From Candidatus Latescibacterota bacterium (GTDB lineage: Bacteria > Latescibacterota > UBA2968 > UBA8231), in the NCBI GenBank assembly GCA_965203355.1, contig OZ241889.1, forward strand, positions 1,824,001 through 1,888,000: DNA of 64,000 nucleotides. The letters run 5' to 3'. Numbering within the stretch: position 1 is the stretch's first letter; every line of letters begins with the position of its first letter. Positions 1-64,000 of the stretch are shown here, in pieces. Both the position numbers and the translations under genes were made by a program. The notes under the pieces were generated by a model that did no database searches, was not told the origin of the DNA, and worked only from the letters and a program-made list of their open reading frames with translations.

Positions 1-1
1 G

Positions 2-262
2 CACGATCCAATAACCCGCCGAGTGAAACAGGCTCTCGTCCAAGCCCTTGGGCTCGACGTCAATCCAGACGAAATAGACGACAACGAGCCGCTGTTCGGA
101 GAGGGCTTGGGGGCCGATTCCATCGCCTCGTTGGAAATCGTCTTTGCCCTGGAAGAAGAGTTTGGCTTTGAGGTGGAGGACGAAGATTTGCAGGTAGAAC
201 TGTTCGATTCAGTGCGGACGCTGAGCCAGTATGTCGCTGGAAAGACAGTGGTTCGTGGTTAG
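2..262 (+). CDS. Acyl/aminoacyl carrier protein (probably 5'-truncated by the window edge)
   Basis: Small acidic protein with GLGADSIASLE phosphopantetheine-Ser motif and EEEFG; the frame is open back to position 2 (HDPITRRVKQ...). Confidence 0.9.
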   Translation, partial: HDPITRRVKQALVQALGLDVNPDEIDDNEPLFGEGLGADSIASLEIVFALEEEFGFEVEDEDLQVELFDSVRTLSQYVAGKTVVRG

Positions 263-320
263 CTTCCTCACCTTTGGTCCCTGAAGCCTGTCGAAGGGGG
301 CAATATCCGCTGGAGCAACT

Positions 321-986
321 ATGCCACCGAAGCATTCAGTCATCGTCGGTCTCGCGCCCCATTGCAACAACGCTGGCATCGCCTCTTGTTGCGACCCGAC
401 GGCCTATGGACTCGATGGGATGGGCACAATCTTTTGCGCTGACCATCTTCCGGCCTTGGGAACAACGGTCGTTTGTAATGGAACGCGGTTTGTCTTGCCC
501 GATAAAAGCGACGGGACGCCCGACAATATCGCCTGCGAGGGGCAAGACATGCCGCTGCCGGTAGGGCGTTATCGCGCCCTGCACGTTCTTGGGATGTGCG
601 ACTGGCGCGCCTTTGAAGAGCCACTGCGGCTGATGGCAACTGATGGCACCGGCACGGAAACGAGCCTCGGACTCAGCGACGCCTCGCACTACCAAGGGCT
701 ACACTACGGTGAACGCGAGGCCCTAACGTGCCCGTTGGTCACCCCTGATAGCCTCATTCCCCACGTATTCCTCTTTGGCATCACCCCACCGGGCGCGGAC
801 GCAGACTATGAGATGACACAGACGCAGATTGAGGCTGGGATTTGGCATCAGGTGATTTCCGTGGAACCATCCCGACCGCTTGCGGGACTCGTACTGCCAG
901 ACAATCCGTCCATGCACCTATTCGCCTTGACCTTGGAAGTACTCGCGGAACGCAGTGCTCTTGCCCGCGAAAGCCACTCCACTTGA
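321..986 (+). CDS. Hypothetical beta-sandwich protein (NNxGI..DGxG..LP..DNIACEGQ..LP.G.Y..LHVLG type domain)
   Basis: 221-aa ORF between the ACP and BtrH-like genes; motif string resembles accessory jelly-roll domains of some glycoside hydrolases; function unknown. Confidence 0.55.
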   Translation: MPPKHSVIVGLAPHCNNAGIASCCDPTAYGLDGMGTIFCADHLPALGTTVVCNGTRFVLPDKSDGTPDNIACEGQDMPLPVGRYRALHVLGMCDWRAFEEPLRLMATDGTGTETSLGLSDASHYQGLHYGEREALTCPLVTPDSLIPHVFLFGITPPGADADYEMTQTQIEAGIWHQVISVEPSRPLAGLVLPDNPSMHLFALTLEVLAERSALARESHST

Positions 987-1018
987 AGGCGCAACGCTCT
1001 CGTTCTCAGAGGCTTGCT

Positions 1019-2020
1019 ATGAAAAAACACATTGAAGGCGTTCCCTTTTGCACCTATCGACACTACAACTGCGTCTATGTGGTGTTGGATAGCCTGTTGC
1101 GCTTCTACGAATGCGAACCCTCGGTGCCCTGTTTTGCCCAGTGGGATTTTATCTATTGCCGAGAGCAAGGCGAGCGGTTCACTATGCAGGGACGGATCGT
1201 GCCCCTGCCCGAGACGCTCAAAGCCTTTGGCATTGCGCTGTTCAATCGCAGCGCGCATGATGGGCAAAGCGCGTGGGATAAAGTGAAAAAGCGAATAGAT
1301 GCAGATATTCCGGTGGCCATCAGCTTAGACGTATTTCCGCTGGCTCAAGCCGGTTTCTTTCCGCGTCTGCGCCATGCAGACCATCAGTATATCGCCGCCG
1401 GGTACGACGACGGGGCCGCTACTGTCCACGTAGTCGATCCTTCGCCGTGGCAGCCTTCGGCGCGGAGTATCCCGCTCGAATTATTCCTCGCCAGTTGGGA
1501 TATGAGCGCGATTGTTGGGGAGGACGAGGACCGATACAACTGGTTTTGGCTAGAGGTGCCGAGGCGAGGGCTGGTCCTGCGAGCGGAAGCCGCGCGCACC
1601 CTCCTGCAGCGCAACCTGCGCAGCATGTCCGCGTCCAGCGACCAAGCGAATCTCGCCGTGGGATTGAAGGGCGTCGAGCAACTCGCCGAGGATAGCGGGG
1701 CTTGGGCCGAGTACGAAGAGCCGTTTCTCAAAGAACGCCTAAGACGGTGCGCCGAGTTGCTCTTGGAAGTTGCCTTGCTCCGCGAAGGACATGGGCGCTT
1801 TCTTCGCCATGTCGCTGAGGTTTGCCAACAGCCGCGTCTCAAGGAGCTCAGCCGAGAACTTGAGTCCATTTCTCAAGGCTGGTTTGTGGTGAAGAATTTG
1901 TGCTTCAAAGGAACAGTCAGGGACGCGAAAAATGTGCTGCCGCGCATCCAGTCTCGGCTTTGTGCCCTCGCAAAACAGGAACGGAATGCCTTGGCAACCT
2001 TGGCGGAAATCGTCGGTTGA
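1019..2020 (+). CDS. BtrH N-terminal domain / papain-like (C39-related) acyltransferase
   Basis: Start re-placed at ATG 1019 (MKKHIEG). HYNC nucleophile region, PVAISLDVFPL and HQYIAAGYDD...VHVVDP His/Asp motifs; helical C-terminal half; adjacent to an ACP. Confidence 0.75.
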   Translation: MKKHIEGVPFCTYRHYNCVYVVLDSLLRFYECEPSVPCFAQWDFIYCREQGERFTMQGRIVPLPETLKAFGIALFNRSAHDGQSAWDKVKKRIDADIPVAISLDVFPLAQAGFFPRLRHADHQYIAAGYDDGAATVHVVDPSPWQPSARSIPLELFLASWDMSAIVGEDEDRYNWFWLEVPRRGLVLRAEAARTLLQRNLRSMSASSDQANLAVGLKGVEQLAEDSGAWAEYEEPFLKERLRRCAELLLEVALLREGHGRFLRHVAEVCQQPRLKELSRELESISQGWFVVKNLCFKGTVRDAKNVLPRIQSRLCALAKQERNALATLAEIVG

Positions 2021-2105
2021 CGGCCTTCGCCTCTGCAGACGTTTACTGATCTAAAACGCTTATCAAGTGGGTTAGAAAGTCTACGAGATACTGAAAGCCC
2101 TAGCT

Positions 2106-3287
2106 ATGTGGTCAATCGCCAGATTTCTACTCCCGATTCTTATACTCTTGCTCGTCGCAGGGGTATTTGTACTATCACAGGACGTTTTTCATTTTGTCTC
2201 AGAAGGCGTCAGTGAGGATATGGGGAGAGCCGACGTCCAAGAAACAGTAGCCTTCAGGCCACTTGAAACCCCCGTAGAGGTGATACGATTAAAAAAACAA
2301 TCGCTAGTGGAGAGCATTTCGACCAATGGTCGGACTAAAGCCTTACTCAAAACAAAAATCACATCTCAAGTGTCAGGAAGCGTTACCGAATTGAGGGTGG
2401 GAGAAGGCGAATTTGTTAAAAAAGATTCGGTGCTCTTAGAAATCGAAGACGAATCCTTCAGAATTGCTTATCTGCAAGCAAAAGACAGGTTGAATAACCT
2501 CCTCAATGAATACGCTCTCATGATATTGCTGAACAGGCAAACAGTATCAGACCGAATCGATATAAGCACCAGTACTAACATAGATACATCAAATATAAAC
2601 GATAGAGAATCAGCGGCTCTGCTGTCGGTACATTCTCGTAAAGAGCGGATTGCCAGCATGATAGGGTTGACGAAAGCTAGGCTGGATCTGAGAAAGGCAG
2701 AGTTGGATCTTGAAAATACCATGGTTCGTGCCCCCTTTGACGGCTTTGTCTCCGGCGTAGCAACATCACAGGGCAGTATAGTTCACCAGACAGATCAACT
2801 GATGTGGTTGGTTTCTCTAGATAGTTTGGTCGTTGAGGTAGGCATCTTGGAAACCGAGCTACGGTTGATTCGCAAAGGTACCGAAGCCGAGATAGAATTA
2901 GCCGCTTTTCCGGGCGAACAGATCAAGGGGACAGTCAGGGCGATAAGTCCAATTATAGAAGAAAAGAGTGGTACTTGTAATATCCAGGTAGAGATTGCCA
3001 ACCCAACCCGGGAAATCCGCCCCGGTATGTTTGCTCGTGTAACTGTTAGCCACGGAGAATTTCGTAGTCGCCTTCTGATTCCCCGAGACGCTCTTTTACT
3101 TCGAGATGATAGAAAGGTCGCATTCGTATATGAACAGGGAGTAGCACGTTGGCGCTATATCAAGACTGGTCTAGAGAACGATCTCTTTATCGAAGTCACT
3201 GAGGGCTTGAGCGAAGGAGAAGATTTGATCGTGTCTGGGCACTTCAATCTTGCTCACGAAGCCAAAGTCTTGTTGGTGGAGAAATGA
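2106..3287 (+). CDS. RND efflux periplasmic adaptor (membrane fusion protein)
   Basis: N-terminal TM, lipoyl halves (SQVSGSV..V.EGEFVKK; VRAPFDGFV), coiled hairpin, IRPGMFARV, GLSEGEDLIVSG. Confidence 0.95.
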   Translation: MWSIARFLLPILILLLVAGVFVLSQDVFHFVSEGVSEDMGRADVQETVAFRPLETPVEVIRLKKQSLVESISTNGRTKALLKTKITSQVSGSVTELRVGEGEFVKKDSVLLEIEDESFRIAYLQAKDRLNNLLNEYALMILLNRQTVSDRIDISTSTNIDTSNINDRESAALLSVHSRKERIASMIGLTKARLDLRKAELDLENTMVRAPFDGFVSGVATSQGSIVHQTDQLMWLVSLDSLVVEVGILETELRLIRKGTEAEIELAAFPGEQIKGTVRAISPIIEEKSGTCNIQVEIANPTREIRPGMFARVTVSHGEFRSRLLIPRDALLLRDDRKVAFVYEQGVARWRYIKTGLENDLFIEVTEGLSEGEDLIVSGHFNLAHEAKVLLVEK

Positions 3288-3333
3288 AGACGGAAAGTCT
3301 TTTTCCGCTTTATTGAATGAACGAATAAGCGGG

Positions 3334-6300
3334 ATGCATATAACTGAAGTTGCAGTTCAGCGGCCCGTAGCCACTACGGTGTTCTTTATAGCAATGGTCA
3401 TGCTGGGAGTGTATTCTTTCCATCGGCTGAGCGTCGATTTCTTGCCCAGTATCAGCGTACCCAACCTACTAGTCAGAACCGAATGTCCTGGACTAAACGC
3501 ACAAGATATAGAGAAAAATGTCACCGAATGGATCGAGTCTGCGTTGAGTACAGTACAGGATGTGAATCGCATAGAATCGGTTTCGCGTGATGGCCTCTCG
3601 CTCATCCACGTCGATTTTGGCTGGGGCAGTAATATGAACATAGCGTTTATCAATGTGCGAAACAGACTGGATAGAATACAGGAGAACTTACCTGAATTCG
3701 TCGAGCGCTCAGTCATATTGAGCTTTGATCCATCCTCAACACCTATTATGACTTTGGTGGTTACGGGTGATCGCGTAGAAAATCCCACAACGGCCAAAAG
3801 CTACGAGAATGCCTTAGCAGAGCTAAAAGAGGTTTCTGAAACAGTCATTAAACGCCGTCTGGAACAATTGGATGGAGTGGCTTATGCTCTGGTATCGGGG
3901 GGGTTAGAGCGAGAAATTCAGGTGATTTTAGATTCGGAGAAAATGCTAACTTACCAGATCGGTTTCGCTGAGGTGGAGCAGGCCTTGAAACAGTTCAATG
4001 TGCAGTCGCTAGGCGGTACCATCCGCGACAGGCACTACCAATTCCCTCTCCGCATTGAAGCCTCATATAATAAGGTGGACGAGATCTACAAGACGCCTAT
4101 CCGGTCCACGCTACGGGAACAGACTATTCGCTTGCAAGACATTGCCCGTATAGAGGATTCCTACAAAAAACGGACTGGTTATGTTCGCTTGAACGGCAAA
4201 GAAGTGATAACTTTGTTTCTATTTAAGGAAGCTGGTGCTAATACGGTTAAAACCTCAAAAAAAATATATGAAGATCTTTATAGATTGGCCGAAGAGTACC
4301 CCGAATTTCAGGTCACAGTGGCTTTTGATCAGGCGGAGTTCATCCAAGAATCCATAGTTAACGTATTACATGCTTTATACTTGGGGAGTATAGTCACATT
4401 TTTTGTGCTTTTCTTTTTTCTACAAGACTTGCGGAGTCTTGTCATTGTGGGGCTTGCTATCCCGATCTCCATTGTGACCACCTTGGTTTTCATGTACTTC
4501 TTGTCCATCAATCTCAATATAATCTCTTTGGGTGGCTTGGCATTGGGCATCGGTATATTAGTAGACAATTCCATCGTAGTGCTAGAGAATATCTATCGCT
4601 ACAGAGAAATAGGGTATCCTACTCGTCGAGCTGCGGTTGAAGGAGCCAAAGAGGTAAGTATGGCGATTACGGCCTCGACCCTTACCACCTTATCTGTCTT
4701 TATACCGTTAGTCTATGTTAAGGGTTTAGCAGGAGAACTTTTTTATAATCAATCTATTGTAATTGCGATCTCTCTAGCCGTTTCGCTCCTCGTATCTCTT
4801 ACTTTTCTACCTGTGCTAGTCATACAGATCTCCCGTTCATCTGCCAATCCTTTTACCTATTGGTCTATGCGATCTTATCTTCCCTTGCCCCTTCGTTTGC
4901 AAGGAAGGAGCTTGCCAAGTAAAGTCGGTACACTAATAGGATGGGTGCTAGAAAATGCGGTTTATACTGCAATCTATGGACTGTACAAGGGTGCTCTGAT
5001 CTACTTTTTTCGTTTGGTAGAGGTACTTATCGCGTCCTTTCAACGGCTTTTTGCCGCCTTTTTCAGAACCTATGAACTCATCCTGTCGACTGTCTTACAG
5101 TACAAGGCGGTTTCGATTTTCACCGTCCTATTGGTGTTCTATGCTAGCCTGGAGATCATGCAACAATTAGATAAAGAATTGATGCCGCTGGTAGATAGAA
5201 AGAAACTAGTTGTGAGTGCGGAATTACCCATGGGAACAAATCTGCACAACACATCTCTGAAAGTTGCACATCTGGAGAGCAAACTGCTACAACAGCAAAA
5301 AATAAAGGCGGTTCTATCTTCGGTGGGGATTACCAGCGATGTTTTAGATCGCCGGTACCATCCAAGTTTGAACAAAGCGATCTTGGATATAGAAATAGTA
5401 CAAGAGGCTAATATCTTTGAAGTTTCCCATTCCCTGAAGGAGATATTCGCGGATTTCACCGATATAAAGTTGGAGATCAAGAGGCGGGAATCTGTTTTTG
5501 AACAACTATTCCAACAGCGACCGGACGTATTTGACATTGAATTGGTTGGGCCGGAATTGGAAGTTCTTGATTCTTTAAGTCGGCAAATCGTAGATTTTAT
5601 GAGACAATCAGATGGTTTTGAAAATGCGGTTTCTAATTTAAAAATAGCTGAACGAGAATACCGGCTAGAGATAAAACGGAGCGTCTTGATCCGCTATGGC
5701 ATAGAGATCTCGGAACTGGTCGCATTCCTCAAGCAGCGAATTAAGGGCAGTATACCTACCCAATTCATTGACTTCTCCGATAAGATCGACATACGACTTT
5801 TGGCCGACGACCGCACGGAGATAGAGCTATATGACTTGCTAAAGCTACAGTTTCCTGTTCAAAAAATCGACGAGACCTCCTATGTGCCCCTAACCGATCT
5901 GGTGACTCTGGAGCCCCAAGCTGGATTTGAGGCGATCCACCGCAGAGATCAAAATCGAACCGTCCTCATTACAGCTATCCTTAATGGACTCGACTTCTCT
6001 GAGGCGACAGCCCACCTTGAAAACTATTTGCGTACTATGCAGATACCCAGCGGATATTGGTTTGAGATCGGTACATTCAGAGGAAATACAAGAGCCGAAT
6101 TTGAAAATCTACTGCTCATCCTAGTGATTTCAATAGCTCTTATCTATTTCATTCTTTCAGCTCAGTTTGAGTCTATCAGAGTGCCTTTAATCATACTCAT
6201 GGCGATCCCGTTGTCGCTCGTTGGAGTTGTGTTCACTTTGTGGGTGAGCGGCAATACCCTGAATGTCATGTCGCTATTGGGTGGAATCGTGCTGGTGGGT

Positions 6301-6618
6301 ATTGTGGTAAACGATGCGATTGTAAAAGTGGACTTTATACATCGCCACTACGTGGAGAGCGGTGATGTGAAGGCCGCTATTGTAGAGGCTGGACGCAAAC
6401 GATTTCGGCCTATCTGGATGACTACAGCAACCACGGTGTGTGGGTTGCTACCCATGGCTTTGGCCATGGGTAGCGGAGACGAACTGAGACGTCCCCTTGC
6501 TTGGACCATCATAGGAGGACTGTCCGCAGCAACTTTTTTGACCTTGATCGTAATCCCCACTATTTATGCGGGCATGATAGGACCGGGGCGTCAACAGAGC
6601 AAAGTGAACAGTAACTAA
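3334..6618 (+). CDS. RND efflux permease (AcrB/AcrD/AcrF family)
   Basis: ATG 3334 (MHITEVAVQRPVAT). GILVDNSIVVLENI, GIVVNDAIVKVD, RFRPIWMTTATT, PLAWTIIGGL. Confidence 0.95.
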   Translation: MHITEVAVQRPVATTVFFIAMVMLGVYSFHRLSVDFLPSISVPNLLVRTECPGLNAQDIEKNVTEWIESALSTVQDVNRIESVSRDGLSLIHVDFGWGSNMNIAFINVRNRLDRIQENLPEFVERSVILSFDPSSTPIMTLVVTGDRVENPTTAKSYENALAELKEVSETVIKRRLEQLDGVAYALVSGGLEREIQVILDSEKMLTYQIGFAEVEQALKQFNVQSLGGTIRDRHYQFPLRIEASYNKVDEIYKTPIRSTLREQTIRLQDIARIEDSYKKRTGYVRLNGKEVITLFLFKEAGANTVKTSKKIYEDLYRLAEEYPEFQVTVAFDQAEFIQESIVNVLHALYLGSIVTFFVLFFFLQDLRSLVIVGLAIPISIVTTLVFMYFLSINLNIISLGGLALGIGILVDNSIVVLENIYRYREIGYPTRRAAVEGAKEVSMAITASTLTTLSVFIPLVYVKGLAGELFYNQSIVIAISLAVSLLVSLTFLPVLVIQISRSSANPFTYWSMRSYLPLPLRLQGRSLPSKVGTLIGWVLENAVYTAIYGLYKGALIYFFRLVEVLIASFQRLFAAFFRTYELILSTVLQYKAVSIFTVLLVFYASLEIMQQLDKELMPLVDRKKLVVSAELPMGTNLHNTSLKVAHLESKLLQQQKIKAVLSSVGITSDVLDRRYHPSLNKAILDIEIVQEANIFEVSHSLKEIFADFTDIKLEIKRRESVFEQLFQQRPDVFDIELVGPELEVLDSLSRQIVDFMRQSDGFENAVSNLKIAEREYRLEIKRSVLIRYGIEISELVAFLKQRIKGSIPTQFIDFSDKIDIRLLADDRTEIELYDLLKLQFPVQKIDETSYVPLTDLVTLEPQAGFEAIHRRDQNRTVLITAILNGLDFSEATAHLENYLRTMQIPSGYWFEIGTFRGNTRAEFENLLLILVISIALIYFILSAQFESIRVPLIILMAIPLSLVGVVFTLWVSGNTLNVMSLLGGIVLVGIVVNDAIVKVDFIHRHYVESGDVKAAIVEAGRKRFRPIWMTTATTVCGLLPMALAMGSGDELRRPLAWTIIGGLSAATFLTLIVIPTIYAGMIGPGRQQSKVNSN

Positions 6619-6630
6619 AGATGCTGAAGT

Positions 6631-9600
6631 ATGATAAACCAGCTATTGGTACGCCGGGTAGCAGTCGGAACTTTTTTTGGTGCTTTCTTAGTTTTGGGCT
6701 TGGTCTGTTTCTCGCTGATCCCGGTCGAACTATCCCCCCGCATTGAGCTACCGCAACTCACGGTCTCTGTATCCTGGCCTCGAACTTCGGCCCTCACTAT
6801 AGAAGCCCAGATTACTGCTCCTTTAGAAGCTGAGTTACAAGGCTTGCAAGGAGTAGTTGATATCTATTCAACGACAGGCGAGGGATGGTGCTGGCTGACC
6901 GCAGAGTTAGCCGAAGATGCGGATACGCAATTGGCCGAGTTGAGATTCAGAGAAAAGATCTATCACTTGCGTAAACAATGGCCCAAGGAAGTCTCTTGGC
7001 CCACTATTCAGCGTACTGTCCCCCAAGAGCTGCGCCAGCTAGAAGACTTTATGAGTTTTGTGCTAGTTGGAGATCGTTCTGTGGCTGAGTTGCGAAAATT
7101 TGCCGAAGACGAGCTGTATGCCTCTCTCTCATCGGTCCGTGGTGTAAAGACAGTAGAAATACGGGGCGGGGAAGAACAATTTGTCGAAATCGAAATAGAT
7201 CCGCAGGCCGTTGCGAGTTTGGCAATATCGAGGTCTATCCTCGGAAGTCCAAAATGGAGTAGCTATCAGCGACACTTGCTAGGTGGCGTATGGGAACACG
7301 GTGTCTTGCGACGTCTGCGGCTGGATGCAGGTTTCAGTGAATTTGCAGAGATACGAAAAATCCCCATTACCCAAACCTTGAATGGCCGTATTGTTCGGCT
7401 GGAAGATATAGCAACCGTCAATCTCCGCGCTAGGGAGCCTCAGCGTATTGTACGCGTGAACGGGAGAAACGTGGTTGCGCTATCTCTGTCTAAAGAGTAT
7501 GGAGTAGATTTACTCGAAACGGCTCAGCAGGTAGATAGGATGGTGGCACTACTCAAAAAAGGTATGCCCAAGGAAATAGAGATTGTCAAGGATCACGATA
7601 GTAGTCGGGATCTTCAAGAGCAAGTTCAGCATATAACCAAACGTATGTTATTTGCCATTTTATTTATTGTCTTGGTTTTGATGGTGGTTTTCAAAAGTAT
7701 CCAAGCTGTCTTTATCATTCTGAGCTCTATTGCCTTCTCGATTCTAGGAGCAACAACCTTATTTTATCTCTTAGGCTATTCGCTGAATATACTTATCTTG
7801 GCCGGTTTTACGGTGGGCTTTGGGATTTTGGTGGATAATGCCGTGGTGGTGTACGATCATATCCATCGCCGCATAACGCAGCTTGACTTAGAGAATGTAA
7901 ATTGTCCTGTGGTTTTAAAAGAGGCTACCATAGGCGCAGTACGAGAGATGGTACAACCACTTATAGCATCTAACCTAACCACCTTGGGAGCCTTTTTGCC
8001 AGTCTTCTTTCTCTCTTCAGAGCTACAACTGTACTTCAAATCTTTTGTCGTCTCGCTAGGTTCAACCCTATGCGTTTCTCTATTCATTTCTTTTACACTC
8101 ATTCCCACTTTTTCGTATCGTGTACGGGCTTACCGAGGCAGAGAATTCATCTGGAAATTTTCAAGGCCTCACGAGCAGAAGGATAGCGGGCAAGGATGTC
8201 GAGAGACTTCGTATGGCTTTAGCCATCTATTAAAGCGAATATATGGTGGTTTGCTTTCATTCTGTACGAATCATAAAAAATGGGTCTTCGCTGCACTGTT
8301 ATGGATGATAGGAGTACCTCTCTGGTTGTTACCCACAGATATAAGTATTCAGACGGAACCTATAATCCGAAAAGAAAAAAACCTTATAAAAACTCGTGCA
8401 GCCTACAATGCCTTTATCGAAAAAAATCAGCATAAAGTAGAATCAGATACATTACCCTGGGTTACAGAAATAATAGAAAAAGCAACCTTTCTTTTATCTG
8501 CTGGATTACCGTTTTTGCAGGATCCATACAATGCCATATGGAATAATAGATTCTTTGTCTTTGCCAAGCCTTGGCTGATTAAGTTGATGGGTGGATCCAC
8601 ATATCTCTTTTTCAATAAAGTGCATGTTGGCGACTGGGAAGGTTACGATTACCCATTCACTGAAGAAACTTCAATTATTATTGACATAGAGATGCCCAAT
8701 AGCATATACATTAAAAGAATAGATCAAATATGTCTAGATTTTGAAAGAAAAATCCTACCATATGAAGAGTTTATAGAAAAAATAAGTACCCAGATGGACA
8801 AGGAGAGAGCACATATTCGAATTGATTTTAAGGAAAAATACAAGAATGATCCTGTTTCTATCCAACTGTACAGATACTTAGTTTCATACGGGAGAAACAT
8901 TGGAGGAGTTACTCTTAAGATAATGGGGAAAGGGCTACCATTTAAGGATATTTTAGAAGGTAATTATACGAACTCATCTATTAAAGTGAAGGGATTTAAC
9001 TTTGACAGAGTTCACGCCATTGCCAAGGAGATAGCACAAAGGCTTGCAGGTTATAAAAGAGTGAAGAATATAGATAGTGACCGCGCCACTCGATGGGAGA
9101 CTAACCAGTACGAGGTAGTCGCTCAGGTGGAACGCGATCCACTGGTGGCTTATAGAATAAGCCATGGGCGAGTCGTGCGAGAAATACAGGCTAGGATTGG
9201 CAACACATCCTCTAGTACAGTTCAAGTTGATGGAAGGTTTATACCTGCCTTCGTGATATTTTCGGGTGCTGATCGCATGACTGTCAGGGAGCTGAATCGA
9301 GTATTGATGCAGAGTGAGGAGCAAGCGCAGACAACTCGGATTGGATATCTCACCCGCATTGACAAGCAAAGAGTTTTACCCAAAATAAGACGAGAAAATC
9401 AGAGTTATGTCCGGTTGGTCAATTACTCCTTCTTAGGCCCTATTTCCTATGGAGATAATTTGCAAAAAAAGATCATAGAAGAAACGGTTCTTCCTTACGG
9501 GTATAGTCTAATACCAGATAAGCCTTGGTACAGCGATCTCTACAAGAGCGAAAAGAAAGAGTTAATGTGGGCTATTTTGTTAGGAGTGGTACTGGTTTGG

Positions 9601-10050
9601 ATGATTACAGCCGCTCTATTCGAGTCGTGGACCAAGCCATTTTTAGTACTGCTGGCTCTACCTTTGGCTATGATAGGGGCGTCTTGTGGCTTTTATCTTT
9701 TTGATGCCTATTTCAATAAAGGTGGATATGCTGCGATTCTCTTTTTAATAGGTATTGGAGTGAATAATTCGATTCTATTAGTAGATCATATTAGTAACTC
9801 CTTGAAATCGCAGACGGGAAGTAGGAAGGAAATTATTGTCAATGCTGCTTTTCGGAGAATTCGTCCCATTTTCATCACTACTGCTACTACTTTTGTTGGC
9901 CTGTTCCCTCTGTTATTATACGAGGATCGCTTAAGCCTTTGGTATTCTCTGTCTATAGGTGCTTGTGGTGGCTTGATATCTTCCTTTTTATTGACTCTGA
10001 TAATTGTACCGTTTTGTTTTCTTCTCGGAGAAAAAGCCTCTGCACCCTAA
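6631..10050 (+). CDS. Second RND efflux permease (AcrB/AcrD/AcrF family)
   Basis: GILVDNAVVVYD, GIGVNNSILLVD, RIRPIFITTATT; large insertion after TM6/7. Confidence 0.93.
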   Translation: MINQLLVRRVAVGTFFGAFLVLGLVCFSLIPVELSPRIELPQLTVSVSWPRTSALTIEAQITAPLEAELQGLQGVVDIYSTTGEGWCWLTAELAEDADTQLAELRFREKIYHLRKQWPKEVSWPTIQRTVPQELRQLEDFMSFVLVGDRSVAELRKFAEDELYASLSSVRGVKTVEIRGGEEQFVEIEIDPQAVASLAISRSILGSPKWSSYQRHLLGGVWEHGVLRRLRLDAGFSEFAEIRKIPITQTLNGRIVRLEDIATVNLRAREPQRIVRVNGRNVVALSLSKEYGVDLLETAQQVDRMVALLKKGMPKEIEIVKDHDSSRDLQEQVQHITKRMLFAILFIVLVLMVVFKSIQAVFIILSSIAFSILGATTLFYLLGYSLNILILAGFTVGFGILVDNAVVVYDHIHRRITQLDLENVNCPVVLKEATIGAVREMVQPLIASNLTTLGAFLPVFFLSSELQLYFKSFVVSLGSTLCVSLFISFTLIPTFSYRVRAYRGREFIWKFSRPHEQKDSGQGCRETSYGFSHLLKRIYGGLLSFCTNHKKWVFAALLWMIGVPLWLLPTDISIQTEPIIRKEKNLIKTRAAYNAFIEKNQHKVESDTLPWVTEIIEKATFLLSAGLPFLQDPYNAIWNNRFFVFAKPWLIKLMGGSTYLFFNKVHVGDWEGYDYPFTEETSIIIDIEMPNSIYIKRIDQICLDFERKILPYEEFIEKISTQMDKERAHIRIDFKEKYKNDPVSIQLYRYLVSYGRNIGGVTLKIMGKGLPFKDILEGNYTNSSIKVKGFNFDRVHAIAKEIAQRLAGYKRVKNIDSDRATRWETNQYEVVAQVERDPLVAYRISHGRVVREIQARIGNTSSSTVQVDGRFIPAFVIFSGADRMTVRELNRVLMQSEEQAQTTRIGYLTRIDKQRVLPKIRRENQSYVRLVNYSFLGPISYGDNLQKKIIEETVLPYGYSLIPDKPWYSDLYKSEKKELMWAILLGVVLVWMITAALFESWTKPFLVLLALPLAMIGASCGFYLFDAYFNKGGYAAILFLIGIGVNNSILLVDHISNSLKSQTGSRKEIIVNAAFRRIRPIFITTATTFVGLFPLLLYEDRLSLWYSLSIGACGGLISSFLLTLIIVPFCFLLGEKASAP

Positions 10051-10195
10051 AGGGGTTCTGGTACGGATTGACGGCATAGCTACCGTGCCGCCAGCCGAGC
10101 ACGGCCTCCGCATCCCTGGCTCATACAAACAACTCTTTGGAGTAGGGGTTTGTCTATGATCACGCAAGCGATGGCTAGCTCGCGTAAAACCGCGG

Positions 10196-11254
10196 TTATC
10201 GCTCCTGCCAGCGGCCCTGCAACTGATGCAAGCGGCGGCTTAGCTCGGCTGGCGAGGCCGTGCCCGTGGTGCCAGTCTGCTGCGTGGTAATGGAAGCGGC
10301 CAAGCAGGCTACCGCGGCCGCTTCGGTCAATTCGGCACCGCCAGCCAAGGCCGCGCAGATAGCGGCCGCGCACGTGTCTCCGGCACCGACTGGGTCGACG
10401 GGGTCGGTAAGGCGCACGGCCGGTACGTGCTCGACCGCGTGGCCATCGGCCACGAGTATTCCCTTATTGCCAAGCGTTAGAAACACCGGGCAACCAGTCT
10501 GGTCGCTGAGTAAGTGGGCGTGGTGGTGCGCTGCCTTGAGCGACAGGCTCCCGTGGCCGCCGAGCGCGGCCCAAGCCTCGCGCTGGTTGGGTTTGAGGAT
10601 GGTGCGCTTGAAGAGACCAATGTGCGTACGCGAATCGGCGATGGCCACGAGTTCAGGCTGGGAGCCGAGCGCAGTGACAATGGCGCGGCGCACGTGCGCG
10701 GTGAGAACGCCGCAATTGGCCTCGGCGACTTGGTCGATGAGCACGAGTCCGTCCCAGTGGCGCTGGCGCTGGCGGACGTGGTCGATGAGTGTGCGCTGTA
10801 GGCTGGTGGGGGTCGGACGGTGGTTTTTTACATCGAGCCGCTCTAGTTCTTCAAGGACGGGCCGCCCGCGCTGGCCAGCATTGACGTAGCAGGGCTTGCT
10901 ATAGGTCGGAGTCAAGCGGCCCGGAGCGGTTAGAAAGCCCGTCAAGTCTAGGCCGAGTTGGCGCATGGCCCGCCGCAGTTCGTAGCCTTCGCCGTCGTCG
11001 CCGCAATACCCCACGGCCTCGACTACACCCACGCCGAGGGCGCACAAGTTGGCCGCGACATTGCCAGCGGCCCCAGGTTGGCGGCGATAGCCGATCACCT
11101 GATAGCAGGTTTTGCCGGTCTCCAGCGACTTTTCGTCGAGAGCCGGGTCGCATTCGAGGTAGGAATCGAGAAAAAAGTCGCCGACCACGCCGATGCGCAG
11201 CGCGGGAAACGCTTCCACGAGGGTGTGCAGGCGAGTTGAGGACAAGTTAAACAT
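10196..11254 (-). CDS. PfkB-family carbohydrate kinase, HldE/RfaE kinase-domain-like
   Basis: VVGDFFLDSY, PGAAGNVAANL, LKPNQREA, DPVGAGD ribokinase signature. Confidence 0.88.
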   Translation of the reverse strand: MFNLSSTRLHTLVEAFPALRIGVVGDFFLDSYLECDPALDEKSLETGKTCYQVIGYRRQPGAAGNVAANLCALGVGVVEAVGYCGDDGEGYELRRAMRQLGLDLTGFLTAPGRLTPTYSKPCYVNAGQRGRPVLEELERLDVKNHRPTPTSLQRTLIDHVRQRQRHWDGLVLIDQVAEANCGVLTAHVRRAIVTALGSQPELVAIADSRTHIGLFKRTILKPNQREAWAALGGHGSLSLKAAHHHAHLLSDQTGCPVFLTLGNKGILVADGHAVEHVPAVRLTDPVDPVGAGDTCAAAICAALAGGAELTEAAAVACLAASITTQQTGTTGTASPAELSRRLHQLQGRWQER

Positions 11255-11288
11255 GGGATTGGCAGCGCAAAAGATAGGTAAGTCGGAC

Positions 11289-11317
11289 TTGATTTAGCCC
11301 CTATGGCTTCCTATTTT
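11289..11317 (+). promoter_or_regulatory. Possible sigma70 promoter for the galU operon
   Basis: TTGATT-17 nt-TATTTT in the AT-rich divergent intergenic region. Confidence 0.35.
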
Positions 11318-11375
11318 CACTGGGTGCTATTTTTAGTTATGTCCTTGATTCTCTTAAACTTAAAATAAAAAACCC

Positions 11376-12245
11376 GTGCCGATTCGCAAAGCCGTATTCC
11401 CCGTAGCCGGTTTGGGCACTCGCCTGCTGCCGGCAACTAAATCTCAGCCTAAAGAGATGCTGCCTGTTGGTTGCAAGCCCGTTGTGCAATACGTGGTTGA
11501 GGAGATGATCGAGCAGGGGCTAGACAAGTTCCTCTTTGTAACGAGCCGCAAAAAGCGCTCGATTGAGGATCACTTTGACGACGATCCAGCGCTTGCGGCG
11601 CGTTTGGGCGATAGCGCGATCGGCGAGGTTGACTACGAGGCCGAGGGCGTTGAGTTCTACTATGTGCGGCAGCGGCGGCCGGCTGGCAATGCCGATGCCG
11701 TGCGCCAGGCGAGGGAATTCGTCGGCGATGAGTCGTTTGTGGTGGGGTTTGGCGACACAATCGTCACCTCGCCGCAGGTGCCAGGCGTGGTCGGCCGGAT
11801 GATGCAGTCGCATGTCCAGCGGGGTGCGGCCGCCACTATTGCCGTATGGGAAGTGCCGCGCGAGGATACCTACAAGTACGGAGTCGTCACACCGCAAGGC
11901 AGGGTCGCCGCCGACTTTGCCATCGCCGACATTGTTGAAAAGCCATCGGTGGAAGCCGCGCCGAGTTGTCTGGCGGTTGCGGCCCGTTATATTTTTTCGC
12001 CAGAGATTTTCGCTGCCATTGACGAGATTGAGCCTAGGGCTGGCGGCGAGTTGTGGTTGACCGATGCCATCCGCGTCTTAATCCAGCGCGGGGCCGAGGT
12101 TCGCGGCATACGCCTTGCGAGCGACGAGACGCGCTACGACATAGGAACGCCGCTGACGTACTATCGAGCCTTCGCGGATTTCGCCTTGGCCGACCGGGAG
12201 TTCGGCGCGGCGTTTCGCTCGTATCTCGAGGACAAATTGGCCTAG
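11376..12245 (+). CDS. galU: UTP--glucose-1-phosphate uridylyltransferase family
   Basis: IRKAVFPVAGLGTRLLPATKSQPKEMLP, IEDHFD, IVEKPS, GGELWLTDAI, RYDIG. Confidence 0.88.
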   Translation: MPIRKAVFPVAGLGTRLLPATKSQPKEMLPVGCKPVVQYVVEEMIEQGLDKFLFVTSRKKRSIEDHFDDDPALAARLGDSAIGEVDYEAEGVEFYYVRQRRPAGNADAVRQAREFVGDESFVVGFGDTIVTSPQVPGVVGRMMQSHVQRGAAATIAVWEVPREDTYKYGVVTPQGRVAADFAIADIVEKPSVEAAPSCLAVAARYIFSPEIFAAIDEIEPRAGGELWLTDAIRVLIQRGAEVRGIRLASDETRYDIGTPLTYYRAFADFALADREFGAAFRSYLEDKLA

Positions 12246-12254
12246 GCAGATGCC

Positions 12255-13529
12255 ATGAAAGTAAAGCTCGACTATGGCCGCGACGGCCTCGAAATCGAAG
12301 TGCCCGACTCGGCCGAGGTATTGCAAATGGCGCCAAGTGAGGGACTTGACCGGATTGAGGAGCGGATTGAGCATGCGCTGAATCATCCGATAGGGACTCC
12401 GTCTTTGCGGCGGCTGGCGCGCGGGCGCAAAAACGCCTGCGTAGTAATTGCCGATATTACTCGCCCGGTCCCCAACGCCGTCATTTTGCCGCCCATGCTG
12501 CGGATTCTCGAAGAGGAAGGCATGGCCCGCGAGGATATTACCCTGTTGGTCGGCACCGGCCTACACCGGCCCAACGAAGGCGAGGAATTGGTCCAGCTCG
12601 TCGGAGCCGATATCGCGCACAACTATCGCATTGTCAACCACACCGCCCGCCACCGCGAAACTCTGACGTATTTGGGGGAAACCTCGGGCGGTGCGCCCAT
12701 ATGGATCGCCGCGCTCTACGTGGAGGCCGACCTAAAAATCGCTACCTCGCTAATTGAGCCACACTTAATGGCCGGGTACTCGGGGGGCCGCAAGGCCATC
12801 TGCCCGGGATTGATGGGCATTGAGACGATGCGCGTCCTGCACGGCCCTGAGTTGTTGAGCCATCCCCGGGCTTGCGAAGGTTCCATTGAGGGAAATCCTT
12901 TCCATCGCCAAGCCCTTGAAGTCGCGCAGCGCGCTGGGGTTGATTTTACATTTAATGTAGCTATGAACGACCAACGACAAATCACCGGCCTGTTCTGCGG
13001 CGACCTAGAGAAAGCCCATGCCGAAGGGGCGCGCTTTGTCGAGCGGCAGAATGGCGTCTTGGTTGACGAGCCGGTTGACATTGCGATTACTAGCAGTGCT
13101 GGTTGGCCACTCGACCTGACTTTTTACCAAGCTGTCAAGGGCCTTACGGCGGTATTGCCCATCGTCAAAGAGGGCGGGACGATCCTCATGGCTGCGCGCT
13201 GCGCCGAGGGGTTGGGTAGTTCTGAATTTGCGGAGATGCTGCTCGGCGCATCCGATGCCGCTGAATTCGCGGGTCGCCTTGCGGACCCCGACTTCTTCGC
13301 CATCGATCAATGGCAGTTGCAGGAGTTGTGCAAGGTGCTCGATAAGGCCGAGGTCATGTTCTACTCGGAAGGTATTGAACCTCAGTACCGCGACAAAGTG
13401 TGGGTCGAGGTCATTCCCTCTGTGGAGTATGGGCTAGCCGGGGCCCTAGCGCGGCACGGTGCCGGGGTGTGCATAGCGGTCGTGCCCCAAGGCCCTTACG
13501 TACTCACGCAAACCAAAGGAGGGCCCTGA
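12255..13529 (+). CDS. larA: Nickel-pincer-dependent lactate racemase family protein (LarA superfamily)
   Basis: PIGTPSL, VIADITRP, GTGLHR, PHLMAGYSGGRKAICPG, YQAVKG, GGTIL..A.C.EGLG. Confidence 0.88.
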   Translation: MKVKLDYGRDGLEIEVPDSAEVLQMAPSEGLDRIEERIEHALNHPIGTPSLRRLARGRKNACVVIADITRPVPNAVILPPMLRILEEEGMAREDITLLVGTGLHRPNEGEELVQLVGADIAHNYRIVNHTARHRETLTYLGETSGGAPIWIAALYVEADLKIATSLIEPHLMAGYSGGRKAICPGLMGIETMRVLHGPELLSHPRACEGSIEGNPFHRQALEVAQRAGVDFTFNVAMNDQRQITGLFCGDLEKAHAEGARFVERQNGVLVDEPVDIAITSSAGWPLDLTFYQAVKGLTAVLPIVKEGGTILMAARCAEGLGSSEFAEMLLGASDAAEFAGRLADPDFFAIDQWQLQELCKVLDKAEVMFYSEGIEPQYRDKVWVEVIPSVEYGLAGALARHGAGVCIAVVPQGPYVLTQTKGGP

Positions 13530-14596
13530 TGTCCGCTAGACACAGGTGGTTTTTGCGTGGAGGACTTGCTTTGTTGGCCGCGCTGTACTGGGGGACAAAC
13601 GAGGGAGCGGCTGTGGTGCCGATTATGGGGTTGGGCGAGCAAGAAGAAGCGGAGGAAGCATCCGAGGATTCGGTGGGCCGCGACAGCGCGATCTCAGAGG
13701 ATCTGAAGCAGCGGCTGCTCTTCATGCCCTTTCGCGACAAGTCGAAATACAAAGGCGAGTGGGACATATACTCAGCTATCCCCCGCGGCTTGGCCGATTC
13801 GCTGCGCGGCAGTGCCTTTTTCAGCACCGTGTCTATTGATTCAGCGCTCGTGCGGCTCAAAAAGAAAGAGCTGCAAGGCAAGCTCGATGTCGAACGCGCC
13901 TTGGCCGTTGGCCGCGCGGTGAATGCCGACTACGTCGTCTTAGGGCAGATCGACGAGATGAGCATGAAGCGCTTCCGCGCCACCGTGCCCATCGGCGGTT
14001 ATCGCAGCTATCAGGGCCTGACCACGGTGCGACTGTATCCCTATAAGGTCATCGATGGGGAGCCAGCCGGTGAGGTGATACGGGAAGTAGCTGAGGATAG
14101 CAAGCGCTATGGGATTACCAATCCGGCGGCGTTCGTGCCACTAGAAAAGGAGTACTTCCTGCTAGGCCAGATAGAGTGGGGTAGCGAGGAATTCCACAAC
14201 ACCTTGCTGGGCAAGTCGGTGAGCCGATGTCTGGACCACTTGGCCGCCGGGCTAGACAGCCTCATCCAACCCCCGGCCGCGCTCAAGGTTTCCGAGCCGA
14301 AAATCATCGAGGTGGTGGCTGATACCGTGCGGGCTGATACCAATGTGCTAGTGCGGTTGAGTGCTTATATTAACGTAGGATTAGCCGATTCAGTGCAGAA
14401 AGGCAACAAGTACGGCGTGTGGGACAAGGGGCGGGAACTGAAAGACCCGGATACCGGCGAGGTATTGGGAACGTCCCTGCCGCGCCGGGTCGGCGTCGTG
14501 CAAGTCGAACAGGTGCTCAGCCAACACCTGTCGCTGGTGAGGATTCTGCAAGGGGAAGACGCCGTGCAAAAGGACTACGGAATTCGCGCCGAATAA
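13529..14596 (+). CDS. Exported protein, CsgG/TolB_N-like N-domain plus FlgT-C-like domain
   Basis: ATG overlaps the larA stop; signal peptide; A..VGRAVNADYVVLGQI (CsgG/TolB_N-like); YINVG..DSVQKG...ELKDPDTGEVLG (FlgT_C-like). Confidence 0.6.
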   Translation: MSARHRWFLRGGLALLAALYWGTNEGAAVVPIMGLGEQEEAEEASEDSVGRDSAISEDLKQRLLFMPFRDKSKYKGEWDIYSAIPRGLADSLRGSAFFSTVSIDSALVRLKKKELQGKLDVERALAVGRAVNADYVVLGQIDEMSMKRFRATVPIGGYRSYQGLTTVRLYPYKVIDGEPAGEVIREVAEDSKRYGITNPAAFVPLEKEYFLLGQIEWGSEEFHNTLLGKSVSRCLDHLAAGLDSLIQPPAALKVSEPKIIEVVADTVRADTNVLVRLSAYINVGLADSVQKGNKYGVWDKGRELKDPDTGEVLGTSLPRRVGVVQVEQVLSQHLSLVRILQGEDAVQKDYGIRAE

Positions 14597-14603
14597 GGTC
14601 GCT

Positions 14604-15062
14604 ATGAACCCACTACAAACGACATGGACCACGCGCTTGATCCTGCTGCTAGTCGCCGCTAGTGAAGTTGGCAGTAGTCAGATTCAGGATCTGCTGGAGG
14701 ACAGCCGCGTTTTCTACGTCTTCTCGCCCGATAGGGCCCCGCAGCACCAGCGGGTCTTGCAGCTATGGCAGCAGTTGGGTGCTCAAGAGGCCGAGCAGCG
14801 GTTTGTCGCCATTGCCCGCGAAGGACAAGTGCCGATGGTCAAAGGGCTGACTCTGTGGTCCGCCGCGCTGGCCGGGCAGTCCCCGGAAGTACCCGCGTAC
14901 CTCAAAGCGCGGCTGGCCGCCGACGGGGATTATTTTGCAGCCGTAGATAGCACGGGTACTATGCGCTTGGCCGGGCCGGGCCAAGACCTACTGATGCTGC
15001 AATCCATATCCACGGAAGTGGACGAAAGCACTTGGGGCAAGGTAAAGGACCTGTTCAAATAG
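14604..15062 (+). CDS. Small exported hypothetical protein with C-terminal TWGxxK tail
   Basis: N-terminal hydrophobic segment; ends STEVDESTWGKVKDLFK. Confidence 0.7.
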   Translation: MNPLQTTWTTRLILLLVAASEVGSSQIQDLLEDSRVFYVFSPDRAPQHQRVLQLWQQLGAQEAEQRFVAIAREGQVPMVKGLTLWSAALAGQSPEVPAYLKARLAADGDYFAAVDSTGTMRLAGPGQDLLMLQSISTEVDESTWGKVKDLFK

Positions 15063-15066
15063 GCCT

Positions 15067-15750
15067 ATGTCTGCCGCGGCTGAGCATAGAGACTTTTCCA
15101 TCAAGCGCATCAATGCTTTCGCCTGCGGTGCTCGCTTGCTCGCGGCAGGTGCTATGCGCTATCACCGCTTGGCAGTCGAGGGTGGCCGCAATCTGCCGTG
15201 TGCGGGGCCGGCCCTGATTTTGCCCAAGCATTGCGCGTACCGCGACATTCTACTCGAAGGCGTCTTGTTGTACAGGCTCACTCGGCGCTATGCCAACTAC
15301 ATTATGAAGGTTGGGCTGTGGGGGGTACTGGAGTGGATGGGGGGGGTCAAGGTGGTGAGGCCCAAAGACATCAGGCGGATCGCCGACCGAGAGCAACGCC
15401 GCGCCGAGATCCGGCGGGCCCGAGCAGCCAACCAACAGATGCAAGTTTATTTAGATGGGCTGTACCAGTGCGGGGAATTGGTCGTCTCGCACCCGGAAGG
15501 CATGCGTTATCAAGGCAAGTTGGGGCCCCTGCAAAAGGAAGTCGTCGAGCACTTGGTACAGGCCGAAGATCGGTTGGGGATGCGCGTACCGTTGATTCCC
15601 ATCGGACTGAATTACGATAGCTACACTCGGCCTGGGGCGCGGGTGTACTTTCGGGTTGACGAACCGCTCTACGCGGATTCCTTTGCCAATATCAACGAGT
15701 TGATGAGTCATCTCAGCAATCGCCTGCGGGTGCTCAGCGGCTTGGCCTGA
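15067..15750 (+). CDS. PlsC-like lysophospholipid acyltransferase
   Basis: PKHCAYRD (HxxxxD), HPEGMR, VPLIPIGLNY motifs. Confidence 0.8.
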   Translation: MSAAAEHRDFSIKRINAFACGARLLAAGAMRYHRLAVEGGRNLPCAGPALILPKHCAYRDILLEGVLLYRLTRRYANYIMKVGLWGVLEWMGGVKVVRPKDIRRIADREQRRAEIRRARAANQQMQVYLDGLYQCGELVVSHPEGMRYQGKLGPLQKEVVEHLVQAEDRLGMRVPLIPIGLNYDSYTRPGARVYFRVDEPLYADSFANINELMSHLSNRLRVLSGLA

Positions 15751-15783
15751 TGGGCTGGGACAATAACTCAGCAAGGAGACTAC

Positions 15784-16956
15784 ATGTTCAAACTTGTATT
15801 GGTTTTAGCCGTCGCGGTCGCAGGATGCGGCTCGAATCAAGTTAAAATCGAGATCAAGGGCGGAGACGGCCAATTCGTGCGCTTAGACGCCAATGACGTC
15901 CAATACAAATTCAACCGCTTGGTCAAAGCCGGAACCTACATCCTGCCCGAGCCGGATAGCAAAATCGAATTGGACGGAGGTGCGTACGCCGTCAAGGTCT
16001 CCGCCGGGGATTATCTGGGGAACAAGGTCTTGCAAGTGGAATCGCCGCCACTATGGGGCGTGCGGACCTACGAGGCAATATTTGACATTCCCGCTGGTAG
16101 CAATACCGCTTTTAAGCGCGAGGGCACGATCCTCTACGCTTCGACCAAGAAAGACGTCCGCGACTGGGACTTGTTTACCATCAAGGCCGATGGCAGCGCC
16201 CGTCGGCAACTAACCCACACTCCTGAACCCGAGCAGCACCCGTCTTGGTCGCCCGACGGTGAGAAGATCCTCTTCACCCGCGGCGACGTAATGAGTAACA
16301 TCGACCTCTACGTCATGGATGCCGACAACTCTAATGTCGTGCGCCTGACCGAACATCCCGAACGCGACCAGCGCGGCGTTTTTTCGCCCGATGGCGCGAC
16401 CATTGCCTTCGTCAGTGAGCGCGATGGCTATGTGGCCGTCTGGCTCATGGACGCCGACGGGTCCAACCCGCGCAAGTTGGTTCAAGGCGACCAGCCTTCG
16501 TTTTCGCCCGATGGTCGCCGCATTGCCTTTACTTCTTCAGCTTTCGACGATAACGACGAGATTTACCTCATTGATCTCGACGGGTCGAATCGGACTCGCC
16601 TCACCGAGAATCGGCGCAAGATCGACTGGTTTGCATCGTTTTCGCCCAAAGGCGATCGCTTGGCTTACAACTCGGAGGAATTTGGCGGCGAAGAACTGAT
16701 GCTGATGCGGGCCGACGGGCAAGGGAAGACCCGCATCTCCATTGCCGAGAAGACCTATGAGCAAGAGCCGGTTTGGTCGCCCGATGGCAAGGGACTAGCG
16801 TATGCGGGCAAGATGGGCGACGACGAATACGACATTTACTTGGTCGGAACGGCTGGATTTGACTTGGACGAGATGGACGCGCCGCCACTGATGCCCATCA
16901 ATCTGACCGACAATGACGACCGCAACGATATGTCGCCGAGCTGGCGTCCCCACTGA
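15784..16956 (+). CDS. TolB-like PD40 beta-propeller lipoprotein
   Basis: Lipobox VAGC, RBS AAGGAG, repeated P.(W/F)SPDG..I.F motifs. Confidence 0.88.
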   Translation: MFKLVLVLAVAVAGCGSNQVKIEIKGGDGQFVRLDANDVQYKFNRLVKAGTYILPEPDSKIELDGGAYAVKVSAGDYLGNKVLQVESPPLWGVRTYEAIFDIPAGSNTAFKREGTILYASTKKDVRDWDLFTIKADGSARRQLTHTPEPEQHPSWSPDGEKILFTRGDVMSNIDLYVMDADNSNVVRLTEHPERDQRGVFSPDGATIAFVSERDGYVAVWLMDADGSNPRKLVQGDQPSFSPDGRRIAFTSSAFDDNDEIYLIDLDGSNRTRLTENRRKIDWFASFSPKGDRLAYNSEEFGGEELMLMRADGQGKTRISIAEKTYEQEPVWSPDGKGLAYAGKMGDDEYDIYLVGTAGFDLDEMDAPPLMPINLTDNDDRNDMSPSWRPH

Positions 16957-16962
16957 TCCAAC

Positions 16963-18573
16963 ATGCAAACGAAGGGGGCTAAGGGCGCTTTTTATCTCTA
17001 TATCGTCCTCGCCTTAGGGCTAGCCCTACGGTTTGTAAACCTGCAAGATCCCCTGACTGACAAGCAGGCTTGGCGCCAGACGGACACGGCCGCTATAGCC
17101 CGCAATTTTTACGAGGAAGGGTATTCTCTCTTCTATCCGCGCGTTGATTGGCGCGGTACCACTGCTGGGTATGTGGAGACGAATTTTCCGCTATACCCCT
17201 TTGTCGTTGCCCTACTTTACGCCGCTGCCGACGGTTCCTATGAGTGGATCGGGCGGCTCGTGGCCGCGCTGTGCTCGACAGCGGCGGCGGTACCGCTCTA
17301 TTGGCTGGGACTGCGATTGGGCTTGGGGTGGCTGGGTGCGCTACTAGCGGCACTGCTCTATTTGCTTTTTCCCATGAGCATCTACTACGGGCGCACCTTT
17401 ATGCCCGAAGCGCTGATGATTCTTTTAAGCGTGGGGTCGCTTTGGGCTTTCGCACGGTGGATTGACAGCGGTCGCCGATGGGACTTCGCGCTGGCTGTCC
17501 TGCTGGCCGCTCTGTGTTTTCTCGTCAAAATACCTACTCTCTATCTCGGCTTTCCGTTGATCACCTTAGCTTGGCTGCGCTGGGGGTGGCGCTTCGCCTT
17601 CAAGCCCGTGCTTTGGCTCTATCTCGTGTTAGCCTTGGCACCTGCCGCGCTTTGGTATTGGCACGCTAGTCTGCTCTTTGAGGAGACCGGCCTGACGTTT
17701 GGTATCTGGAATCGCTACGGCTATGATAAATGGGATCGCAGCGTACTTTTTACGGTTGATTTTTATTTGACGCTGTCAGAGCGCTTTTGGCACAGCGTCT
17801 ATACGCCTGTGGGGGTGGCCCTAGTTTTGGCTGGGCTCGCCCTCGCGCCTAGCCAACGGCGCGAATGGACGCTCTGGGTGTGGATGGGAGGGCTGGTGCT
17901 CTACGTCTTTGTGGTCCCTGAAGGCAATCGCAGGCTACACTACTACCAACTACCCTTTGCTCCGGTTGGGGCCCTTATTGCTGGGCGGGTGCTCGAAGCC
18001 ATTATTAGGGCAGATGCTACAGCGGTGAGATGGTGTCGGTTCGCACGGAACTGGAAATACCACTGGCGTATCGTGTTAGTATGTACCTTGATCGTTGGGG
18101 TCGCCGCCTGTAGTAATTGGGCGGTGAGGCCGTATTACGCGCAGCCCAACAATTGGCACAACTACTACCAAAGCTGCCATTTGGTGGGGCGGATACTCGA
18201 CGCCAAGTTGCCGCAGGATGCGCTGTTGGTCATCGGCGACGAGGACGAAAACACCGGGGTACCGCACCGGTCGCAAAGCCCGACTTTGCTCTACTACTGC
18301 CATCGCAAGGGCTGGCAAATAACCCCAGACGACTTTGCGCCCGCCCGGCTCGACAGCCTCGCAGCCGAGGGCGCGGACTATTTCCTTGTAGCGGCTGGTT
18401 TTGTTGTGGGAAACGAGTTTTTTTGGCAAGATCTCTTGCGCCGAGGCGTGACGATCCCTTCGGCATACCCGCGCCAGTGGCACGACGAAGCAGAGTTTAT
18501 GCACTTCGTCAGCCGGCAACCAAGACAAGATCGGCACTTCATCCTCGTATCTCTCGCGAGTCGCGGCGAGTAG
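16963..18573 (+). CDS. GT-C fold glycosyltransferase (ArnT/GT39, PMT_2 family)
   Basis: Polytopic membrane protein; WRQTDTAAIARNF, ETNFPLY, RTFMPE, HYYQLP. Confidence 0.85.
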   Translation: MQTKGAKGAFYLYIVLALGLALRFVNLQDPLTDKQAWRQTDTAAIARNFYEEGYSLFYPRVDWRGTTAGYVETNFPLYPFVVALLYAAADGSYEWIGRLVAALCSTAAAVPLYWLGLRLGLGWLGALLAALLYLLFPMSIYYGRTFMPEALMILLSVGSLWAFARWIDSGRRWDFALAVLLAALCFLVKIPTLYLGFPLITLAWLRWGWRFAFKPVLWLYLVLALAPAALWYWHASLLFEETGLTFGIWNRYGYDKWDRSVLFTVDFYLTLSERFWHSVYTPVGVALVLAGLALAPSQRREWTLWVWMGGLVLYVFVVPEGNRRLHYYQLPFAPVGALIAGRVLEAIIRADATAVRWCRFARNWKYHWRIVLVCTLIVGVAACSNWAVRPYYAQPNNWHNYYQSCHLVGRILDAKLPQDALLVIGDEDENTGVPHRSQSPTLLYYCHRKGWQITPDDFAPARLDSLAAEGADYFLVAAGFVVGNEFFWQDLLRRGVTIPSAYPRQWHDEAEFMHFVSRQPRQDRHFILVSLASRGE

Positions 18574-18606
18574 TTGACAGCAGCCAAGTGCCTATATTAG
18601 TATAAT
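18574..18606 (+). promoter_or_regulatory. Probable sigma70 promoter
   Basis: TTGACA at 18574 followed by an AT-rich TATATTAGTATAAT block (TAGTAT at 18-nt spacing, TATAAT at 21-nt spacing). Confidence 0.5.
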
Positions 18607-18658
18607 GTTTATATCCTTGGCTCTTAGGTAGTTATCCGTTCGTCCCGAGGAGGGAAAG

Positions 18659-19351
18659 ATGGCGTCGAAAGTCGAATACACACAGGTGCGAAAGTGGTTT
18701 CTGGTCGGTATAGCAGCCGTTGTGGCTGGCTGTGCCACGACCGGAGGCAGCGGAGGCGGTTATAGTCTGCGTCTGCCGCCCATTCCCGAGGGCAAGGGTC
18801 GGCTCATGTTGGAGACGGGTAGGATCAACGAGGTCAATTACTATGTCCTCGACGGAGAGACTGGCGAGGAAATTTACTCGGAATCGCCGCGCATGGCTGC
18901 GAGTTCTCCCATAGGGTACGAGACCGGCTATCGCTCTCTACCGCAATTTGTCGATCTGGACCCTGGCAGATACACCGTTGTGGTCAATACGGATATCGAC
19001 GACAGCGTTGAGAAAGAAGTCGAAGTCCTAATGGGACAGGAAATGTACGCGACTATACCCATCGGCCGGTTTCAGGTCATTTTTTCTGATGCGCAGGGCC
19101 GCAGTCAGGTGCCGTTCTTAATTTTTGATTACAATTTGCGGACTATGCTAGGTCGGGGTATGACCTCAACAGAGGTGCGCTATTTTATTATGCCCGTGGG
19201 CGAATACAAGGTGAGGATTGAAAATTCTCCCACTGGTTCGGACGAAATCAGGCCCGTACAGATCAGCATGGGACAGACCCAAAACATTATCATCGGACCG
19301 CTGCCCTCGCCGGCACAACCGGGCGAAACCGGGAGCGAAGGGGCCGAATAG
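18659..19351 (+). CDS. Hypothetical lipoprotein with two beta-sandwich repeats
   Basis: RBS GAGGAGG, lipobox VAGC, two GRL/GRF...PG.Y.V repeats. Confidence 0.7.
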   Translation: MASKVEYTQVRKWFLVGIAAVVAGCATTGGSGGGYSLRLPPIPEGKGRLMLETGRINEVNYYVLDGETGEEIYSESPRMAASSPIGYETGYRSLPQFVDLDPGRYTVVVNTDIDDSVEKEVEVLMGQEMYATIPIGRFQVIFSDAQGRSQVPFLIFDYNLRTMLGRGMTSTEVRYFIMPVGEYKVRIENSPTGSDEIRPVQISMGQTQNIIIGPLPSPAQPGETGSEGAE

Positions 19352-19377
19352 CCTTAGGCTTATCGCGGAGTAATACC

Positions 19378-20286
19378 ATGCAGCGCAAAGAACTATGGGG
19401 TGGAATTGCACTCTTGGCCGCGCTATGGGTATCGGTCAGTGGCGTGGCCGCGTCCTCTCTCAAGGCGACCGTTATCGATCGCTACGGCAATCAACACCAA
19501 GTAGATAAGTTCACCTTTCAGGGGCGTCAGGATTTGGAAATTTACGTCCAAGGGCAACGTCGGTTGGTGGAACTAGTCAGGGTGGATCGGGTGCGCTTTG
19601 AAGGGGAACGCAGCGACGAAGAACAGCGCGTCGTGCTTGTGTTCCGCAACGGTGTTCAAGAAGCGGGCTTGATGGTGACGGGTGGCTCTACTTCGCCTCA
19701 CCAAGATGCGGTTGGTGGAGGGAGTAGTGGGCGTCGCTTCTCTGGGGTGACCAAACTGGGGCCGTTTTTCATTCTCGCCAGCGATGTGCAAGAGATTGTC
19801 TTGCGCCACCCCGTCGGCGAGGAGCCACCCGATGAAAAAATTCTCAAGGCCACGATCATCACGATGAATGGCCGGCGCTTTGATGTGGAAAATTTGCGCT
19901 TTCATGGCAAGCAGCGCCTTGATTTTCTTAAGGGCCGCAACAAGCGCTTTATTCCCCTAGACAAGGTGGCGCGAATTGACTTTGAAGACGGCGGAACGGG
20001 TGATGAGTTCAGGCCGATAACGGCGACCTATTGGTCGGGAAAAACCGTTATGGGCACGGTCGAGGCGAGCCTAGTGCGCCTTTCGGGCGAGACCGACAAG
20101 AGCTATTTCGAGCGCGTCAACCGGGCTTTTACAGGTGTCGTGGGTTCGAGTCCATTTGCGATTGGTATGCGCGATGTGAAGCATATTCGCTTTCGGCAAG
20201 ATAAGGACGAGGATGCTGAAGGTGGTGCTGACGACGCTGATAACGCCGGAAACGTTGCTAATGACACCGCCGGAGATTCTCAATAA
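19378..20286 (+). CDS. Exported hypothetical protein with an internal tandem domain duplication
   Basis: Signal peptide; LKATVIDRYGNQHQV.. and LKATIITMNGRRFDV.. halves; acidic tail. Confidence 0.7.
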   Translation: MQRKELWGGIALLAALWVSVSGVAASSLKATVIDRYGNQHQVDKFTFQGRQDLEIYVQGQRRLVELVRVDRVRFEGERSDEEQRVVLVFRNGVQEAGLMVTGGSTSPHQDAVGGGSSGRRFSGVTKLGPFFILASDVQEIVLRHPVGEEPPDEKILKATIITMNGRRFDVENLRFHGKQRLDFLKGRNKRFIPLDKVARIDFEDGGTGDEFRPITATYWSGKTVMGTVEASLVRLSGETDKSYFERVNRAFTGVVGSSPFAIGMRDVKHIRFRQDKDEDAEGGADDADNAGNVANDTAGDSQ

Positions 20287-20298
20287 GTTCCTTGCGTA

Positions 20299-20326
20299 AT
20301 TCCCGATAATGCCCCTTATCGGGAGT
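20299..20326. repeat. Left recombination-like site (IRL), 11-6-11 dif-like
   Basis: ATTCCCGATAA-TGCCCC-TTATCGGGAGT; 20308-20326 is the exact reverse complement of 20568-20586. Confidence 0.8.
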
Positions 20327-20363
20327 ATGCCATGCCAGCGGACCAATCACTATAACAAACTAC

Positions 20364-20392
20364 TTGCAGTCATGAGGATGATTTCCTATATT
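20364..20392 (+). promoter_or_regulatory. Sigma70-type promoter inside the putative invertible segment (ON orientation)
   Basis: TTGCAG(20364)-17 nt-TATATT(20387), pointing toward the CDS at 20604. Confidence 0.6.
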
Positions 20393-20567
20393 CCAAGATA
20401 GTGAAAGTCCTCTACAGACAACGGCATCAATTTGGTCAGGAAAATCGGATGTTGATTGTTAGAGGGCTTAATTTTCTACGAGGGGAAGACCGATCTATAG
20501 AGGCAGGAAGTGTTAGCCTGATGCTATGACGCAAATGCCAAAGAGGTCGCTACCCCAAAACCATCAC

Positions 20568-20595
20568 ACTCCCGATAAGGGGCATTGGAAGGAGT
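20568..20595. repeat. Right recombination-like site (IRR), overlapping the RBS
   Basis: ACTCCCGATAA-GGGGCA-TTGGAAGGAGT; spacer is the reverse complement of the IRL spacer; the outer arm contains the GGAAGGAG RBS. Confidence 0.8.
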
Positions 20596-20603
20596 TGCAT
20601 CTT

Positions 20604-21503
20604 ATGAAACGTCTTTACGGCCTTATTGCTATGGGCTTGATACTGGGACTGACGAGCGGTGCCAGTGCACATATTGGAGACCAAGTTTACCTGCTCTTTG
20701 AGGTCTCTGAAGCCGATCTGGCTGATATTGACCTACGCGACGTCAGCATAGCCGACTGGGAAGATGTGGTTGGTGATGCTTCGCTGGTCACCACTGACTT
20801 CTTTCAGGATCCCACCGTGGGCGACGGTGCCCAGTACGATCCGGCGGATCTAGACTACCGCATCTGGCTGGGCTGGAACGGTAATCTGGGTACGATTTGG
20901 ATGGGTATGGAGCGCATCGACAATGTGTATATCAACGAGTACGCGGGCGGAGACCTAGGCAGCCTGTGGCAGCAAGACGCTATTGAGTTCATGGTTGATG
21001 GCGACCACACCGGTGGCGATTATACTGGTTCGGCTGACGAGACCTGGACCGACGAAGAGAAGGACCTGAATAACAACCGCACGGCTCAGCAGTATGTGGC
21101 TATCGCCGATGCCCCTGATGGTCGCCATGTAGGCTATCTGGGCAAAGGCACCGAGTGGGTCAACTCGCTGCCCTACGCTGATGGTGGTGGCGGTTCGGTT
21201 GGCGACGGCCCGACCACTAACATCATTGAGTTTTTCATCACGCCTTTCGACGACCTAATCTGGAATAGTCCGGATGACAGCGTAGCTTCGTCGCTGGAGG
21301 ACGGCAAGATCATTGGTTTCCAGATTTCGGCACAGGACTTCGACACGGCTCCGCAAGAATATCGAGCTTTTCACACTTTGTCTGGTCAGGCCGCGACTTG
21401 GCGCTATGCCGAGCGTTTTGTTGATGGTCGTTTGGTCGGTACCAGTGAAACAACGGCAGTCGAAGAAGACTCTTGGGGCCGCATCAAGGCCGCTTTTGAG
21501 TAA
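20604..21503 (+). CDS. Secreted CBM9/DOMON-like putative sugar-binding protein with SWGxxK tail
   Basis: ATG 20604 after RBS; signal peptide; WLGWN, LWQQDAIEFMVDGDHTGG, IEFFITPFD, GKIIGFQIS..DFD; ends TTAVEEDSWGRIKAAFE. Confidence 0.7.
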   Translation: MKRLYGLIAMGLILGLTSGASAHIGDQVYLLFEVSEADLADIDLRDVSIADWEDVVGDASLVTTDFFQDPTVGDGAQYDPADLDYRIWLGWNGNLGTIWMGMERIDNVYINEYAGGDLGSLWQQDAIEFMVDGDHTGGDYTGSADETWTDEEKDLNNNRTAQQYVAIADAPDGRHVGYLGKGTEWVNSLPYADGGGGSVGDGPTTNIIEFFITPFDDLIWNSPDDSVASSLEDGKIIGFQISAQDFDTAPQEYRAFHTLSGQAATWRYAERFVDGRLVGTSETTAVEEDSWGRIKAAFE

Positions 21504-21530
21504 GAGCACCATCCTGCTGTTTTCCTAAAT

Positions 21531-21578
21531 CTTTAAGGAGAGGGGGAAGTATTCCTCCTCTCCTTAAAGTTGTTTTGT
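21531..21578 (+). terminator. Intrinsic terminator or stabilising hairpin
   Basis: CTTTAAGGAGAGGGGGAA-GTA-TTCCTCCTCTCCTTAAAG 18-bp stem (one G:U) followed by TTGTTTTGT. Confidence 0.8.
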
Positions 21579-21688
21579 AGCTATCTCATAATAACTTGGG
21601 TAGCTACCTTCCTCGCGTCATAGTACCTCGTTCCTAGTTTACTCATGCTAAGACTTAAGCAGCGCAAATTCTACCGGGGAAAATCGGA

Positions 21689-24169
21689 ATGAGAATTGGG
21701 ATTTGTGTCGCCGTGCTGGTTTTGGCAAGTTGGGTAGTGAATGCTGCTGCAGAGTTGCGTCTGTTCGCCATCCCGGGCAACACCACTTGGGCCGACGCCA
21801 AGCAAGGGCCGCTTTCAGAGAGCCGCTTCATTGAAGTGATAGACTTTGAAAGCTATGAGGATGGCATTGGGCCCATCACGCCAGTGCGCGTAGTGCCCGT
21901 TCCTGAAGTTCCTCTTACATTAATCGCCAACGAAGTGGATGCGGCAACCGATTCCAGCCTCTTTGTTTTTTCCCTTAATGTAACTATAGAAGATGTAGTA
22001 GCACTGACTGATGCCGAACTCGAAGATGGAACCGTAAAGGCGGGTACGGTCTTGGTGCCCCGCTGGAGTCCCTTTCCGCGTAGCCTAGAGGCTGTCCAGC
22101 TATTGCGTCGGGCTGGCATTACCGAGATTAAAGCCATGATCAATGTGGCCGAATCTTTTCCCCGCCCTCCCGGCGGAGACAAGTACAACAAAGGGCTCAA
22201 CCTCACAACGCTCGGTATCTTTGAAAGGGCTTTGACTGACCAGCGACTCCAAGAAGGTCTAGGGCGCGTTTTCGATGGCGATCCACTGACCCATTTCGAG
22301 CGAATTGACCGAGTTGGGCAGGACGTCAAACAAGAATGGAGCCTCTATATCGACTTGGGACGCTACTTTCCAATCCGCTTGTTCCGCCTCTATCCTAGTC
22401 TTGCAGAGCCCTCGCGCGTTTCCGCTTACACCTTCTACAGAGGGATTCCTGGGACTGAGAAGACAATCGCCGGTCTTAGTCTCGACGATCCGACTGTTGG
22501 CCAGTTGGCATTCCCTGAGTTCACTAAAATAGCCTCGACTTTTCCGACCTTCGTTCTCGAGGCAAGCGCACCAGTTAATGTGGAAGACACTATTGCCGTG
22601 GCTTTTGATCCGCGGGTTTACCTGCGCTATGCACGCTTTGATTTTCAGACTCCACTAGATTACGACTTGGCTGAAATGGAGCTTTTTGCCGACGGTTTTG
22701 TTCCTGAAGCGGTCTATACTTCTAATGCGCTGCCACTACCCCCGGCGACCTTGGGGAGGATCTTCTGGGACGAGCAGAAAATTGGCGATCCTACAAGGTC
22801 GCATGCTATCGTGCGCGTACAGACAGGCGTCAATCCCGAGCCGGACGTGCTTTTTCGCGTCAATGATTATGAGCGTACAGTGGAGTGGAAAGAGGAAGGG
22901 GCGATCGTCACTGATCAAAGGCTTGGCTCTAAGACCTTCGGCCAAGAAGTGGACCTAAACGATGAGGAATTCAACCTAGAAGCCCGCGAACTCTTCAGTG
23001 CTGCCCTACCGGAAGATCGCCAACGCGTACGGCTTACTCGCGCCGAGTACAAAACCCTACCAGGTAATAAGCGGCGTCACGTCGAACCCGATCTCGTGTT
23101 CTGGAGCGGCGTCCAGTTGGCCAACAATGGTCAGTTGATCAACGCACCGGGTGGTCGGCCATTCATTCAGATTGAGGTTGAGTTTCTGAGTCAAGATCCT
23201 GAAGCGGCCACGATTATTAGCAACTTGCGCTTTGAATACTCCGCTCCGCAGATCACAGAGCAGGTCTTCGGCGAGATTGCTCCGGCTGTGGATGTGATTG
23301 CTGGCCGCGATACCTCCTTTGTGCTGATCCTCAACGCTGGTTTAGGGACTGAGAACGACGGGTTTAACCGCTTGCAGGTTTTTACGCCAGCGCGGGCAGA
23401 AGCCATTGAGGGGATAGAAGTGGATCTAGGAGACGGAAAGTTCCTGAACTTGGAACAAGTGGGTGGTGAAAGCGAAATAGGCGAGGGGCAATTTCGGGAA
23501 TTGTACGTTGCCGACGATCAGTTCGTCGTTGGTTTTCCAACCATAGGCCCAGCCGAGGAAGGCCAAGTCCGCAACGCACTGGTAAAGGTCCGCTTTAAGG
23601 GCCGGGTTATTGACTTTCGCACCAACTTCGCTGCCAATGTTTTTTTAGACACTTTAGGTTCAGAAGTAGATCGACGCTTTACCAGTAGCGGCATTTTGGC
23701 TCTCGGGGGTAGTGAGAGTGCGCTTGATACGCTGGCCACTTTCTTGCCGCAACGAGTGGAGGACAATGACGTGGTGGATTTCGTGGCGACGGATCGGCTC
23801 TCAGATCGCAATTCTCTAGCGGTGATCGCCGATATTTCGGCGCAGAGCGAGAATCTAGTGACCAATTTCAAGGTCGAGCCCAATCCTTTTACGCCTAATG
23901 GCGACGATGTCAACGACGAATTAGTCGTGAATTTTGACATCCAACGGCTACTAACACCAAGGCCTGTGCATTTGGAGATATTCGATCTGAATGGTCGGCG
24001 TCTGCGCTTCATTGAGCGCGATCTGTCGTCGGGAGGGCATTCTCAACAGTGGGATGGTCGCGACGATGCTGGACAGTTAGTGCCGCCGGGATTATACCTA
24101 TTGCGCATTTCAGCCGAAGCCGATCATGTAGGCGAGGCCCAGATGCGCGTCGTTTCCGTAGCCTATTAG
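21689..24169 (+). CDS. Large secreted protein, discoidin-like core plus CHU_C/FlgD-Ig C-terminal domain
   Basis: Signal peptide; FDGDPLT..IDLGRYF; C-terminus PNPFTPNGDDVNDEL..EIFDLNGR..WDGRDDAGQLVPPGLY..VSVAY. Confidence 0.75.
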   Translation: MRIGICVAVLVLASWVVNAAAELRLFAIPGNTTWADAKQGPLSESRFIEVIDFESYEDGIGPITPVRVVPVPEVPLTLIANEVDAATDSSLFVFSLNVTIEDVVALTDAELEDGTVKAGTVLVPRWSPFPRSLEAVQLLRRAGITEIKAMINVAESFPRPPGGDKYNKGLNLTTLGIFERALTDQRLQEGLGRVFDGDPLTHFERIDRVGQDVKQEWSLYIDLGRYFPIRLFRLYPSLAEPSRVSAYTFYRGIPGTEKTIAGLSLDDPTVGQLAFPEFTKIASTFPTFVLEASAPVNVEDTIAVAFDPRVYLRYARFDFQTPLDYDLAEMELFADGFVPEAVYTSNALPLPPATLGRIFWDEQKIGDPTRSHAIVRVQTGVNPEPDVLFRVNDYERTVEWKEEGAIVTDQRLGSKTFGQEVDLNDEEFNLEARELFSAALPEDRQRVRLTRAEYKTLPGNKRRHVEPDLVFWSGVQLANNGQLINAPGGRPFIQIEVEFLSQDPEAATIISNLRFEYSAPQITEQVFGEIAPAVDVIAGRDTSFVLILNAGLGTENDGFNRLQVFTPARAEAIEGIEVDLGDGKFLNLEQVGGESEIGEGQFRELYVADDQFVVGFPTIGPAEEGQVRNALVKVRFKGRVIDFRTNFAANVFLDTLGSEVDRRFTSSGILALGGSESALDTLATFLPQRVEDNDVVDFVATDRLSDRNSLAVIADISAQSENLVTNFKVEPNPFTPNGDDVNDELVVNFDIQRLLTPRPVHLEIFDLNGRRLRFIERDLSSGGHSQQWDGRDDAGQLVPPGLYLLRISAEADHVGEAQMRVVSVAY

Positions 24170-24202
24170 CCTTCGCAAAAGCGCGGAAAGAAAGGAACTG
24201 TT

Positions 24203-27200
24203 ATGAAACGGTTGCTGACGTGGCAAATGGCTCTCTTCGCTGTCCTATATCTGCCTAGTTTCTGTATAGCCCAAACGGATGCCTATCGGATTTTCGGCAG
24301 TTCAATCCGCGTAGATCGGGCTTCGCAATGGGAAAACTGGATTTATCAGAACGACTTGGTCTCCCAATTGAACGTGCCAATCCGCGATGCGGATATCTTC
24401 CAAGTTGATACCGATGGGCTGCGACCGACTTTCTTTCGCCGCAATATCAATGTGGCCCCGACGGCGGTCGATTTCACCTATCCCGATTTGGTCCGCGCTG
24501 GCGGCGAGCTAGTCTCTGGAGGTGCGGTGGCCAAATCCAACGATGCTTTGGCCAATAATGTCATTGATGGCGACTTGAGTACTTTTTGGGAGCCGGATAC
24601 ACCGGTCAGTTACGCAAGTCATTTGAGGAATCCGGGAGATTTCCACATCGATGGTCTGCGCAACTGGGAAATTGAAATCGATCTGGGACGGTTGGTTTTT
24701 GCCGACAGTCTGACGATCATTTTTCCTGCTGGTCAGTTCGAGGACGAGTTCCTCGGTGAGCCGGTCAAGTCTTTCGTGCTTTTTGCTTCGATGGGCGAGC
24801 GTTTCCCCTTTCCCTTGGGCAACAACCTCAAGTTCTCCGTTATCGGGCAAGTCTCTACTGGCTTCGTCGCCGGTAAGTTAGCCCAGTGCGTCCGCGATGA
24901 AAGCTCGGGCTATGCTGGCGAAACCCGCTGTGAAGGTGGTGGAGGAGGTGATAGCGGTGAAGTGACGCTGGTGCCGATGCCTGGGACTGAAGGTCGCTAC
25001 GTGCAGATGACCTTCCCACTCTGGCCTCTGGATCGAGCGGACTGGGATCTGGATGGCCAGCCCGATATTAGCGGAGCCTTCATCCATTACGTCCGCATAA
25101 AGATTACGGATTCAGATCTCTGGCGCGACGCCTTTTTGGGCACGGGCGAAGAGGCGCGTCTCGCCTATGAAGCTTTGCCCCAAGATCAGCGCGGTGCACT
25201 TATTTATCAGCGCCAGACCGCCGGTGGATTGCTCGTCGAAATTGAGGACGACGATAATCAGACGGCCGCAGAAAAATATCAAAGCCTGCCCGAAGAAAAA
25301 CGCGGCCCGATTCTCTACTATAGCAAAGAGGTACCCCGAATCGCCGAGGTTCAGGTCTGGGCTAAGGGCGACAACTACGCGCTGCAACCCGAAAAGCGCG
25401 GAGGGGCCTCGTTTGAAAACGGCGGCTTGGGTGCGCCCCATTTGGCTACGGATGGGCTATACGACTCGGAGTGGCAGGCCAATACGTGGTCGCCGATTTA
25501 CCTCAAGGGTACTGCTTGGTACGACTTAGGAGCCGTGTTCTGGGTCGATAATGTCTCAGTAGTCAACAAACACATCAACCAGAGTCACCAAGGTGCCTTC
25601 TTGGGACCGAACATCTTAGCTTCCGACGGTACGCTGCTCAAGCCCGTGAGCATGGACGACCGCGAAGACTTTCCCCAACTCGAAGAATCGCTCAAGTGGG
25701 ACAACATCATCAGCGAAGAGCACGTTGATAACCACGATCCAGTAGTGCGCATTTTCCGTGAGACTTTTTCTTGGCGTAAAATCCGCTTTTTGCAGATTCG
25801 CGATATTGACGTTACCGGGCAACAATCTGGTCGCTATGGCTCGTTGGCGACCTTGGGTGAGATTCAGCTTTACGGAGAGGGGTATCCGGTAAGCGTGTGG
25901 GCGTACTCGCCGCCGATTATGTTGACGGATTCGCGTGGCAACTTCATCCGCAAAACTCTGCCGCGTATCGCTTGGGAAGGCGATGTCATCATCCGCGAGA
26001 CGGATCCGCTCACCGGCCGAGCGCGCGAGCGGATTGAGCCGCTAGACCTCCACCCTGATGTCCGCCTACAGATACAGACCCGGACCTCCGATCAGACCGA
26101 CACCAACTTTACATACTATCAGGTCGTGGCTGTCGCTGGCAATGAAGAGCGCGAGGAAGTTACGAAAGAGGTTTACGACGAGATTGCCTTGCAATGGACG
26201 GCTTGGGATATCTGGCAGACCCTGCCCGCCAGCCGGAAACACGCCTCGCGCACCGACGACGATGGCGACGGGCTCACCGACGAAGATCCGATTGACCTGA
26301 TTGACAACGACGGGGATGGCAAGATCGACGAGGACGGTAAGAAACTGCGCCGGGCACCGCGCTCTGGCTTTGCCAAAGATGGCGAACTGGCCTTCGTCGG
26401 TTGGAGCGAGTGGAGCGGGAGCTATTTGCCCACCAATGGCGTCAATGAGGCGACCATCACCTCACCCAACCCACGCAAGTTTGTTCAGGTACGAGTCAAT
26501 ATCTCCTCAGAAAATCCCTTTAAGACGGCCCGCATCCGAAGTTTGCATCTTGAATTGGCACCGCCGCTGGCACTGGAACTAGCTGGCGAGTTGGCACTCC
26601 TCACCGACGAGGGAGCATCGCGCGTCCCGACTGACTTAGGTGTCTTGGTTTCGGACTACACTCCGCCGCGCAATATTGATCCGCTCGCGCCGCAGCAGTT
26701 TTCTTATTTTATTCGCGCTGCCGCACCCGACCCGACCGATCCGGCAGTGCGCGATGGTTTTAACGAGGTATTGGTCGTCGCGCCACGCGATGCACACTTA
26801 ACTGGGGTGCGCTTAGGACAAGTCGTCATCGCCTATACGCCTTCACTCCTCAATCCGGAGGAAGTACTGACCTCGGCGACGACCACGAAATTTGACCGTG
26901 CCTTTGTTCCAGACGACGACGGGGTCTTACGCGATACAGACGGCGCAGTGGCGGAACGCATGGCGACCGGCGCGGATTCGATCTGGGTGCGTTTTCCCTT
27001 TTCGCTCAATGCCGATCTGCCGGCTGGCCAGCACGCCCTCATTGAAGTACAGTTTGAGTCGCAGAGTTTCCGCGAGGGGATTGAATTCGCCTCGTTTGTG
27101 CGGTCTTCGGATTCGGAGGAGGGCGTATTCCAACGGGTGGATACCGGCGATAAGGATGCGACCGAGTTGGTGGATTCTTCGACAGCGCAAGTCAGCCTAA

Positions 27201-27538
27201 AGGATCTACCAGGAGCTCTGATCCAAGATGTGGAGATGATATCGGTTTTTACGCCCAATGGCGATGGAATCAACGACGAGCTTTTGGTGCATTTTGTTTT
27301 ATTAAAGATGCAAGAGGAGCGGCCGTTGGAAGTGTCCCTGTATGATTTGGGTGGGCGCTTGGTCGGCCAAAGCCAAAGTTCGGCGGTTAGCAGCAAAGTG
27401 GGGACACAGACGTTTGTGTGGGATGGACGGGATTTGAGTGGGCAGATCGTGCCGCCGGGGATTTATCTTTGTCAGATCAAGATAGAGGCTGACGACCGAG
27501 ACAACGAGTTGACTCGTCTCGTACACGTAGCCTATTGA
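24203..27538 (+). CDS. Large secreted protein, discoidin-like domains, DxDGD repeats, CHU_C/FlgD-Ig CTD
   Basis: Signal peptide; IDGDLSTFW..IDLGR; DDDGDGLTDEDP; FTPNGDGINDEL..WDGRDLSGQIVPPGIY..VHVAY. Confidence 0.75.
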   Translation: MKRLLTWQMALFAVLYLPSFCIAQTDAYRIFGSSIRVDRASQWENWIYQNDLVSQLNVPIRDADIFQVDTDGLRPTFFRRNINVAPTAVDFTYPDLVRAGGELVSGGAVAKSNDALANNVIDGDLSTFWEPDTPVSYASHLRNPGDFHIDGLRNWEIEIDLGRLVFADSLTIIFPAGQFEDEFLGEPVKSFVLFASMGERFPFPLGNNLKFSVIGQVSTGFVAGKLAQCVRDESSGYAGETRCEGGGGGDSGEVTLVPMPGTEGRYVQMTFPLWPLDRADWDLDGQPDISGAFIHYVRIKITDSDLWRDAFLGTGEEARLAYEALPQDQRGALIYQRQTAGGLLVEIEDDDNQTAAEKYQSLPEEKRGPILYYSKEVPRIAEVQVWAKGDNYALQPEKRGGASFENGGLGAPHLATDGLYDSEWQANTWSPIYLKGTAWYDLGAVFWVDNVSVVNKHINQSHQGAFLGPNILASDGTLLKPVSMDDREDFPQLEESLKWDNIISEEHVDNHDPVVRIFRETFSWRKIRFLQIRDIDVTGQQSGRYGSLATLGEIQLYGEGYPVSVWAYSPPIMLTDSRGNFIRKTLPRIAWEGDVIIRETDPLTGRARERIEPLDLHPDVRLQIQTRTSDQTDTNFTYYQVVAVAGNEEREEVTKEVYDEIALQWTAWDIWQTLPASRKHASRTDDDGDGLTDEDPIDLIDNDGDGKIDEDGKKLRRAPRSGFAKDGELAFVGWSEWSGSYLPTNGVNEATITSPNPRKFVQVRVNISSENPFKTARIRSLHLELAPPLALELAGELALLTDEGASRVPTDLGVLVSDYTPPRNIDPLAPQQFSYFIRAAAPDPTDPAVRDGFNEVLVVAPRDAHLTGVRLGQVVIAYTPSLLNPEEVLTSATTTKFDRAFVPDDDGVLRDTDGAVAERMATGADSIWVRFPFSLNADLPAGQHALIEVQFESQSFREGIEFASFVRSSDSEEGVFQRVDTGDKDATELVDSSTAQVSLKDLPGALIQDVEMISVFTPNGDGINDELLVHFVLLKMQEERPLEVSLYDLGGRLVGQSQSSAVSSKVGTQTFVWDGRDLSGQIVPPGIYLCQIKIEADDRDNELTRLVHVAY

Positions 27539-27584
27539 TAGGGAAGCAGTTTAGATCGGAATTAGATAACAAGGGAGGGTATTT

Positions 27585-30335
27585 GTGAGCATAGTTAGGA
27601 GTTTTCGCACCGGTTCGGTAGCGATTCTGATGTTGGGAACACTAGTAGAAAATCTCCCCGCACAGGAGGATTTTGGTGCTCGCTTAGGTGTGCGACGGGG
27701 TGGAGAAGTTTTTTACGAGCCTACCGGGCCAGGGATACTTTTCGATGCCCTAGATCCGGCGGTAAAGAAGTGGTATATACCTCAAGAACTCTTCAACGAG
27801 TACCAATGGCGGCAACAGGATTACACCAATTACGCTCGCCGCCACTACCAACGCTACGTGCCCACTTCTCTCGAAGGCGAATACTTCTACGACCTCTATG
27901 GAAATTATATCACTCGCGGCCAAATCATTTACGACTGGAGCATTGCAGCACCGCAGACCTCGGGCAGCAGCCTGTTCAAAGGCCCTCAGTTTCAGGGTTG
28001 GTTCAACAGCGTGGTCATCGCCTCAGATCAGAAGGGGCAGTACTCGTATGCCTTGACTATCGCCGATCGCATCCGCACGACGCTGACGCCGATGACCTTT
28101 TCCAAGCCGACTTTTGCCGGCATTCAGTTTGATCTAGTCACAGACAAGTACGAGGCGACTTTTCTCGCATCGCGTCCCAGTGCGCCCGGTCGAGTCGAAA
28201 CGGCGCAGACGACTAGCACCGGTCGTTTCCGGTCGAATGACACCAACTTAATCGGTGGCCGCGGTACTGTGCAGGTTGGTGACTTTGTCAAGTTTGGTGC
28301 GACCTACGTCAATGCGTTCAACGCCTCAACCAAGGGGCAGGCATTTCAGGGCAATCCCTTCAAGGGTACGCTTACCGAGGGCCAGAATAACGCCGACGTT
28401 TCGCGTATTGAAGTGCGCTTGAGCGACGATTCGCCCGAGGATGGTAGGGCGGGTGCCGCCTTCTTTCAGGAAGAGATGATCATCACTACCATTGACGGCG
28501 AGCGCATCAGCAATCGCCGCCGCATCGGCAATAACAACATCCTCGCCTTCGCTCCAGCAGTGCAGGGTGGCTTCCGCCGCGAAGGGTTTCTCGCGGCCGA
28601 TGGGAACGAGGTCATCGTGCTAGTGTACGATCTCGAAGGCCCGCAGTACCGCAACTCTTTCGGCCCCCAGCCCGAGCAGATCAAAAGTATTGAGTTTCTG
28701 TTGCTTTTGGCCAACGATTACCGGATTGACGTTACATCCAATCGCCAACTCAACGCCAATGGTCAGCCGGTCTTGCTATCCGAGGGCATTCCCGAACGCA
28801 CGGTACGTGCCGACGGTAACGTGCAGGATGGCTCGAATCAGGGCTTTGTGCGCGTCAAATACGGATTACCGGTGGCCAATGAGATCTTCGGCGTTACGCT
28901 CGATATTACGGATGTCAGCGGGTTTTACTTATCAGGGGAATATGATCGCAATCGCCAGCACTTTCGCTATCCGCGGCGGTCGGAAATCGACGTGACCCAG
29001 CACGAAGCACATAGCACCTCGGGCGACGCTTGGTTTGTCAACGTGTATAAACGTGCGTATCCCTACTACGGATTCGGTGAAGTCTATAGTGTTGATCACG
29101 ACTATAGCACCAGTTCCTTTCTAGCCGGTACCCAAAACGATGCGGCGGATATTAACTACGACGACGACCTCCGTTTTGTGTACGAATTTGTTGACGACAA
29201 CGACGACCAAGACCGCAACCCTGACTGGCAGCGGGCCAATTTCTCGCAGGATAGAGAGGTATTCCCGGGATTTGACGAAAACAACGACTTCATCAACGAT
29301 TTCAACCAAAACGACACCGAGCGGCGCGAGAATACGGAGCCGGATTACGAGGAGCCTTTTCTGCGCTACGCCTCCGATCGGCCCGAGTTCCTCTTTGGCA
29401 TTGATATGAATAACAATGGCATTATCGATCGCTTTGAAAACGACAATCTGCCCGATTACCTGTACAAACGGGATCGGCGTGGATACAACATATACGTGGG
29501 TTCCCATTTGGGGCCAGAGGCGCGGCTAACCGTTGGTCGCCTCGACGAGCGTCAGCTAGCCGACTCTCGCGAAAATACCACCAATTACGCCTTACTGGCC
29601 TTTGACAAAGACTACGCTAGCAAAGGGCGCGTACAGGTGTACAACAACTTTCGGCAGGTCCGAGACAATATCCGCGACAATGTGATCGAATGGGTTGTGC
29701 GCCAAGGATCGCGCGGCGACCTAGTGCCCTATACCGACCCTTTGCCTCTGCGCGATGGTTGGGCTAACACCTTGTACCTCGGCTATCAGTACCAGAGTGA
29801 TCACATCCAGTTCAAGAACCGCTTTAAGTGGGAGGTTTTCAAACAGGCCAATTTCGACGAGCGGCCGATTGAAGAGCAGGACATCCGCGAAACGGCTTCC
29901 TTCTTTGGGATTCTCAACAAGATTGATTATACGTTCAATCTCGGGGTCCTCAAATTTCAGCCGCGCTGGAAGAGCGAATTCCAGCGCCAGCGGCCCTCGC
30001 TCCGCCAAGATACTCAGGTGCGGGTGGCTACTACTGAGTTGCGCGAGCTGTGGTCGTTGGTTTTGAAGGTGCCGATTCTGTCGCGCACCGAATTGCAGAC
30101 CGGCCTAGAGTACCTGCTCGTCGAGCAGTTCCGCGAGGAGTTGGAATCCCATTTGCTGCGCTCGGACCGCAACGAACTGGTCTATGCCTTACAGTTTACC
30201 AACAACGCCGAGTATCTAGGTTACAACCTGTGGACTCAAACAGGGTTTCGCGTGTCGCGGATTGATCGCGCCTCGGCCGAAAAGGTGCGCACTGAAACGG
30301 CCATATTTGTCACTGTGTTTGCCGGTCTTGAGTAG
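27585..30335 (+). CDS. Large exported hypothetical protein, probable outer-membrane beta-barrel with Ca-binding loops
   Basis: Signal peptide; many amphipathic aromatic beta-strands in the C-terminal third; DDNDDQD, DENND and DMNNNG loops; ends AIFVTVFAGLE. Confidence 0.55.
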   Translation: MSIVRSFRTGSVAILMLGTLVENLPAQEDFGARLGVRRGGEVFYEPTGPGILFDALDPAVKKWYIPQELFNEYQWRQQDYTNYARRHYQRYVPTSLEGEYFYDLYGNYITRGQIIYDWSIAAPQTSGSSLFKGPQFQGWFNSVVIASDQKGQYSYALTIADRIRTTLTPMTFSKPTFAGIQFDLVTDKYEATFLASRPSAPGRVETAQTTSTGRFRSNDTNLIGGRGTVQVGDFVKFGATYVNAFNASTKGQAFQGNPFKGTLTEGQNNADVSRIEVRLSDDSPEDGRAGAAFFQEEMIITTIDGERISNRRRIGNNNILAFAPAVQGGFRREGFLAADGNEVIVLVYDLEGPQYRNSFGPQPEQIKSIEFLLLLANDYRIDVTSNRQLNANGQPVLLSEGIPERTVRADGNVQDGSNQGFVRVKYGLPVANEIFGVTLDITDVSGFYLSGEYDRNRQHFRYPRRSEIDVTQHEAHSTSGDAWFVNVYKRAYPYYGFGEVYSVDHDYSTSSFLAGTQNDAADINYDDDLRFVYEFVDDNDDQDRNPDWQRANFSQDREVFPGFDENNDFINDFNQNDTERRENTEPDYEEPFLRYASDRPEFLFGIDMNNNGIIDRFENDNLPDYLYKRDRRGYNIYVGSHLGPEARLTVGRLDERQLADSRENTTNYALLAFDKDYASKGRVQVYNNFRQVRDNIRDNVIEWVVRQGSRGDLVPYTDPLPLRDGWANTLYLGYQYQSDHIQFKNRFKWEVFKQANFDERPIEEQDIRETASFFGILNKIDYTFNLGVLKFQPRWKSEFQRQRPSLRQDTQVRVATTELRELWSLVLKVPILSRTELQTGLEYLLVEQFREELESHLLRSDRNELVYALQFTNNAEYLGYNLWTQTGFRVSRIDRASAEKVRTETAIFVTVFAGLE

Positions 30336-30345
30336 GAGGTTTTCC

Positions 30346-31104
30346 ATGCTGAAGTGTTTCACGCCGCTGCTTTTGGTCGGACTGCTTTTGCCGGGCTGCT
30401 CCTATCGCTACTATGCCGAAGACCTCAGACCAATGAGCGAGACCGAACAAGGGGCCAACAAGACGGTGGCCGACGATGGCACTGTGTCCTATACACAAGC
30501 ACGCCTTGAAATCAGCCTGCGACCAATGACCGACGCGGAGTTAAATCGCCAGTTTGACGCGTACTCCAACGAGGGGGCCGACTCGCGCAATCCCTACACT
30601 TTTGGCAACTCGACGTACTTTCGCACTGGGGACATTCCGCAGCGCTTCACTGTTTTTCGCATGTACGTTTCTAACTACGAATACCCCAAGGTCTACCTTG
30701 ATCCTAAAAAGGTCTACATAACCACTTCTAACGGACGAAAGTACTACGCGCTGAGGCGTGAACAACTCTCAATATACTATCGGCGCTACGTCGGAAGCGG
30801 TACTGGCGGCAACGAGCCTGGTATGCCCGGCAATGCCTTGGAGGTCTGGAAAGAGCGCGAGAGTATCTTGCGGCGCACGATGTTTCCCGATGAACAGGTG
30901 TTTAGTGCTCAAGAGAACGAAGGGTATCTCGTCTTCAAGCCGCTGGCACCGGACGTTGAGGAGTTGACCGTTCACATTCCCGATGTGGTTGTGCGCTTCG
31001 ATTACAAGGGGGATCCAATTGAGGAAGTGGATGTCGAGATGCACTTTGAGCGTGAGATTGGCCGCATCTATCCCGATGGACGCAAGGTAGTGACCGGTCA
31101 ATAG
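30346..31104 (+). CDS. Hypothetical lipoprotein (paralog of 47277-48023)
   Basis: RBS AGGAGG, ATG 30346, lipobox LPGC; VADDGT..PMTD.ELNRQF..NPYTFGN..QRFTVFR..NY.YPKV. Confidence 0.75.
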   Translation: MLKCFTPLLLVGLLLPGCSYRYYAEDLRPMSETEQGANKTVADDGTVSYTQARLEISLRPMTDAELNRQFDAYSNEGADSRNPYTFGNSTYFRTGDIPQRFTVFRMYVSNYEYPKVYLDPKKVYITTSNGRKYYALRREQLSIYYRRYVGSGTGGNEPGMPGNALEVWKERESILRRTMFPDEQVFSAQENEGYLVFKPLAPDVEELTVHIPDVVVRFDYKGDPIEEVDVEMHFEREIGRIYPDGRKVVTGQ

Positions 31105-31136
31105 TGCAGCGCAAGGTTCACAAGCCAATTTCAACT

Positions 31137-31177
31137 AACTGCGCGGTGCCGCTGGGCAAGCGGTACCGCGCAGTTTT
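31137..31177 (+). terminator. Intrinsic terminator
   Basis: AACTGCGCGGTGCCGCT-GGGCA-AGCGGTACCGCGCAGTT stem followed by a T-run. Confidence 0.7.
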
Positions 31178-31196
31178 GTACATAGGTGAGAAGGTT

Positions 31197-32861
31197 ATGT
31201 TTCGACGACTTTTTGTCTGTGGCTTGCTCTTAGCGGTTGCAGGTTGCGGGCCGGAAAGCGAACCGGTTACTTCGGAGATCGTCTTAGCCACGGTAGGCGG
31301 GGAAACGATCACGGCTTTGGACCTCCACCGCTACGAGCGAGCACTACCTGACTACCTGCGCTCAAAAAAAGAAGGAGTAGCCGCCCGCGGCGAAAATCTA
31401 CAGACCCTAGTCGACAAGGAGCTCATGCTGCGCGAGGCCTATAAGCGAGGGCTGGACCAGTTGCCCGGGCTTACCCATACGCTGGACGACATGGTCAATA
31501 AGCGCTTGGCCGAGGAACTATCGCACGAGTGGATCGATGCCCGGCTTAAAGTGACCGAGGAGGAACTACGCGCTGCGTACGAGGAACATTTGCTCGGCTG
31601 GGAAATCTGGCCAGCGCACATTCTCTCAGATACTGAAGAAGACGCCCGGGCCATCCTCCGCCAATTAGAAGCTGGGGCCAGTTTTTCCGAATTGGCGCAC
31701 CAGCATTCTCTCGCCGCGGACGCCGACAGAGGTGGCAATCTCGGTGCCTTCTTCGACCAAGCTGGTGCTGTGCCCAGCCTGCGCGATGGCACCTTTCACT
31801 TAGAGGAAGGCCAAGTCAGCGAGCCGATCCGCACGATTGACGGATACGAGGTCATCAAGGTTCTCAAAAAGCGGCGCATCCCCTTTGAGAAGTTGCGTAC
31901 TGACATCGCCGAACAGGTTGGTCAACGCAAGTGGGCGCAGCGGCAACGGGTGGTAATTGACTCGCTCAAAGAAGTGCGTGGCTTGCGCTATCACCGCGAC
32001 CGCATCCACGCTGTGCTTGCTACCTTGCATGGTCGTGCGCTGGACCAACCTCACGCGCTGCTGATTGAATATGAAGGAGGGGGCATTGGTATCGGCACTG
32101 CCGTGCGGGGGCTCCGATCGCTTAAGAAGGGTGCGCTGCCGCCCGACAGTTCGGCCGCGGTTTTGGCTATTGAACGGTGGATTTTACCGGATTCCCTGCT
32201 GGCGCTCGAAGCCCGTATGCAGGGGCGACACCAATGGCCTGCTATAGTTGCTTGGGCCGAGGGCCAGAAGCAGTCATTACTCGTGTCGCAATTGCGGTTA
32301 GACGCGGTAGCGGGGCAGGTCTCAGTGACGGAAGCAGAGGTTCGGGATTACTACGAGCAGAACTTGGAGAACTACCGCTCTCTGCCCGGCGTCATCGAGA
32401 TGACCGAGGTGCTGGTCAATACGCGTACCGAGGCCGAAGAGATTCTCACGTGGGCACGCACAGGGGAACAACTACTAGAGGAATTGGCCATTCGCCACTC
32501 TGTGCGGCCCAGCATGAAGCCGGTGGGCGGCCACACTTTCGCCGACAGCGGTCGGGTTACTATCGAGTCGCTTTATCAGTCGCCGTACCGCACCTTCTTT
32601 GGCGACAGCAATTCCAAAGACGTCGGGGTCCTACAAGGTCCGATGGAAGTCCAAGAGAAATACAGCGTGTTCCGCCTCGATCAGCCCTATGAGATGGCAT
32701 TGCTGCCCTTTAAGCAGGTGCAGCGGCCCATTCGCGTTAATATCCGCAAGCGTCGCGAGGGGGTAATCTTCGACGCATTTCTCGACTCGCTGCGCCAAGC
32801 GTATTCGGGTGAGGTACACATCAGCCAAGACGCCCTCGTCCGCTACACTACTGCCTTCTAA
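31197..32861 (+). CDS. Parvulin-type peptidyl-prolyl isomerase / SurA-PrsA-like foldase lipoprotein
   Basis: ATG 31197, lipobox VAGC; LATVGGETIT, AHIL..FSELA.QHS..RGGNLG..GQVSEPIRT.DGY; second degenerate PpiC domain. Confidence 0.85.
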   Translation: MFRRLFVCGLLLAVAGCGPESEPVTSEIVLATVGGETITALDLHRYERALPDYLRSKKEGVAARGENLQTLVDKELMLREAYKRGLDQLPGLTHTLDDMVNKRLAEELSHEWIDARLKVTEEELRAAYEEHLLGWEIWPAHILSDTEEDARAILRQLEAGASFSELAHQHSLAADADRGGNLGAFFDQAGAVPSLRDGTFHLEEGQVSEPIRTIDGYEVIKVLKKRRIPFEKLRTDIAEQVGQRKWAQRQRVVIDSLKEVRGLRYHRDRIHAVLATLHGRALDQPHALLIEYEGGGIGIGTAVRGLRSLKKGALPPDSSAAVLAIERWILPDSLLALEARMQGRHQWPAIVAWAEGQKQSLLVSQLRLDAVAGQVSVTEAEVRDYYEQNLENYRSLPGVIEMTEVLVNTRTEAEEILTWARTGEQLLEELAIRHSVRPSMKPVGGHTFADSGRVTIESLYQSPYRTFFGDSNSKDVGVLQGPMEVQEKYSVFRLDQPYEMALLPFKQVQRPIRVNIRKRREGVIFDAFLDSLRQAYSGEVHISQDALVRYTTAF

Positions 32862-32863
32862 AA

Positions 32864-34882
32864 ATGCGTGGTCGGCTCGCGGCACTGCTGCTCGGCTTGG
32901 TTTTGGTCGCGCTCATTGAAGGGGGGTTGCGGCTGATTCCGGTGCTGGACCCGCCGCCATTTGCCATCCAACTAGCGGATGTCGAAGGCCGGGCACTCCA
33001 TGCGGTCAACCCGGACTATGCCCGCCGCTTCTTCGCCGACATGGCCGAGCCTATCCGGCGCGGCATCCGCATGACCCCACGCCCCTATCTCGAACCCGCG
33101 CCCGAAGGTGCATTGCGCGTACTTTTTGCCGGGGGGTCGACCGTACAGGGCTACCCCCATCCCAAGCGTTTGTCGGCCCCGTCTTATCTCCAAGCAATGC
33201 TCGGCGACCTCTTTCCAGAACGCCAGATCGAAGTCTTTAACGCTGGGATCACCGCTGCTTCAAGTTTTGCCGTGGCCCGCGCCGTAGAAGATGGTATCGC
33301 CGCACTCGGGGCGGACTTGGTCGTAGTTTATACAGGACACAATGAGTTATACGGGGTTTATGGAGCGGCCTCATTGGCCCAAGGAGGTCAAGCAGTGTGG
33401 ATGAAGCGGGTCCATTACGCGCTAGTGCAGTGGCGGTTGAGGTCCTTGGTCGGCAAGCTGATAGGGCCGTTGGGGAAAGAGTGGGCAGATGGGCCATTAA
33501 TCGAGGTGATGTCTAAGGCTGGCACGATCCCAGCGTCCGACCCGCGACGGGCGCAGGCAGCGGCCAATTTGGAGACCAATCTCCGCGACGTGACGGCCTT
33601 TTGCCGAGCGCAGCGCATTCCCTTGGTTCTTTGTACGGTGACTAGTAATGAACGCGGTTTCGCGCCAGCGCGCGTTGAGCCGCCTTTGCTGGATGGGGAA
33701 CGTACGCGCTATGTGGATTTTTTGGCGCAGGGCCATAGGGATCAAGCCTCGCCGGCAGCACTAATGGCCTTGGCGCAGGCCGAAGCACTCTATGCGGACG
33801 ATGCCTATTTGCACTTCTTACGCGGTTATCACTTAGAGCAGTTAGGTCGTGGAACTGAGGCGCGAGCGGCTTATGTGCAGGCGCGCGAGTTAGATCCCCG
33901 ACCTTGGCGGGCGACGGTATCTCTAAACGAGGTCGTGCGCCGAGTTGCGGCGGAAGAAGGAGTGTTGTTAGCCGATGTGGAGGCGCACTTCCGCGCCCAC
34001 AGTCCGGCGACCGGCGTGGGTTGGGAACTTATGGTCGATCACTTGCATCCGGCGGCGGCTGGCCAAGTGTTTTTGGCCCGAGCTATTGTTGCGGCACTGG
34101 AAGGAGCACCAGTCCCTTGGCAGGTCGCGTCCGGTGCTGCGGATCAGTTGGCGACAGCCGACGAATATCGCCGTAGGCTCGGCGACTTGCCCGTCGAGCG
34201 GTTAGCCGCGTTGCGCGCCATAGCCGTGCTCTTGGCCGCGCCTCCCTTGGATGCGGGAAACGAGAGGCGAGTACAGACCTTGCGGCAGCAGGCGGCGGCC
34301 CTGTGGGACGAACTGAGTGCTGGAGAGCAGCGTGGCGTCGAGCGCTGGCGAACGGGAACAGGGCCGGATCTATTGGTGCTGAACGTGGCTGACGCTTGTT
34401 ACGCCGCTCGGGAATACGAGTACGCACGGGCTTATTATAGCGCGGCCCGTTTGGAGGAGCCTTATACGATATGGGGCGATTTGTGGAGCACACTGCGCTA
34501 TGTTCGTTGCGGACAACTCGTGGGGGATGCTATTGGGGCGACCGAGCGCGTCGAGCTTTCTGCCTTGCTATATCGCTTGCGCTTCTTGAGCGAAGCCCCG
34601 GACTTTTCCTCGGGGTTACAGGACTTTATTCGCGGCTATGCCCACCATTTGCTCGGAGAGCATGACAAGGCGTTGACAGCACTAGAGCAGGCTGCGCAAG
34701 ACGCGCATATCCGCAAGACGTTTACAACGGACTTGCTAGCGTTGCTCGTCGCCGAGTTGATGACGGCGGGACGCTTGGCTGATGCCGAGCGGTACGCCGT
34801 GCAGATAGCTGCTGAGCAACAGCAAGAGGCGTTAGGTCGCGCCCTCGTCGAACAGATTAGGGTGAGCCAGAAGCCACGCTGA
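32864..34882 (+). CDS. SGNH/GDSL-type hydrolase with TPR repeats
   Basis: GGSTVQG, VFNAG, YTGHNELYG, DHLHP; TPR-like helices. Confidence 0.8.
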   Translation: MRGRLAALLLGLVLVALIEGGLRLIPVLDPPPFAIQLADVEGRALHAVNPDYARRFFADMAEPIRRGIRMTPRPYLEPAPEGALRVLFAGGSTVQGYPHPKRLSAPSYLQAMLGDLFPERQIEVFNAGITAASSFAVARAVEDGIAALGADLVVVYTGHNELYGVYGAASLAQGGQAVWMKRVHYALVQWRLRSLVGKLIGPLGKEWADGPLIEVMSKAGTIPASDPRRAQAAANLETNLRDVTAFCRAQRIPLVLCTVTSNERGFAPARVEPPLLDGERTRYVDFLAQGHRDQASPAALMALAQAEALYADDAYLHFLRGYHLEQLGRGTEARAAYVQARELDPRPWRATVSLNEVVRRVAAEEGVLLADVEAHFRAHSPATGVGWELMVDHLHPAAAGQVFLARAIVAALEGAPVPWQVASGAADQLATADEYRRRLGDLPVERLAALRAIAVLLAAPPLDAGNERRVQTLRQQAAALWDELSAGEQRGVERWRTGTGPDLLVLNVADACYAAREYEYARAYYSAARLEEPYTIWGDLWSTLRYVRCGQLVGDAIGATERVELSALLYRLRFLSEAPDFSSGLQDFIRGYAHHLLGEHDKALTALEQAAQDAHIRKTFTTDLLALLVAELMTAGRLADAERYAVQIAAEQQQEALGRALVEQIRVSQKPR

Positions 34883-36578
34883 CACCCTCGCCTTCGACGA
34901 GCGCGATGGCTTGGTTGGCGGCAAAGGGGCCGAATCGCTCCACGCGACCCGAAGGCCAGCGTATTTCTAATGCGTCAAGTTGCGGCCGTTTGCCTAGTCC
35001 CAAACAGATGCGAAGTTGGCTCTGCGATAGGTACGAGCGGCTGCCGCGCAGTTCTCTAGTCTGGCTCAAGTCTCCGCTGGTGGCCGTCAGCCGAGCACCG
35101 ATGCCATGCGGGTTGCCGCTGGCTCCCGATAGCCGAATGGTGATCCAGTGGTTGGTGCTGCCGTGGTCGTTGCGCAGCAAGCTGATCGGTTGTCCCGAAT
35201 TAAAAACTAGTAGATCGGGATCGCCGTCGCTGTCGTAGTCGCCGGTGGCACTGCCGCGGCTGACGCGCTCTAAGGCGAAGCCGGGGCCGGCTGTGGCGGA
35301 AATCTCGGCGAAGCGGGCGCCGTCGTTGCGGAAGAGCAAGTTGCGCTGTCCATAGCTGGTGGATTGGTCCATGCTGCGGACGTTGTCGAGGACGTGGCCA
35401 TTGACGGCAAACAGATCGAGATCGCCATCGAGGTCGGGATCGAAAAACTGGGTGCCAAATCCGAGCAAGGGCAGCGACGGCAAGCCCACCCCGGCGGCAA
35501 AGGTCGCCACCGAGAAGAAGCCACCTTCTCCCCGATAGAGCGCATTAGGCTCGGCTTGGAAGTTGGTGACCGTCAGATCGAGTACGCCGTCGCCGTTGTA
35601 GTCGCCCCAATCCACTCCCATACCTGCTTCCATCTGCCCGTCTTGGCCATAAGCCACTCCCATCAGTCCCGCTCGTTCGGCAAAGGTCCCGTCGTGGCTG
35701 TTGTGGTAGAGGAAATTGCGCACGGCGTCGTTGGCCACATAGATGTCGGGCCAACCGTCGCTGTCGTAGTCGCCAAAAACTACCCCTAGCCCCTTGCCGC
35801 TCGCGTCGGCGATACCGGCCGCTGCCGAGACATCAACGAAGTGCCCTGCGCCGTCGTTGCGGTAGAGCAGATCGGCTTGGCCTTGGAAGTTGTCGGGATG
35901 CGGATAGCCTACAGTTGCTTGGCCGCTATAGCTTTCGTAGCCGGCCATATAGGGCACTTGGTCGGCGCGTACCGCGGCCGGATCGTAGGCCACGTAGTTG
36001 GCGACATAGAGGTCGAGGTCGCCATCGCGGTCGTAATCGGCAAAAGCGCAACTGGTGCCCCAGCGCACATCGGCAACACCGGCCGGCCGGCCAATTTCGG
36101 CAAAGTGCCTGTCGTCGTTGCGAAAGAGTGCGTTGGGGCCAAAATTGGTCAGATAGAGGTCGAGGTCGCCATCGCTGTCATAGTCAGCTGTGGCAACCCC
36201 CATGCCGACGCCTAGATGGGCGACGCCGGCCGCGGCCGCGACAAAGTGCTGGCCCTCGTTGCGAAAGAGCTGGTTGACTGGGGCTGTATCCTGAGAATCG
36301 GCGGCGATAAAAGCACCATTTACAGCGTAAACATCCAGATCGCCATCGCCATCGTAGTCGAAGAATGCCCCCCCCCCGCCCATGGTTTCGGGGAAGTGGC
36401 GCTGGGGACTGCGGCCGTTTTCGTGCTGCCAGGTCAGACCGACGGCAGACGCTACTTCGACGAAGTGGAGAGACGAGGCTGTAGGCGCGGCGTACTGCAA
36501 CGGTGCCGGTGGTGTGGTCTCTTCGGTGGCACTACAGGCCAGGCAGAGCGAGCAGATGAGAAAAACTAGTATGGGCAT
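34857..36578 (-). CDS. CRTAC1-family FG-GAP/ASPIC-UnbV protein (lipoprotein)
   Basis: Start re-placed at MPILV (36578); ETMGGG, repeated DYD.DGDLDL, GIGAR..SYLSQ..GLG..IRWPSG. Confidence 0.9.
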   Translation of the reverse strand: MPILVFLICSLCLACSATEETTPPAPLQYAAPTASSLHFVEVASAVGLTWQHENGRSPQRHFPETMGGGGAFFDYDGDGDLDVYAVNGAFIAADSQDTAPVNQLFRNEGQHFVAAAAGVAHLGVGMGVATADYDSDGDLDLYLTNFGPNALFRNDDRHFAEIGRPAGVADVRWGTSCAFADYDRDGDLDLYVANYVAYDPAAVRADQVPYMAGYESYSGQATVGYPHPDNFQGQADLLYRNDGAGHFVDVSAAAGIADASGKGLGVVFGDYDSDGWPDIYVANDAVRNFLYHNSHDGTFAERAGLMGVAYGQDGQMEAGMGVDWGDYNGDGVLDLTVTNFQAEPNALYRGEGGFFSVATFAAGVGLPSLPLLGFGTQFFDPDLDGDLDLFAVNGHVLDNVRSMDQSTSYGQRNLLFRNDGARFAEISATAGPGFALERVSRGSATGDYDSDGDPDLLVFNSGQPISLLRNDHGSTNHWITIRLSGASGNPHGIGARLTATSGDLSQTRELRGSRSYLSQSQLRICLGLGKRPQLDALEIRWPSGRVERFGPFAANQAIALVEGEGVSVASGSP

Positions 36579-36579
36579 A

Positions 36580-38082
36580 TCAGGGGCTGGGCAGTTGGGC
36601 GAGCCGCTCGCGGGCTTGGCGCAAGAAGTCTGGGTCACCTTGCCACTTATTGATAAAGGCTTGGTAACAACGATGCGCTTCTGCGATCGCGCCTTGGGCT
36701 TGGTACACGGTTGCCAGCGCGTAGTAAGTCCGCGCAAAGGTCGAATCGGCGACAATGGCCGCCCGATAGGCGCGTCGCGCCCGGTCTAGTTGTCCCTTTT
36801 GCAAGAAGAGACTGCCGAGATTGTAGTGAGCATCGGCCAGCGTTGAGTCGGCGGCAATGGCCGATTCCAGCGCCCGTTGCGCCGCCGCTTCCTCGCCTAA
36901 ACTTAGCTGGACATGGCCGAGGTTGTTCCAAGCTGTGGCCGAGGAAGAGTCCAACGCTAGGGCGTGCTCGAAGGCTGTGCGGGCCTCTTGATACTGGTTG
37001 CGCTGCATATAGACATAGCCACGGGCGAAGTGGAGCTTGCTGGTGCGGACATCCTCTGGGTGCTGGGAGATGCCTCGGCGGCATAGTTCAAGCACTTCTT
37101 GGTCTGCTCCTCGAGCCGACAAAAGCCCGCTTAGCGAAATGAGTGCCTCTAAGTCGTTCGGGTCGGCCAATAGTACAGCCCGACAGTGGGCCAGGGCGTC
37201 GTCGTCCCGACCGAGTCGCCGATAGTGATGGGCTAGCTGCAAACGAGTCTCGCGATCGTCGGGGTTGGCGTCGAGCTGACGGCGCAAATGTGCGACTTGG
37301 GCTGCATCAGCGGCGAGCGTCTCAAAGCGCACCAGTGCTGCCTGCGCTTGGGTTGGCTGCTCCAGTGCCAAAAGTGCTGAAGAAAGGTTGTAGTGTGCCT
37401 CGATCAGGTGCGGGTCGAGCCCGAGCGCATGACGAAAGGCCGCCAAGGCCGCCGGGTAACGCCGCTCGGCTAGGTGTAGCAAGCCCAACAGACGGTGGCT
37501 TTCGGCGTGGGTCGCGTCTTGGGTGAGGGCTAGGTCGAGCGCGGCTCGGGCCTCGTCATAACGGCCTTGACGTAGGTAGAGCCGACCGAGTTGTTGCCGC
37601 ACGTCAAGATCTTCCCCGCCCACTGCTAGGGCCGTGTGCAGTCTTTTTTCGGCTAGGTCATAGTGCCCCTGTTTGGCGTAGAAGAGAGGTAGGGTGCGGA
37701 GGGCCGGGACGTAGGTCGGAATGTGTTCGAGTAACTCGATAGCCAGCGGCAGATGCCCCCGGTCGGCCTCAATTACCGCTAGGTTGTGCCGGGCGCGATG
37801 ATAGGTGGAGTCGGCTACGAGTGCCGCTTGGTAGGCCCGGATGGCCCGCTCTACGTGTCCGAGCCGGGCGTCGAGATCGCCCAACGCACAGTGCGCTGCG
37901 GCATTGAGTGAATCTAGGGTTAGTGCTTTTTCAAAGACGCGCCTCGCCTCGGCGTAGCGGTGTTCTTCGGCAAAGGCGAGTCCGGCCTGCACCCAGTGCT
38001 CGCCTTCTTCTGGCGGGCCAGAATTTACTTCGCAACCACTCAAAATCGCCCATAGTGCGGCGAGCGGGACTACCAGGCTCAT
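36580..38082 (-). CDS. Tetratricopeptide repeat lipoprotein
   Basis: Lipobox LSGC; repeated AHYNLG/AWNNLG TPR motifs. Confidence 0.88.
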   Translation of the reverse strand: MSLVVPLAALWAILSGCEVNSGPPEEGEHWVQAGLAFAEEHRYAEARRVFEKALTLDSLNAAAHCALGDLDARLGHVERAIRAYQAALVADSTYHRARHNLAVIEADRGHLPLAIELLEHIPTYVPALRTLPLFYAKQGHYDLAEKRLHTALAVGGEDLDVRQQLGRLYLRQGRYDEARAALDLALTQDATHAESHRLLGLLHLAERRYPAALAAFRHALGLDPHLIEAHYNLSSALLALEQPTQAQAALVRFETLAADAAQVAHLRRQLDANPDDRETRLQLAHHYRRLGRDDDALAHCRAVLLADPNDLEALISLSGLLSARGADQEVLELCRRGISQHPEDVRTSKLHFARGYVYMQRNQYQEARTAFEHALALDSSSATAWNNLGHVQLSLGEEAAAQRALESAIAADSTLADAHYNLGSLFLQKGQLDRARRAYRAAIVADSTFARTYYALATVYQAQGAIAEAHRCYQAFINKWQGDPDFLRQARERLAQLPSP

Positions 38083-39413
38083 CGCGGTGTGTGCCCTTGC
38101 GCGGATAGCTGCTGTCGGGCCTCGTCGATTTTGGTCTGTAAGGTTTCACTGGCCGCCCCACCAGACGGAACGTTCTCCCAGAGCGCAATGGCCCGGGCAA
38201 ATTCGCCGCGGCGGGCGTGAACATCGCCGAGCAGTATGTGAGCACTATAGAGCTTTGCATTTAGTTCGATGGCCTGTTCGATAGCGGCCTGCGCTTGGTC
38301 GAGTTGATCCATTTCGAGGTAGGCGTTGCCGATATTGGAGTAGTAAAAACCCGTGGAGGGAGCAAGTCGCACGGCCCGCTCGTATTGTTTGAGAGCCTTT
38401 TCTAGTTCCCCCCGCTTGTGAAAGATCAAGCCCAGATTGTTGTGGCTTTCAGCCAAGGTCGAGTCGTGGCTCAGGGCTTCGAGGTAGTAGCGCGCGGCCA
38501 AATCGTCTTTGCCCCGACGCTGGAGCAGGGTTCCCAATCCTTGGTATCCGAGGCCATAGGTCGAGTCGATGAGGATGGAATGCCGGTAGTGTTCGATGGC
38601 CAGTTTGAGACGCCCAAAGCGGCTGTAGAGGGCGGCGAGGTTGGAGTGGGCTTGAGGTCGGTCGGGGTACTGGCGGACTGCGTCTTGGTGGGTTTTGAGT
38701 TGGGCGTTTTGTTCGTCCAAGACGCACGCGCGCTCAAGGGCACGCTGTCCCTCTGCGGCACGACCCATGCGCAACAGAGCTTGCCCGATTCCGAGAAACG
38801 CGGCCGGCTCGTGCGGGCTGAGGTGCGCGACTTGGCGCAGTTGACGCTCGGCCTCTTGGTGGTTGCCTAACTTCAGCTCCACTAGGCCTAGTTGCAGCCG
38901 AGCTTGGAGGTGTGTGGAGTCGTCTGCGGCGATGGCGGCGAAAATTTCGCGGGCCTCTTGTAGCTGGCCTTCGCGCTGGTGAATCGCGCCTAGCACGTAA
39001 CGCGCTTCAACAGCGTTGGGGGCGAGTTCCAATGCCTCGGTGAGAAGCTGGCGAGCTTCCTCTACTTTGCCGTGTACATCATAGAACATTTTGCCCAAGG
39101 CGATGCGCGGGCCGGCGTAGTCGGGTTTTAGTTCAAGTGCTTGCTCAAACTGAGTCTGCGCCTCGGCAAAACGACTCTGGGCGTGCAATACAACGCCGAG
39201 ATAGTAGTGGTATTGGGGGTTGTCCGGGGTTTGTTGCTGCGCTTGGCGGTAGGCTTGCTCTGCTTGGTCGAAGAGGCCGCGGGCTTGGTGGGCGCGTCCA
39301 GCGGCAAAGGTCTGAGCCGCTGAGTCAGTGGGTGGATCGGGCGCTTGAGGTGGATCGGTTGTTTCGCGGGCACAGGCGGTACACAAGACTAAAAAAAGCA
39401 GGACAAAACGCAT
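38079..39413 (-). CDS. Tetratricopeptide repeat lipoprotein
   Basis: MRFVLLFLVLCTAC lipobox; YHYYLG, SHNNLG, YYSNIG TPR motifs. Confidence 0.88.
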   Translation of the reverse strand: MRFVLLFLVLCTACARETTDPPQAPDPPTDSAAQTFAAGRAHQARGLFDQAEQAYRQAQQQTPDNPQYHYYLGVVLHAQSRFAEAQTQFEQALELKPDYAGPRIALGKMFYDVHGKVEEARQLLTEALELAPNAVEARYVLGAIHQREGQLQEAREIFAAIAADDSTHLQARLQLGLVELKLGNHQEAERQLRQVAHLSPHEPAAFLGIGQALLRMGRAAEGQRALERACVLDEQNAQLKTHQDAVRQYPDRPQAHSNLAALYSRFGRLKLAIEHYRHSILIDSTYGLGYQGLGTLLQRRGKDDLAARYYLEALSHDSTLAESHNNLGLIFHKRGELEKALKQYERAVRLAPSTGFYYSNIGNAYLEMDQLDQAQAAIEQAIELNAKLYSAHILLGDVHARRGEFARAIALWENVPSGGAASETLQTKIDEARQQLSAQGHTPR

Positions 39414-39417
39414 GGTT

Positions 39418-41049
39418 CTACTCCGGTGTGAGGCGATTAACACCCCGGTGAATAGTGTAGTGATGGTCGGCGGATACAGCGCGGAAGACTTGGCGTTCGC
39501 CGCTCGGCCACGCGACTTCGATATCGGCCTTAGAAACGGTCCCCAAGCCGAAGTGCAAGCGCGTATCGCTCTGGGCTTGAAAGCTAGAGCCGGTCAGCAC
39601 TTCGCGCATCTGGTGTAGGCCACCAGCACGGACCCACACACGTGCGCCGATGGCCTCGGTGGCTTCTTGGCGCAGCGTCAATAGCAGATAGTGGCCTTTG
39701 TCTGCGACATCGTTGCGCAAGAGGGAGGGAGAGGCGTCGAGATTGGCGACGAGGATGTCGAGGTCGCCGTCGTCATCGTAATCGCCGCAGGCTGCGCCGC
39801 GGCTGACCTGCTCGGTTGCGAGAGCCGGTTCGTTGGCGATTTCCCGAAAGCGCCCATCGCCCAAGTTGCGGTAGAGTTGGTTGCGCTGGCGGTAGCGGAG
39901 ACCTCCGCCCCCCCTTTCAATGGCCGGCATGAGGTGGCCGTTGGCGACGAAGAGGTCTTGCCAGCCGTCGTGGTCGTAGTCGAAGAAGAAGGTGCCCCAG
40001 CCCATAAAAGGGCGGCTGCTGCTGGCTAGGCCGGCGCGTCCGCTGATGTCGGCGAAAAACCCATCCCCTTCGTTGCGGTAGAGGGTGTTGTGGTCTTGGG
40101 AGAAGTTGGTCGCGAGAATGTCCACCTGTAGGTCATTGTCATAGTCAGCCAAGGCCACCCCCATGCCGGCTTGAGCGCGCCCATTGCCGCTATAGGCCGT
40201 GCCGGTCGCCAGCGAGACATTGACGAAGTGACCTCCATCATTGCGAAAGAAGCTATTGGGATGCCCATCGTTGGCGACATAGAGGTCGGAGTCGCCGTCG
40301 CCATCTAAGTCGGACCAAGCTACTCCCATGCCGTAGTAATTCGGGCCGCGAATTCCCGCTGATAAGCTGGCATCGGTAAAGGTGCCATCGCCTTCGTTGC
40401 GGTAGAGCAGGTCTGGTTGAGCTTGGGCACCGCTTGGGCCGCAGGCTGCGGGCACTCCGTTGTGCTGACACCAACGGTCGTAAAAGGGCGGGCCATCGAG
40501 TGCAAACGCTATGTAGTTGGCGACATAGAGGTCGAGGTCGCCGTCGCGGTCGTAGTCGGCAAAAGCCGCGCCGATTCCCCAGCCTGCCGAACCGAGGCCG
40601 GCCAGGGCCGTGGCGTCTCTGAAGGGGCCGTCGCTTTCGTTGGCCAAAAGCACATCTCGGCCCCAACGGGTGAGGTAGAGGTCGGGATCGCCGTCGCCGT
40701 CGTAGTCAGCAAAGGCCACGCCCATATTCCAGCCGCCTATCCCCGTGCCAGAGTTTGCTGTTTCGTCGCTAAATGCGCCATGGCCTATCCCACGGTAAAG
40801 CGCGGTGCCCGCTGTCGAGTCGGGGCGGACGCCGCTGGTGAGAAAGAGATCGAGTTGGCCGTCGCTGTCGTAGTCCCAAAAGCCGCCGCCGGCCGATTGG
40901 GTCTCGATGATGTACTTCTTGTCGGCTCCGCCGGACTGGTTGATGAAGGCAATGCCGGCTGCTTGGGTCACGTCGGTAAAAAGCGGCCCAGTACCGAAGA
41001 CCGGTGCCGCGCAAGCAAGCAGCAAAAGAGCTTGGAGGTAGCTAGACAA
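39418..41049 (-). CDS. CRTAC1-family FG-GAP/ASPIC-UnbV protein
   Basis: FTDVT..AGI, KKYIIET, DYD.DGD repeats, AIGARV, SFQAQSD.RLHFGLG, WPSG. Confidence 0.9.
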   Translation of the reverse strand: MSSYLQALLLLACAAPVFGTGPLFTDVTQAAGIAFINQSGGADKKYIIETQSAGGGFWDYDSDGQLDLFLTSGVRPDSTAGTALYRGIGHGAFSDETANSGTGIGGWNMGVAFADYDGDGDPDLYLTRWGRDVLLANESDGPFRDATALAGLGSAGWGIGAAFADYDRDGDLDLYVANYIAFALDGPPFYDRWCQHNGVPAACGPSGAQAQPDLLYRNEGDGTFTDASLSAGIRGPNYYGMGVAWSDLDGDGDSDLYVANDGHPNSFFRNDGGHFVNVSLATGTAYSGNGRAQAGMGVALADYDNDLQVDILATNFSQDHNTLYRNEGDGFFADISGRAGLASSSRPFMGWGTFFFDYDHDGWQDLFVANGHLMPAIERGGGGLRYRQRNQLYRNLGDGRFREIANEPALATEQVSRGAACGDYDDDGDLDILVANLDASPSLLRNDVADKGHYLLLTLRQEATEAIGARVWVRAGGLHQMREVLTGSSFQAQSDTRLHFGLGTVSKADIEVAWPSGERQVFRAVSADHHYTIHRGVNRLTPE

Positions 41050-41058
41050 AAAACCTTC

Positions 41059-43158
41059 CTATGGTGCTTTGAGCCGGCGATAGGCTTCGTCGAGCAGGTG
41101 CTGCGCGTGGGGGAAGGGGCCGCTCGCCAGCACTTGCCTCAGTCGGTCAATAGCCGCGGTATGATTTCCATTTTCCAGTTCGATGAGCGCGAGGTTGACG
41201 TGGACGTCCGGGTTGTCTGCATCCAGTTCTAGGGCTTGAAGAAAGTGCGTTCGCGCCGCTTGGGTTCGCCCGGCGAGCAGGTGCAGGGCGCCGATAGCGT
41301 TTAGGACTTCGGGCCGTCTTGCGAGAGACAGGGCTTGGTGGTATTGGCCCAGTGCGGCATCGGCTTGCCCGGCCCGCTGGAAGGCTCTTCCCAGTTCGTA
41401 GTGTAGCCAGAAGTTCTGAGGCTGCCAAGAAAGTGCCTGTTGCAAATGGGTTGCAGCCTCGGCATGGTGCCCTTGGCGGTAGAGTAGGCGACCGTAGTAG
41501 TAGTGAACCATGCCGGACTCTGGATCGCGTTCTAGAACGTGGCGCAAATGTGCTGCGGCTTGCTGTGGTTTATTGGTCGCTAGGTAAATTCGGCCTAGAA
41601 GAACGCGCGTGTCGGTGCGCCGGGGATTTTCCGCCAGGGTCTGAAGGGCCTCGCGTTCGCTTGCCCCATAGTGCTCTTGGTGGAAATACGCCACGGCTAG
41701 ATTGTGCCGGGCGTAATTATACTCTGGGTCCAATTCCAGGGCCCGGCGCGAGTAACGCGCAGACAGGGCGTAGTCTTGTTTGCGCAGGTGGACCTCGCCG
41801 AGGTCGAAGTAGAGCTGAGCGTCTTCTTCAGTCGGCGCGGCCTCGGCGAGGTTACACAGGACTAATAGGCCCCCGAGAGGAAGGGCAAGTACTGTAGTGC
41901 GGATATAGGCCCGGCGGCGCACACCTAAGTAGAGTTGAAAGGCGGCAAAAGCAGCAAAAGCGATCAACACTGGCACGACTGGCATGCGGTAGCGGGCTGC
42001 CGGAAAAAAGAGTACGATTGAAGCCGTGTACACGAGAGCGTAGAGCCGCAGCAAGGCAATCGGCGGCGTCCACTTTCCCCTCATGCTCAGCCCTAAGCCG
42101 AGCAAGCTCAGCGGGCCGATCAGGCCGAAGGGGAGCGACACGTGCCAGTCCCAGAGCAAGAGACTCAAAATTCGCGAGTGTTGGCGGGCGTAGTATATGT
42201 CTTGATTGCGCTTGGTCTCTGGGCCGCTCCAAAAGTGGAATACCTTTTTGCCGAGCAGGCCGAGATAATCGAGGGGCTGCGTGGTCATATAATCGAGAGA
42301 TTTGCCCAAGAAAAAGGCCGATTGGGCGGCTGCGGTCTTATGTCCAGAGTTTTCCGCCTCGGCGATCATGGTTTCCCACTGCATACCCGGACGCAGCGAG
42401 ACCGTGCGCTCGTAGTCTGCGTTGTTACCGATGTAGAAATTGACGCCGGCATTGGAAGAGATAAAGACGAGGTCCGATTCAATAGTCCAGTTGCGATAGG
42501 TAACGGGCAGAATAACCAAGGCTATGGGGATGATAAAAGAGAACAGGGAACGATAGGCCGATGTGCGCCGGTGCCATAGTTTCCAAGCGCAAAAGGCCGC
42601 GATAAAGAGCAAGATGTTGGGGCGAGTGAGAGCCGCAAGACCCGCGATGAGGCCGGTTAGTACCCAATAGCGTGCATGATCGCGTCTCCAGGCGATCAAC
42701 AGGCCGTATAGGAGCAGGAGATTGAGGAAGACCTCTACCGGCACGGCCAAAAGCTCACCCTCAAAGTAAAGTAGGGAACCGCATAAGGCTGTCATGACGC
42801 CGGCGATGCGGCCGACCTGCTCGCCAAAGGCGTGCCGGGCCAATGCGTACACCAATAAGCAGGAAAGAACGCCGAGGCCCACGTGTACGAGCCGGATGCC
42901 GACGAAGTAAGAAGCTGGCAGGAGCCAGCAAACGAGTGTCAGCAGGTAGATGTAGAGGGGGGATTGCCAATACGGTTCGTCCCCGCCCCAAAATGCACCG
43001 CCAGCAAGAAGGGCCTGTGCTTGTTTGAGAAAAGTCTGGGCGTCAACTATGGGCGCGTCGAAGAAGGGGCTGGCGCGATGTTCCCACAAATAGCCCAGCC
43101 GCAGTGCGAGGGCGACTAGTAGGAGCGCGATAAAAAAAAACTGGGGGCTGCGCGCCAT
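41059..43158 (-). CDS. GT39/ArnT-like glycosyltransferase fused to TPR repeats
   Basis: PIVDA, PYWQSPLY, LTRPN, NAGVNFYIGNN, ARYRMP; C-terminal TPRs. Confidence 0.85.
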   Translation of the reverse strand: MARSPQFFFIALLLVALALRLGYLWEHRASPFFDAPIVDAQTFLKQAQALLAGGAFWGGDEPYWQSPLYIYLLTLVCWLLPASYFVGIRLVHVGLGVLSCLLVYALARHAFGEQVGRIAGVMTALCGSLLYFEGELLAVPVEVFLNLLLLYGLLIAWRRDHARYWVLTGLIAGLAALTRPNILLFIAAFCAWKLWHRRTSAYRSLFSFIIPIALVILPVTYRNWTIESDLVFISSNAGVNFYIGNNADYERTVSLRPGMQWETMIAEAENSGHKTAAAQSAFFLGKSLDYMTTQPLDYLGLLGKKVFHFWSGPETKRNQDIYYARQHSRILSLLLWDWHVSLPFGLIGPLSLLGLGLSMRGKWTPPIALLRLYALVYTASIVLFFPAARYRMPVVPVLIAFAAFAAFQLYLGVRRRAYIRTTVLALPLGGLLVLCNLAEAAPTEEDAQLYFDLGEVHLRKQDYALSARYSRRALELDPEYNYARHNLAVAYFHQEHYGASEREALQTLAENPRRTDTRVLLGRIYLATNKPQQAAAHLRHVLERDPESGMVHYYYGRLLYRQGHHAEAATHLQQALSWQPQNFWLHYELGRAFQRAGQADAALGQYHQALSLARRPEVLNAIGALHLLAGRTQAARTHFLQALELDADNPDVHVNLALIELENGNHTAAIDRLRQVLASGPFPHAQHLLDEAYRRLKAP

Positions 43159-43196
43159 AGCGTTAGGATGATGAGGGAAAATTACGCAAGCGTTTT

Positions 43197-43244
43197 ACGA
43201 CGCGCCTTTGTCCGACTCTGAAGGAATGGGCAAAGGCGCGTCGT
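43197..43244. terminator. Strong hairpin just downstream of the minus-strand CTD gene
   Basis: ACGACGCGCCTTTG...CAAAGGCGCGTCGT perfect 14-bp stem. There is no U-tract on the minus strand, so it may be a stabilising or processing stem rather than a terminator. Confidence 0.55.
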
Positions 43245-43249
43245 TTTGG

Positions 43250-45904
43250 TCAATAGGCCAGCGATAAGGTTCCCGAACGCTCAGTCGAGACGTTGTCCAA
43301 GTCGATGGCGAGCCGATAGAGATAGATGCCCGGAGGGGCGACTTGACCTTGGTCATCGCGGCCATCCCACTCGACTTGGAAACTGCCCGCGGTTGAGCCG
43401 CCGGTCTGGACTTGGGCGATGAGGCGACCAGACAGGTCGTAGATTTCGAGTTGGACATCAACCTGATTGAGAACGAGAAAAAGGTCGAAGGAAAACGTGA
43501 CTTTGTCGTTAATGCCATCGCCATTGGGGGTAAAGGGATTTGGGGCGATGTGGGGAGCCCTGACGATTTGGTTGATCTCGTCGGCGACTACGAGGAGAGC
43601 ATTGGTGGCTATGTCGGGCGTGGCATCCCCATCCTCGGTCGGTTGCGGAATGAATTCGACATCGAAGCCGCCTTGGTCATTCCACACCGAGCTGGTGAAT
43701 TCTTCTGAGCCGCGAAAGAGCTTGGAACGGAAGACGATCTCGATGTTCTGGTCGAATCGGAAGTGCTCGGCACCCATCAGGGGCAGCTTAATATGCAGTT
43801 TGGACGACCCCGTGAGCGGATTTGTAACTATGCTCTGGGCAAATTGTCCTAAACTGTCAGTGCGGCCCTCTGCTGGGGCGAGACGGGTGGGATGAATATC
43901 GCTCAGAGGATCGGTCCCCGTACCAGCGGCGATTTCGGCCCAGTCTTGGCCATCGAAACGCAAGGTATCGATGCGCGTATCTGCGCTGGGAACGGCAATC
44001 TCGATCCGGTTGAAGGAGGTAGTCTCGCCGTTTTTGAAGAATGGCCGGACAAAGTAGCGGAAGGTCGTCTCCTCGCCCAAGGAGACTCGCGGGGGAAAGA
44101 TTTCGGCGACAATTCCCCCTGAGACCAGTGGCGCGTCATAGTCGAATTCGATGAAGTCCAATAGGGCCGCGCTATGCTGGGAGGAGTCAAAAAAGATGCG
44201 GAACTGGATGTAGCGAGTTCCCCCGGGCAAGGGCAGTTGGACGCCGGTGTTTTGCCATTCGGATTCGGGCAAGCTCTCGTCGATGAGGGCGTCTTCGAGC
44301 TTGAAAGGCGCCGACCAGAAGCTCCAGCCTAGGCGACCGTCGTCACCTAGGTCGACACCTAGCTCATTGTATTGAAGTTCGCGCTCGGGGACTCGGCCTT
44401 CGGGAAGCTTGATCCAGGAAAACAGATCGAGAAGATTGCCATTCTCGTCTTGGGTATCCGAAAGTCCCGGCCCCAAACGGCGGGCGTATATGTGGGTATC
44501 GAGGGTGTTGCCAACGCGGAACTGGATACGGACATCGCCATCGCGGCCGTTGCGTTTCCCACGCCAGCGCACCTTGCCCCAGTTGACTTGGTCCCCGACA
44601 ACATCGAGGGGAAACTGGTTTTCATAAGCCGTGCGCTCCGAGCCAGCGAACTGCTCTATCTCTCGGTCGTAGCGCCGAATGCGCGGAGTGGGTGTGCCCA
44701 CGTCGATGATGGCCGAGGTGTATCGCCCGTCGATGGCATAGCCGTCCCCGAAATAGCCAGCTTCGGCGGTCTCGACGTAGGTGCCTCTGGGATCGACCGA
44801 GACTACGTCGAGCCGGCCGGCGACAAAGGGCTGATCGAATTGGATATCCTTGATCACTGGGTTGAATTGACCTCGGACGGTCTGGACAAGCGTCCGGTCC
44901 GCTTGGATGGTCTCGGATCGGCTATTGATGGTGGTGTGGTCGCCGTAGCTGATGCGGTAGTTGGCGATGGTGCTGGCGGGCAAGGTCGGCCGCGGGCGAA
45001 AGACGATGCGGTTGAGATAGTAGTAGCCCATTAAGTTGATGCCGACGCCACCTCGGTTGTCGATGGCGGAGCCGTATGCCGTCTGTAGATTGCCGTCGAC
45101 AGATTTTTCTGCATCAACGCGGCCGACTACCTGTGCGGTCGCCCAGTGGTCGGCCGAAATCGGGTCGGCGATCTCACGACGAAAGCCGTATTCACTCGGC
45201 ACCACCATAAATGGACGCTGGGGATCTTTGCCGGGAATGATACCACCGAACTCACCGGCCTTGAAGCGCTGGTTGAGTAGATAGGCGAGGTTTCGCAGAC
45301 TGTCGAGACGCACCGGCCGTAGCCAAGTGGTGACATCTTGACCGTGCTCGGGTAATGGCGGGTCTTCGTCGATGAGTCCATCGCCATCGTCATCGCTTCC
45401 GTTGACAGGATCCTCGTTGAGTCGTCCGTCCCAATCGTCGTCAAAGGGAGTGTACAATCCGTCCTCATTGAGTTGACCGTCGCCGTCATTGTCGAATTGA
45501 GAATCTGGCCCGTCCTCGTCAATAAGTCCGTCGAGATCGTTATCGAAAAATTCCGGCGGGTCTTCGTCGATGAGTCCATCGCCATCGTCATCGCTTCCGT
45601 TGACAGGATCCTCATTGAGCTGACCATCTTCGTCGTTATCAACTTGCTCGTCAATGGGGTCCTCGTTGATCAGCGCATCGCCGTCATTGTCGACCAACTC
45701 GACGGGGTCTTCGTCGATGAGTCCGTCACCATCGTCATCGGCGATAAGTTCGACCGCCCAACTGCGACCAAGGTCGAGGCGACCGGTGACCGGCCGTAGA
45801 GTCCAAGGATGTACATCGTCGCCGATTCGCCACCGCTTGACTTCGGCATAGCCGTTGCAGAGTGCAAACGCGACACCGAGTACCGCTACTAATAACCTGA
45901 TCAT
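43250..45904 (-). CDS. Large secreted protein with DxDGDGxIDED repeats and CHU_C/FlgD-Ig CTD
   Basis: RBS GGAGG, signal peptide, about 8 acidic repeats, PNPFTPNGDGINDKV..WDGRDDQGQVAPPGIY..LSLAY. Confidence 0.78.
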   Translation of the reverse strand: MIRLLVAVLGVAFALCNGYAEVKRWRIGDDVHPWTLRPVTGRLDLGRSWAVELIADDDGDGLIDEDPVELVDNDGDALINEDPIDEQVDNDEDGQLNEDPVNGSDDDGDGLIDEDPPEFFDNDLDGLIDEDGPDSQFDNDGDGQLNEDGLYTPFDDDWDGRLNEDPVNGSDDDGDGLIDEDPPLPEHGQDVTTWLRPVRLDSLRNLAYLLNQRFKAGEFGGIIPGKDPQRPFMVVPSEYGFRREIADPISADHWATAQVVGRVDAEKSVDGNLQTAYGSAIDNRGGVGINLMGYYYLNRIVFRPRPTLPASTIANYRISYGDHTTINSRSETIQADRTLVQTVRGQFNPVIKDIQFDQPFVAGRLDVVSVDPRGTYVETAEAGYFGDGYAIDGRYTSAIIDVGTPTPRIRRYDREIEQFAGSERTAYENQFPLDVVGDQVNWGKVRWRGKRNGRDGDVRIQFRVGNTLDTHIYARRLGPGLSDTQDENGNLLDLFSWIKLPEGRVPERELQYNELGVDLGDDGRLGWSFWSAPFKLEDALIDESLPESEWQNTGVQLPLPGGTRYIQFRIFFDSSQHSAALLDFIEFDYDAPLVSGGIVAEIFPPRVSLGEETTFRYFVRPFFKNGETTSFNRIEIAVPSADTRIDTLRFDGQDWAEIAAGTGTDPLSDIHPTRLAPAEGRTDSLGQFAQSIVTNPLTGSSKLHIKLPLMGAEHFRFDQNIEIVFRSKLFRGSEEFTSSVWNDQGGFDVEFIPQPTEDGDATPDIATNALLVVADEINQIVRAPHIAPNPFTPNGDGINDKVTFSFDLFLVLNQVDVQLEIYDLSGRLIAQVQTGGSTAGSFQVEWDGRDDQGQVAPPGIYLYRLAIDLDNVSTERSGTLSLAY
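45357..45613. repeat. Exact 59-bp direct repeat within the CDS (45357-45415 and 45555-45613)
   Basis: GGCGGGTCTTCGTCGATGAGTCCATCGCCATCGTCATCGCTTCCGTTGACAGGATCCTC occurs twice, encoding EDPVNGSDDDGDGLIDEDPP. Confidence 0.9.
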
Positions 45905-46038
45905 TGAATACCTCCGCGCAAGAATGTAAGCCCTTGGCTACCTACGACGAGTAGAACAAGAGTGCCGAGGGTAGTTATGCACACCAATCCAGTCCCATCG
46001 GCCGGTCTAATTACGCATTTTGGACGTTCTACTATTCT

Positions 46039-46067
46039 ATTATATAGTATAGTATTAAACATCTCAA
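46039..46067 (-). promoter_or_regulatory. Sigma70 promoter for the 45904 gene
   Basis: Minus strand TTGAGA-17 nt-TATAAT. Confidence 0.7.
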
Positions 46068-46261
46068 GATAGTCTAATCGGGCCGACGAGTGCTGAAAAA
46101 GAGGGGATTTTGTCGTCAATCGCTCAGATAATCACTGCGGTTGAGGTACAGATGAAGTAATTTGCAACGATTTACACGGGGTCTAAATAACCCTAACTCA
46201 CTGTTATTTATTGGACTTATCTGTCATGGATTCATTGTCTTACGGCTACCTCTAATATATC

Positions 46262-46290
46262 TTGACACGTCTTAGGCCATTGATTATCAT
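46262..46290 (+). promoter_or_regulatory. Sigma70 promoter for the 46333-54830 operon
   Basis: TTGACA-17 nt-TATCAT. Confidence 0.72.
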
Positions 46291-46332
46291 ACAGCCTTAT
46301 ATATTGAAAGTCATCCAAAAACGAATAAAAGG

Positions 46333-47280
46333 TTGTTGGTTGAGGTGTTGGGGTCGCGTTTATTTTTTTTGACAATAGTGCTACAGATAACAGTAGGCTC
46401 GGCCAAACCGGTTTTGGGGCATTATCCCGAAGGAGTGGGCTACAGAGCCTTTCAATTTCCCGATCATTTGGTTCCCGTCATTGACGGCGATTTGAAGGAT
46501 TGGGAAGTTGTAGGCGACTCCTACGCCATATTAACGGGTCAATTTCACGACCTGATTAATCCAGAAGTTGAGGCGAGCGATTCGGATGATTTTGCTGCTC
46601 GTCTTATGGTAGGGTGGAATAAAGCGGAAAACAAGCTCTACATTGCCGCTCAGGTTCGCGATGATATCCACCAGATTGATCGTCTCGCCGGTAGTACTAC
46701 GATGCTTTTCCAAGACGACGCGATGGAATTGTTTATTGACGCGGACCACTCCGGTGGACAATTCGCTAATTTCACTGAGTTGAGCCAAGAAGAGCAACGG
46801 CGGCGCAATGGAGTTGAAGCCAACCACTTCGCTGTGGCTGGCCCGCCGCCTGACGAGGATTTTTTCGTCAATTTTTCTGCCGCTGCTTGGTACGCGCTAT
46901 CCGATGGTCCTTATACCGAGGCGGCGGTCGAGTTTATAGGTGTCTTGGGAGGAGAAGGAGTGACAAACTATGAAATCATGCTCATACCCTTTGACCGGGT
47001 CAATATTAATGCAGCCTTTCAAAGCGAAGAGCATGTCTTGCGGGAAAATGAAATCCTTGGTTTTAACATAGAGTTCAACGATTTTGACGTACATTCAGAG
47101 CTTTTTGATGCTAAGTGGTCGCTTTCGGGCCAACACAATTCGTATCGCTTTTCCGATCGCTTTGCTGACTTGATCTTGATGCCGCTAGAGGGTACATTTA
47201 CGGCCGTTGAGTCGATATCTTGGGGGCGCTTAAAAGCCTCTTTGCACACCGACCGGTACTACCGAGGAGTGTCAGAATGA
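46333..47280 (+). CDS. Secreted CBM9/DOMON-like protein with SWGxxK tail (paralog of 20604)
   Basis: PVIDGDLKDW, MVGWN, FQDDAMELFIDADHSGG, YEIMLIPFD, GFNIEFNDFD; TAVESISWGRLKASL. TTG start uncertain. Confidence 0.7.
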   Translation: MLVEVLGSRLFFLTIVLQITVGSAKPVLGHYPEGVGYRAFQFPDHLVPVIDGDLKDWEVVGDSYAILTGQFHDLINPEVEASDSDDFAARLMVGWNKAENKLYIAAQVRDDIHQIDRLAGSTTMLFQDDAMELFIDADHSGGQFANFTELSQEEQRRRNGVEANHFAVAGPPPDEDFFVNFSAAAWYALSDGPYTEAAVEFIGVLGGEGVTNYEIMLIPFDRVNINAAFQSEEHVLRENEILGFNIEFNDFDVHSELFDAKWSLSGQHNSYRFSDRFADLILMPLEGTFTAVESISWGRLKASLHTDRYYRGVSE

Positions 47281-48023
47281 TGGGTTTTACGCGAGTATTA
47301 TTCTTGGCCTTGATTATCGGCTCGGGTGTGTTGGGCTGTGGATATAGCTATTACACGGGGCAGTTACAGCCCGGCCAAGATCAGGCCTCGTCTATCAGTG
47401 TGGCAGATGATGGGACGCTGACCTTTGTCCAGGATCGCTTTGAAGTGCGGCTCAAGCCTATGACTGACGAGGAGTTGAACCGCCAGTTTTTCAATAATTC
47501 CCAAGCGGGTCCTAAGTCCACAAACCCCTATACCTTTGGCAATACGGTATTTTGGGGGACCGACGAAGAAAAACAGCGCTTCACTGTCTTCCGCCTCGGC
47601 GTTAAGAATTACGCTTATCCTAAAGTCAAGATTGATCCGAGCAAAATCGTTGTCAAAGCGAGCAATAAGCGCGAGTATTGGAGCCTTAACTTTGCGCAAC
47701 TCGACACGTATTATCGCGCCTATGCCATAGGCTATAGAGGCAACGAATATGCTCGCTATCAGGAGCGTCGCGACTTGCTGCGGCGGACGATGCTCAAAGA
47801 CGAGGAAATCTTCAGCGGCCAAGAGTCGGAAGGCTTTGTTATTTTTCCCGTGCTCCACCCCGACGTGAGTGATATCGAAGTCCAAGTGCTCGATGTAGTC
47901 CTGAGATTTGACTTTCGCAATGAGCCGGTGGAGACCACCAATATTTCCTATAAATTCATCCGAGATATAGGTAAGATCTACAAGGACGGTACAGTCGTTC
48001 CTAAAGTCGCTAAGGCAAACTAG
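47277..48023 (+). CDS. Hypothetical lipoprotein (paralog of 30346-31104)
   Basis: ATG overlaps the upstream stop; lipobox VLGC; same VADDGT, PMTDEELNRQF, NPYTFGN, QRFTVFR motifs. Confidence 0.75.
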   Translation: MMGFTRVLFLALIIGSGVLGCGYSYYTGQLQPGQDQASSISVADDGTLTFVQDRFEVRLKPMTDEELNRQFFNNSQAGPKSTNPYTFGNTVFWGTDEEKQRFTVFRLGVKNYAYPKVKIDPSKIVVKASNKREYWSLNFAQLDTYYRAYAIGYRGNEYARYQERRDLLRRTMLKDEEIFSGQESEGFVIFPVLHPDVSDIEVQVLDVVLRFDFRNEPVETTNISYKFIRDIGKIYKDGTVVPKVAKAN

Positions 48024-48057
48024 CCTTTAAGCGAGACTACCAAGGAGGAGTTGCATT

Positions 48058-48996
48058 ATGAAATCTCTGAAAATGCTTAGTGTTTTAGTCGGCGTGCTGT
48101 TCGTCGCCCAATCAAGCGAGGGGGTTGTCAACATTCAGAATATAGGCTCTGGTGCCCGTGCTCAGGGGTTGGGCAACAGCTTTGTGGCGGTGGCCGACAA
48201 CGCCGATGCGGTGTTCGCCAATCCGGCGGGGTTGGGTCAAGTTTCCCAGCGTCAGGTGGCCTACACCAATGTGTCGCTTTTGTATGCTGGCATTGAAGGG
48301 GACGATCTGGGTCAGCACGTGGTGTCCTATGCTCAGCCGTTGGGTGATCGGTTGGGCTTGGGCTTGGGCTATGAGCGGATTGGCTCGTCGCTGATGAGCG
48401 AGAATGGGGCGTTTGTCTCGCTGTCGTATCAGGTGGCGCGTCGGCTGCAGGTAGGTTTTTCGGCCAAGTATCTGTTTTGGAGTGTAGGGTCGATTCCCGA
48501 CGATCCGGTGAATGGACCGGATCCGGTGTCGAACAAGGTGGCGGGCAACGTTGGGGTTGATTTGGGCTTGCTGTGGCAGAGTCCGGTGTCGGGGGCGCAG
48601 GTGGGGGTGTTGTTGAAGAATATCAATCAGCCGAATGTGGCCTATGGGGAGGTGGCTGGCGATGCGGATGCGGGTGGGTTGCCGATGGATGTGCATGTGG
48701 GTGTGGGGTATCGTCTGAGCGGTGAGTCGTTGGTTTCGGTTGAGTATGTTCGTCGCGATTTGACGGGTGCTGGTTCGTCGGATGGGTTGGTGGTTGGTGG
48801 GGAGACGGAGTTGGTAGAGGGCTTGTTGTTGCGCGGCGGGGGTCGTCGTATGTTGTCGGAGGACGCTGGGGCAGGGTTGAATGCGGGGTTGGGGTATCAG
48901 TGGAACCAGTTGGTGTTTGATTATGCCTATGACATTGGTTTGGATTTGACGGAGACCAATGGCGCCCATCGCTTCTCATTCGCATACGAATTCTAA
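48058..48996 (+). CDS. PorV/PorQ/PorP-SprF-like outer-membrane beta-barrel
   Basis: RBS AAGGAGG; GSGARAQGLGNSFVAVADNADAVFANPAGL, VDLGLLW, LKNINQP, FDYAY, HRFSFAYEF (terminal Phe). Confidence 0.8.
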   Translation: MKSLKMLSVLVGVLFVAQSSEGVVNIQNIGSGARAQGLGNSFVAVADNADAVFANPAGLGQVSQRQVAYTNVSLLYAGIEGDDLGQHVVSYAQPLGDRLGLGLGYERIGSSLMSENGAFVSLSYQVARRLQVGFSAKYLFWSVGSIPDDPVNGPDPVSNKVAGNVGVDLGLLWQSPVSGAQVGVLLKNINQPNVAYGEVAGDADAGGLPMDVHVGVGYRLSGESLVSVEYVRRDLTGAGSSDGLVVGGETELVEGLLLRGGGRRMLSEDAGAGLNAGLGYQWNQLVFDYAYDIGLDLTETNGAHRFSFAYEF

Positions 48997-49048
48997 AAAA
49001 CTTGATAAACTCCAAACGAGAAACCTAGGGTAACAAGGAGATACACAA

Positions 49049-52000
49049 ATGACGGTCTGGGCTGGACTTATCGCGCTGGGATTGGGGCTAGGAGCTAGCC
49101 TTTTCCTACCGGTGCCGCAAAATCTGAAGACCAGTTTTGACGCCGGACAATCTCTCTACGCCCTTGGCGAGTTTGAAGGGGCGATCATTGAGTATTCAAA
49201 GATCGTCAAGTTTGACAGTAAGGCCGTGCGTACCGACAGTGTGCGGGTAGTGTTTGGCAACGGCTTGGAATTGCCCGTAGTTGCGGCAGCTTGGTATCAG
49301 CTAGGCAACGCCTACAAAAAGAGCGGGCAACACGAAGAAGCGGTAGGATCCTATCGCCAAGTTCTCGACGTAGGCAGCGTCGCCGAGGATTTCAAGTCCT
49401 TGGTGCAGTTCCAAGTTGCTGAGACTCGCTTCCTCGCCAAAGAGTATGGCGAGGCCGCAAAGGAATACAAGCGATATGTCGAGTTGTTCCCCGATACGCC
49501 GGAAGCTGGCAAGGCGTATTTTTACGCGGGCTGGAGCGAGTTTAATACAAAAGAATACGACCAATCCATCGAAACGCTCAACGGCATGTTGGCGGCTTAT
49601 CCGCAAGATCGTTATGCGTCGGATTCGCAGTTCCGTATCGCCAGTTCCTTTTACGAGAAGGGCGAGTATGCCAAAGCCGTTGAGATGGCCCAGATAATCC
49701 TCGATAAGTATCCCAATAGTCCGGTTATTGCCCAGGCCCTTTATCTAGAGGCTAACGCCTACGACCAGATGGGGCGCGACGAGGAGGCAATTAAAGCCTA
49801 CCGCGATGTGCGCAATCTCTACGACCGGATGTTTGAACTCTTGCGCGGTTCGTTTCGCGAGGGTAAAAATGTCGATTTTGAAAACTATCGACAGCTTTTT
49901 GAGACTTCCTCGTTGCGCGTTGCTGAGATCTTCCGCAAAACAGACCAATTTGAGGAAGCCTACCAAGAGTTGATCGCCGCCCAAGAAACCGCTGAGGAAC
50001 GCTTTTATAAAGCCAAGGTGCAGATGAGAATCGGCGACAACTACATGGAGTGGGAGAAATTCGACGAGGCTTGGACTGCTTACAACCAAGTGATTGAACT
50101 CTACGGGGATACGCCTTATCCGCCGAACGCTCAGTATCAGAAAGGCGAAGCCAAGTACTTCGCCGGAGACTACGCTGCTGCCCGTGAAGACTACCTACAA
50201 CTGCTGGAGGACTACCCGGATAGCGATACGGGTTTGCGCTCCGCAGCACTCTATAGCGCAGGTTGGTCTGCCGAGAAACTCGGCGTGGTGGAGCTGGCTA
50301 TCGCAAGCTACACGCGGGCAGTGGACAACTTTCCCCGCTCCGACCAGGCACCATTGTGCTTATTGCGCATCGCTCGTCTAAACTACGAGCAGCAGAAAGT
50401 TGAGGAGGCCATTGAAGCCTATAAGGCTATAACGGAAAGCTATCAGGATACGCGGCACATAGCTGATGCTTACTATGGCCTTGGTATTCTCTACCGAGAC
50501 GAAGATCGGAAAGACGAAGCCATCGTTGCTTTTTCCAAGGTTGACCGCGATGCCCGCGAGACGTACATCGCTGCGCTGATTGAGGCGGCTAATCTCTACA
50601 TTTCTCAAGATCGCATCGCCGAGGGGCGTAAGCTGCTCAATCAACTGCTAGAAGGTGTGACCGGCGACCGCGATTTGGAGGCTAGAGCCCATTTCCAGAT
50701 GGCCCAACTCGATCTCAATAATAAAAATTACGTTGATGCAGTCGAGCGCTATACTATGGTACTTGAAGAGTACCCAGAAAGCGATGTCATTCGCGACACC
50801 CGCTACGGACGTGCATTGGCCTATCACTATTCGGGCCGTTATGACCGTGCGTTGCTTGATTACAAATGGCTATTGGACACTAAAGTTCCCCCAGCTATGC
50901 AGCTAAAGGTCTCCTTCTCGATGGCACTGTCGTACTCGGCGGAAGGCAATGACGACGAAGCGGAGAAACTGCTGAACGAGGTCGTTGCTTCAGGAGACGA
51001 GAGCTTGGTGCGTTCGGCGCGGCTGCAGCTAATCTCAATGGCCGAGAAGAAGGGCAATCCAGAGGAAGCGGTGCGCATCTATGAAGAGATGTTGGCTACT
51101 ACTACCTCGAGTGAAGACCGGGAGCGTTTACTAATTCGCTTGGCCAATGCCTACTTCAAACTGGATAAGTTCCAACAGAGTATTGAAGCAGCCCAGGCAC
51201 TCATTGACTTGGCCATCAATGCTGAGAGTATTGCCAATGCGCTCTTTGTCCAAGGCAACTGTTTCTACCGATCCGAGCAGTTCGTCCAAGCGATTGCCAC
51301 GTATAACACCATCATCGAAAATTACCCGCAGATTGCTTGGGCCAGAAATGCCCAATTCCAAATAGGCGTAGCTTATAACAAACTATCGGCTAACGGCAAT
51401 GTTGACGTGCTACCAGCAATGTCCCAAGCGTTTAATACTTACTACACCCAATATCCTGACGACGAGCGCGCTGTGCATGCCTACTACTACGATGCTTGGG
51501 CGCATTATCGGATGGGTAAATGGCGCGATGCCAGCGATATTTTTGCTAACCTAGCAGATAAATATCCGCAGTCTCGCTATGCGTCTGAGGCGCTTTTTCG
51601 TGCTGGCGATGCTCTGTTCAACATGACCAATAGAAGCGGCGTGGAGAACAAAAACCAGCACTACCTAGATGCCATGGGCTACTACGACCGAATCATTGGG
51701 CGCTATTCTCAGTCGGCCCATGTGGACGATGCTCTCTACAACAAGGCTTGGTGTCTGATCAACCTTGACCGCAAGGAAGAAGCGGTGCCAATCTTCGAGA
51801 GAATAGTTGCTGAACATCCCAACGGTACGTATGGGCCCCGTAGCCAGTTTACGCTCGGAGATTACTATTACGGCCTCAAGGATTACGAAAAGGCCACCGA
51901 AAGCTACCAGACTTTCTTGGATCGCTTTCCCGCTGACAAGTTGATTGCCCAAGACCGGGCACTGCCGAACAAGGCAAGGACTCTGCTCGGACATTTGGCT

Positions 52001-52294
52001 GAGATCGATGCCTACAATCTTTATGCAACAGGCGAACAGCTTTTGGCCGAGAAAAATTACGACGAGGCCGTGGCGATCTTCAAGGAAGTGCAGCAGAAGT
52101 ATCCCACGAGCGATCAGGCTGTCAATTCACTAGTCAACATCGGTGCCGCCTATATGGCCCAGGAGGAATTCCGTTTGGCTGGTGCCGTCTTTCAGGAAGT
52201 CGTCGACAAATATGGCGACAACTCCAAATACGTACCGCAGGTGGACTATGCCAGAGAACAGCTACAGGTAATGCAAGAAGCTCGCGTCCTTTAA
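49049..52294 (+). CDS. Giant periplasmic TPR protein (BamD/CpoB-type repeats)
   Basis: N-terminal hydrophobic segment; more than 20 repeats of the A.(Y/F)..G...Y..A...Y......YP.S type. Confidence 0.85.
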   Translation: MTVWAGLIALGLGLGASLFLPVPQNLKTSFDAGQSLYALGEFEGAIIEYSKIVKFDSKAVRTDSVRVVFGNGLELPVVAAAWYQLGNAYKKSGQHEEAVGSYRQVLDVGSVAEDFKSLVQFQVAETRFLAKEYGEAAKEYKRYVELFPDTPEAGKAYFYAGWSEFNTKEYDQSIETLNGMLAAYPQDRYASDSQFRIASSFYEKGEYAKAVEMAQIILDKYPNSPVIAQALYLEANAYDQMGRDEEAIKAYRDVRNLYDRMFELLRGSFREGKNVDFENYRQLFETSSLRVAEIFRKTDQFEEAYQELIAAQETAEERFYKAKVQMRIGDNYMEWEKFDEAWTAYNQVIELYGDTPYPPNAQYQKGEAKYFAGDYAAAREDYLQLLEDYPDSDTGLRSAALYSAGWSAEKLGVVELAIASYTRAVDNFPRSDQAPLCLLRIARLNYEQQKVEEAIEAYKAITESYQDTRHIADAYYGLGILYRDEDRKDEAIVAFSKVDRDARETYIAALIEAANLYISQDRIAEGRKLLNQLLEGVTGDRDLEARAHFQMAQLDLNNKNYVDAVERYTMVLEEYPESDVIRDTRYGRALAYHYSGRYDRALLDYKWLLDTKVPPAMQLKVSFSMALSYSAEGNDDEAEKLLNEVVASGDESLVRSARLQLISMAEKKGNPEEAVRIYEEMLATTTSSEDRERLLIRLANAYFKLDKFQQSIEAAQALIDLAINAESIANALFVQGNCFYRSEQFVQAIATYNTIIENYPQIAWARNAQFQIGVAYNKLSANGNVDVLPAMSQAFNTYYTQYPDDERAVHAYYYDAWAHYRMGKWRDASDIFANLADKYPQSRYASEALFRAGDALFNMTNRSGVENKNQHYLDAMGYYDRIIGRYSQSAHVDDALYNKAWCLINLDRKEEAVPIFERIVAEHPNGTYGPRSQFTLGDYYYGLKDYEKATESYQTFLDRFPADKLIAQDRALPNKARTLLGHLAEIDAYNLYATGEQLLAEKNYDEAVAIFKEVQQKYPTSDQAVNSLVNIGAAYMAQEEFRLAGAVFQEVVDKYGDNSKYVPQVDYAREQLQVMQEARVL

Positions 52295-52337
52295 CTTTTG
52301 CTTTTTTTGCGTCTTAACTCTTAAGGAGGGAAAAGAA

Positions 52338-52991
52338 ATGATTGAACTTTTTCGCGAAGGCGGACCTTTTATGTGGCCTTTGGCACTCTGGTCTATGCTT
52401 TCTATTGCGTTCTTTCTCGAGCGTATTTATACGTATGCACGGCTGCGCTCCGAGGACCAATTGGCCGAAATCACCAATGATATCAACGCGCGTATAGATT
52501 CGGGTGCATCCATTGACCAACTCAAGGAATACTGCACCGAAGTTAGCAAACTAGAAGGCGAGGTGTACGGCGAGGGACTTGAGCGCTTTGAACACTTGTC
52601 GCGCGAGCAGCGCACGATGGAGGAGATGCGCGAGGAAATGAACGGTACGGTTGAACGGGCCGCTTTGGGGTATCTCGAACGGTATTTAGCCGTTATCGAC
52701 TTCGTTTCCAAGTCCGTGGTGTTGCTTGGTCTGCTGGGCACGGTCAACGGTATGATCAACGCGTTTGAAGGTATTGCGGAAAAGGGGCTTGGTGAACCGA
52801 CGATCGTAGCCGCAGGTATTTCCGAAGCACTAATCACTACAGTTACCGGTCTGGTGATCGCCGTGCCTTCAATCGCTATCTTCACGTATTTTAGCAACCG
52901 TGCCACGGGCAAGTCTGTTCAGTTTGAAGCATATGGCCACGGTTTTGTGGACGCTCTGCTACGTCGTTGGCAAGGTACGCAAGCTGCCTAA
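52338..52991 (+). CDS. exbB: MotA/TolQ/ExbB proton channel
   Basis: GGPFMWPL..ER, LLGLLGTVNGMINAF, AGISEALITTVTGLVIAVP. Confidence 0.93.
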   Translation: MIELFREGGPFMWPLALWSMLSIAFFLERIYTYARLRSEDQLAEITNDINARIDSGASIDQLKEYCTEVSKLEGEVYGEGLERFEHLSREQRTMEEMREEMNGTVERAALGYLERYLAVIDFVSKSVVLLGLLGTVNGMINAFEGIAEKGLGEPTIVAAGISEALITTVTGLVIAVPSIAIFTYFSNRATGKSVQFEAYGHGFVDALLRRWQGTQAA

Positions 52992-53020
52992 GGCAGCTCT
53001 TCTTAGGAGGCATGAGATAG

Positions 53021-53428
53021 ATGGCTGAGAGAGTAGAAAAAAAAGAACTGACCATGCCCGATCTGACTCCGATGATTGACGTGGTCTTTCAGCTACTCAT
53101 CTTCTTTATGGTAACCGCTGTGTTCGCCATTACTCCGGGTTTGGATATTAAATTGCCCGAGGCCGAAGAGGCCCAGGCCCCGGAGAAGGAGAACCTCTTT
53201 ATCGTCGTGGATCAGGACGGCAACATGAAGTTGAACCACAAGTCGGTGACCTTTGCAACTCTCAAAGAGGAATTGCAAGCGAAGAGACAGCTGTTGGACA
53301 ACACCACGATGATTATCATCCAAGGAGACGAGCGCTCCACGCATGGGCAAATCGTCCAGATCATGGACATTGCCCGCCAAGTGGGCGTCGTTGATCAGGT
53401 CATCGCCACGGAACCGCAACGCAACTGA
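53021..53428 (+). CDS. exbD: ExbD/TolR biopolymer transport protein
   Basis: DLTPMIDVVFQLLIFFMV, I.LPEA, IQGDE...HG.IV.IMD.AR.VG. Confidence 0.93.
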   Translation: MAERVEKKELTMPDLTPMIDVVFQLLIFFMVTAVFAITPGLDIKLPEAEEAQAPEKENLFIVVDQDGNMKLNHKSVTFATLKEELQAKRQLLDNTTMIIIQGDERSTHGQIVQIMDIARQVGVVDQVIATEPQRN

Positions 53429-53468
53429 ATGAGGTTTCTAGGCCCTGTTAGTAATAGGGAGAAGAACT

Positions 53469-54830
53469 GTGGTAGACGAGTATAAAAAATCAGTACAAGC
53501 CCGGCGCCAAAAAACGGTCTATATGGCTGTCGGTGCGGCTCTTCTCATTCACGTACTCTTCATCCTGTCCAAATGGGTGGTAATCGCCGCCGGTTTGGCA
53601 GGTGCTGGAGTACTGTTGTACGCCTTATATACGGCTACCACCGGCCGTCGGATGAGCATGGGAGTGGCCTTTTTTCTCTCGGTAGCCATCCACGCTGGCG
53701 TCTTCGTTTACGACTATCTCTTTGGCATTGGCGAAGAACAGGAAAAGGAGCAGCTGATTATTTTTCGTGCTCCTCCGCCCATTCTCGAAAAGAATTTCGA
53801 CTTAGCCAAGCGACCTGAGATATCCGAAGTGCAGATGGAGATGATACAGTCGATGGCACCTCCGGATTTGCCGCAGGATATATCGGCGATAGCCGATGTT
53901 AGCGCGGTAGGTAGCGACCTGCTGAGCTCGGTCTTACCCGGTTCGCAGGTCTTGGGTGCCTTTTCGGGGGCCAAGGCCGAAGAGTTGGCCTTCGACGAGG
54001 TCGCGATGATCGAACTGGCGGAAACGTCGGCACCAGTGCAAGAGGCGATGAGCCTGAGGCACGAATTGCTCAATGTCGGCGACTTAGACATCGGTCGCTA
54101 TCAAGCGATCTTGATTCATGATCCCGACAATAAACGCAATATCCGTGGCTTCTTTAACATGACAGTCATTGACTATGATATCGCAGACAAGAATAGCGAT
54201 CGGTTCCCAACTGCGGTAGAGGAGTTGATGCGCTATATGCGCGATCATACCCAAATTAATGCCCGAATCGAGGGCACGACTTTGGAATTTTCGGATCCGC
54301 GCATCATGGAAGCTCCCATGATTTATGTGACGGGCAACGACGCTGTCTTGCAAATCAGCGATACAGAGAAAACCAACCTAGGCGACTATCTCAAAAACGG
54401 TGGTTTTCTCTATGCCGAGGAAATTCGCCAAAGCGACGCTGAGAACGGACTTGAAGGCAAAGAAGCCGGAGTTTCGGGTACGCCGTTTGACCGCCAGTTC
54501 AAAGCCCTAATGAAAGATCCGCTAGTGTTGGGTAGCGACGGCTCCAAGTGGCAGAAAATGCCCAAGAGCCACGATCTCTACTACAGCTTCTGGGATTTTC
54601 CCGATGGTCCGCCTATGGGCGGCGCACCGGCTGGCAATGTGTTCGACTTGGAGATGCTGGAACTGCGCGGTAGGGTTGCGGTGGTCTTCAGCGACTTAAA
54701 TATTAGCTGGTACTGGGGAGACCCGCTAGCCGATGCACGCGAGCGCGGGTTACAGTTCGGGGTCAACCTAATCGTCTATGCGTTGACTCAGCCGGGTGGC
54801 ATCGCCAACGTGACCCAGTTCACTCAATAA
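53469..54830 (+). CDS. DUF4159-domain protein with TonB/TolA-like N-terminal membrane anchor
   Basis: TM helices ALLIHVLF and FLSVAIHAGVF, Pro-containing linker; C-terminal PMIYVTG..E..NLGDYLKNGGFLYAE..GRVAVVFS..QFGVNLIVYALT (DUF4159-like). Confidence 0.75.
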   Translation: MVDEYKKSVQARRQKTVYMAVGAALLIHVLFILSKWVVIAAGLAGAGVLLYALYTATTGRRMSMGVAFFLSVAIHAGVFVYDYLFGIGEEQEKEQLIIFRAPPPILEKNFDLAKRPEISEVQMEMIQSMAPPDLPQDISAIADVSAVGSDLLSSVLPGSQVLGAFSGAKAEELAFDEVAMIELAETSAPVQEAMSLRHELLNVGDLDIGRYQAILIHDPDNKRNIRGFFNMTVIDYDIADKNSDRFPTAVEELMRYMRDHTQINARIEGTTLEFSDPRIMEAPMIYVTGNDAVLQISDTEKTNLGDYLKNGGFLYAEEIRQSDAENGLEGKEAGVSGTPFDRQFKALMKDPLVLGSDGSKWQKMPKSHDLYYSFWDFPDGPPMGGAPAGNVFDLEMLELRGRVAVVFSDLNISWYWGDPLADARERGLQFGVNLIVYALTQPGGIANVTQFTQ

Positions 54831-54856
54831 GCACCCTTAGAATAGCAAGAAGTTCG

Positions 54857-54898
54857 GATGCCCTACTGGTAAATCGACCGGTAGGGCATCTTTATTTT
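54857..54898 (+). terminator. Intrinsic terminator between convergent genes
   Basis: GATGCCCTACTGGT-AAATCG-ACCGGTAGGGCATC followed by TTTATTTT. Confidence 0.85.
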
Positions 54899-54914
54899 GA
54901 CCATTCCCTTCCAC

Positions 54915-56204
54915 TCACACCGATCCCCTTATCTGATCCCAGACATCGAAGTATGTCGGAAAAGTTTTGCCGACGCATCCTGGATCATTGATGTGGATTC
55001 CGGGCACTCGCAATCCGACTAGAGCAAAACTCATAGCTACTCGGTGATCCTTATAGGTGTCGATGCTGCTGCTTTTGGGGGTAGAAGGCGCGATAGTAGC
55101 ACCATCCTGGTGTTCTTCTACTTCTACGCCGAGCCGGCGCAGTTGGGCGACCATAGCGGCAATCCGGTCCGTTTCCTGCCAGCGCGTATGCTCGATGTTG
55201 CGGATACGCACTGGATCCTTGGCAAAAGGAGCGATCGCGGCCAGCGTCAATGAGGTGTCTGATAGGGCCTTCATATCGACGTCTATGCCTCTGAGTTGAT
55301 CCGGCCCGATCACCTCAACGCCGCGGGCGTAACGGTTGACCGTGCAGCCCATCTTCTCGAGCACATCAACGAAGTGGATATCGCCTTGGGCTGAGTCGGC
55401 GGCAATATCGGCTACGCGTACCCGACCACCGGTGAGCGCAGCGGCGGCAAAGAAGTACGAGGCGTTGGAAGCATCTGGCTCAATGGCGTAGGCACGGGGC
55501 GTATAGCATTGGCCGCCAGCGACGCGAAAGCGCTGGTATTCGTCGTGCTCGACCTCGACCCCAAATGCCTGCATTACCGCCATAGTGATGTCGATATATT
55601 CTGTCTTGAACTCGCTGACTATTTCGATTTCTAAGCCGTTGTCGGCGTAGGGAGCGACGAGCAGCAGCGAAGTGAGGAACTGGCTGCTCTTGCTGGCGTC
55701 GAGCCGGGTTTTTCCACCTCTGAACCCCTTGGCTTGCACCTCTATGGGTAGGCAGTCATTGGCGAAGCGCGAACGAGCGTCGACACCGAGTTGGCCGAGT
55801 GCATCGAGCAGATCCGCCATCGGGCGGTGCTGGCGCATGGGCGCGTCGCCGTCGATGACGAAGGTCCCATTGCCAAGCGCAACATAGCTTGTGATCGACC
55901 GCGAAGTGGTGCCCGAATTGCCGATATACAGTTCGGCACCATCAACGGGAATCCGTCCTCCATTGCCTGTAACCACGAAGCTGGCCGCCTGTGGATCGGC
56001 CTGTATGGAGACACCGAGCTTGCGCAGTGCTTGGGCCATGTAGTCGGTATCGTCGCTAAAGAGTGCGCCCGTAAGGTGCGATTCTCCGTTGGCTAGTGCT
56101 GCGACTAGCAGTGCCCGGTTGGTATAGCTTTTGGATCCGGGAACGGAGACTTCGGCGTCGAGCGGTTTTTGCAGGGGTTGTATTTCGAGTGAATCAGCGT
56201 TCAT
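54915..56204 (-). CDS. aroA: 3-phosphoshikimate 1-carboxyvinyltransferase (EPSP synthase)
   Basis: PGSKSYTNRAL, GNSGTTSR, SSQFLTSLL, EPDASNASYF, ETDRI, DHRVAMSF, KTFPTYF. Confidence 0.97.
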   Translation of the reverse strand: MNADSLEIQPLQKPLDAEVSVPGSKSYTNRALLVAALANGESHLTGALFSDDTDYMAQALRKLGVSIQADPQAASFVVTGNGGRIPVDGAELYIGNSGTTSRSITSYVALGNGTFVIDGDAPMRQHRPMADLLDALGQLGVDARSRFANDCLPIEVQAKGFRGGKTRLDASKSSQFLTSLLLVAPYADNGLEIEIVSEFKTEYIDITMAVMQAFGVEVEHDEYQRFRVAGGQCYTPRAYAIEPDASNASYFFAAAALTGGRVRVADIAADSAQGDIHFVDVLEKMGCTVNRYARGVEVIGPDQLRGIDVDMKALSDTSLTLAAIAPFAKDPVRIRNIEHTRWQETDRIAAMVAQLRRLGVEVEEHQDGATIAPSTPKSSSIDTYKDHRVAMSFALVGLRVPGIHINDPGCVGKTFPTYFDVWDQIRGSV

Positions 56205-56357
56205 GTTTAGTTAAACGTGAGATGGCATGATGCAAGTGGATCGAGACCAGGCATAATTTGGTATCTCGCGGTGTTCTAGGCAATGCCTGCTTGGGAGGTC
56301 TTGGGCTGGAGGACGCTGGTGTTTTCCTCTACATTTATTCGCGAAAGGAATGCGTCA

Positions 56358-57254
56358 ATGCCATCAGTCAAGCAGCCGGACGAGATTAAAAATTTACTCG
56401 AAGGTCCGGTCAACTCCATCCCCACCACATTTTTGCCCAACGGCCAACTAGATTGGGAGGGCATCGGCCGCATAATCGACATCGGCATCGCTAGCGGCAG
56501 TAAGGTCAGCTTGCTGACCTACGGGGATAGCCAGTTCGAATTCCTCAGCGATGAAGAAGTCGCCCAACTCACCCGCTTTTTGGTTGACCGGGTCGCCGGA
56601 CGAGTGCTGACGGTGGCGGCCACTCGGCGCTGGCCAGACGATCGGGCGGTCCAATTCGCCGAGTATTGCCGCAGTTGGGGAGCCGACGTGCTGATGGTGT
56701 TGCCGCCGGAACAAGCCCAGCCGCAGGGCAAGATCGTTCAATACCGCAAAGTCGCCCAAGTCATGCCCTTGATGTTGGTGGGGTGTCCGCCCTATGAAAT
56801 TCTCGATGCGCTCCTCGACGCGCCCAACATTTGCGCCTTCAAAGAAGACGGCACACTCGAATACGCGAAGACGACTATGCGCCGCTATGGAGATCGATGG
56901 AAGTTCATGACCGGCGGCGGTCTATGGCGCAATTTCGCACAATGGCCCTGCGGCATTCGCGCCTTCTTTTGTTATCCATCTTCGTTTGCGCCCCACGTAA
57001 CACAAAGCTACTGGCGGGCCTTCCAAGCCGGCGACGCCAAAACGGCCCAGACCATCATCACCCAAATCGAAGAACCCTTCTGGGGAGTGGCCACCGATGT
57101 GGTAGGCGGCGGTCAGGCTGTGTGGCGCACCGCGCTTGAACTCAACGGCATTGCCTCGCGCTGGTTGCGTCCGCCCATGGTCACGGCCGCGGACGAGGAG
57201 GTGGAGAAAATCGCTGCCGTTTTGGATGCTATCGGGCTGATAAATCCCCTCTGA
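56358..57254 (+). CDS. Dihydrodipicolinate synthase / N-acetylneuraminate lyase family aldolase
   Basis: ATG 56358; IPTTF..G.LD, GDSQF..LS.EE, GADVLMVLPP, PNICAFKED (Schiff-base Lys). Confidence 0.82.
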   Translation: MPSVKQPDEIKNLLEGPVNSIPTTFLPNGQLDWEGIGRIIDIGIASGSKVSLLTYGDSQFEFLSDEEVAQLTRFLVDRVAGRVLTVAATRRWPDDRAVQFAEYCRSWGADVLMVLPPEQAQPQGKIVQYRKVAQVMPLMLVGCPPYEILDALLDAPNICAFKEDGTLEYAKTTMRRYGDRWKFMTGGGLWRNFAQWPCGIRAFFCYPSSFAPHVTQSYWRAFQAGDAKTAQTIITQIEEPFWGVATDVVGGGQAVWRTALELNGIASRWLRPPMVTAADEEVEKIAAVLDAIGLINPL

Positions 57255-57342
57255 GACGAGCGATTCTTCTAAGAATCGAGAATAGCTATTCTATGTGGCA
57301 CCGTGCCGGAGATGCTGAAGGCTAATTGATGCGGAGGAAATC

Positions 57343-57804
57343 ATGGCCAGTCATCTTGAGGATGTCGAATACAAAGACGGTAAAAAACACGGCCCTTGGG
57401 TGCTGTACTACGCCGACGGTGGCAAGCGGCGCGAAGGTACCTTTGACATGGGCAAGAAGACGGGCAAATGGATCGAGTACCACAGAAATGGCAAACCCGC
57501 CAGCATCAATCACTACCAAGAAAATCAGCTCACCGGCGACCACGTAGCTTACTATGAAAACGGCAACCGGAAACAGACCGGGCAATTCAACGAATACCGC
57601 GGCAAAAGCACAGACGGGCGCAAGAAGGGCATTTGGACTTTTTACGCCGCGGATGGCGAGACGGTCTGGCGGCGTATTACCTATAAAGACGGCCGCCGCT
57701 GCCGCGAGGACGATCATCCCCTCGGCTTGTGCCCGGATTGCGACAAGCCGGTAGAATCGCCCGCGTGGGAACACTGCCCCCGCTGCGACGCTGAGTTGAT
57801 CTAA
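57343..57804 (+). CDS. MORN2/YwqK-type repeat protein with C-terminal zinc ribbon
   Basis: GKKHGPW..YY.DG repeats; CPDC..CPRC. Confidence 0.75.
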   Translation: MASHLEDVEYKDGKKHGPWVLYYADGGKRREGTFDMGKKTGKWIEYHRNGKPASINHYQENQLTGDHVAYYENGNRKQTGQFNEYRGKSTDGRKKGIWTFYAADGETVWRRITYKDGRRCREDDHPLGLCPDCDKPVESPAWEHCPRCDAELI

Positions 57805-57958
57805 AGGTTCATTTGCAAACCGACCCGCAATTATAGGAGAACGCCGCCCGTTCCCATGACCGCAGGGCAGAAGTTTTTCTTGCCTTCTGTGCTGTCTGAG
57901 GCGGAAATCGCAAGGGTACGATGGTGTTAAAAAGGGCTACCTCAACCACGAAAGCCGC

Positions 57959-57990
57959 CCACGTGCCGCTTGCCGCTTCGCGGCACGTGG
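57959..57990. promoter_or_regulatory. GC-rich inverted repeat upstream of the aquaporin gene
   Basis: CCACGTGCCGC-10 nt-GCGGCACGTGG. Confidence 0.45.
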
Positions 57991-58079
57991 CAAATAGGTG
58001 GCGATAATCGTTCCGTTTGACGCGCCGTGATTTTGCTTTTGCGGGTCCTGCTCTTGCTGCCGAGCCAAATTGGAGAACT

Positions 58080-58793
58080 GTGAACCTACTGCGAAAATGC
58101 GCGGCTGAATTCATCGGCGCGTTTGCCATTGTCTTTGCCGGCTGCGGGGCCGTGGCCATTGACCAGATTTCCGGCGGGGCCGTGAGCCATGTGGGGGTTG
58201 CCGCCACGTTTGGGCTGGTCATTATGGCGATGATCTACGCTACCGGCCACATTTCCGGGGCGCATTTCAATCCGGCCGTGACCCTTGCGTTCGCCTTGAC
58301 GCGGCATTTCCCTAAAAGGGAGATCGCGCCCTATGTCGTGGCCCAGTGCGCCGGGGCTGTGGTGGCCAGCTATGTGCATGTGACGAGTTTGTCGTCGGTT
58401 TTGGTCGCCACGCAATCTGGACGGGTGCTGAACTTGGGGGCCACTCTGCCGGTGGACGGTCGGTTCACCACGGCCTTCGTGTGGGAGTTCATGCTGACCT
58501 TTTTGTTGATGCTGGTCATTATGAGCATGGCGACCGATTTTCGCGCTGTGGGGCCAGCGGCCGGTCTAGCTATTGGCGGCACTGTGGGGCTGGAGGCCAT
58601 GTTCGCCGGACCGTTGTGCGGGGCCTCAATGAATCCTGCCCGCAGCTTAGGTCCAGCCCTGATGGCCGGCGAATGGACGGCTTTTGCTGCATACGTCGTC
58701 GGTCCGGTGCTCGGGGCTGCGGCTGGTGCGCTGTTCTACGAATTCATTCGCTGTCAGGCGTCTTCCGACCAAGAGGTGAAGGGCTGTTGCTGA
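58080..58793 (+). CDS. MIP-family channel (aquaporin / aquaglyceroporin)
   Basis: GTG 58080 after GGAG; AEFIG, HISGAHFNPAVT, GASMNPARSLGP; ends EVKGCC. Confidence 0.93.
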   Translation: MNLLRKCAAEFIGAFAIVFAGCGAVAIDQISGGAVSHVGVAATFGLVIMAMIYATGHISGAHFNPAVTLAFALTRHFPKREIAPYVVAQCAGAVVASYVHVTSLSSVLVATQSGRVLNLGATLPVDGRFTTAFVWEFMLTFLLMLVIMSMATDFRAVGPAAGLAIGGTVGLEAMFAGPLCGASMNPARSLGPALMAGEWTAFAAYVVGPVLGAAAGALFYEFIRCQASSDQEVKGCC

Positions 58794-59055
58794 ATCCGCA
58801 GAAAGCCCAAGCGTCCGTCTCGTTGATCGGACCCGGACCAAGCCGTATGTCCCTGCAAAGCCAACGAGCATCCGAATCGAACTTGCCAGTGTCGATCAAC
58901 TCGCCGAGTTCAAGGGACGCCCCGGGGTTGATAAACCGGGCCGCTTGCTGTTGAAAGCCGCGCAGCAGACTGGATGGCTGCGTGGAATCAATGCTGGCCC
59001 TACGCTTAAATGCGTGGATTCGGAAAACCGCTCCTCGTCGGTTGGCTCCGGGGCC

Positions 59056-60042
59056 TTACCGAGGTAACGGCAGCGCGATTTTTGCGTTGTTCTGCTGCTG
59101 CGATTGCAGGCAGGCGATCATCATTTCCACAACAGTCAGACCGTCTCGGCCGGTACACGACAGCTCGCTTTGGCCGTCGAGTGCCCGCACGAGTTCGCGT
59201 ACGCCCGCTTCGATTCCTTCGACCTCCCACGGACGCGGTTTAACCAACTCCCGCTCTCCGTCCCGCTCAATGTAGGCATCGCCTTCCCGCTCGATGAAAA
59301 TGCTCCCCGCGGTGCCCGACACGGTGAAGTCGAGTCGGTTGGGGGTCTGTTTTTCACCGAGGTAAATTCCACGTACGCCGTTGGCAAAGTGGATGTAGGC
59401 GTTGGCACTCGGCTCGGTGGCCGGGTCGTGTCCGCCGTCGCCGCGATACTCGCTGTAATCTGCGTAGCCATCCTCCAACTCGGCGACGAGCCACGCTGGG
59501 GTGCTGCCGGCGAACCACATGATGGCGTCGAGCAGGTGGGTGCCGTTGCGAAACAGCATCGACCGCGTACCGTAGTGTTCGCACAAGACTGCTCTCACGG
59601 CGCCAATCTCGCCTGCGGCCACCAGTTCTTGGCAGCGATGCCAGACGGGAAACCAGTGCCGGGTGTGGTCAACTGATAACAAGGCGTTGTGGTTTTCTGC
59701 GGCCGCGACCATGCGGTCGGCGTCCTCCACGCTGGTGGCGAGCGGCTTTTCGCAGAAAATCCCCTTGGCGCCGGCTTCGGCCGCAGCTACGACTAAATCG
59801 GCGTGCCGATTGTCGCCGGTGGCCACTGTGACGATGTCGAGCCGAGCCTTTTCCAGCATCTCTCGATAGTCGTCGTACATCGCTAGTCCGGGATTGGTCG
59901 CCTTGAACTGCGCGGCAAATTCATCGCGTTGCTCCAGCACGAGGTCGCAACCGGCCACGATCTCGGCGTTTTCTAGGCCCTCGGCCCCTTGGGCATGCCG
60001 ATGGCCAATACCTCTACAGCCGATGACTCCTACTCTGTACAT
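59056..60042 (-). CDS. Gfo/Idh/MocA family oxidoreductase
   Basis: RBS AAAGGAGG; VGVIGCRGIG, IFCEKPLA, NGTHLLD. Confidence 0.92.
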   Translation of the reverse strand: MYRVGVIGCRGIGHRHAQGAEGLENAEIVAGCDLVLEQRDEFAAQFKATNPGLAMYDDYREMLEKARLDIVTVATGDNRHADLVVAAAEAGAKGIFCEKPLATSVEDADRMVAAAENHNALLSVDHTRHWFPVWHRCQELVAAGEIGAVRAVLCEHYGTRSMLFRNGTHLLDAIMWFAGSTPAWLVAELEDGYADYSEYRGDGGHDPATEPSANAYIHFANGVRGIYLGEKQTPNRLDFTVSGTAGSIFIEREGDAYIERDGERELVKPRPWEVEGIEAGVRELVRALDGQSELSCTGRDGLTVVEMMIACLQSQQQNNAKIALPLPR

Positions 60043-60162
60043 GATGCCTCCTTTGAGCAATTTAAGAATTACCCCTTCGCATTGGCGTGGGGATAAGGCC
60101 GTTTGGGCGGCGGATAAAATAGCCCTATATTGGACCGACTTCAAGCAAGAGCAACGGCTCCC

Positions 60163-60939
60163 ATGACCTTAAAAATCACCGATGATGTATTCTTAGATCC
60201 GGCGGGTCACCCGCGCCGGATCCGCGGCGTCACTATCAACAGTGCCTCGCCCCTGCTCGTCTCGCTGGCGGCGCAAGTCGGTTTTGAAGCGGTGTGGATC
60301 GAAAGCGAACACGGCCCGGTCGGCTTTGAACGGGCCGAGACCTTGTGCTTGGCGGCGGAGGCTGGCGGGATTTTCCCGCTCATCCGCTTGCCCGATGGCG
60401 AGCGACACCACGTGCTGCGAGCACTCGAGATCGGTGCGCGGATCATTCTCGTCCCCATGGTAGATGATGCGGCTTACGCCCGTCGCATTGTCGAGGTGGG
60501 CAAGTACCCGCCGTTGGGTCGGCGCGGCTTCAACGTGCGTACGCGCGGCATGGGCTTTGGCTTGGAAGACCTACACGACGCTCTAGCCCGGGCCAATGCG
60601 CGCACCCACCTCTTTGTCCAGATCGAAACCGCGGCGGCCGTGGCGAATGTCGATGAAATAATCGCCGTGGAAGGTCTCTCTGGGATCTTCATGGGGCCGG
60701 GGGATCTGGCGGTCGATATGGGTTGCACCGGACAGATGGGCGATCCCGGTCTGCGCGAGGCCGTGCTCTCGTGTTTAGCCAAAGCAAAGAGCGCCGGCAA
60801 GTTGAGTGGCATCTTCACCTTGCCCGGGCCCCTGCTTACCGCCGCGATGGACGCGGGCTGCGACTTGGTTATCTGCGGCGGGGACGTGATGAACTTGGGC
60901 ACGGCTTGGAGCGAGTTGCTGCGCCAGATACCGGCCTAG
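60163..60939 (+). CDS. HpcH/HpaI aldolase family
   Basis: GFEAVWIESEHG, YPPLGRRG, VQIET, IFMGPGDL. Confidence 0.9.
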   Translation: MTLKITDDVFLDPAGHPRRIRGVTINSASPLLVSLAAQVGFEAVWIESEHGPVGFERAETLCLAAEAGGIFPLIRLPDGERHHVLRALEIGARIILVPMVDDAAYARRIVEVGKYPPLGRRGFNVRTRGMGFGLEDLHDALARANARTHLFVQIETAAAVANVDEIIAVEGLSGIFMGPGDLAVDMGCTGQMGDPGLREAVLSCLAKAKSAGKLSGIFTLPGPLLTAAMDAGCDLVICGGDVMNLGTAWSELLRQIPA

Positions 60940-60956
60940 CGCGGGCGAAAGCGCAG

Positions 60957-61688
60957 TCAATCGGAGCGCACCGGCAAGCCCGCCAACAAGCCGCTCTGGT
61001 GCATGTCGATCCACTCGTCCACAAAGGTCTTGTTCCACTGCGTGGTCAGCGGGTGATCCATCATGTCGCGGTACACCGTCCACATGGTGACTAATTCGTC
61101 GGCCCCGTCGCGGAAGGCGGCGTACGCGGTTTCCACCGAGCGGATGAGGGCGGCCATGATGAAGGGACGCTGACCCCAGCCGCCGAACATCTGGGCGCAC
61201 TCGCGGATCAGCTTGGTCGGGTCGCCGCCCACTTCCTTGATCGGCTCGCAGAACGGCAGGATGTGGTCCACCCCGGCTTGGGCGACGGCCACAGCTTGCG
61301 TCAGCGAAAACACCGTGGTGCAGAAGGTCTCGACGCCTCGGTCTTTGAGGATGCTAAACGCCTTGAGTCCGTTTATGTTGCAGGGGATCTTGAGGATGAT
61401 CTGCTCCGACATGTTGGTAAAAACTTGCCCGACTTCTAGCAATTCTTCAACGCAGTGCCCGTCGATTTCCATCACCACGGGCTTGTCGGTGATCTTGAGA
61501 TATTGCTCTATCAGGCGGATGACCGAGCCGTATGGTTTGGCGTACTGGTTGAGCACCACCGTGTTGGTGACGATCCCGGCGATCCCGAGGGGCATCCACT
61601 CCTTTAGCTCATCGGGCGAGCCAGCCAGCCAGATGGTGGGGCCGCGGCCTTGGGCGCGGGCGGTGGGAACAGGTCCACTTGCTGCCAT
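60957..61688 (-). CDS. Transaldolase / fructose-6-phosphate aldolase family
   Basis: Start re-placed at MAASG (RBS AGGAG); GIVTNT, IILKIP, TTVFSLTQA..VAQAG, MDHPLT. Confidence 0.8.
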   Translation of the reverse strand: MAASGPVPTARAQGRGPTIWLAGSPDELKEWMPLGIAGIVTNTVVLNQYAKPYGSVIRLIEQYLKITDKPVVMEIDGHCVEELLEVGQVFTNMSEQIILKIPCNINGLKAFSILKDRGVETFCTTVFSLTQAVAVAQAGVDHILPFCEPIKEVGGDPTKLIRECAQMFGGWGQRPFIMAALIRSVETAYAAFRDGADELVTMWTVYRDMMDHPLTTQWNKTFVDEWIDMHQSGLLAGLPVRSD

Positions 61689-61784
61689 AACAGGTCTCCT
61701 GTGGTCTTGCAATGGGCGTTGGCAAGTGGGCGAATATAGAAAAAACGCACTGCGAAAGCGAACAGGTAGAAGAGAGGATAATCC

Positions 61785-62942
61785 GTGCAATTCGACTCCA
61801 ATCAGACCAAGGCCGCTCTGCTCGGGGGCGCGACGGTAGAAGTAGTAGAAATCAACCGGATCTTCGACCCGGTTGTAGTCGAGCTGGCGGCGCAAGCAGG
61901 CTTTGGCTGCGTCTGGATCGACATGGAGCATTCCCATCTTGGGCTAGCCGGGCTGTCGCATTTGATTTTGGCGGCGCGGGCTACGGGGGTCGATACGGTG
62001 GTCCGCATTCCCAAGGGGCCGTACAATCAGGTGATTAAGCCGCTGGAATTAGGGGCTGGGGGCTTGGTTTGGCCCCATTGCAAGAGTGCCGACGAAGCGA
62101 GGGCCTTCGTGCAAATGGCCAAGTTCCGGCCGCTGGGTTTACGCGGCTTGGGCTGTGGCCGGGATTCGGCCTATGGGGCGCTGAACTTCGCCGAGTACAT
62201 GGGCCGGGCCGATGCCGAGACCATACTGGGCGTGATGATCGAAGACGCCGAGGGCGTGGAAGAAGTAGAGGCGATTGCCGCGATCGAAGGCATTGACTTG
62301 CTCTTTGTGGGACCAAGCGATTTGGCGCATAGCTACGGCGTCGAGCGCGAGGGCGTCCCACCCCTAGACCACGACCGCGTACTAGCGGCCTTTGACCGCG
62401 TGGGGATGGCTTGTGCTGCCAGCGGCAAGGCTATGGGCACGGCTGTCGGCCCGGGCGAGTCCATGCGCCGCGTGGTCGCCAAAGGCGTGCGCTGGCTCAA
62501 CTGCTGCCACGACATATCAGCCCTCACCAGCGGCTTGCGCCGCGCCCGACAAGCAACCCTTGGGGCGAAGCAACGCACGATTACCCAGCAGTTGTTGGCA
62601 TTGTATCACACGGGAGCGTTGGATCTCGACGATGTATCCGGCACTGCAAAGCGGTACAACTTTAGCCGGAGCATGGTCAAACACTTGGCCAACTTTGTCA
62701 TTCAAAAGGCAAAGTGCGTCGAAGCCTTGCCCGAAATGGCTCGGTTCGTCGAGCGCATGGAGCAAGCCTTGGTGGATGGCCGGCGCGGCTTGGCCTTGAC
62801 CGACGCCTATTACGTCTGCTTGGCGGTGCAAAGCCTGCCCAAAGAGCGTTGGCAAGCCGCACTGCAAGCGGCGTTTGATCGTTGGGAACACGCCGCTTCG
62901 GGTTCCTTTAAGACGTTCTTTGACGAGGTTAAAGCTGAATAG
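61785..62942 (+). CDS. HpcH/HpaI aldolase family with about 125-aa C-terminal extension
   Basis: GFGCVWIDMEHS, FRPLGLRG, MIED, LFVGPSDL; extra tail after the barrel. Confidence 0.85.
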   Translation: MQFDSNQTKAALLGGATVEVVEINRIFDPVVVELAAQAGFGCVWIDMEHSHLGLAGLSHLILAARATGVDTVVRIPKGPYNQVIKPLELGAGGLVWPHCKSADEARAFVQMAKFRPLGLRGLGCGRDSAYGALNFAEYMGRADAETILGVMIEDAEGVEEVEAIAAIEGIDLLFVGPSDLAHSYGVEREGVPPLDHDRVLAAFDRVGMACAASGKAMGTAVGPGESMRRVVAKGVRWLNCCHDISALTSGLRRARQATLGAKQRTITQQLLALYHTGALDLDDVSGTAKRYNFSRSMVKHLANFVIQKAKCVEALPEMARFVERMEQALVDGRRGLALTDAYYVCLAVQSLPKERWQAALQAAFDRWEHAASGSFKTFFDEVKAE

Positions 62943-63009
62943 GCATGGCACCGGTCCCGAGCCGGATCGCGATCCCCAAGAAAGCGGTGCTGATGGCCGC
63001 GCTCAGCGG

Positions 63010-63939
63010 TTAGGGCTTGCTGTGCGCGGCGCGGATTTCGTCGATGGCCTTGCAGTGCCGTAATCCCACGGATTTGGCTGGCGTTTGATAGCCCTTCCAA
63101 GCGTAGGGGTCGATACCGGCCACGGGCACGATGGCCCGCTGGTCGGCGCGGGCGGGTGACTCGCCTTCTTCAATGCGCCAAGGCAACAGGCTCCAGGCGT
63201 TGCAGTAGTGATTGACCAAGACGCGGCGATAGGTGTCGCTGCGGTTTTTGTACGAGCGGTGGAGGAGATAGCCGTTGAAGAACACGAGGCCCCCGGCTTC
63301 CACTGCAACCGGGATTTCAACGCGCTCGTCAAAGCCGTAGCTTTCCGGCGCGAAGTCGAACTCGTCCGGGTTTTCGTGGGGCCGCTGCGGGTAGAGGTAC
63401 CCGGGCTGATGCGACTTGGGAATGATGTACAGGCAGCCGTTTTCCACCGTAGCATCGTCCACGGCGATCCACGCGCCGATCAGCGAGCGATCCCGCGTGG
63501 GGATGTAGATCTCGTCTTGGTGCCAAGCCTGCCCTTGGAAGTTGGGCGGCTTGACGAAGTACATAGACTGCATGCACTTGACGCTGCCGTCCCAAAAGGG
63601 CAGGTGCGCGGCGGTGAGCTGGCTCAGAGCACCGCAGATCTTGGGGTGGCGCACGTACTTTTCGATGACCGGACTGACGTAGTGCGGCTGGTGGATGCAG
63701 AGGATGCGCTCCAGTACCGCTTGATCGCTCATGGCCGGATCGACCGGCTCGATGTTATCGCACTCGTAGCGGCCGCGCGCCACCGCTATGAGGTCGCGTT
63801 TGAGTTCGTCGAGCTCGGCTGCTTCCATCAGGCCCGGCACGACGAGATAGCCGTCGCTGATAAAGGATTGCACTTGGGCGGCGGTGAGCGGCTTGGGAAC
63901 CTCAATCGCCGAGCTAGGTTCCATTTTGATTGCTTCCAT
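63010..63939 (-). CDS. Phytanoyl-CoA dioxygenase (PhyH) family Fe(II)/2-oxoglutarate oxygenase
   Basis: F..DGYLVV, QAWHQDE, AWIAVDDATVENGCL.IIP.SH, LLHRS..N.S...RR; exact start uncertain. Confidence 0.92.
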   Translation of the reverse strand: MEAIKMEPSSAIEVPKPLTAAQVQSFISDGYLVVPGLMEAAELDELKRDLIAVARGRYECDNIEPVDPAMSDQAVLERILCIHQPHYVSPVIEKYVRHPKICGALSQLTAAHLPFWDGSVKCMQSMYFVKPPNFQGQAWHQDEIYIPTRDRSLIGAWIAVDDATVENGCLYIIPKSHQPGYLYPQRPHENPDEFDFAPESYGFDERVEIPVAVEAGGLVFFNGYLLHRSYKNRSDTYRRVLVNHYCNAWSLLPWRIEEGESPARADQRAIVPVAGIDPYAWKGYQTPAKSVGLRHCKAIDEIRAAHSKP

Positions 63940-64000
63940 AATTCTCACTTGCTTTGTTTAGTTGGTTGGCATGTAGCCGATATTTTGATACCCTTACCCC

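What the first reader, a model, noticed from the sequence alone, without database searches (positions are those of the whole stretch)
20299..20604. Candidate invertible promoter flanked by inverted dif-like 11-6-11 recombination sites, upstream of a surface-protein locus
Seen in sequence: AATGCCCCTTATCGGGAGT (20308-20326) and ACTCCCGATAAGGGGCATT (20568-20586) form a perfect 19-bp inverted repeat enclosing 241 bp of non-coding DNA. Each copy lies in an 11-6-11 site: left ATTCCCGATAA-TGCCCC-TTATCGGGAGT, right ACTCCCGATAA-GGGGCA-TTGGAAGGAGT. The asymmetric 6-bp spacers are identical in opposite orientation and the inner arms are identical. Between them is TTGCAG-N17-TATATT, pointing at the CBM9-like gene, whose RBS sits in the outer arm of the right site. 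Established: ATAA-N6-TTAT with 11-bp arms is the geometry of XerC/D dif sites, and tyrosine recombinases invert DNA between oppositely oriented sites with matching spacers, as in fimS and Bacteroides invertible promoters. Inference: this is an ON/OFF DNA-inversion switch, captured ON, driven in trans because no recombinase is encoded in the 64 kb.
Basis: partly seen in the sequence, partly recalled or inferred. Interest (0 to 1): 0.9.

Follow-up and report, generated by a model that had tools for sequence, protein, structure and literature searches.

The report
Likely invertible promoter with dif-like sites
A promoter in front of a secreted carbohydrate-binding-like protein gene of an uncultured Latescibacterota bacterium lies between two inverted copies of a site that closely resembles this lineage's probable chromosome-resolution (dif) site, so it is probably a DNA-inversion on/off switch, although flipping at this locus is not yet proven.

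Summary
There is a perfect 19-bp inverted repeat (20308-20326 / 20568-20586), with 11-6-11 site geometry, enclosing 241 bp that hold a conserved TTGCAG-N17-TATATT and about 205 nt of leader.

Support for inversion:
- The repeat recurs at the same place in 9 of 25 related loci. Spacers and inner arms change in pairs.
- Relatives carry a single-copy tyrosine recombinase beside a 13-6-13 palindrome. That palindrome lies 47-51% of the chromosome from dnaA in 5 of 5 complete chromosomes, so it is a candidate dif. The window's arms match its consensus at 10 of 11 positions.
- A sister cassette with the same architecture sits before another CBM9-like gene. In three paralogous copies it is inverted relative to a homologous flank, with breakpoints in the sites.
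- One contig of one run joins the left end of the segment to the reverse complement of the right flank.

Against inversion:
- None of 24 relatives' assemblies is flipped.
- The repeat has decayed in 16 of 26 loci.
- The right arm is also an anti-Shine-Dalgarno element of a conserved structured leader.
- The contig evidence is ambiguous.

Verdict: probably (about 0.6) a trans-driven inverton built from dif-like sites and captured ON. This is a new variant of a known kind.

The parts
19378..20286 (+). Upstream gene (302 aa, signal-peptide-like start, internal ~95-aa repeats, acidic tail). It is not part of the switch. Its stop codon lies 12 nt before the left site.
   Evidence: ORF list; no Pfam family; direct repeats; syntenic in relatives.
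20299..20326 (.). Left (distal) full site: outer arm 20299-20309, 6-bp spacer TGCCCC 20310-20315, inner arm 20316-20326. Nearly palindromic (10 of 11).
   Evidence: Same family as the candidate dif of relatives.
20308..20326 (.). Left arm of the perfect 19-bp inverted repeat (AA + spacer + inner arm).
   Evidence: 2 matches, 0 expected.
20327..20567 (+). 241-bp segment between the repeat arms, the candidate invertible segment. It holds the promoter and most of the 5' leader.
   Evidence: Same orientation in all relatives examined.
20364..20392 (+). Candidate promoter TTGCAG-N17-TATATT pointing at the CBM9-like gene.
   Evidence: Read. Hexamers conserved in the 26-locus alignment. Not called by the consensus scan. 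No TSS data.
20399..20603 (+). Inferred 5' leader (~205 nt), conserved and structured. Its 3' end is a hairpin in which ACUCC of the right arm pairs with the Shine-Dalgarno GGAGU.
   Evidence: RNAalifold on 25 leaders; no Rfam match at E<=10. The start coordinate is inferred from the -10 box.
20568..20595 (.). Right (gene-proximal) site: inner arm 20568-20578, spacer GGGGCA 20579-20584, degenerate outer arm TTGGAAGGAGT 20585-20595, which contains the ribosome-binding site.
20604..21503 (+). Controlled gene: a secreted 299-aa CBM9-like protein.
   Evidence: Found in 71 related loci.
21531..21579 (+). Intrinsic terminator (18-bp stem plus T-run) that ends the one-gene unit.

Best explanation
The 241-bp segment 20327-20567 is a promoter module bounded by two oppositely oriented dif-like core sites, each an 11-bp arm, a 6-bp spacer and an 11-bp arm. 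A tyrosine recombinase encoded elsewhere in the genome is inferred to synapse the two sites, exchange strands in the identical 6-bp spacers and invert the module. The leading candidate is the conserved Xer-type enzyme whose gene sits beside the lineage's candidate dif; the canonical XerC/XerD-like pair is the alternative. In the orientation seen here the promoter reads through the right site into the CBM9-like gene (ON). Flipped, it would read antisense into the upstream gene and leave the CBM9-like gene without its promoter (OFF).

Shown here: the sites and their geometry; their conservation with paired changes; their likeness to the candidate dif; the presence of the recombinase in relatives; and past inversion of a sister cassette of the same design.

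Inferred: that this particular module still flips, which enzyme does it, and the position of the promoter's transcription start.
For: 1. The 19-bp repeat is far beyond chance.

2. The repeat is perfect for 17-20 bp at the homologous place in 8 relatives, and has 1 mismatch in a ninth. With the window that makes 10 of 26 loci. Four spacer variants occur (TGCCCC, TTCCCC, TACCCC, TATCCC) plus a G/T variant in the inner arm. Each variant is always mirrored in the partner site. The variants are spread over both main clades of the gene tree.

3. The site family is real. ACTNNCNATAANNNNNNTTAT gave 30 matches against 0 in reversed-pattern controls in 5 genomes. A second pattern gave 31 against 3.

4. 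A 326-aa tyrosine recombinase (PF00589 + PF02899) is single-copy in 59 of 75 genomes of the order. A 13-6-13 palindrome lies upstream of it in 29 of 30 loci. That palindrome is 0.47-0.51 of the chromosome away from dnaA in 5 of 5 complete chromosomes, which makes it a candidate dif. The arm consensus from 58 arms is ACTA[ACT][CT]GATAA. The window's ACTCCCGATAA fits all near-invariant positions, and one species' dif arms are identical to it.

5. A sister cassette lies upstream of another secreted CBM9_1 protein in 5 genomes: site, then ~130 bp holding TTGACA-N17-TAAATT, then the inverted site. Spacer plus inner arm are perfectly complementary in 7 of 8 cassettes, in 5 different sequence versions. 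In 3 paralogous copies in one genome the site-bounded segment is on the opposite strand relative to a homologous right flank. In that cassette the two sites cannot lie on the transcript from the internal promoter, so the paired changes there must act at the DNA level.

6. In another relative, two 99%-identical paralogous regions lose homology exactly at an arm/spacer boundary.

7. Run X5 has a 301-nt contig made of 11 letters that are the reverse complement of 20587-20597, followed by 20308-20597. Its neighbour contig starts exactly at 20568. This is the junction expected of the flipped form.

8. There is no strand-specific G-U advantage for an RNA duplex.

9. Published precedent: oppositely oriented pXerC/D sites with identical central regions mediate reversible inversions in Acinetobacter plasmids (PMC9947245, passages read).
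Against: - No flipped assembly was found. 20 genomes give one collinear match over the whole 801-nt query and 4 give two same-strand pieces. One more genome is broken by an IS insertion, not by an inversion.
- The likely source run X1 (depth 321) and X4 (depth 3) each give one unbroken contig in the window's orientation.
- The X5 contig is ambiguous. A strain whose repeat is 30 bp or longer would give the same 301-nt unitig at k=31. The left-flank junction that a simple ON/OFF mixture predicts is missing, and 19811-20307 is not covered in that run.
- The repeat is weak or absent in 16 of 26 loci, although the promoter and leader are kept.
- The right arm is conserved even where no left partner exists (L014, L018, L032) and forms an anti-Shine-Dalgarno hairpin, so part of its conservation has another cause.
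- In some species without the long-range repeat, the left site keeps its own hairpin through compensating changes (L003, L028, L068).
- The right outer arm matches the arm of the left site at only 7 of 11 positions.
- The genome of the window's own organism is not held, so the presence of the recombinase there is inferred from relatives.
- The consensus scan does not call the promoter.
Confidence: 0.6

Rival explanations
1. An RNA-level element with no DNA inversion. The right arm is the anti-Shine-Dalgarno strand of a structured leader. The left site is a hairpin just after the upstream stop codon. In read-through transcripts the left inner arm plus loop pairs with the right arm, either as a duplex of 19 bp or more or as a loop-loop kiss. 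This would change ribosome access or create an RNase III site.
For: - The leader is conserved and structured, and its consensus pairs ACUCC with GGAGU.
- The right arm is conserved without a left partner in L014, L018 and L032.
- The left site begins 12 nt after the stop codon.
- Compensating changes keep a local left hairpin in L003, L028 and L068.
- The predicted read-through duplex is -50.6 kcal/mol, against -14.8 +/- 3.1 for shuffles.
- All assemblies have one orientation.
Against: - The sense strand has no advantage over the antisense strand in duplex energy across the 26 loci. Several loci favour the antisense strand.
- No G-U intermediates occur in the ten strong repeats.
- Transcripts from the internal promoter lack the left arm.
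- The left site belongs to a DNA site family that includes the candidate dif.
- The sister cassette shows the same paired changes although its two sites cannot lie on the transcript from its internal promoter.
- This reading does not explain the X5 junction.
Confidence: 0.2
2. Relic or rarely used recombination sites. The module was once placed or rearranged by Xer-type recombination, as a chromosomal 'dif module', but it is now effectively fixed ON. The repeat is kept perfect by template-switch (quasipalindrome) correction rather than by selection for switching.
For: - None of 24 assemblies is flipped.
- The repeat was lost many times while the promoter stayed ON.
- The inversion of the sister cassette is seen only between paralogous copies, not between orthologues.
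- Single orphan palindromes of the same family occur elsewhere.
Against: - The 17-20-bp repeat is kept perfect in lineages whose protein is only about 70% identical, with at least six paired changes. That is hard to reconcile with neutrality.
- The X5 junction suggests present-day heterogeneity.
Confidence: 0.13
3. Operator sites. A dimeric DNA-binding protein, possibly the recombinase acting only as a binder, occupies both sites and loops the 241 bp to regulate the promoter without strand exchange.
For: The site architecture is palindromic. The similar palindrome next to the recombinase gene overlaps -10-like hexamers (TATACT / GATACT), which suggests autoregulation.
Against: Operators do not need identical asymmetric spacers in opposite orientation, yet the spacers change in pairs. 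This reading explains neither the inverted sister cassette, nor the homology break at an arm/spacer boundary, nor the X5 junction.
Confidence: 0.05

Closest known systems
pXerC/D (pdif) site pairs and 'dif modules' of Acinetobacter plasmids (PMC9947245; abstract and passages read)
   Same: Short modules are bounded by oppositely oriented dif-like 11-6-11 sites. The active pairs share an identical 6-bp central region. Inversion is done in trans by the host's chromosomal Xer enzymes. Modules are found in different contexts and orientations.
   Different: Those modules are on plasmids and carry resistance or other genes. Here the module is chromosomal, its cargo is only a promoter plus leader, and it sits in front of a conserved secreted-protein gene. 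Inversion is demonstrated there and not here.
Mycoplasma agalactiae Xer1 / vpma switch (PMC2268961; abstract read)
   Same: A Xer-like tyrosine recombinase drives inversions that switch expression of surface proteins.
   Different: xer1 is encoded next to the vpma locus and shuffles several genes past one promoter. Here no recombinase is nearby, one promoter faces one gene, and the sites resemble the candidate chromosomal dif.
Invertible promoters flipped in trans, such as the Clostridioides difficile flagellar switch (PMC12282940; only the search listing seen), and fimS and Bacteroides invertons (recalled, from no call)
   Same: Short inverted repeats flank a promoter-bearing segment of a few hundred bp upstream of surface or secreted-protein genes. 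The recombinase may be encoded elsewhere.
   Different: Those repeats are not dif-like 11-6-11 sites, and the enzymes are dedicated invertases rather than a candidate dimer-resolution recombinase.
XerS/difSL single-recombinase system of streptococci and lactococci (PMC2731167 and PMC2965235; abstract starts in the search listing)
   Same: This is the analogue for the relatives' candidate dif: a Xer-like recombinase gene genetically linked to its dif-like site.
   Different: The Latescibacterota genomes also carry a canonical XerD (345 bits, above cut-off) and a XerC-like gene, so which enzyme resolves dimers is open. NCBIfam scores the dif-adjacent enzyme far below every Xer cut-off (130 bits against 335).

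Membership tests
Invertible promoter (inverton) driven by a tyrosine recombinase | Inverted repeats flank a short non-coding segment | tested here: met
   Perfect 19-bp repeat, 241 bp between the arms, 0 expected by chance.
Invertible promoter (inverton) driven by a tyrosine recombinase | A promoter lies inside the segment and faces the regulated gene in one orientation | tested here: inconclusive
   TTGCAG-N17-TATATT is conserved in the 26-locus alignment, but it matches 8 of 12 positions and the scan does not call it. No TSS data are available. RNA contigs of relatives cover the gene at higher summed depth than the upstream gene, which is a weak hint only.
Invertible promoter (inverton) driven by a tyrosine recombinase | Both orientations exist in a population or among strains | tested here: inconclusive
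   One contig in run X5 has the flipped-type junction, but it can also be explained by a longer repeat. None of 24 relatives' assemblies is flipped. A sister cassette is inverted between paralogous copies.
Invertible promoter (inverton) driven by a tyrosine recombinase | A cognate recombinase is present | not testable with these tools
   None in the 64 kb (30 ORFs). The window's genome is not held. Relatives have a conserved candidate plus XerC/D-like genes. Activity is untested.
dif / Xer core site (11-6-11) | Two 11-bp arms around a 6-bp central region, with ATAA...TTAT at the inner ends | tested here: met
   The left site is complete. The right site has one good arm and a 7-of-11 outer arm.
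dif / Xer core site (11-6-11) | Likeness to the lineage's own dif | tested here: met
   The window's arm fits the 58-arm consensus of the candidate dif at 10 of 11 positions, and one species' dif arms are identical. One relative's candidate dif (G002) matches the window's 19-mer at 17 of 19 positions.
dif / Xer core site (11-6-11) | Single site at the replication terminus that serves dimer resolution | tested here: not met
   The locus is not the dif. In the closest relative the orthologous locus is at 4.228 Mb and the candidate dif at 0.690 Mb. The spacers also differ from the dif spacer CAGGCA/CGGGCA.
Acinetobacter-type dif module | A module bounded by inverted dif-like sites with identical central regions | tested here: met
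   Spacers TGCCCC / GGGGCA. They stay identical in 10 of 26 loci.
Acinetobacter-type dif module | Plasmid-borne, gene-carrying, and found in several contexts | tested here: not met
   The module is chromosomal with conserved synteny. Its cargo is a promoter and leader only. Only the sister cassette occurs in several contexts.
MITE / dispersed repeat | Many dispersed copies with unrelated flanks | tested here: not met
   The 19-mer occurs only as the pair in the window. In 4 of 5 relatives' genomes it occurs only as the locus pair. The fifth has one extra exact copy and one related half-site. The only match in 32 million genome contigs is one unrelated hit.
Known RNA family (Rfam) | Match to a covariance model | tested here: not met
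   0 matches at E<=10 over 19800-21000.
Intrinsic terminator (for the left hairpin) | GC-rich stem followed by a T-run | tested here: not met
   The scan of 20200-21650 did not list it, whereas the true terminator at 21531 was listed. The sequence after the stem is ATGCCATGCC.

The most novel reading that the evidence does not exclude
In Latescibacterota the recombinase encoded beside the chromosomal dif, or the Xer machinery as a whole, doubles as a global phase-variation invertase. It would flip small promoter modules bounded by dif-like sites in front of secreted CBM9-like protein genes. Each module would be kept private by its own spacer sequence, which also prevents crossing with dif.
Probability: 0.35. 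Interest if true: 0.8.

Novelty: new variant of a known kind. Interest (0 to 1): 0.65.

Why it matters
If the module flips, it would be the first phase-variation switch described in Latescibacterota, an uncultured phylum; two full-text searches found none. The runs that hold this sequence are mostly labelled as sponge or marine metagenomes. It would also be a chromosomal case in which a promoter is switched through sites modelled on the dimer-resolution site, which would link a housekeeping recombination system to surface or secreted-protein heterogeneity. The by-products are useful on their own. They are a testable candidate dif with a linked Xer-type recombinase for a whole order, a second cassette of the same design, and a conserved structured leader with no Rfam family. 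If the module does not flip, the paired evolution of two 17-20-bp sites 241 bp apart across about ten species still needs an explanation.

Tried and rejected
- **MITE or dispersed repeat: rejected.**

- **Known RNA family: none.** One search found no match.

- **Left hairpin as an intrinsic terminator: rejected.** It has no T-run.

- **Metagenome scan with the IUPAC form of the 19-mer.** None is homologous to the locus (blastn).

- **Strand-specific wobble test for an RNA stem.** There was no sense-strand advantage.

- **Contig break in G036.** I first suspected an inversion. It is an IS insertion with terminal repeats between the upstream stop codon and the left site.

- **A larger inversion bounded by repeats near 19810 and 21505, to explain the X5 contig ends.** No such repeat exists.

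- **Palindromic duplication as an explanation of the X5 contig.** This is unlikely, because the flank depth is 195 against 150 for the segment, not a 2:1 ratio. Depths of contigs are rough.

- **The uncovered stretch 19811-20307 in X5.** I treat it only as a caveat, not as evidence.

- **RNA run X15.** Its contigs are 88-95% alike, so they come from relatives. They cover the upstream gene, a piece of the leader and the CBM9-like gene. I draw no conclusion on transcript ends or read-through.

- **Census of site pairs.** Only about 2-5 loci per genome carry such sites, so a large regulon is not supported. Two hits (G003:4787182 and G005:C175) lie inside a coding sequence and look like chance.

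- **Correlation of recombinase presence with repeat presence.** This is uninformative, because the recombinase is nearly universal in the order.

- **Supplementary files of papers.** They were not opened. The supplementary material of PMC9947245 may bear on how inversion was assayed.
Full report
**The observation**

The left site is ATTCCCGATAA-TGCCCC-TTATCGGGAGT (20299-20326). The right site is ACTCCCGATAA-GGGGCA-TTGGAAGGAGT (20568-20595). The two share a perfect 19-bp inverted repeat (20308-20326 / 20568-20586). It occurs exactly twice in the window, against 0.00 expected in 100 shuffles even with 3 mismatches allowed. The repeat finder extends it to 22 nt with one mismatch.

Between the arms lie 241 bp holding TTGCAG (20364-20369), a 17-nt spacer and TATATT (20387-20392). 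The ribosome-binding site AAGGAG lies in the right outer arm, and the ATG is at 20604.

**Surroundings**

- The upstream gene (19378-20286) ends 12 nt before the left site.
- The downstream gene (20604-21503) encodes a 299-aa protein with a signal-peptide-like start.
- That protein has no Pfam hit of its own. It is 29% identical (E 4e-31) to window:46333-47280, which hits CBM9_1 above cut-off. 'CBM9-like' therefore holds by transitive homology.
- A canonical terminator (18-bp stem plus T-run, 21531-21579) follows the gene. Any switch would therefore control this one gene, not the T9SS-type proteins further on.
- No tyrosine recombinase is in the window (tblastn best E 0.12). None of the 30 ORFs scanned with Pfam is a recombinase.
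- The window's own genome is not held.

**Relatives**

The protein found 71 loci in Latescibacterota genomes assembled from metagenomes (MAGs), some of them labelled Gemmatimonadota. Twenty-five of these share the conserved leader. I aligned them with the window, which gives 26 sequences. The whole intergenic region is conserved in one orientation, including both promoter hexamers.

A perfect repeat of 17-20 bp lies at the homologous place in 8 loci (L001, L002, L005, L007, L024, L029, L031, L069). L066 has it with one mismatch. With the window, 10 of 26 loci have a strong repeat. Their duplex energies are -40 to -51 kcal/mol. The other 16 score -9 to -24, against about -12 +/- 3 for shuffles.

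The spacer differs between species (TGCCCC, TTCCCC, TACCCC, TATCCC), and one inner-arm position is G or T. In every case the partner site carries the mirror change. On a tree of the downstream gene the repeat-bearing loci lie in both main clades, mixed with loci that lack the repeat. The tree used FastTree with a midpoint root, included all 26 rows, and shows no support values. This pattern suggests an old repeat, several losses and at least about six paired changes.

**RNA or DNA?**

The leader (about 205 nt from the inferred start) is conserved and structured. Its consensus fold pairs ACUCC of the right arm with the Shine-Dalgarno GGAGU. Rfam has nothing at E<=10. The right arm is conserved even where no left partner exists (L014, L018, L032). 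In some species without the long-range repeat, the left site keeps a local hairpin through compensating changes (L003, L028, L068). Part of the conservation is therefore explained at the RNA level.

The long-range complementarity, however, shows no sense-strand (G-U) advantage. In several loci the antisense duplex is the more stable one. Transcripts from the internal promoter would also lack the left arm.

**The site family and a candidate dif**

In five relatives' genomes the 19-mer occurs only as the locus pair. The exception is one genome with a third exact copy and a related half-site. Looser patterns uncovered a family:

- ACTNNCNATAANNNNNNTTAT gives 30 matches against 0 in reversed-pattern controls.
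- A second pattern gives 31 against 3.

One member lies in every genome between mutL and a 326-aa tyrosine recombinase (PF00589 + PF02899). It is a 13-6-13 palindrome, ATACTAnCGATAA-CAGGCA-TTATCGnTAGTAT.

The recombinase is single-copy in 59 of 75 genomes of the order at 58-100% identity. The palindrome lies upstream of it in 29 of 30 loci examined. NCBIfam scores the enzyme far below the XerC/XerD cut-offs (130 and 120 bits). The same genomes hold a XerD above cut-off (345 bits) and a XerC-like protein at 315 bits.

In 5 of 5 complete chromosomes the palindrome lies opposite dnaA:

| Genome | Distance from dnaA (fraction of the chromosome) |
|---|---|
| G001 | 0.508 |
| G002 | 0.476 |
| G003 | 0.485 |
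| G004 | 0.470 |
| G047 | about 0.49 (length taken as 6.6 Mb) |

 A position at the terminus makes the palindrome a candidate dif with a linked recombinase. XerS/difSL has the same arrangement (PMC2731167, abstract start seen in the search listing).

The arm consensus from 58 arms is ACTA[ACT][CT]GATAA. The window's ACTCCCGATAA fits all near-invariant positions and 10 of 11 overall. In one species (L283) the dif arms are identical to the window's. The dif spacer (CAGGCA or CGGGCA in 21 of 29 sites, or its reverse complement TGCCTG in 5 of 29) differs from the spacers at our locus.

**A sister cassette that has been inverted**

The same architecture lies in front of another secreted CBM9_1 protein (26.6 bits; 23% identical to ours) in five genomes. 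The order is: a gene-proximal site with a degenerate outer arm, about 130 bp holding TTGACA-N17-TAAATT pointing at the gene, then a full distal site. Three further genomes have the promoter but no sites.

Spacer plus inner arm are perfectly complementary in 7 of 8 cassettes, in five different sequence versions. Only one of the two sites can lie on the transcript from the internal promoter, so those paired changes are not explained by an RNA stem.

In one genome, three paralogous copies have the site-bounded segment on the opposite strand relative to a homologous right flank. In blastn, the flank and right site align +/+ at 88% and 82%. The cassette aligns +/- at 75%, and that alignment ends inside the two sites (seen first). 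The left flanks of those copies differ, so this is evidence of a past inversion at the sites, not of present switching.

In another genome, two paralogous WbqC regions are about 99% identical for more than 400 nt and lose homology exactly at an arm/spacer boundary.

**Population evidence**

Only Logan contigs were available, and these drop rare variants.

- X1 (depth 321, possibly the source of the window) and X4 (depth 3) each give one unbroken contig in the window's orientation.
- X5 comes from another study and its pieces are 100% identical to the window. It gives a 301-nt contig made of 11 letters that are the reverse complement of 20587-20597, followed by 20308-20597. Its neighbour contig starts exactly at 20568.

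The X5 structure is what the de Bruijn graph of a flipped form would give. Two points limit it. First, a strain whose repeat extends to 30 bp or more would give the same unitig. Second, in a simple ON/OFF mixture the left-flank junctions should have stopped the contig at 20308. Instead, 19811-20307 is not covered in X5 at all. I count this contig as suggestive, not as proof.

Among assemblies, an 801-nt query (20100-20900) matched 54 of 75 genomes of the order.

- 20 genomes give one collinear match over the whole length.
- 4 give two same-strand pieces.
- 1 is split by an IS insertion.
- None has the inner part on the opposite strand.

**Weighing**

For inversion:
- the site design, with identical asymmetric spacers in opposite orientation;
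- its likeness to the lineage's candidate dif;
- a conserved recombinase available in trans;
- paired changes without wobble intermediates;
- a sister cassette with the same paired changes and a documented inversion;
- a homology break at an arm/spacer boundary;
- one flipped-type junction.

Against inversion:
- no flipped assembly;
- frequent loss of the repeat with the promoter always left ON;
- RNA roles that explain part of the conservation;
- a degenerate proximal outer arm;
- the ambiguity of X5.

Published work shows that oppositely oriented dif-like sites with identical central regions are inverted reversibly by host XerC/D in Acinetobacter plasmids (PMC9947245, passages read). A Xer-like enzyme also drives surface-protein switching in Mycoplasma agalactiae (PMC2268961, abstract read). 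The mechanism is therefore of a known kind.

I put the inverton reading at about 0.6, an RNA-only reading at 0.2, relic sites at 0.13 and pure operator sites at 0.05.

**Novelty**

Two full-text searches found no report of invertons or such recombinases in Latescibacterota. One search returned 3 papers, none on the topic. One search returned 5 papers, none on this phylum. A chromosomal promoter module switched through dif-like sites, probably by a recombinase linked to dif, would be a new variant of a known kind.

Noticed in passing
Relatives: L232-L236 and L267-L290 (for example G001:C1:689596-689623): A candidate chromosomal dif for the order: a 13-6-13 palindrome between mutL and a conserved single-copy 326-aa tyrosine recombinase, lying 47-51% of the chromosome from dnaA in 5 of 5 complete chromosomes. 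Relative to the recombinase gene, the asymmetric spacer is CAGGCA-like in 22 of 29 loci and the reverse type in 7 of 29.
   Followed up: partly
Relatives: L259-L263 (for example G001:C1:858150-858376); paralogous copies L252, L227, L230: A second promoter cassette bounded by inverted dif-like sites, upstream of another secreted CBM9_1 protein and divergent from a solute-binding-protein gene. In three paralogous copies in G001, next to a dynamin-family GTPase gene, the cassette is inverted relative to the homologous flank.
   Followed up: yes
L203 / L208 (G004:C1:2789143 and 2817360): Two WbqC-like paralogue regions, 28 kb apart in a polysaccharide-synthesis locus, are ~99% identical and lose homology exactly at the arm/spacer boundary of a dif-like site. 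One of them carries an exact copy of that genome's left site from the CBM9 locus.
   Followed up: partly
window 20399-20603: A conserved, structured ~205-nt 5' leader with a Shine-Dalgarno-sequestering hairpin and no Rfam family. It could be a cis-regulatory or mRNA-stabilising RNA in its own right.
   Followed up: partly
L255 / L256 (G036:C45 and C19): In one relative an IS element with terminal repeats TAGGACTTACGCA is inserted between the upstream stop codon and the left site, which breaks the assembly there.
   Followed up: yes
window 46333-47280: A second CBM9_1-family secreted protein in the window (29% identical to the gene at 20604), in a low-GC stretch (0.47) with a long AT-rich upstream region. 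No dif-like sites were found there.
   Followed up: partly
window 19378-20286: The upstream gene has three internal repeats spaced ~282-390 nt apart and an acidic Asp/Glu/Gly/Ala tail whose length varies among relatives. One RNA contig of a relative skips 20211-20296.
   Followed up: no
window 2000-10000: A low-GC block (0.40-0.47, against ~0.58 around it) holding a HlyD-type membrane-fusion protein and two proteins of more than 1100 aa. A peptidase-C39-like/BtrH_N protein lies just upstream. This may be a horizontally acquired export locus.
   Followed up: no
L249 (G002:C1:3473536) and L253 (G003:C1:3795449): Single orphan palindromes of the same site family lie next to a DNA methylase gene and next to a DDE transposase, which suggests attachment sites of integrated elements that use the same recombinase.
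   Followed up: no
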